From assembly GCA_964188305.1 (NCBI GenBank), contig OZ076885.1: a stretch of DNA of 64,000 nucleotides; one strand, given 5' to 3'. Below, piece by piece: positions 1-64,000 of the stretch. Made by a program: the position numbers and the translations under genes. The notes below the pieces were generated by a model. It was not told the origin of the DNA, ran no database searches, and worked only from the letters and a program-made list of their open reading frames with translations. The stretch's first letter is position 1; each line of letters opens with the position of its first letter. This DNA is from Podarcis bocagei. Lineage: Eukaryota.

Positions 1-160
1 TGGATGTTTTGTAGTTTTGATGAAGTTGTTTTACTGTGTATCTTGTACATGCTCATTATTATGCATCTTAATTATGGGTGGCTGTATTTTTGTAAGTGGC
101 TTTATAGTTTACTTTGCTGTTGGCTTTTATATGTTTGCGAACCACCTCTGTATTTCTTCT

Positions 161-509
161 TAGAATAGAATCATAGAATCATAGAGTTGGAATAGACCGC
201 AAGGGCCATCGAGTCCAACCCCCTGCCAAGCAGGAAACACCATCAGAGCACTCCTGACATATGGTTGTCAAGCCTCTGCTTAAAGACCTCCAAAGTAGGA
301 GACTCCACCACACTCCTTGGCAGCAAATTCCACTGTCGAACAGCTCTTACTGTCAAGAAGTTCTTCCTAATGTTTAGGTGGAATCTTCTTTCTTGTAGTT
401 TGGATCCATTGCTCCGTGTCCGCTTCTCTGGAGCAGCAGAAAACAACCTTTCTCCCTCCTCTATATGACATCCTTTTATATATTTGAACATGGCTATCAT
501 ATCACCCTT
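161..509 (-). mobile_element. CR1 LINE 3' end (5'-truncated)
   Basis: ORF 243-500(-) is a CR1 ORF2 C-terminus (RTRSNGSKLQERRFHLNIRKNFLTVRAVRQWNLLP...FKQRLD). The (ATTCTATG)n-type tail lies at 161-185. Confidence 0.9.
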
Positions 510-3500
510 GAAAAGAAAGATGGTATATAAATTCCAGTAGTAATGCTGTTTGTTAGGGGCCGGGCTCTGAGCTTAGAAATCTGAAGAAAGGATTGTGTGT
601 TGAGTCGTTTCAGCGCTAACAAGTACAGACCATGCCACCTTCTGTATTCAGCAGAGTGTATGTAGTAACTTGCTCAGTCTTGTAGCAATCCTCTGGATAA
701 ACATGCAGTGGAGCTGATTGAGAGCAGCGCATCTGATATCTGTCTCCTACCCAAATATTTGTTGCTGGTATTCATTTTATGGATTGCTAGTCTGATTGCC
801 ATAGTCATTCTCTTTAAAGGGTACCTGGCTGAATAAGACTTGTGGCTGGCCTTGATATTCTCAGCAGAGGATACAGAAAGCGATTCAGAATCTTCACAAT
901 TATTGCTAAAAACAAAGAGTACAGTTTTCAAATTAGTGGGAAATCCAGGTCTTTATATGGGATAGCGCTTCCATTGCCAGGAGTGTTGCAGTTTCTAATA
1001 AACCAAAATAAATGGTATTCGTCATAGCAGTTCTATTCTGTTGAATACGGTTTTGTGAATGTGATGAAAACCTGTTAGGCTGCCTGCTACATTAGTAGAA
1101 TTGCCAAATGCACTGTGTGCCATACGTGCCCTTACGAATTTTAAGAAGCTGTAGTTCGGTCTAGAGACTGAATGTGTACCCCTCATGCCTCTCATGGTGG
1201 AGTTCATGTAGCCAGGGGTGGGGGAAGCAAATAATCCCACCGATAAAGCTTCTTATTCCACACTCGGCAAAGTCCCATCATGTTGTAAGACAGGCATAGC
1301 TTAAGAATTTCTGAGATCATCTTCCTAAGTCTCAGCTCCACCTATTCACACTGTTCATAAGCAGTAAACGGGAAGATAGCTATACCTCTACAGCTCTACT
1401 ATGGAATACCTTTGCACTGCAGTTAGTTTCTGCACATTCTAAAGAAATATCCCAGACCCCAAGCATACCTGTTGTCTTGCTGATATCCTGTACGTATTAA
1501 CTGTGTTTGTGCCTTAGAATGCACCATTACTCTCCTGTAATAGCCCACTGAAGATTAAGCTCAGTAGTGGGCAACAACTGATCCAAGTCAGAAATCCCTG
1601 AATGGCCTTTGTGGAAGCCTAAGGCACCCTGGGAAATAAGACAGAATAGCCTTTTTGTAGAGCAAGTGATTTGCATTCTCTTGCACCTGCACACTTTGAT
1701 TATGTAGGTGCCACAGGATGTCATGCTCATCGGGGCTAGGATGAATTTAGCATTGAAAGAGAAGTGTGTTGTTGAGAAGTGTTGTGTCTTTGTACCTGAA
1801 TATTTCAAAGTGGTGAAAATAAGTCTTGTTTGCCTAATCTTAACTTTGTTCCTCCTCTGTATTTTTGAGGACTTTAACAGAACTATAACCCTAATTCATG
1901 ATCTCCAACAGCCCCCACCCTGAGTCCTCATTTGCAAGGTGATCCAGGTGAGGAGAAGTGCTGGCTCATGTTGCTTCTGTTTCAACCCCACTGAAATGGA
2001 AACAAGCCCAGTTGCTCCTCTTCCCAAATTTTCTGATCTGCACAGAAGGCACAAGCCTCATCACCTTCTGTAATGCTGGTATGAAAAGGAAATACCTTTC
2101 CCTAGTGCTGTTGAATTCCTGGAGAACTTGCAGGAGCGGATCGCCACTATTAAGCAGTTTAGGGGGTTCCTTAGAGCATTAAACTCAACTGGTTATTGTA
2201 TTGCCATATTTGTGTCTTATGTTTGTTTATATTAACATTTAGCCATTAAGGTTATGTTTGTCCCTTGGTCTCTGTTGACTTATGACTACAGCTATTGCAG
2301 ATAAATGAATATAGAACAGGCAGCCTCTTAGATACCAGAGTCCCAATCTCTTTGGACTAGTCTGGAAAAATTGGTGTATTATTGCAGCTACTGTACTTCT
2401 TGTATGATTTCTGAGTTTTGTTCCCTTTCTTTGTAATTCAATAAGAAATATTGAAACTGCCTTTGGATCTTCTGTTTCCTTGTGCATAATGTTGCAGAAA
2501 CACTTATTCCTAAACATTTGATGTATACCTTCTACCCTTTGATCTTACCCCTATTTTATTTCAAAGAGACTAGTGCTACATTTATGGTTGTAGGTCTAGT
2601 CAACAGAGTGGTATAGAACAGCATTTAATTCTTGCATGGTGCAGCCAGCTACAGAAAATTCCCTTTCTTCAGCTTGGATAGAGCCTACCCTCGGCTCTGA
2701 TGCTAAAACTTTCGCAGTTAATCTAAAGCACATGTGTGTTTTTATTTTAATCCTGGCTTGTAAATCACCATTTGCCTGGTCACCTGTGGAAAGTATAGTG
2801 CATTCACCCAGACAGATTGCTTGCCATTTCTTTTCCTTCTCCTGTCCTCCAGGCTGTTGGTATGCTACAAAATAATTTACATGGGTATAAGTTGGCAAGA
2901 CGCCATTATATTTGTAGGGGAGTAACTCGGTAGACTTACTAAAAGGCTTTTATTATGTCTGAAAGGTGTTTGCAATGTTTGAGGCTGTCATTCCATGCAG
3001 ATTTACTTAAGGATAAGTTCCCAAGTGGCACTTCCTTCAGAGATAATACATCAAGGGTCCGGCTCCCAAGTTATGCATCTAGAACAGTTAACTCTCAGCT
3101 CTTCAGATAGTGTTGTACTTAGAACTTCTACCAGCCCTAGTGAGTAGGGCCAGTAGTCAGGGATGCTGGCAGATGCAGTCCTGGCCCCTTGCAATTCATT
3201 TCTGTTTTACAGCCCTGCACAATCCGGTGCTGTTGGCACTTTGGCTGCCTTGCTGTACAGCTTTAACTTTAGATAATTTATGTGTAAGTTTAAAAGCACA
3301 TGTCCCAATACTGATTCCTTGAGGGGCCTAACTTCTTCCTTCATTTAAGTTGCAATCCTAAAAAATCCCATGGATTCAGCAGAATTTATAAGTAAGCATT
3401 CTTTATGTTGCACTGTCGGTGATGGTGTGCTCTTTTTCTGTTGTCATAAATCCAAAGCCTTTAGCTGTTGAAACGTCTTGATCTCTTTAGAAGTGCTTAG

Positions 3501-5130
3501 ACTGCTACCTTGGGGAACATTCTGTCGAAATCTGGTAGAGTGAGTCAGGTGTGGTTTGTATATGCAGCTGTCCTTTCATTACCGCTCTTCCATACTCCTT
3601 GCCCTAAACTTCGTTTAAAGTTTTCTTGCTTGAAAAGCTTTAACTTTAATTGACACTTTATTAGCTACTATACAAACACTGCGGACAAACTGTTAGATAA
3701 GCAAATGACTAAAACCGGCTCTTAGAACACCACACTGTTGGTTTACTATGGTTTAAATGTAGTTTAAATGTGACTTGATCTAAAATCAAACCTTTAGTTG
3801 CTTTTTAGTTTCTTGGTTTTCATAAACCTTTCAAGTGAAGTTAATGGTCCTGCAAATGGCTTATACTTTGAAAGCCATCTACATGGCTTCTGGTTTCATA
3901 GTTGGCACAGAACTTTACTGAATGGCAGCAATGCAATCTTCTTTTATGTTAGTTCCGTACTTGGCAGGCAAAGAGTTTTCTGGGAATGTCTGGACCTCAA
4001 TTGCTAGGGAATGCATTTTTTAAAAAAATGCTGTCAAGATCTTCACAAATTTCACTAGAATAAAAGTTGCTATAGCAACCAGTAAATGACATGCTGCCTG
4101 ATACCAGCACTTAATTAGGGTTGTTTATCCTTTACTTTGTATAATTTGGCTTTTAACATCCTTTCTTCCCTATTGAGAGGAACCTCTTAATCTTAAGGGC
4201 ATGTTCTATTTAGTATTACCTGTATTTGAGTTGGTGTTCATAATTCAGGGGGTCTGATATATCACTAATAATTTGAATTACCCCTATCATTAGGTACCCT
4301 TTTTGCAAGGGATACATCCAGCATTTGTATTGTTTTCAAGGACAAGTAAAGGGTTGCTCAAGAGAACCCTTGGAGCACTTGGCTTTTACTACTGTAAAAT
4401 TCCAGGGCTTACTCTTGTAAAGGTCAGAAACGATCTTGTTGTCTTGTTCCATTTAACAGGTTTCTTCAAGCCTGCACATTCCTCTTAGATCATCCATACA
4501 ATAGAACACATCCTCTGACTCAGGTTAACGTGATGCTAGCAGAGTGCAGGAAAGATGAAGGGGCACAAAGCCAGAGATGCCTAAGGGGCAAGGGATACGT
4601 TTTAACAAAGCCACATGACTCAAGCCAGCAGCATCATGAGATGCAAAGGGAGCTGGAGGTAGCATTTTACAAGTTGTCAGGCAGTTTGACATGAGAGAGG
4701 ATGGTGGGGTGAAAAGGGGAACCTTCTCCAGTGTGCAAAATGAAGCAGACCAATATTCTGTGTACTACTATAAACAGCTTCACTGGTATTGTGTACAGCA
4801 ATATTACTGTAATTATCACTATCTTTCCTGATAAAATCTTAAGATTGGATTTACTGTCTTTTATGGCTTTTACTTAACCTCTGTTTGGCCTTCCATTCAT
4901 GATTGCCTTGTACATTCATTCTGATCAGTAATAACTCTTTTGACAAGTCTTTCTAGATGCATTGCATTACAATTAATAGAAATGGGCCATAGAATAGTTT
5001 GGGTCTGCACAGCCAGGCCCTAGGTTCCTTCACCTCTCTTGGGTCATTTAGACAAGTGGGCACCTATCAATCACATGGTATCACAATGACGACAGGTCAC
5101 CCAAATTAACATTTTTCCTTAGTGGGTATG

Positions 5131-5220
5131 ATAATAATAATAATAATAATAATAAATAATAAATTTTATTTATATCCCGCCCTCCCCAGCTGAGCCGGGC
5201 TCAGGGCGGCTAACAACAAT
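5131..5220 (-). mobile_element. L2-family 3' terminus with (TAA)n tail
   Basis: (TAA)n followed by TTTATTTATATCCCGCCCTCCCC...GGCTCAGGGCGGC, a typical squamate L2 3' end in reverse orientation. Confidence 0.6.
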
Positions 5221-7654
5221 CAATGCCTACAAAGAGAGATAGAGCCATGCCTACAAAGGAAGATCCTTTGCATTGCCAGTTTTGGTTCAACATTAAGTGT
5301 GGGCAGGTGGACATTGTTTTGGGGAAACTATTATGGGCCAGATTGGGACCTGTGCTAGGTCTAATTTGGCTCACAGGCACTGCTATACAGTATAGTATTC
5401 ATTCTTCTTTTTCCTTCCCTTTTTTATTCCTAAAGTATTTTTCTCCTGGCTGTTATTACCAGTTGGAGGGTGTCTGAGCTGTGAACTCTTTTTTCTATTT
5501 ACTTATCTGATGACAAAATTTTCTGATTGCATACTGACTACTTTTTCAAATCTTCTATAAGCCATTGCCCTCTTTTTCTAGCTGCTACAATCTCTCCCCC
5601 CCCCCTTGAAAATTCAAATAGGTGGTGGGGCAGCATTATTCCCTTACCAAATACCCTGTCCCGGATGTGCTTTGGTTTGGTCTCTACTAGTCTGTGAGAA
5701 ACTTTATGTTCAGAGTCCTTTGACTGCTAGATTTCTCAGTCTTCAAGCTTGTCTAATGTGTCTCGACTACATGGGAACCAAATGTCAAGTTTCTATGCAC
5801 TTTAGCAGTTTTCTTAAATGAAAATTGACGGTTGTTTTTCAGCTTCAGCACTGCTAAATATTCTATTTGAAATCAAGGGGGAAACAGATAATAAGGCTGT
5901 TTAGGCCCCAATTTTAAACTGCTTTTAATGCAGCTCTTTGAAAAGACCTTAAATTAAGAAGATAAACATTTGTATTCTGTGCATCACAGAGTAGATTTCA
6001 CCAGCAAAACTGAGTCCTTTTTAAGACTATAATTTCACATTTGTGTATTCTTCACAGCTTATAGATTCCCAAAAAGTGCATAGAAATTGAAAATATCTGG
6101 AGGCTTTAACTTACCTTGTGTGATCACATATTCATTATCATTTATGTTTAGAACCATCAGAATGAAGATAATGAATTTCAGTGAAGAGAAAGAGCATGAA
6201 TGCTCCATGTTCCTAACTCTTCTATGACCCATCTCCAAAGATCACTTAATAAGAGATAACCTTTGCAAATGGATAGGGCTTGGTATGAGAGAACCACAGG
6301 TCTATGAGAATATGACACACATGGTCTATAAATATGACTTTTGCAAGTCATATCCACTTAGTAAAATTCTTGTTGCAGCTTGGAGTAATTGAGGATCCAC
6401 TGGAGTTGTGTGAATCTGAACACAGAACTCTTTCAGTAATAGCTCATGTTTAAGTAACAGATTTGCATGTTTTCCCTGGATGGATGTGGTGGTGATGGTT
6501 GTTTAGGTAAGCATCTAAATTTCTTTAGCAGCCTGGTGGCTTCTTTTCAAAATAGGAACACGTTCTCTCCTTCCAGTAATAAGTAGGGATAATTGAGCTT
6601 TTCCTAAGTTTTCATTTTCATTGCAGCAGTCAGCTCCTCATTGTAACGTGGCAATTGGATATTATATTGTAGTTCTAGAAATTAGAAAATTGACTCTTCT
6701 GCATAGGAATGAAAGATGGGGGTACAAAGGAAGGGATTAAATAAATTGCAATTCTCAACATGGGCACTAGTGACATCCTTTTAAGTGGGAACAGTATGGT
6801 GTTTATGCTTGTGTCTTCTTGCTGAACTTAGATAGTGGCTTCCAGTATCACAGAAGTTACTTCATTTCCTCCCTGAAGTTTCCCATTTGTTTCTAGATTT
6901 CAAGTAGGAGTCTTCTGATGCGTCTTCATTGAAGGACACGTGTAGGGGAGATTTAACCCTCATCCTTGTACTGCTCTCAGGTTTTTGAAAAATGTAGTAA
7001 CTTTTAAAAGCATACACCAATAAGCTGAATTATGTCAAAAGAGTATGAAGACATTTGCAACACCTTACTAAGATACTTCATAGGATCTAGGTATGATTGT
7101 GTACGTGCAGAAAATCAACACGTTAAAATAAAGTGGTACTGGTAATGATGAAAGAAGGAGCAAGGGTCAGTGGTCACGATGATGAGCATTTGAGACATTA
7201 GTACATAAGCAAGGTGAAGTGTGGAAACGCACATTAAGATACTAAATTATAATGAAAAGAATCTGAGTAAATCAGCATAAGTTTTATAAAGAGCCAGCTG
7301 CTAAAGTCACTTAATGTTATTCAGTATCAATAAACAAAAACTGGCTGCTCTAGACAGGTAAAAGGCAATTCAGAAATCCTGGAACTTGTTCAAGCATGTG
7401 TAGAGTATCTTTGCCAGATAGAGAAACAACAGCTGGTCCTGCACATCTGCAGTTTCAGAAGACAAAGCTTCTGGTTGAGAAGTTTGTGGTTGAGATTTGT
7501 GGCTGCTTACTGGGCACATTTACATTACGTCTAGATTCACCAAAGCTCCTTCTCTTGCATGGAATAGACGTTTCTTGTCCACATACACACCTAGTGATAC
7601 TTACATATGAAAGGGGAAAGTATGGCTGCTTTGTTGAAAGATACGCATTGGGGT

Positions 7655-8311
7655 CTGATGGAACCCTCAAGGACCCTAAAAGCTCAGCATAATTATCATC
7701 CAACCTCTACTTAAAGACCTCCAATGAAGGAGAGTACACCGCCTCTATTGGGAAGCTGTTCCATTGTCAAACAGCTCTTACCGTTGAAAAGTTCTTCCTG
7801 ATGTTTAGTTGGAATATCCTTTCTTGTAAATTTAATCCATTAGTTTGAGTCCTTTCCTCCAGAACAAGAGAAAACAAGCTTGTTTCATCCTCCATGTGAC
7901 AGCCCTTTATATATTTGAAGATGGCGATCATATCAGTCTCCTCTTCTCCAGACTAAACTTACTCAATTTCCTCAACTGTTCCTTGGTTTCCTGACACTTG
8001 ATCATTTTGGTCGCCCTCCTCTGCACATGTTTCAGCTTGTCAATATCCTCCTTAAATTGTGGCGCCTAGAACTGGACACAGTATTCCAGGTCTGTCCAAG
8101 GCAGAATAGAGCAGTACTATGCCTTCCCTTGAGCAGAACACTAGACTTCTTTTGATGCTGCCTAGAATAGCAGTAGCTTTTTTTTTGCCGTGGCAATCAC
8201 ACTGTTAACTCATGTTCAGCTTGTGGTCTACTCAGACTGCTAGATCCTTTTCACATGTACTACAGGCAAGCAAGGTGTCCTCCATCTTACATTTGTGCAG
8301 CTAGTTCTTCC
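7655..8311 (-). mobile_element. Older CR1 LINE fragment
   Basis: Visibly homologous to 240-509 (TTAAAGACCTCCAA, ACAGCTCTTAC, AAGTTCTTCCT, TATATTTGAA). Extends further into ORF2 (AGAACTGGACACAGTATTCCAGGT). Confidence 0.85.
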
Positions 8312-8452
8312 CACCAGACTTTGCCTAATCTATCACCCAGCATATCATTACAAGCTTTCACTTATGAAATTTTTATTATTAGCCATGCACCTTAATAGGC
8401 TATATACTATGTACAAGCACAGTTTGATCATTCCTCTCTTCACAAAAGTACC

Positions 8453-8835
8453 CTAAGATTGTACCCTAAACAGCCTCGGCCCAGTATACCTGGAGTGTCT
8501 CCACCCCCATCGTTCTACCCATCCACTGAGGTCCAGCGCCGAGGGCCTTCTGGCGGTTCCCTCACTGTGAGAAGTGAGGTTACAGGGAACCAGGCAGAGG
8601 GCCTTCTCGGTAGTAGTGCCTGCCCTGTGGAACACCCTCCCGTCAGATGTCAAAGAAAGAAACAAAGAAATAAACAACTATCTGACTTTTAGAAGACATC
8701 TGAAGGCAGCCCTGTTTAGGAAAGCTTTTAATAATTGATGAATTATTGTATTTTAATATTTTGTTGGGAGCCGCCCAAAGTGGCTGGGGAAACACAGCCA
8801 AATGGGCGGGGTATAAATTATTATTGTTGTTGTTG
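8453..8835 (+). mobile_element. L2 LINE 3' fragment
   Basis: GCAGAGGGCCTTCTCGGTAGT...CCCTGTGGAAC...GACTTTTAGAAGACATCTGAAGGCAGCCCTGTTTAGG...GGGCGGGGTATAAAT followed by a (TTA/TTG)n tail. Confidence 0.75.
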
Positions 8836-9518
8836 ATGGTGGATGGTTTCACTTTAAGATGCCAGATTTGTAACAGAACTTAGTTAGCGATCCTGGCATG
8901 TTTTGGAAGAAGCAAGCCACACTCCTGGATTGAGTCATAACACGAAGCTGCTGCCTTCCTTGTTTCTTCGCCTGATTGTGTGAAAGGAGTAATAAAACAG
9001 GAGGAGCAGTCAGGCAGTGTGTGCAGCACTATTCATCCCAAGGTTCTTCACTTGTCATTTTATGCAAATGTGCCCATTTCCTGTAAATGGAGATCTGCTA
9101 GGAAGTCAATGCCCCCCTTCCTGCATAAACTCAAGAACATAATAACATGGGAATGTGTGGCATTATGTTTGTATGCTGAATTGATGATAGAAGCTTCCTG
9201 TTGAGTTCGGGTGGCAAAAAAAAAAAAGAGCACCCGTATGCTTTACATCTTTACAAGTTACTGTTTGTCATAGTTTTGTTTTCGAAGAATCTAGACTCTG
9301 GTGGGTGAACATATTTGCATTTTTAGATCTCCTCCTTTTCTCTATATACACTGGGTTTCTGTTGTGTGATGTTTTTACTGACCATACCCTATTTGGATAT
9401 TTCTGGCTTCTTTACTTGCCTTGCCATGTTACAGATAGGTAGCTGTGTTGGTCTGCCATAGTCAAAATAAAAAAATTCCTTCCAGTAGCACCTTAAAGAC
9501 CAACTAAGTTAGTTCTTG

Positions 9519-9556
9519 GTATGAGCTTTCGTGTGCATGCACACTTCTTCAGATAC
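9519..9556 (-). ncRNA. Minimal type I hammerhead ribozyme motif (antisense copy)
   Basis: Exact reverse complement of 9583-9620. Confidence 0.75.
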
Positions 9557-9582
9557 ACTGAAGTATCTGAAGAAGTATCTGT

Positions 9583-9620
9583 GTATCTGAAGAAGTGTGC
9601 ATGCACACGAAAGCTCATAC
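9583..9620 (+). ncRNA. Minimal type I hammerhead ribozyme motif (PLE-associated)
   Basis: GUAU-CUGAAGA-A-GUGUGC(AU)GCACAC-GAAA-GC-UC^AUAC. Core boxes CUGANGA and GAAA, palindromic stem II, palindromic AGCU stem III, stem I GUAU/AUAC. Predicted cleavage is after 9616. Confidence 0.75.
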
Positions 9621-10322
9621 CAAGAACTAACTTAGTTGGTCTTTAAGGTGCTACTGGAAGGAATTTTTTTATTTTGCCTTGCCATGGTTATGGTTAGATT
9701 TCTCTATAATACATCTTTAAAAAAGTTGTCTGATGTCCGCACTCCTGTAAGATCAAAGGTGTGCTTTATGGCCAGTGTTTGGATTTCTAACTGCTTTTCT
9801 TTGTAAAGTTTAGTGAATACAGAAGTACACTATCTACAAAGCAGGTTCAGTTGGACATTCTGACTTCTACTTTGTGCTACTGTAAATTAAATAGATTAAA
9901 CTGCACCATATAAATATGTGTTAAATCCATGCAACAGTTTGAGTTGTTCTGCATTATATAATGTGCCACCTTAAGGCATTATACTACCCCAGGGGGTTAC
10001 AGTCTAAAAATAGATGCAACAGAGAAACAGGCAGGGGTAAACAGTAGAGAGAACTAATAGTGCATATATATTTGTAGGGTAGGTCATTATTAATACCAAC
10101 AATAGACGTGTGTTCATACACTAACAGAGCATTGGTGACTTGCCAAAGGCCACCTGTTGAGTTGATGGCAAACAAGGGGTGGCATTTAACAAATGTTTTA
10201 CTATTCAAATTAAAGGACCTCTCTTAATCATGTTCATTAATTTCAGTGGATCTTTTCTGAGCAAAACTTGAGCCAGTATTCAATTAAAATTTTGACTTTA
10301 GGTTGCCAATGCACCAGTATTG

Positions 10323-10770
10323 CAATGCCATTATACAAATTTATGGTGTGACTCTATTTGGAGTACTGTATGCAGTTCTGGTCGTCTCACCTCGCAAAGG
10401 ATATTGTAGAGTTGGGAAAGGTTCAGAAATATGAAAGGGCAATTAAAGTGATCAAGGGAATCGAGCGACTCCGTTGTGAAGAAAGGTTGCAGTGCTTGGG
10501 ACTTTTTAGTTTAGAGAAAAAGCGAATATGAGGCAACATGATAGAAGTTTATAAAATCATGCCTTACACGGAGAAAGTGAAGAGAGAGAGAAAAAAGTCT
10601 CCCCTTCTCACAACACTAAAATTCATGGATATCCAGTGAAGCTCAATGTTAGCAGATATGAGATATGTAAAAAAAAAGTGCTTCATGCAGCATTTAGTCA
10701 AACTATGGAACTCCCCCAGGAAGCAGGGATGATTTAAAATCGGTTGGGAATTTAAGTTGGGTTAAATTGA
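10323..10770 (+). mobile_element. Degraded CR1 LINE ORF2 3' fragment
   Basis: TTGGAGTACTGTATGCAGTTCTGGTC, TTGGGAAAGGTTCAGA, CTTTTTAGTTTAGAGAAAAAGCG and ATGATAGAAGTTTATAAAATCATG correspond to the CR1 LEYCxQFW..LFSLEKRR..EVYKIM motifs. Confidence 0.8.
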
Positions 10771-11314
10771 TGGAAAGAACGCACACTTTCACATTCTAGA
10801 TTTTGGAAATGCAGCTGGAGAAACTTCCTGAGACCTAAGTTGCTATCAGAGTAGATAGTACAGAGTTAGATGGACCAAAGGTGTGCTATAGTACAAGACA
10901 GCATCATGTAGGTGGAAGAAATTGGAGGACTAGGGTCAGATTATGCAAAATGATCTGAAGATGTGTGAAGAGTGATATGCAATAGACTTCCAATTTGTGT
11001 GCATTTAACTTGCACAATTGCAACTTTATGTGCTTGGTGGCTGGCCAGATGACATCTCACACATTAAACACATGCAGGACAGAGAGCTTAAAAGCTCTTT
11101 CCATGATGGGTTTTCCCGCCTTGCTTGATAGGCATGGCCTGCTCAGTGTGTCGGCTACAGAAAGATAGGGATGGTCACGTGAGGGCGGTTCCAGGGTTCT
11201 GAGTAGACATGGTTTGGGGTTTATGCTCAGTGCCCCAGAATGTAATGCCTGCACAAGTTAAAATAAAAAAATTCCTTCCAGTAGCACCTTAAAGACCAAC
11301 TAAGTTAGTTCTTG

Positions 11315-11352
11315 GTATGAGCTTTCGTGTGCATGCACACTTCTTCAGATAC
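11315..11352 (-). ncRNA. Minimal type I hammerhead ribozyme motif (intact, antisense)
   Basis: Identical to 9519-9556. Confidence 0.75.
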
Positions 11353-11398
11353 ACACGAAAGTATCTGAAGAAGTGTGTGTATCTGAAGAAGTGTGCAT

Positions 11399-13239
11399 GG
11401 GGACTTCCGGGATAGCGCGAACGGGTAATGGCGGATTTCCTCCGAGCTCCGGAGGGAATCGGCTCCGTCGAGGACGGGTCTTGCCGTGCCGGCGACACGG
11501 GGACCCTTAAAAACCGCAGGCGCGGAAGCCTGCGGACTTCGTGACTCGGTGGGCACCTTAAGCGCCCTCCCCGACCCGCGAAGAGCCTTTTTAAAGGCTG
11601 CGGAGTGGACTGGGGGGTGGCGTGGTGCTGAGAGTCCATCGCTACCTCGGCGGAGCGAAGCCGCGAGCCAGGACCGAAGAGCGCTATCTTTCTTCCTGAA
11701 ATTGGACTGGAAAATGAAACCCGTGAGTAGAAGGAAATTTCGGCACTAAAAGACTTTATTTTTGAATTTAAGTACGATCGGGGGGACGTGTTAAAAAGGA
11801 AGTCCACACTCCCCCCCCCCCACTAAAAGATCTAAAGCAAAGAGAGATCACTAGGTCGGAAAAGACGCTGGTGTTTAAATAGATAACTTTCATAAATTGG
11901 ACTAAGAAGTATTTGCGCTGGAGAGGAAGAGAGAGGAATTTCAGAGGTCTTCTTTTTGGGTCGACCCCCCCCCCCTAGACCCGGGAAGTGCCCTGTGTGT
12001 GAGCCCGAGAAAAAGAACAAGGAGTTTGACAGCTGTCAAAAGAGCTATCAAACGGGAGACTAAAGATTGGAACTGTGTTAACAATATCTTTTTGGATTAA
12101 AAGTGCTACATTAAAAGTGAACTGATTGGAAACAAGGTGACTGTGAACAACAAAGTAACGGACTGTTGGAAAGGAATTGATGGAAATCCCCCTGGAGGGA
12201 ACTAAAGACATTGCAATGGCTGCAGAAGGAAAAGTATGGGCGGAGATAGAAAGAATGCTTTGCCTTGTGGGAATTCTACAAGAGCACAGTACTCTTATGA
12301 GTGAACAATTGATGACCTTCAATCTTGAACTAAACAACTCTGTCGATGACACAAAGGGGATGGAAAAAAACTCTGCAGCTGCAGAAGAAAAGATAACCTT
12401 GGAGCTGGGGGAAAAAGAAGAAGAGAGAGGAGAGGAAAAGCAAGTGGAAAAAACCAACCAAGAGCCTGCAACCTTTGGAAACAAGGGAAGTAAAGAAGAT
12501 GACCAGTGGATTACAAATCTGCAGAAGGAGAGAAAGATAAAGGAAGAAGCCCCTGGAATAATTCGAATATTGGATTATAAAAAAACTGACATTTATGATC
12601 GGGACTTCTTCTTTAGGTTGGAGTTTGGGAGATTGATTGATCCTGGCCAGAAATTGCTCTTGGTTGACCTGGAAAGAGGGAAATATGAGGGGTGGATGGT
12701 AGAAGAAGAGAAGGTCAACAAAATGGACTGCCAACAAAACTGGTGGAGAGAGACCAACTGGGGCTTAAGGGCCTCGGATGTGAGAAATCCGGGCTAAAAT
12801 GGTTTCTTTTCTTTAAGGACATTGGTTTGGGAAGGGACGGAAACCGGGGAAGGGGGGAGGGGAGAGTAGAGTAGTGAAAATCTGAGATTTAGAATGGGAA
12901 TATATGATTTTTGGTTTAACATTTTAAGGAGGGAATTTGTGGGAGAGAATTTAGGCCGACTCTAGAGAAAGTACTTAATGTATAAAGCTGGATAAGCAAA
13001 ATTGGGCCAAGAAAAAGTAATAAACTTTAAGAAAAGACAAGAATAACATTTAAGAGACGGGAGAAAATAATTTGCTGAGACAATTAAGGAAATTGGAAGG
13101 TGGAAAGGGGGGTGTGGGGAAGTCAAGGAAAGAAGGGAATGAAAGTAAATTTATGAAATTATACGTGTTTTATTGTGTCTTTCTATGTTTGTATGTCTAT
13201 TAAAATGTGAAAACCCAATAAAAATTTTATAAAAAAAAA
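11399..13239 (+). mobile_element. Apparently full-length non-autonomous L1-like retroelement (~1.84 kb, no ORF2/RT)
   Basis: Starts GGGGACTTCCGG, with a CpG-rich 5' region and an A/G-rich ORF. G-rich tracts in the 3' region, AATAAA at 13217-13222, A-tail to 13239. 15-16-bp TSD TGAAGAAGTGTGCAT(G) at 11384-11398 and 13240-13254. Confidence 0.75.
12180..12797 (+). CDS. Uninterrupted ~193-205-aa ORF in the L1-like element, possibly a degenerate ORF1p (Glu/Lys-rich coiled-coil-like N-half, Trp-rich C-terminus)
   Basis: ORF track 12177-12797, with ATGs at 12180 and in the GCAATGG context (MAAEGKVW...). Located downstream of the CpG-rich 5' region, where L1 ORF1 normally lies. Confidence 0.4.
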   Translation: MEIPLEGTKDIAMAAEGKVWAEIERMLCLVGILQEHSTLMSEQLMTFNLELNNSVDDTKGMEKNSAAAEEKITLELGEKEEERGEEKQVEKTNQEPATFGNKGSKEDDQWITNLQKERKIKEEAPGIIRILDYKKTDIYDRDFFFRLEFGRLIDPGQKLLLVDLERGKYEGWMVEEEKVNKMDCQQNWWRETNWGLRASDVRNPG

Positions 13240-16200
13240 TGAAGAAGTGTGCATGCACACGAAAGCTCATACCAAGAACTAACTTAGTTGGTCTTTAAGG
13301 TGCTACTGGAAGGAATTTTTTTATTTTGACTATGGCAGACCAACACGGCTACCTATCTACTACCTGCACAAGTTGTGAGTCTACTGTACTCAAGTTTGGA
13401 AAATGATTCTAGTATTTAGAATAGCAGAACACAAAACAAAACAGGATCCAATTAGAATGGGCACCAAAATAGTGGATGAAGTTAAAATTGAAGTTCTAAG
13501 TAGCACATGTTATGGCAAGTAATCCTGGACTCATGATTTGTTTGCAAATTACCAGTAACGAGTTACTAGAGACACTTTTCTAGTAGAAAGCTCATTGAGC
13601 ACTTTTGTCTTTGCATTGCGCATTACTGTAACAGACGCTTCGGGTAGAAATAATTAATTGGAATACTATTACGTGAATCTAATGGCCACTCATATTTAGA
13701 ATGTTGTTTGCTTTCTTCTTCTTAATGATTAGAACTGTTGTTAATATACTCTCTTCAGTAGATGTACAGAGGCCAATTAAGTATCAAAGTATCTGTGTAT
13801 GGGTAGGATTATAAACTTCACTGGTTTATGAAAGAGGTTCCCCCCCTCCAGAGTTTTTAATGTACACCATGCAATAAAACTTGCCTTCCACACTTTTATT
13901 TATTCTCTCAACTTGCTTACTATATAGACCATGGAGAAAACATTACCAGCAGGTCCCCTGAATTACAGTGTCTTGTTTTAGTAAATATCTGCCTTAAATA
14001 TTCATAGTCTCAGCTATGAAACTTTCAACCTGTAGCCTTGTTTTGGTTGCTGACTTGGAACTTTAATTGTTTTAAAGATGTTCACCCTGTTTTCTGCTGT
14101 TGGTTGTATTTTGGAGCTGTTCTAAGACCATGAAGTATGCTTTGAGGCTCTGACTAATTCTTAGCTAGCTGAAATCTATAGGGGTCCACAGAGTCTGACT
14201 TACTATTCCCCCTCCCCATAATCTTGCATTGTCCTGGAACTTGGCAGGTAGTAGTTCTGATTGCACGTATTGCTCTGACTGCATGTGTGACATATTTTAC
14301 TATCTAATTTAAATGTTTGCCATCAGTATCCAAGTTGGGAATCTACTGTGTCTAACTGAATAGCTCTTGTTGAGTCATGGATCGTGCGAATGTGGCTGGA
14401 TTCTGGTCAGCTGCTTGCAGTTAACCCCATAAACCACAGTATATGTGGATAGTACACTTGTATATGAAGAGATATCACTCATTCAATAAGCTGCTGTGGC
14501 AAAGAGGTTGCTGCACTGTCGCTTGACAATTCATTAACAGTCATATTTCCATGAAATATTCACTGCATTGTTGCTACTACCCATGCCTAAAACTTATCCT
14601 GGGGTTTGTGTATGCACATGTATAATAAATAGTGAAATGGAATATGAACTCGTCTAAAGGAATGTACTTTGAAGCTTTGAAGGGTTTGTTGGTGCCTGTT
14701 AGTATGATTCATCATTAAAATTCAGTAACCTTTTTACTGACCTAGCTTCTAGGTATAGGTGCTGGCAATAGCCTGACCTCATTCAAACATCACTTGGAAC
14801 ACCATAGTTAACTATGTTTTAAATGTGAATGTACAGTGTGTTCATGCACACTGCTGAAATTATGGAAGCTTCACTCAACTGCTACTGGGAAATGAGCTAC
14901 AATCCAGTTCAGCATTTTGTCTGAATCTCCAAACAAACCGTCATTGGCAAAAGTCTCATACTAGCTTTCCACGAAATAAATCACAAGCCTGGTTTGGACA
15001 CAACACTAAGCCAAACCAGGGCTTGTTTCCCAGCAAGGGTAGGGAATGAGTGAAGCACCGGCAATTTCATACTTCCTGCATGTTCATACTTAAATGACAG
15101 TTTAATTGTAACACTGGTTTAAACTAGACCTGTGTTTTTGAGCCTTTGGCTCAGTGAATAAAACTGTTAATACGAAATCTTCTTTTAACTGGAAAGATCA
15201 TGTTGGAGGACTGATAACTAAATTATAAACTTAGGCTTGCTTCATGGGGAGGTTGCTAAGAAACTGATGAATAGTCTCTAGAGTAACCAGTTATGTGTTG
15301 TCTGGCCAGAGGCATGAGCTTGCTCTCTGAAGACTTTAGCTCTCTTGCTGGCTCATAGCTTACTTCATATCTAAGCACGCACCTAGCTTTGCATGTTTTA
15401 AGTAGCTTTACATATCTTTCTGAAATAGGAACCTCTGTTCCTTAATACTGATTCTGGAGCCTTAGTATTTAATGTTCAGCACTGTTTTTTTATAACATAA
15501 CTTGCAAAATCTAAGAAAAGATCTTGAGTTAAGAGCTAGAAAATGAGATGCTAAATTTAAAAAATTTAAATTTCTGCTAATGCAGAAACTACAGAACTGG
15601 AATAGTGTCTTCTTTTTCCAATAATGCTCAATGCTCAATCCTGCACATGCCACTTTCCTGCTGGAAATGATCCTTCTGATAGTTTTGGAAAAAGAAAGAC
15701 TTTCAGCTGGAAAATGGGATGGAGCACAGTCAATCTTCCTCCCTCTCTCCTCTTGCACCATAGTCTTGATCTGTGAGTGGGGGCTGCTCTGATCCATCAC
15801 TGGGGGGCCCTGTAGAGGAAAATAAACGGGGAATCCAAAGTATGTTCAGGCATGCTATTAAAATGATATTTAGTGGCTCTGTGCATATTGTAGAATCCCA
15901 CTGATTTCAGTGGAGCTTATCAATGTGAGCTTTAGAGTCTGTCCAACTGAACCATGACTTCAACAGACCAGCTAGGTAGATTATATGGTTAAAAGGGAGC
16001 CAAGTCTTTGCCCTGCAGATTGATAACACTCTTGTTCATCTGAGCCCAGGCCTAGAAATCCCTGTGAAAAGCAGACTGTGAGGAGATAAACTACTGCATG
16101 CACACTGGTGTTTTTCTGCAGCAAACAAAAGGAAGGCACACATCTGCTGTGGGACATAGCTGTGTACATGTAATTTGGCTTGCTGTGGGAAGTGCAAAGT

Positions 16201-16416
16201 TGCCTTAATCGTCATCTCTTGTAATTTATTCCCTGTGATCTAGAAATATGTACATTCAGCCCCATATCTCTTCTAAATTATTGTGAGGTTCATCCTGGCT
16301 TTACTTCATCCTGCCAAATACCAATAAACTACTGACTTCAATTGTCCCATCTGCTTGCTTATCCATTGTTTCCCATCCCCTCAGTTAATGTCATCTTTTG
16401 TCCTTTCTGTTTAGAG

Positions 16417-16552
16417 CAGGCTTCCTCAACCTCGGCCCTCCAGATGTTTTGAGACTACAATTCCCATCATCCCTGACCATTGGTCCTTCTAGCTAGGGAT
16501 CATGGGAGTTGTAGGCCAAAAACATCTGGAGGGCCGAGGATGAGGAATCCTG
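16417..16552. mobile_element. hAT-type palindromic MITE (~136 bp)
   Basis: TIR CAGGCTTCCTCAACCTCGGCCCTCCAGATGTTTT / AAAACATCTGGAGGGCCGAGGATGAGGAATCCTG. Same family as 29689, 57246 and 57728. Confidence 0.8.
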
Positions 16553-17944
16553 GTTACCTTATTGGCCCGAATATAAGCCACTAAATTTAGGGACTATTGA
16601 GACATGTTTTAGAGCCTAAATTTATTTATTTATTAGTTCTAGGAGTAAAATGTTGACACTTGCAGTTTGCCAGTATTTTAATTCTTTTGTACATGCATGC
16701 ATGTGGTATTTCAGTTCTGCGTTCTGAATGAAGATGTAACTAAGTTAGAACAGCTTATGGTAACAGTAAATGGCATGCATGTAACTCAATATTCTGGATA
16801 GTTCTGTAACTTACATTGGCAGTAACAGATGGCTTCCTTTTTTAAGGTGCCCTAGTTGGAGGCATTAGATTGAAATGATCTTACAGAATTGTAGAACAAG
16901 ATTTGTTAGATACAGAAACAGTAGATCTCTATTGTTTCATCCCCTGTCCTGCTGTGCTGCTACTGAAGAACTATCAAATGTTCTGTGCTTCTGTGAATAT
17001 ATTACTGTTTGAATGACATGTGGCATTATTTCAGTCCTGCAAAGCATTACAGTATATTAAAACTGGAGTGAATGAAGCCTGGCACTGAACTTTTGTCCCT
17101 AGTAAAGTAGCTAGGAATGGGGGAGAAATTTTTTTGAGTTCACACATCCATCCTTCAAAATTCACCTCTGAATTTTACAATATGATTACCCAGCCAACTA
17201 ATTGTGTACAAAAATGTATGTACTATGGTGCAGTGTAGATAAAACAATATACAGTAAAAGATAATATACAGAGATGTATTGTATTGGGGGAAATTAATAC
17301 AAGTGTGTAGGTTAGGCAAAATTAGCACTAAAATGCTGGTTAATTTTCACGATGAACACATTTTAAATCTTGAACTTATGTGAAAATGAGCTGAATTTAA
17401 GATTGGAAAAATGAAAAACAAATCAACAGTCCCTAAATGTAATGAGTAGCTTAAATATAGTTCTAGACCTCACATGCCAAATCCTTTAAAAAAATTCATT
17501 CGTCTCCAGGCATGATGATACTTTGCTGTCTTAGAGATAACCCATCTCAAGCCTGGAATGAATATTTGCTTTGGGAGATGCACTGTGTGTATATGAATGC
17601 CCTGTCCCAGCTGCACACAGGGTCTTCTGGGCATATCTAGTCTTGGTGATAATGCCTTTTCCACCCTAAGGTTCTTCCATGAGGAACACTGTGGGGAAGG
17701 CTAGCATTTTGTCAGTGAGGAACCAACTATTCCCATAACACATTCTGGATATGGTCTTAGTCAGACCTGGCACTATAACACTGCTTATTCGCTGTATATA
17801 TTGATAAACCGATAGTACCTTTTGATCTCCAGAAGTCTCTGCAGGGAAGCATGGAACTGTATGTTGGAATATGTGTTTTCTTCTCCATTCTCTCCTTTCC
17901 CCAATAACTCTGTAGTCAAGGGAACCCTGGGTTTTGTCAGTATA

Positions 17945-18298
17945 CAGTGGTGCCTCGCAAGACGAAATTAATTCATTCCGCGAGTTTTTTCGTCTAGCGA
18001 ATTTTTCGTCTTGCGAAGCATGGTGTTGGAAAAGTTTTGGAAAAGCTTCAAAAATCACCAAAAACCTCAAAAAAGGCTACCACACCGCGTTCTATGAGTT
18101 GCTCCTCGAAGTCAAGTAGCAACTGTATTAACGGTGTTAAGAAAAAGGAAACAAACTTGCAAAAAACGCAAGACGTTTTCGTCTTGCGAAGCAAGCCCAT
18201 AGGGAAATTCGTCTTGCGAAGCAGCTCAAAAAACGGAAAACCCTTTCGTCTAGTGAGTTTTTCGTCTTGCGAGGCATTCGTCTTGCGGGGCACCACTG
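17945..18298. mobile_element. Tc1/mariner (Tigger-like) MITE
   Basis: TA|CAGTGGTGCCTCGCAAGACGAA...TTCGTCTTGCGGGGCACCACTG|TA, with internal repeats of TTCGTCTTGCGA. Confidence 0.85.
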
Positions 18299-18365
18299 TA
18301 AATTGCTTTCACATTGTGTAATTGCAATGAGTATAATAGCACTGCCTGCTACTGCACAGCTCGCC

Positions 18366-18366
<1 letters not shown>

Positions 18367-18403
<37 letters not shown>
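18367..18403 (+). repeat. (CA)n microsatellite
   Basis: Direct reading. Confidence 0.95.
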
Positions 18404-18405
<2 letters not shown>

Positions 18406-18749
18406 AGTGAAGGTGAGGAAAAGAAAAGTGGTGGGTGTTAGCAGTGGCAAAGCAGCACTGGGGTGTAGCTGTTGGAAAGTTGGCAGGGAGGTCAGTGAGC
18501 TGTTATTACACTGTAGTTTGCAGTGCCACCTGTCAGCAGACATGTGAACTACATGGTGATGACACCCTTAACAATTTTATTCTATATAGTGGGGGACTCT
18601 TCCCCCAGACAAGACACTGCTTGCTGAATTGTCCACCCAATCAAGAAATCTTCCCAGCTTCTCCCTTCTATTCTGTAGACCCATTTTCATCTTCATTCAT
18701 GCCGCCTTCTCCCCCACCTCCTTTTTTTTTTTTTAAACCCTTCTTACAT

Positions 18750-18842
18750 GTAGAGCAGAATTGTGGTTCCAGAATTGGCCTCCACAGTCACTTACAGACT
18801 CATTGTTAAAACCGTGCTTATGGAAGACAATCTTACTTGACA
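18750..18842 (+). mobile_element. RTE-clade LINE extreme 3' fragment
   Basis: Encodes CGSRIGLHSHLQTH. Homologous to 60070-60165. Confidence 0.65.
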
Positions 18843-20199
18843 GCCCTCCTGCTTCAGCAGTTAATAGTCAGAGCAACCCTGGAACTGTCCATTTAAGCTC
18901 TCCACCTTGCTTACCAGGCTCTGGGAAGCATAGGCTCTGGGAGACTCCATCAGGAGACCTTCCCAGAACCTGGTAAGCAAGTCTGAGAGCTCAAAAGCTC
19001 TTTCTGTAGGGGAAAACTTGGTGCATACAGAGCTTTTAATCTGTGCGATGTCAACTGGCCAGCCACCAAGAGTGTGTAAAGCTGTGATCACACAAGTTAA
19101 ATGTGCACATGCTGCAAGTCTCCTGTATGTGGGTGCTAGCTTGTTAATAATAACCTGTGTTTTAAATGACTGAATTGAATCTGGAGCTTCATATTGAAGA
19201 CAATACATAGTAACAGTAGTAAAATAATATTTGGGGGAACTGAGAGGGAAAGGGGGTGGCAGCTGTTAAGGTTTGAGTAGAGCAAGCAGAGGGGAACATT
19301 GAGAGAAAAATGTGGTTTAAAACAAGGTTTGAGTACAGCAAGAAGAGAGTTTAGAATTTGTTGTGCTAGCTTTTTGGAGTTGGCTTCTGTATTGTACCTA
19401 CCTCTGCTATTTCTACTTGCAATTTTCTTGTAAAGCACCCCTCAGTGTTCCTCTCGTTCCAGTCTATTCAAACCCTTCTTGTTGTTTTAAACCACCATTT
19501 CCCTCCTCTCAGCGTTCATCCCTTCTTCCTCCCATGTCACATCCACTACTACTGTGCAACCTTCCTTCTGTTTTGCGCCCCTTCCCCACCCAGACTTCAT
19601 GCAAATGCAGGCTTGTGATGTGGCACTACAAAGATTCCAGCGAGGGCTGTGCAGTGATGAGCAGAGATAGACAAGCTAGAATGGAAATCATTCAAGGGAG
19701 AGGGGAGGCCAATTAAAGTGGACATCTTTTGCATCAGTGTCTGTGTCTTGCTTTCTGTTGCCTGATGGAATACTGTCGCTTGTTTTTAAATTGCCTTACT
19801 CACCAGCATATCAGATTACTTGTATTGAGGTTCTGATGACAATATGTAAACTAAAAGGATTTTGTTTAATTGGTTTTGTTTACTGTAAACATGTTGTAAA
19901 AATTGTCAGTGCTATATAAGCCATTTCAGGCTAAATGAATGACCACTGGTTCTATATCATCTGAGTAGCTGACCCACTGTTTTTTTGTCACAATTCTTTG
20001 CAAAGATAGGAGCGCATGAGATATGAGCATGCAGTGTGATTGGCGTTTCTGTTTGGAAACATTGTGAAGAAGATTGTGTGTGGGCTTGTGTGTGTGCTCA
20101 CACAAACAGTTCATTTGATTTACTAATGGTTTTGTTATTTAAGGCATTAGCATTTCTAAGTGGTGTACATAAAATACAGGGGGTGAAAGGGAAAAAAAT

Positions 20200-20960
20200 C
20201 ATCTAAAAAACCAGATATTACCTTAAAATGCTTCCTGGAAAGGGAAGTCTTTGTCAAGTGCCTGAAGTTAAGGAAGAAGGGTCCCTATCTAATCTCAGTC
20301 GGGAGAGCTTTCCTTAAACTTGGGCCCTACAACGCTAAATGTATGTCTTCTGGCAATTAGGAATCACACATCCGAGCCAAGGGTGACCACCAACAGAGAC
20401 TCCCACTCAGATCTCAGTGATCAGGCAAGAGTATAAGGGAACATGTGGTCTTTATGATATCATGGACCCAAGTTGTTTAGGGCCTAGTAACATGGGCAGC
20501 TAGTACAAGCTTTTATTCACCACAGTTATGTGCTGGCAGTAATCTATCCCCATCAACTGTCTTGTACCAGCTGCAACAACTGAACCAGGTGCAAGGATCC
20601 AGGTGCAAGGGTAGCCAGACATATATGGTAATAATTCAGTCTTGAGATTACTAGTGCGTGAATCATCATGGCCTGACCAAGAATGGCCATAGCTTGTAAA
20701 AGGTGCTGCTAGCCCTGGAGCGCATGGTTCCAGGAGCACTCCCAAAGTATGAAACTGTTACTTCAGAAGGTTATTAAACCCTATCAAGGATGAGCAAAAT
20801 TCCTGGACATGGGGCACACACATCCTGGGGCCTCCACCTTCTCATGCTTAAAACTCAGTTTATTAGTCCTCATCCATTCCACAACTGCATCCAGACATCC
20901 TTCTATCTAGACCATGCCCAGTTTTGAAGAAATTAGCTGTATATCATCCATGTTAACCTC
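20200..20960 (-). mobile_element. Highly degraded L2 LINE fragment
   Basis: Eroded L2 ORF2/3' motifs (GGACCCAAGTTGTTTAGGGCC, TAATTCAGTCTTGAGATTAC). Boundaries approximate. Confidence 0.4.
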
Positions 20961-22445
20961 AAGCAGCAGGGGTTGGTGGAGATGCTGACCAAGGTTTCAG
21001 ATATTTTAAAAAACCTATTCTACTTTGCATAATATATACAAGTGGTATAATTCTTCTTTTCTTGATGGACACACAGCAAGGTAACCTGAACTGAACTTGA
21101 TTCTGTATTTGAGGCATCTGAGAGTTCTTCTGTCCATACACAGATTCCTAATGGTGTCATGTGATGAGGATGCAAATTACCTTGAATGCAGGAATGCATA
21201 TGACACCCCTTTAGTATCGAGCAGAAACAATTCCAAATGAATATTAAAAGAGCTATATCACTGTCTAATTCTGAAGACTGTTGTGTGTAAAATATTGATA
21301 CTGCGCATGTTGGATGAATAAAACCTTGTTTTTAAAGTGTTTAATTCCAAAGGAGAAAATACTTTATATGGGTTTTTTCCCTAGTGTTCCCCAATTTTTC
21401 CATATTTTCTAATGGGGAAAAAAATGATTTTTTCCAATCCTTCACACTTCTTGTGAAGAGCTGAAAACTATTGTGTTGCACTTCCTTCTTCAAAAGTGGA
21501 TCTACTTTATTAACAGGAAAAGAGTTGGTCGTCCTCCCCTCCCCTCACATGTTTTACTACACAGGAATCAGTTTGTCAAACTGGTTTCCTATTGTGGGTC
21601 TGGGAGGTGAGAGTGATGCTGGTGATAATCTCTGGCTAAGATTTAATAAAGTCTGAAAAGGGGGGGGGAGCCCCACTTCTGAAACCTTGATTTAAATTGC
21701 TTTCCTTTCCTAGCCAGTACAGAATTTATGGTGGTTCAGTTTGTCTCTAAGGTTCTCTACACACTTCAGAGTGCAAAACTTGTACATTCAGGACAATTTC
21801 TCCTTCATTCTTCAACTTACATGTGTGTACTGTAATGAGTCGCACATGAGCAAGGCTTTCTCAGCAGCATTGGGTAGCCTCTTCATTGGTTTACTGGGAA
21901 GACGCTTCAGATGTCACCCACCCTAAACTGTGTTTCCTCCCTTCTCTGATAACTGAGAGACTCACTGCTTGTGTGCAAACATGAATTAAACCAGCAGTAT
22001 CAATTAATCACTCTTCCATCGCCAGTATCTTGCTCAGTTGAGCAGAGATGATTCATTCCCCAAAACAAAATGTTAATCTTTGACGATGCATTTATCCATT
22101 TATCATAGGAGTATCTTTCAAAATATGTTCATTGTAATTTCTGACTCAGGACATACTAACTTACGCAAACTTTAAAATCATGAATACTAATAACCTGGTA
22201 GTCTGTTTGGTGATGTTACCTCTTAGCAAAGAGAAATGGCTCTGCTGTGGACACACACGTGTTTCAGGCCAGAGGTTAAGTTTGTAGCTCAATATCTCTC
22301 TAGAATATTTGTTGGGAGCCATTCCAATGAACCACATGGACTTGCACAGTTAGGCATTTTGACACACAACACAATCTAACACACAAGGCATTATTAAACC
22401 TGGCCAGTGTTGTGTTCTATTAACTGGAGAATAAAGTTTTGCAAT

Positions 22446-22688
22446 CAGAGCCGTAGCTAGGTGATGTTGTGCCCCTGGCAGAAGCATCCAGATTGCGCCC
22501 TCCTAGCCATGGACAAATTAGCTCTTCTTTCTGCCTCTCCTCCAACCCCCCACCCCACCCATTCAATTCACCCTCTATTTAAAACCTTTTCTTATGAGGC
22601 AATAATGGATATTTTAATTGACATATTTATGGACATATTTTCGCCGATTTTGGCCCTCCTCACCACCCCTCCCCTAGCTACAGCCCTG
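22446..22688. mobile_element. hAT-like non-autonomous element
   Basis: TIR CAGAGCCGTAGCTAG / CTAGCTACAGCCCTG, with a degenerate 8-bp TSD TTTGCAAT/TTTGCCGT. A second copy lies at ~49755-50001. Confidence 0.65.
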
Positions 22689-23410
22689 TTTGCCGTAGAC
22701 AATGCAAAGCTTGTGTATTTAGGTTGGTAGCTGGAAGCATGTAGAATACCCTGCAAGTCAATAACTTCCTGGCCTAACATGGTGCTATATATGTCAACTA
22801 CATATTTATTTACACCGTTTGTGGCATGCCATTCTACCCATTTGAGACACTCATTGTGGCTTGCAGTCCTAATTATAAAAACTTATTTGCATTAAGGTGA
22901 CTGCTTCAGGCTCAGGTTAATGGGGCCGCATCCTGTGGATCCAGACGATGGTGCAATCAGTTTTTCCTGTTTAGGTGTTGTGGACAAGACCTGAGGAAGT
23001 AGTCAGCCCTGATCAGATATGTCGGCATGTTGTGATGCCAATGTTGCTTACCTGGAAGGTATGAACAGCATTCACATATAAAACAGCTCTAATGACAAGT
23101 TAATAAGGTTGAGCAACTAGATGTGCCATTGTTACTTTTCTGGTAGCGTATAGTCCTTGTACTCCTTCATGTTGCTAGCAGTTACCTAACAAAACAAGTA
23201 TAAAAATGGCAGTTCTGATAATAGATATACAAATCCCTCGCCTTGGTTTAATGGTCAGTATTGTGTGTTGTGAATATTTTTGTGAGTTTCTTGCAGGGTG
23301 GTGAGCTGATACAGACGCTATGCCTGGTATGACTTGGGGGGATTGGTCTCATGAGTGCTCTATGGTTCCCCTTCTGTGAAATTAGAAACCACAACCAGCA
23401 ATTCCACATA

Positions 23411-23582
23411 CAGTGGTACCTCAGGTTACAGACGCTTCAGGTTACAGATGCTTCAGGTTACAGACTCTGCTAACCCAGAAAATAGTACCTTGGGTTAAGA
23501 ACTTTGCTTCAGGAAAATCACGTTGCGGCTGCGGGAGGCCCCATTAGCTAAAGTCTTCAGGCTAAGAACGGACCTCCAGAAC
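23411..23582 (+). mobile_element. Truncated Tigger-like MITE
   Basis: TA|CAGTGGTACCTCAGGTTACAGA with three 16-nt subterminal repeats. No right TIR. Confidence 0.7.
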
Positions 23583-23636
23583 AATTTTCTGCTGTACATA
23601 TATAAAAATTTTAGTTGTCAACCACTCTGGAATTGG

Positions 23637-23639
<3 letters not shown>

Positions 23640-23677
<38 letters not shown>
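23640..23677 (+). repeat. (TG)n microsatellite
   Basis: Direct reading. Confidence 0.95.
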
Positions 23678-23678
<1 letters not shown>

Positions 23679-26600
23679 TGAGCAGAGATAGAAGAGCTTT
23701 AAATTTCTTTTTTAAGAAATGCTTCTCGTACCTCATTTTGTAAGCGTATTATTATGAAAACAAGCCAATCATTTCAGAATCAGTCATGTGGATTAAAAGG
23801 CCAGTTGTGTTACCACAGGCCTGGACTCACTCTAAAAATCCCTGCTCATCAGTAGCACAACATAGGAGCCATGAAAGTAAGCATTAATATTGGGGGGGGG
23901 GGTACAGTGGTACCTCGGGTTAAGAACTTAATTTGCAACCAAATAATAAAGCACAACAATTAAATTTGACTTTAATTTACACAGTCAATGCCTGTGTAAA
24001 TAGGCAGGTCTTTTAACAGATGCCAAAAGCTGCCATTTGTTCTAATTGTACCTCAGGAGTTTTAAAGCTGGGGTGCCACCACTGAAAGGTTTGATCTTGA
24101 TTCTAACATTGCATTATATTCTAGTGCATTGTAGTTTTTTTAAACAGGCTCTTATCCTCCTGGCTTAGGCCATCTGAACTGTATATGTTTCACTAAATGT
24201 GGGTTGGGTATATTATTACATAAGCGTGTACAAAGAGTGGGGGAAAACATAATGAAAATGTGGACTTTGTTGGATGCTTCCCAGTGTAAGCATCAGGGGG
24301 GGAAATCTGTATTTGGCCAGGGCTGTGTGATAGATGTATGCTCACTTGGCGAGACCTATCTCTGCGTTACATGATAATATTCTAAAATGTGGTTTGAGGT
24401 ATGCTTCAGTCTTGTGTGGATATTTCATGCCATTATTTGTGATCACTGCTAAAGCTGGCAGATGCAAGAATCATGGAAAGTCAGCTGTCGAAAAGCTTTG
24501 GAGTAGGGTCAGCCTCCAATCTGTGCAGTTTTAGGAGAATTCATGAGAGGGGAAGGGGATTTGTTTACTGCTGTGTGTTCTGTCCAGGACTGTAGCTTCT
24601 GTCAGTGGGCCTGGAGGCTTAGTCTCATCTGACCACCACATTTGTAGAGCCCTTGATCAAAGGAAGCATTTGTGCAGGGGACCACTACAGTCAGGACTGG
24701 TAAAATTCCCTGGGTACCAGAACCAAAGTTCCTAGGCACCTGCGCCTTTGAGCCATTCGGCAGCACTGGTTGTGTACATTCATTAGTGCTGGTCTTACGA
24801 CTCAAACTAGTGCTGCAAGAGCCGCTACACTTTTGGAATTTGTACTTGATCTGGGATGGCTTAGTGCCAATTCAGATGTATGCACTGCTGCGGGAAGCCA
24901 TTATTCTAAGCATCCAACGAGAAGGGCCAGCATTAGGGGTACTGTAAATATATTTAGAATTCAAAGGAATTGCTGCCAACAGTTGAATACTGTGCATAAC
25001 CAAATGTTAAAACTCCATATTCCTTTGCAAAGTTGTCTATTATTGTCCCAAACTGTTCTTAGAATGAAGAATAGGGAATGGAAAGAGAGAGTAAAAGCAG
25101 GTCATTTCTGTAGCTGATCTGCTACAGCAAGGATTATCCACTATTCTGAGGTGTCAGACCAGTTCTTGGAGGCATTGATAGGCTGGATGTGGGCCATTAC
25201 ATTGAGGTAATATCCTGTATAGCCAAGTATGTCTTGAAGTTGCACGTCTGGGAGGTGGAGAGATTGCCAGTCCTGGACAGGGTTGCACTTGCCTGGAAGG
25301 AACAGGTCTGCAGCAGGGGAGTGCTCCTGAGTTTAGCTGGAGACTCAGGTGTCCTTTATATTGAGATGGTGGATTTAGGATGCTTTGATCAGAACCACTT
25401 TAGCTACTATGCAAGTCCTGAACATTTTAAATCTGTTGGCTATAACAGCTTATGCAGGCAGAAGACGTGATGTCATTTTCACTGATATTAACTCTCCAAG
25501 TGTACTTTGCGAAGTTTGACATCATAAAGAGCTTCGGGTGGCAGCTTGAACAGTGCTTTAAATGTAATATTTGTATACTATGCAGAGTTTGAATCGTGTA
25601 GATTGTTAAAGGGTGTGTAGAGGAGTTTTCATTGGTGGCCATTCTGGAAGCTAACTTAAAATTTACATTTTTATGGTTTTGAGTAGCTTGAAGCTGAATT
25701 GCTATTGTGTTGTAAAAGTTGGGTATTACAGAGATTATGTTTTAACAGTGAAAGTTTCGAATTGTGTTGCTTTCTCCTTTTAGATCTTCACTTTTTTATC
25801 TGAAAGAAGGCTTTCCTCCCATTCATCACCATAACATTTTGTTTTCTAACATACACAGCCTTAACTTTTTAAGGTCTTCCTTTTTAAAAAAGGAAAAGAG
25901 GAATATTCTTGAAGCTTAGTTTGCAATGTATTTCAGAGAAGGCTGAAAATATAACTAGAATTAGGAAGTGAGAACGGTGATTATTTCAATAAGTAAGAAC
26001 TACAAAGAGGAGCCATATGTTGTACCCCTTTCTATAACTGTCACTTCTGTAGAAGGAGGGGAAAGTTTATAATCTGAAATTGTCTGTGTTAAATCTCTAG
26101 TAGCAAGTTCTGTAAACTAACGAGTCTTAACATCTGTAGAACCCCTATTGCTGAGTCAGCTTTGCCATATTTTCCATATGTCTGACAAGGTAGAATCTGC
26201 AAGACGTTTAGTCAGTGAATTCCATACATTCCTCAGACAATAGTCACCTCCCACTTTTGGTTCCCAGCAATTCAAAGACATTCTTTATCTGAACCTGGCA
26301 GCCACCATGATGTTTAGCCATTTATACATGAGACTGAGGCCCACCTCCATGCAAGTATATGGAGGGTATCCTTTTTCTGGAAGCTATCATGAAAAAAGAC
26401 TGCAGGGAGGATTCTGTTAATGTTCATTTGGGGGCTTGGTATAAAGAGTTATCTGTTTTAGCAGGAGTAGCCAACATATAGTCCCATGATCAAGGACGAT
26501 GGCTTTGTAGTCTGTAAAATCTGGAGGGCACCAAGTTTGTGGCCACTGCTCTGGACTGCATTGCATGATATGAGGAGCACAATGAGTTCTAGAGGTCTCT

Positions 26601-27015
26601 TTGATTCTGTATAGGTCCTGTTCAAAATGGGCCTCCAAATAAGATTTAATAGGAAGGAATCCAATATGGGATGGTCTGCTCACTGGTGCTTTCTACTACC
26701 ACATGGCAGTGGGACTACAGCTGTGTTATATATGTACATATATAAAAACCCTTTATTTTGTGACTTACAGGAATGGGAAGGAAAGTCAGCGTCGTTTCTG
26801 TTTAAAACAATAAGCTAGCTGAAACAGCCATTCATCAGAATTGTTCTCCATTCACCAAAATTATTTGCGGTGCAGTTTTCCAGCCAAGTAATATGTACAA
26901 AAATGCATATTTTAGGGAACATACAAAAAGGTGTTATTATGGCGGGGGGTTAAAGTGAAACTAGGCTTTATTTCACCCAGGTCAAAGACCCAGTTGTCAC
27001 TCCCAAAGTGCATTT

Positions 27016-27018
27016 GCG

Positions 27019-27059
<41 letters not shown>
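27016..27059 (+). repeat. Compound (GC)n(AC)n microsatellite, potential Z-DNA
   Basis: GCGCGCGCGCGCACACAC... alternating purine-pyrimidine tract. Confidence 0.9.
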
Positions 27060-27061
<2 letters not shown>

Positions 27062-28361
27062 GCTGAAAGCCCCAATGGCGCCCCTCTGGAGGCTTCACCT
27101 GGGGCAAAAAATGGCTAGCCCTCCTGGGGAGGGGTAGCTTTGCAAAGAATGTGTGTGTTAGAAATTAAAAATTAGATGGGGGAAAATAATAAATGATGTG
27201 GAAAACTGAATTTAAGATTGAAATAATGAGAAGCAAAAACGAACAGATGTGCCCATCCCTTACTGACTTATCTCACCTACTTGAGTTGTCTGCTTCGGAT
27301 TATTTGTACTTGTGACACAGCTGTCTCCGATTGCGTTGGGTCTGTAGTGGATGGCATTGCTTGGCAGCAGGAGCTTATGGGCACATGTAGTGACTTCTGT
27401 GGGGGTTTTCCCTGGCGCCCCCCCCCCGCCACTACTTTTTAAAAAAGACAAGCATATGCAAAGCTATCCTTGATATTCCCCGCTTTTGTACAGGGCTAGG
27501 GATGTGTGCGTGCAAATTCAGTATTGATAGTGCTCAGCACCATGTACACAAACAGATTTGCGAAGTGCATGTTTTGGTGAACTCTGGTAATGCAGCACAA
27601 GAAGAATCTTAATGTTAGGGTTTGTTGTTTTTTTTAACCTACTTGCCATTTATTCTTGGTAATATTCATCTGCTGTGGCATTTGCCTCTGGCCACCAGTA
27701 TGATTGCCTTCATAAATACTGGTGGGAGAATAAATGTGAATGCATCTGTCTCCTCGGTAACTTTGTAATAAGCCTTGGGAGGCAACAACAGTGGGTTGAA
27801 GTTGTACATTTGTACAGATCTTATTGGTGTTTCAAATGAAAAAGCAGCCTTGATGCCTCACCATGACCTTGTCAGTCAGAACCACTTAAAAACTTGATGT
27901 TTCTGTCTGTTAAGACTTCAGTATCACACTTTAAGTTAAAGTTCTATGATGGAGGAACCTTTCCTGGACTTGGAAAACAACTTGTCCATGGCACACTGAA
28001 CTGTTACCTCTGTGAAGCGAGTTTCCCCATTAAAAAAATACCAGATATTTATAGTGAAACCTGAGAAGGCTGGTTGTTAGTGTGTGAGGCAGGGAGGATT
28101 TAGTAACCAGTACAATCTGTGGCATCTTAAATTAGCTCAGCCAACTACTCCGGACGGCCGCCAGTTGCCTGCACCCGTGCCATTCTTCCTCCCCTCCCCC
28201 ATGCTACTATAACAGTTGTGCCAATCTCCACAGCAGGAGAGGGAAGGGACAAATAAAACCACATGTACTCCCCTCATAGTGTTGCCTTGTTTATAACTCT
28301 TCGCCCTCCTTTAGGGTTGCTGGCTCTGAAGCGAGAAAGACCAAGGAGAACCATGTGTGAA

Positions 28362-28595
28362 CAGTCATACCTCGGGTTAAATGTGCTTCAGCTTGAGCGT
28401 TTTCAGGTTACGCTCTGTGGCGACCCGGAAGTAACGGAGCGCGTTACTTCCGGGTTTCACCGCATGCGCAGACGTTCAAAATGACGTCATGCGCGGAAGC
28501 AGCGAATCGCGACACGCACAGATACGGGTTGCATTCGCTTCAGGATACGAACGGGGCTCCGAAACGGATCCCGTTCGCATCCAGAGGTACCACTG
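28362..28595. mobile_element. CpG-rich Tigger-like MITE
   Basis: CAGTCATACCTCGGGTT...ATCCAGAGGTACCACTG|TA. Confidence 0.8.
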
Positions 28596-28744
28596 TACTT
28601 TCATAGAGCTGCCCTCCTTAAGATGGAGCTATGTAGTGATCTAACTTGCTGAGGTAGCCTGCTGTTCTCAACAAGCCTGTCACAAATAAGTCTGTAGTGT
28701 GCTGCTAAAGGACATATGCACCCCCCTGTTCCTTGTTGCGGGTT

Positions 28745-28962
28745 TTTGTTTGTTATATTTATACCCCACCTTCTCCAAGGAGTTCAAGATGGTATATACC
28801 ATTCTCCCTCTCTTCATTTAACAACAACAACAACAACAACGTCTTGAGGCAGGTTAGGTTGGGAGGCTAAGTGACTGGCTCAGTGTTGCCCAGTGAGTTT
28901 CATGGCTGAGTTGGGGGGGGGATTTGAACTCTGGTCTTCCAAGTCCTAGTCAGACACTCTCA
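28745..28962 (-). mobile_element. tRNA-derived squamate SINE (Squam/MIR-like), reverse orientation
   Basis: TTTATACCCCACCT...CAACAAC...GAGGCAGGTTAGG...GTGACTGGCTCA...CCCAGTGAGTTTCATGGCTGAG...GGATTTGAACTCTGGTCT (B-box-like). Confidence 0.6.
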
Positions 28963-29688
28963 CTTAGGATGGTCCAACTTTTCATACCAAGTGGGCCACG
29001 GTAGACACGGAACCTGTAGGCCACACAATGCTTTGTCATCCAGGGGGGAGCGAGGGCTAAATATGATGCCCTCCCTAGCTCTTTCATTGGCTTTCCTAAA
29101 GCCCTCCCATCTCTTTCCCAAAGCTGGGAAAGTGCTAACTAGGCTTTTGGAAGGACTCCATCAGAGCCCTCATATCTCCTTCCCAAAGCCCAGCACCTCA
29201 CTTACCCAGGTTTGGTAAGGCTGCGGCGGGAGGTGTGCGTCAGATGTTGTAGAGTAGGCATGTCCAACAAATTGTGATCTACCGGTAGATCATTGGACGT
29301 CTGTGGTAGATCACCAGTAGATCACTGCCCCCCTAAAGAAGCTCATCAACTTTTGCTCCCCTAAAAGAAAGCTCAAAAACTTTGACCTGAACCCCGAAAA
29401 ACAGGGGTTTCCATCCTAAAAAAAGCTCAAAAACTTTGACCCGAATCCACCCATTTGATGCAATACTTCTGAATGTTCAACATGTTTCACAAATCTTGAT
29501 TGTTATGGACACCCTGTAAAGTAGATCAGCGTTACATTGGATATAGGTGTATGAGTTTGGGAGTGGCTGGCCTTGGAAAGCAGAGGGAAGAAGGGGGGAC
29601 ATGCCAGCAATTGGGAGCCAAATTTAACAAATCTGGGCTGGGCAACCAGTATTGCTCCTTGTTCACTTCCTGCCTGCTAGTCCTTAAT

Positions 29689-29825
29689 CAGGCATCTCCA
29701 AACTTGGCCCTCGAGATGTTTTGGGACTACAACTCCCATCATCCCTAGGTAATAGGACCCAGTGGTCATGGATGATGGGAATTGTAGTCCCAAAACATCT
29801 GGAGGGCCGAGTTTGGGGGTGCCTG
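29689..29825. mobile_element. hAT-type palindromic MITE
   Basis: TIRs CAGGCA.../...TGCCTG with a perfect 8-bp TSD TCCTTAAT at 29681-29688 and 29826-29833. Confidence 0.88.
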
Positions 29826-32800
29826 TCCTTAATAGTCACTAGCTAGTTATTCACCTCTGGAGCCATTGGCGATGTCCAGCCGGAGCAGCAGCCTTCACCC
29901 AAGCTCCATTGCACCAATGCTGCAAACAGTGTCAAGAGTCAGCCTGATAGTGCATATACCTGCCGACAGGATCAGCACAGGGTGACTGTTGAAGCAGGTG
30001 TGCACTCAGGAGGGCCATCCCTCAGTGGCGGAGTATCTGCTATCATGCAGAAGATTCCAGGTTCAGTCTCCAGCACCTCCTGTCTGAAACTCTGGAGAGC
30101 CTCTGCCAGGCAGTGCAGGCGATACTGAGCTCTGATGAGTCTGATGTTGGTGCAAAGCAATTCCCCATGTTTCTGCACTTTGATAGGGAAAGTGCAGTGC
30201 TACAACTGCAGTTCTGGAAGTCTCAACAGCTGTGTTTCAGCGAATCCACTGGTGTATTTAGCTTGAAGCTTTGATATGATTCTGGGCCACACTGTATGGT
30301 GTGTTCAAAGTGGGTGCCCTTGATGGAGCAATGTCACAGACATAAAGTGTGCTAGGAAGCAGTATGTGACACTCTCAAGCTCATCCTCTAAATGACGTCT
30401 CAGGGCAGGGACTAGTGATTACCTGGAAAAATTAAGCAAATTTTGCTGCTTCCCTGGTGATGCCGATATTGCTTTGGCGTTACTAATAGAGAAGTATTTA
30501 TGCCGACATTGCTGTTTTCCCTGACACTATAATGTGGTGATCAAGGTTGGATGCTAGTCATTAATGGGTGGAATCAGGGATGTGGGGTGGGGAAAAAATA
30601 TATTTTTCAGGGTTAAATTTATAAAAATGCTTCTTCATAAACGAATGGCTGGTTGCAGTACCAGTCAAATTGTGCGGTTTTCACACAGGCTTGCAGATTA
30701 TCCCTATGAAGCACACAGGTGTTGTTGTTTTTAGTTGTGCTTAACACACCCCAAAGGTTATGCATGATGTATCCGTTTTCTAAGCATTTGTTTTGCTTAA
30801 ATTTTAAGCAGTGCAGGGAAGCATATACGTTGCTGCTGCTGCTGCTGCATTTGTCTTGTGTCTTTAAAAAGATACATATTAGCTTTTAGTTTGTTTGAAT
30901 ATAGCATTTAAACCACTGTAAGTGCACTTAATTGATTTTTTTTAATCACATACTTTAGTTCAGCTCCTCTCAGCATTTTGAACATTTTTATGGATTTATA
31001 CAGTGCATAAATTGAACATGGTGTACTTTAAACAAAATTAGTATTGGGGGTTTGGAAAACTTATGGGTTCAGTTTTTTAAAGAGAAAAAAACCACTGGGG
31101 AAATCAATCCAAAATGGCCTAGCATTCCAACCCTTTTGTTATAGGTACCATCAAACTTTTAGACACTATGATTGATTCTGATACCTTGGGATCTGATCAG
31201 AAAGGACTTGAGAGCCTGCAGTGTGCAGTTTCTTGTCTTTGTAAACTAAAACCCAGTGTTTCTGTAGGGGGGTCAGCCTGCAACTGTAATTGCCTTTTAA
31301 TGCCTATGCTAGCCGAAAACGTTTGTTTTTAACTTTTTCTGTTTTTACTGTATGGTTTTATGCATTTTGTTATAAACCGCTCTGATACTTTTCATGAAAA
31401 AGTCTATAATTTTTTAATAAAATAAATAAATGAATGAATAACACAATCTTTCATTTCTGGAAAGCATATCTGCTTTACCGAATTCATCTTGATCTACTTG
31501 TTCCTAGTGAACTTTCGGTTAATGAACTTTCAGAATAATACCTGGGCCTAGTTCCCTTTTATGCATACCATGTGTGTATAAGGAGATTGCTCTTGAAGTC
31601 TGAACCCTGATGAAAACTATCTAAAATTGCTTGACAGCCAAGAATGCCTTTATTTGTTCTGGAGTTGTCCTCCAGGTAACAGCTTAACATATTTGTATAT
31701 ACAAAGAGCAAATATTAAAATACTCAACAGGCACTGTAAAGTGAAATGAAGCGCTGGCTCCTTTGAAATCCAATAAACTCACAATAGCCAAATCTCTGCA
31801 TTAAGGTAGCTGGAGCATAAAAAGAAGTTCTGATATGATTTGGGGGAAACTTCAAGACTGAACAAGACACCATAGTTTACTTAAGCAGAACAGTCCTCAG
31901 TGAACAAACCAGGCTTTGGGTCATATGTCTGTTAGGATATTTCCGTTCCACCTTAAAAAAGGGGACAGGCTGTTGTGAGTCACAGCCTACGTATTTCCTG
32001 CTCACAGGAAGTTTCTGTTTGTATATGCTTTCGTTTTCTCTCTGTGCCTGAGACATCAACGCAGGCAGTCATGTTTTTCTTTGTTCTGACCAACGCCGAA
32101 TAAAATTGTAAATAATGCTCTCCTGCGTGCATCTTTCATTGTGCGAACTCTGCTGATAGAGCGTGCAAGAGCTCTGGAATGTGGGAAGCTATTTCTGGGG
32201 CTCATGTCGCTAATTAACTGATACTGCGTTTCTACGAGAGATCGCTGGATCGTCCGGAGATGGCATGGGGCTTGATGGCCTTTGTCTCCCTGGCAGTATC
32301 CCAACAATGTCTTCATTTTATAAGCATATGTTGTATTGTGTTGTGTTGTGATGTGCTGTGCTGTGCTTACATGCTCTGGGAATGCTTTTATATATTCCCA
32401 GTTCGAGAAATATGTAACTCAGCTGTGTGCTTTTCTAGTGTAGCACAAGATTGTTAATGTCAATCTTGCTGGAAAATGCCCCTAAAATTGATAAGGTGTT
32501 GTAAAATGTTTTTCTGTTTTAACAGTTGACAGTGCATATATGCTTTCGGGGGGGGGCATTGTTTACTGTGCGCAGAACATTTTTCAGTGAGTTATGAATG
32601 TGCTGTTGCAATGCACATTATGTTGTATGAGCACCATGTTTTGAAGCAAACACTGTTTTGCCCCACAGAACTAAAGCTAATAATATATTTTTAGTTTTGC
32701 AAATGGAATTTTCTAATCTTTTGAATAAACTAATACAGTATTCACCTACGCTTGCCAACAAAAAAATATTCTAAATGTTAGCCTCTTAAATGTTCAGCCT

Positions 32801-33988
32801 TAAATTAAAAGTTTTCCTAAATCATTCTTCCTCCCTCGCACCCCAGAAATAAAAATGTTGGAATCCACTCTTTTATTTCTCTGGAAACTATTACATTGTT
32901 GTTTAGATCACACAGAGACATGTGCGCACCTACTTTTTTCAACAGTCAAAGCATGAAAAATTAGGGCTCATGTCTATCTGCACTGTCTCCCAGTTTGATT
33001 TTGGCTTGGACGCTAACTCTTAAACTGGTTTATCCCCTCTGATTCATAACATTGCATCACTAAAAATTTTATTGCACCAACTAAGACAACTGTGACTATG
33101 TAACTCAGATATTACACATGTTACATCCTCATATCCGGTCATGTTTGACTACTGAGGACACAGAATATGAGTGGCTTCAGACGTTGAACAATTGAGGGAA
33201 ACGGAAAGTGCAAATGAACTTGTGCTTCCTGTTTTTATGCTTCTGTTTTAACACATAAAGCAGGGGTTCATTCATATCTTCCTCATGAAAATGCATGTTC
33301 TGTCTTCATTTGGAGCTCTCACTTGATCCCATAGGGGAAGAGGTGTTCATTCCACTTCAGAAGTTACACAGAATTATGGAAAAACAGAAAGCAAAGCTGG
33401 ACTCCAGACAGTCCAAAGGAACGAGGAAAGGACCAGTTACAAGTATACTCTGAAAAGTAATGTAATCCACCCAGACATTTCTGACCCAAACCCTGGTCAC
33501 TCAATTTATTTGAAACAAAACTTTAGCCCAAAACATGTACTAAATTCTACATTTCCCTCCTTCTGTCCTCCTCCTGTAAGAAAAGAAAATGCTTTCTTCT
33601 TCTTCTAGGAAAGATAGGTGCTGGTACTCACCATGAAGTTGTTACAATAAGTGCCACACTTCTAAATGACAAAGAGTGATGCTGGTACTGTGTACCCTTG
33701 AGTACCCCCTTTTTTAAAAAAAGTACAGCCTAGGATCAAGGTAAATGCAGAAACTTGATAGAGCAGGTCTCCATTTCTATACGGTTGTCCCCAAACAAAT
33801 CTTCTGAGCACTTGTTACATAATGCCTTACTTTGCATGGTTGCCAGCTTTGGTGTGCGGATAGGGTTCAGTTTGGGTTCAAGGGGAGCAGGTTTAAAGTT
33901 AGACTGAGTTCCGGTTTACTGTATCTCTGACCTAGCTTTTGAGTTCAACTTTGTGATTACAAATAGGAACCCAATTCCATGCACTCGG

Positions 33989-33991
<3 letters not shown>

Positions 33992-34028
<37 letters not shown>
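33992..34028 (+). repeat. (CT)n microsatellite
   Basis: Direct reading. Confidence 0.95.
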
Positions 34029-34030
<2 letters not shown>

Positions 34031-34899
34031 GTTTTCTCCCTTTGCACCAGCTGGGAGGGATTGCTGCTCGCAGGATCTGTTCAAATAGCACAGTAACCCA
34101 GGTTCTAAACCAGCTATGTCCATGTCAGCCGTGATATTAATACCCCATTCCGGGAAAGAGGCAACACAGAAGCGATTAGGAGTTATGGCATTTATTTATT
34201 TATATTGCCTTCAAGCAATACATAATGATATTATGCTTGGTAGTGTCTTAGTTCCTCCTTAGAAACACCTTTCAGGTGAATACCAGTGGCACCATCGAGA
34301 TAAATACCTTGCTTGAGGCTGCTGTCACTAAAGGAAACTGTTACGCTAAAACTCCTAGGTCCCATTATGTGTGAATACTTTCTTATGAGCAACTTTGAAA
34401 TGACTTCACGTGGATAATTCATGCCGTGAATGAATAGTTGTGTGCATTAATTATTGGCAAAACCGAATATTTGCATTATTTGTGTTTATCTAGTGTGAAA
34501 AGGAGAGACATGTTGTTAGAAATTCTCCATTATTCTTTATGGAACCTGCCACTTTTTAATCCACAATGCCCCCAAGATGATACTTGGTCTGGGACATTAT
34601 GAAGGATAGAAAATGTAGGCCCAGTTACCAACACAATTCCTGCAATGGCAGCAAAAAGTAAAACATTGGGAAAGAAGCAAGGGTTGTGCTGATGTCGCTA
34701 CTAATGATGAGCCTCACCCCCAAGAAATTCTATCTGGTGAATGTTTAGCAAAATGATCCCCCACAAATTGGGTGAAGATTTGGGGGGGGGCTGTATTTGC
34801 TCAGCTTCCCTCCCACTTTTCATTGAGAGGAGCTCGATTAACAACATATATGGGCTTCCAATGTAGCATATCCTGGACATGACCAGCCCACCTAGACAT

Positions 34900-35252
34900 G
34901 GTAAAGGCAAAGGACCCCTGGACGGTTAAGTCCAGTCAAACTTGACTATGAGGTGTGGTGCTCATCTTGCTTCAGGCCGAGGGAGCCGGCGTTTGTCCAC
35001 AGACAGTTTTCCAGGTCATGTGGCCAGCATAACTAAACCGCTTCTGGCACAATGGGGCACCGTGATGAGTGCCAGAGCGCACAGAAGCGCCGTTTACCTT
35101 CCAGCCGCAGCGGTACCTATTTATCTACTTGCACTGGTGTGCTTTCAAACTGCTAGGTTGGCAGGAGCTGGGACAGAGCAACTCAAACTGCCGACCTTAC
35201 GAACTGCAAGCCCAAGAGGCTCAGTGGTTTAGACCACAGTGCCACCCACGTC
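34900..35252 (-). mobile_element. Sauria SINE
   Basis: GGTAAAGG (reverse of the ACCTTT tail), GGACCCCTG..GTTAAGTCCAGT, GGGAGCCGGCGTTTGTCC, GGTCATGTGGCCAGCAT, CGGTACCTATTTATCTACTTGCAC. Confidence 0.85.
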
Positions 35253-35833
35253 TCTCTCTCCCCCCCCCCAAGCAAAGTTGAAACAAGTGGTATGGGCTTT
35301 ATGGGAAAATTTGAATTGGGAAATTTTCTGTTTCAAGTTAGAAAGTGGCTGACCTGTGGCTCTCCAGATGTTGGTGGACAACTCCCATAATCTGTCACCA
35401 ATAACATCTGGATGGTCACAGGTTAGCCACTGCCCTCGTAGTAATAATAATAATAATAATTAATAATAATTTAATTTAATTTATTTGTACCCTGCCCATC
35501 TGACTGGGTTGCCCCATCAAGGTATTATCTCCTATATGGTTGCAGTTTTAAATAGCTTTCCTTTAATAGTCTTTTTGACCATATGTGACTTGGGTTTCTA
35601 AAGTACAATAAATTTGGTTACTACACATATCAATACTTAAAACTTGCTTTACAGTTTGTGAGATTCTCGATGATTGCCTTTTGAAGCTTTCCTTGCACAA
35701 ATGACTTGTATGTTGTTGAAAGAAGCAAAATAACATTTGTGAAAACAATAGATGCTTCGACCAAATCAGATTCCTGCCAACAAAATAATTTATTTTGTTC
35801 CTCTCCAGTAATTAATTTGTGTTTTTGTTTCAG

Positions 35834-63874
<28,041 letters not shown>

Positions 63875-64000
63875 GTGAGTACAACTAACTGTTTAAATAG
63901 CACAAGTAGTCATGAGTAGGGATGAGGCAGAATTTTGTTTTGGTTCACATTTTAATGCAAATCTACTTAATTCACATGTCCTAAAAATGCAAGCTGAAGT

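Follow-up and report, generated by a model that had tools for sequence, protein, structure and literature searches.

The 64-kb stretch of Podarcis bocagei DNA analysed here (the window) contains a poly(A)-tailed insertion that interrupts the conserved core of a candidate hammerhead ribozyme within a Penelope-type repeat. The question is whether such a position reflects recognition of the ribozyme sequence, an effect of the hairpin that carries it, or an ordinary nested insertion.

The host repeat was regarded in a preliminary description as a Penelope remnant. It is instead a complete and recent fold-back insertion (11260–13362) with its own 12-bp target-site duplication (TSD). Its parts are listed here together with an uninterrupted sister copy in the same window.

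9429–9676, unstranded: sister fold-back without interruption, both of its hammerhead motifs intact, the natural comparator for the pre-insertion state
11248–11259, unstranded: left copy of the fold-back's 12-bp TSD (CCTGCACAAGTT), identified by repeat comparison and present as a single copy at the empty site
11260–11383, unstranded: left part of the fold-back, comprising the antisense arm, the central loop region of 16–18 nt and the first part of the sense arm; shares 99% identity with the sister copy at 9429–9676
13256–13362, plus strand: rest of the sense arm, including a 3′ tail that the antisense arm lacks, from sequence comparison
13363–13374, unstranded: right copy of the fold-back's 12-bp TSD, from repeat comparison and the empty-site contig

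A contig from a related organism (read set X5) joins position 11247 directly to 13363 and retains a single copy of the 12-bp repeat, which is the precise empty site of the fold-back. The locus thus shows the order of events: an empty site, still seen in the related organism, then the Penelope fold-back, and then the nested retroposon. Read-layout joints that skip approximately 1,890–1,995 bp were considered as an empty allele of the nested insert itself and rejected, as they derive from other fold-back copies. An intronic position of the locus in a Jagged gene is plausible. Exon support for placing the site at 11 kb inside that gene was sought and not found: the EGF/DSL exons on the plus strand begin only at 35.8 kb, with none upstream in 1–35 kb.

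Hammerhead motifs were located using a descriptor built from the published features of Penelope minimal hammerheads (PMC4209133). It identified three intact candidates in the window, at 9583–9620 (plus strand), 9556–9519 (minus strand) and 11352–11315 (minus strand), and a fourth that is split. All four have CUGANGA and GAAA cores, an extra base that separates position 9 from position 10.1, a G10.1–C11.1 pair, a long helix II, a helix I of 4–5 bp and a palindromic 15.2–16.2, and are predicted on this basis to be minimal hammerheads. The arms here share these features with the elements described by Cervera & de la Pena (2014, PMC4209133), the cores taking the form CUGAAGA...GAAA and helix I being 4 bp long; cleavage by the published motifs is weak and confined to dimers (PMC4209133). 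Motifs of this kind, together with a 3′ tail, are also on record for lizard Penelope-like elements, in the Poseidon-type elements of Anolis (PMC11167929). The arms differ from full Penelope-like elements in being 5′-truncated copies of approximately 125 nt arranged head to head. The motifs at the insertion are the following.

11315–11352, minus strand: predicted intact minimal hammerhead (GUAU / CUGAAGA / bulged A / GUGUG-CAUG-CACAC / GAAA / GC / U / C17 / AUAC), with the features of PMC4209133
11379–11399, plus strand: 5′ piece of the split sense hammerhead, with the helix I 5′ strand GUAU, C3–A9, the bulged A, and helix II's 5′ strand and loop, assigned from the intact motif at 9583–9620
13256–13272, plus strand: 3′ piece of the split sense hammerhead, with the 3′ strand of helix II, GAAA, the GC palindrome, U16.1, C17 (13268) and the helix I 3′ strand AUAC

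The preliminary description had proposed that the sense hammerhead is cut in two and that the antisense motif stays intact, and the comparison bears out both points in detail. The left piece ends at the 5′ half of helix II and has neither GAAA nor the cleavage site; the right piece begins at the 3′ half of helix II and lacks C3 and the 5′ strand of helix I, with the last A of the poly(A) tail, next to the right-hand TSD copy, standing where C3 was. The minus-strand motif at 11352–11315 is complete by the descriptor. A scan of 10500–14000 against Rfam returned no hammerhead family at E ≤ 10, an expected result because the Rfam models need helix III, which is absent from minimal motifs. MicroRNA-like Rfam matches on the perfect hairpin were discarded as false positives (mir-1 at 41 bits, under its cut-off).

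The nested insert is 1,840 bp long and is bracketed by a perfect 16-bp TSD, TGAAGAAGTGTGCATG, where 15–16 bp had been proposed.

11384–11399, plus strand: left copy of the retroposon TSD, 100% identical to the right copy
13240–13255, plus strand: right copy of the retroposon TSD, from repeat comparison within the window
11400–13239, plus strand: retroposon, 1,840 bp, the sole copy in the window; in four read sets the depth of its body exceeds that of the unique flanks approximately 20–60-fold
11400–11690, plus strand: CpG-island 5′ module (GC 65%, CpG observed/expected 1.14), with ACTTCCGG at 11403 and ATGGCG at 11428
12180–12797, plus strand: intact open reading frame (ORF) of 205 amino acids from the ATG at 12180, ending in an invariant ASDVRNPG-stop
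13217–13222, plus strand: polyadenylation signal AATAAA, 9 nt ahead of the tail
13231–13239, plus strand: A9 tail, read from the sequence

The TSD copies abut the insert exactly, from its 5′ GGGACTTCCGGG start at 11400 to the end of the A9 tail. Deleting the insert and one TSD copy in silico by script restored an uninterrupted hairpin stem, and the interrupted arm is 99% identical to the intact sister fold-back. This shows that the duplication is a genuine TSD and does not merely arise from the local GTATCTGAAGAAGTGTG tandem repeat. The pre-insertion sequence folds as a continuous stem of >100 bp, fully paired at the nick with no mismatch or structural irregularity. The nick lies 9 bp from the loop of 16–18 nt, which places it inside the stem and away from the loop, not adjoining the apex of a potential cruciform as had been suggested.

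The insert is a young, full-length, single-ORF poly(A) retroposon without reverse transcriptase (RT), and belongs to a multi-copy family of Podarcis-type lizards. Word depth in read set X1 is 700–1300 over the ORF, compared with approximately 30 on the unique flanks, and the ratios in X3, X4 and X5 are similar; read depth corresponds to tens of near-identical copies per genome, and the collapsed contigs of X1 differ from the window copy by 0–2 letters. The 5′ module is 40–100 times deeper in reads than the ORF body. At its 5′ end this copy carries 2–3 extra G ahead of the family's ACTTCCGGG start, from which several diverged, co-existing subfamilies also begin, each with the CpG-island module. 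The ending in AATAAA and poly(A) is common to the relatives, and diverged but intact relatives without ORF2 share the 3′ end of the retroposon. Logan contigs of the relatives, all approximately 1 kb long, break off at the high-copy modules of the ends and therefore lack flanks, and a metagenome scan for relatives with flanks was blank.

The retroposon's 5′ and 3′ modules can be aligned with the corresponding modules of an internally deleted P. lilfordi LINE (L009:1349–3486), and they are also common to a far more abundant repeat. The C-terminal part of the ORF in this LINE derivative matches Podarcis proteins annotated as 'reverse transcriptase zinc-binding domain', while a phmmer search of that ORF against the PDB did not reach human ORF2p. 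No full-length autonomous partner of the retroposon was encountered. Comparison with the rest of the 64-kb window revealed neither a second copy nor an autonomous LINE, and a script search for poly(A)- and TSD-bearing insertions in the window found none besides the retroposon.

The coding capacity consists of one ORF, the only one of at least 200 residues in the 64 kb, whose family-conserved start is the ATG at 12216 (MAAEGK...). It is under purifying selection (dN/dS 0.24–0.42), and the subfamily ORFs share 92–40% amino acid identity. It has no Pfam match at E ≤ 10, including to Transposase_22, and no match in a profile search of the PDB; an ESM Atlas search gave nothing usable, and a profile search over 1.8 billion representatives returned orphan relatives only. 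AlphaFold2 modelled only an N-terminal helix (mean pLDDT 44). To judge from these comparisons the protein of approximately 200 residues is an orphan in which no relationship to L1 ORF1p (coiled coil, RRM and CTD) can be detected. The earlier reading of the element as ORF2-less is borne out, since neither RT nor endonuclease is encoded and the relatives likewise have no ORF2. Its designation as L1-like holds for the ends, which are homologous to those of the deleted LINE, and for the insertion signature, but not for the ORF. Two candidate interpretations of the protein were rejected: a 2A 'stop-go' peptide at the DVRNPG-stop C-terminus, because distant relatives carry SPG or DPG there, and a relationship to the fibronectin-repeat protein P0020 found in the profile search, which is a composition artefact.

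An mRNA-like anatomy of 5′ UTR, single ORF, 3′ UTR with AATAAA and poly(A) tail, together with an ORF that has no transposon domain, might also describe the processed retrocopy of an ordinary mRNA from a host orphan gene, rather than a self-propagating family. This we consider extremely unlikely, in view of the tens of near-identical copies per genome, the diverged subfamilies that share the ACTTCCGGG start and CpG-island module, and the end modules held in common with the LINE derivative and the abundant repeat; no intron-bearing parent is known.

The closest parallel to a retroposon family of this kind is HAL1 (half-L1) of mammals, a non-autonomous, poly(A)-tailed and TSD-flanked element that retains the 5′ promoter region and one ORF and lacks ORF2. 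The lizard family is likewise multi-copy, RT-less, poly(A)-tailed and TSD-flanked with one ORF, and its mobility presumably requires L1 ORF2p supplied in trans. The two differ in host and in protein: in HAL1 the ORF can be recognised as L1 ORF1, whereas the lizard ORF matches neither Transposase_22 nor any PDB chain or named protein, and its model is mostly of low confidence.

We then consider the choice of target. The bottom-strand nick, at 5′-CTTCTTCA^GATA-3′, is a poor match to TTTT^AA, a consensus which is that of human L1 and may not be that of the lizard enzyme. It is thus non-canonical for human L1, in line with the initial remark that the target is not of the TT|AAAA type. The snap-velcro rules of human L1 (PMC3649969) would class the primer end, ...TTCA, as weak, since only two of its last four bases are T. 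Each fold-back arm has at its outer end an A/T-rich run that is more canonical, and this was left unused.

The one other genomic copy of the family examined for its target, in P. lilfordi (L009:4930–6720), has a 14-bp TSD with one mismatch. The site is AT-rich, the nearest 12 kb contain no Penelope arm, and no palindrome is visible by eye. Its nick, GTTA^AAAT, also departs from the human TTTT^AA consensus and also follows an A, so that the nick site in the hammerhead may simply fit a looser local consensus.

The position within the conserved core of a multicopy sequence, at a target that is not T/A-rich, would suit a lineage in which the retroposon or its partner's endonuclease recognises the Penelope hammerhead and parasitises the multicopy hairpins, as Tx1-clade elements do other repeats. 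The Tx1-clade L1-like elements (Tx1L, Keno, Mutsu and others) have their own sequence-specific endonuclease, and essentially all of their copies occupy one target. The likeness is limited to a LINE-type insertion within a multicopy repeat: the retroposon encodes no endonuclease, its P. lilfordi copy sits in an unrelated target (n = 1), and neither the intact antisense motif nor the sister fold-back, 1.8 kb distant, is occupied. We attach a very low probability to such a targeted family.

Insertion might instead be influenced by structure, if extrusion of the palindrome into a hairpin or cruciform, or replication stalling there, makes the stem close to the loop a favourable place for LINE endonuclease cleavage or priming at a rarely used sequence. 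The continuous stem of >100 bp, with its non-canonical nick 9 bp from the loop, would fit this explanation. The human L1 endonuclease is partly structure-driven, responding in vitro to DNA structure, ends and 'hairpin bubbles' (PMC12809410), and some influence of the palindrome on the insertion is therefore possible. Against this, pairing at the nick is perfect and there is no W–G mismatch two bases upstream, the feature identified in that study (PMC12809410); moreover, this is a single case, and the P. lilfordi copy lies in ordinary non-palindromic DNA. On balance we regard an effect of structure as unlikely, though the least improbable of the alternatives to chance.

The abundance of the host repeat points to chance. 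Fold-back arms have a read word depth of 0.5–1.6 million compared with approximately 30 on unique flanks, corresponding to approximately 40–50 thousand arms or 0.3% of a genome of approximately 1.4 Gb, and they make up 0.8% of the 64-kb window. Arms that account for approximately 0.3–0.8% of the genome should receive a few nestings per genome by chance, and the two hammerheads with a TSD-wide margin occupy approximately 40% of a fold-back. All of the junction features fit an ordinary nested transposon insertion, from which this one differs only by the coincidence that the host repeat contains a ribozyme motif. We therefore favour, with a probability of roughly 80%, a one-off nested insertion involving no recognition of ribozyme or hairpin. 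Of the three explanations originally offered, the chance event has gained support from the P. lilfordi copy in its unrelated AT-rich site, the abundant host and the regular stem at the nick, and the target-specific family has lost it through that same single copy.

On this chance reading, a short Penelope-like element would first have integrated as a 5′-truncated fold-back, with its 3′ ends outward, a 12-bp TSD and a minimal hammerhead in each arm. Later, a full-length RNA of the non-autonomous retroposon, made up of an internal promoter module rich in CpG, a single orphan ORF of approximately 200 residues, a 3′ UTR with AATAAA and a poly(A) tail, would have been copied into the fold-back by target-primed reverse transcription. 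The enzyme was probably supplied in trans by a LINE of the L1 type, dependent on poly(A), and the conserved ORF may have some role in the process. The bottom strand would have been nicked at CTTCTTCA^GATA and the top strand 16 bp away, giving the 16-bp TSD. The target would be essentially random, and the hit on the hammerhead core would reflect the abundance of fold-backs and the share of each that is hammerhead.

It is a long shot, scarcely more probable than a targeted family, that lizard LINE machinery prefers to nick the stems of long perfect palindromes such as the Penelope hammerhead fold-backs; if it did, the ribozyme hairpins of one class of retroelement would be systematically disarmed by another, or used by it as shelter. 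As a targeting phenomenon the insertion is most likely unimportant, such nestings being expected in any genome with some 40–50 thousand copies of a host repeat. Of modest value, however, are the dated order of events at the locus, in which both classes of element were active very recently, and the insert itself, as a record of recent activity in a wall-lizard family of RT-less, single-ORF retroposons that parallels HAL1 and merits description as a family.

The insert is bounded by two perfect copies of TGAAGAAGTGTGCATG and begins with GGGACTTCCGGG. Its features, and those of the Penelope-type fold-back in which it lies, are as follows.

Features of the insert and of the host fold-back
11384-13255, whole stretch, including both copies of TGAAGAAGTGTGCATG
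11400-13239 (+), insert, 1,840 bp
First ~290 bp of the insert, CpG island, GC 65%, CpG o/e 1.14
12180-12797, single ORF of the insert
440 bp, 3' UTR of the insert, with AATAAA at 13217
3' terminus of the insert, A9
11260-13362, host fold-back
11248-11259 and 13363-13374, 12-bp duplication of the host fold-back, CCTGCACAAGTT

When the insert and one copy of the repeat were deleted in silico, using a script that considers geometry only, a continuous stem exceeding 100 bp, closed by a loop of 16-18 nt, was obtained, and the restored arm was 99% identical to the sister fold-back (9429-9676), which is intact. We therefore conclude that the TGAAGAAGTGTGCATG repeat is a genuine target-site duplication (TSD), as proposed in the preliminary description. 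The fold-back centre also holds a small GTATCTGAAGAAGTGTG tandem repeat; the restored stem and the 99% sister match rule out the TGAAGAAGTGTGCATG duplication as a by-product of it.

The insert belongs to a family of retroposons. In read set X1 the ORF body has a word depth of 700-1300, compared to about 30 on the unique flanks, and ratios are similar in the read sets X3, X4 and X5. Between the collapsed contigs from X1 and the window copy there are 0-2 letter differences, suggesting that the family has tens of highly similar copies. The relatives identified by protein search are all unnamed proteins of 170-215 amino acids, with identities from 92% down to ~25%; their contigs have the layout of the window element, with no second ORF, and those that reach the 3' end all close with ...AAAATGTGAAAAYCCAATAAAAATT...poly(A). 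The multi-copy depth and the diverged relatives of the same layout argue against a lone retrocopy.

Between subfamilies, dN/dS is 0.24-0.42. The ORF protein has an N-terminal helix, moderately confident in the predicted model and conserved as MAAxGK..AEIER..LVGxLQE, and a C-terminus, RASD[VL]R[NSD]PG-stop, that is invariant in the family and has been retained, with synonymous changes in its codons, in relatives of as little as ~25% identity. Searches of Pfam, PDB and Atlas found no relative of this protein, and it therefore cannot be classified as L1 ORF1p. We infer only tentatively that this orphan protein may have an ORF1-like role (RNA coating, cis-preference).

The ends of the element are more readily assigned, using a 12-kb locus of Podarcis lilfordi (L009, in OX395132.1) that contains two retroposons.

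Retroposons in the P. lilfordi locus
L009:4930-6720, decayed family copy
L009:1349-3486, second poly(A) retroposon, ~2.1 kb

In alignments, the 5' and 3' modules of the second retroposon are homologous to those of the window element. Its ORF is 268 amino acids long, and 37% of the query matches Podarcis "reverse transcriptase zinc-binding domain-containing" proteins at 72-77% identity; we read the matching third as probably the C-terminal part of the ORF. No clear TSD was found for this retroposon, which looks like an internally deleted LINE. Because the modules align with those of a retroposon whose ORF matches RT zinc-binding proteins, the ends of the window element are of LINE type. These ends, together with the poly(A) and the TSD, support probable mobilisation by an L1-type enzyme. 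The earlier label "L1-like" thus fits the ends and not the ORF. The end modules (11400-11675, ~280 bp, and 13131-13227, ~100 bp) are 30-100 times deeper than the ORF body in all four read sets, and are common to some far more abundant repeat; the 5' module is the CpG island, carrying ACTTCCGG and ATGGCG motifs. Depth is higher at the 5' end of the element than at the 3' end, which is unusual in LINE-derived families.

The host had been described as a Penelope remnant; it is in fact not eroded and has its own 12-bp duplication. Read set X5, labelled as a different, related organism, contains a precise empty site for the whole fold-back: a contig of 3,265 nt in the read lay-out spans 11076-11247 and continues directly with 13363-13800, holding a single copy of the 12-mer, with ~1.5% flank divergence from the window. 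Insertion of the fold-back is therefore recent, and that of the nested insert more recent still. Given that the window's two fold-backs also share 99% identity, Penelope-type elements have been very recently active in this lineage. In both fold-backs the 3' ends of the element face outwards, with a ~35-nt tail on one arm only. For a Penelope-like enzyme from Anolis, cleavage and extension of both strands of the target have been demonstrated (PMC11167929), and a similar reaction could yield such head-to-head copies.

Within 13408-13666, flank differences of ~5% and a 6-bp deletion are shared between X4, which is labelled like the source-like X1, and X3, which is labelled as another organism; left-flank contigs end at 11240 in both. 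A deep haplotype, introgression or mislabelling may lie behind this pattern, and the insertion site is possibly structured differently in these two samples.

Penelope minimal hammerheads are characterised by conserved cores, one additional base between positions 9 and 10.1, a G10.1-C11.1 pair, a long helix II, a helix I of 4-5 bp, and palindromic 15.2/16.2 positions that permit dimerisation (PMC4209133, Cervera & de la Pena). A script encoding these features found exactly three intact motifs in the whole 64 kb, at 9583-9620 (+), 9556-9519 (-) and 11352-11315 (-). In the fourth, the insert separates the helix II loop from the 3' strand of that helix. The preliminary description was thus correct that the sense hammerhead is split, in what each half lacks, and in the antisense motif being intact. 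Rfam hammerhead models gave no match on the fold-back motifs even at E<=10, which is unsurprising as these lack helix III. Cleavage by Penelope minimal hammerheads is weak and dimer-dependent (PMC4209133); "disarming" the split predicted ribozyme would have no obvious consequence, since it lies in a truncated copy of ~250 bp.

The hammerhead position is most likely a coincidence (probability roughly 0.8). Fold-back arms have depths of 0.5-1.6 million compared to ~30, which would correspond to some 40-50 thousand arms occupying ~0.3% of a genome of ~1.4 Gb (0.8% of the window); these figures are rough, as word depths summed in this way do not give copy numbers. If the family has a few hundred members, or thousands together with the families that share its ends, one to several chance nestings in fold-backs would be expected per genome, and ~40% of positions within a fold-back would touch a hammerhead. 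Public contigs of relatives break at the high-copy end modules, and the P. lilfordi copy is the one further genomic copy available together with its flanks. That the retroposon lineage is specific for Penelope elements is very improbable: the TSD of the P. lilfordi copy, of 14 bp, lies in AT-rich DNA, with no palindrome by eye and no Penelope arm within 12 kb, and no insert is present in either the sister fold-back 1.8 kb away or the antisense motif.

A structural contribution of the palindrome to insertion is somewhat less improbable, though still unlikely. The bottom-strand nick at 11383/11384, CTTCTTCA^GATA, is indeed non-canonical, being a poor site for human L1 and a weak primer by the snap-velcro rules (PMC3649969), and the human L1 endonuclease (EN) is sensitive to the structure of its DNA substrate (PMC12809410). 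However, the feature identified in that enzyme's response is a W-G mismatch two bases 5' of the cut, which is absent from the perfectly paired stem here. Moreover, the P. lilfordi nick, GTTA^AAAT (L009 ~4912), likewise follows an A after pyrimidines (TTCA^GA and GTTA^AA, n=2), and the lizard enzyme may have a preference looser than, or different from, the human TTTT^AA.

The fold-back centre (11326-11405, both strands) is scored by the Rfam microRNA models mir-1 (41 bits, cut-off 45.6), mir-3149 and mir-944 owing to its perfect hairpin structure with CUUCUUCA/UGAAGAAG, and is likely to give rise to spurious microRNA annotations. Jagged-type exons occur on the + strand from 35.8 kb onwards (DSL and EGF exons at 35.8, 40.4 and 51.5-63.9 kb), and no exon upstream of these was found in 1-35 kb of the window. 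The insert brings in two sense-strand AATAAA signals upstream of them, at 13019 and 13217 (+); if the locus is intronic, premature polyadenylation is possible.

A relative is annotated in P. lilfordi (CAI5779343.1), and the family therefore belongs to wall lizards. The element is apparently an undescribed new member of the class of LINE-dependent, ORF-bearing non-autonomous retroposons, and this family is a more useful lead than the hammerhead position.
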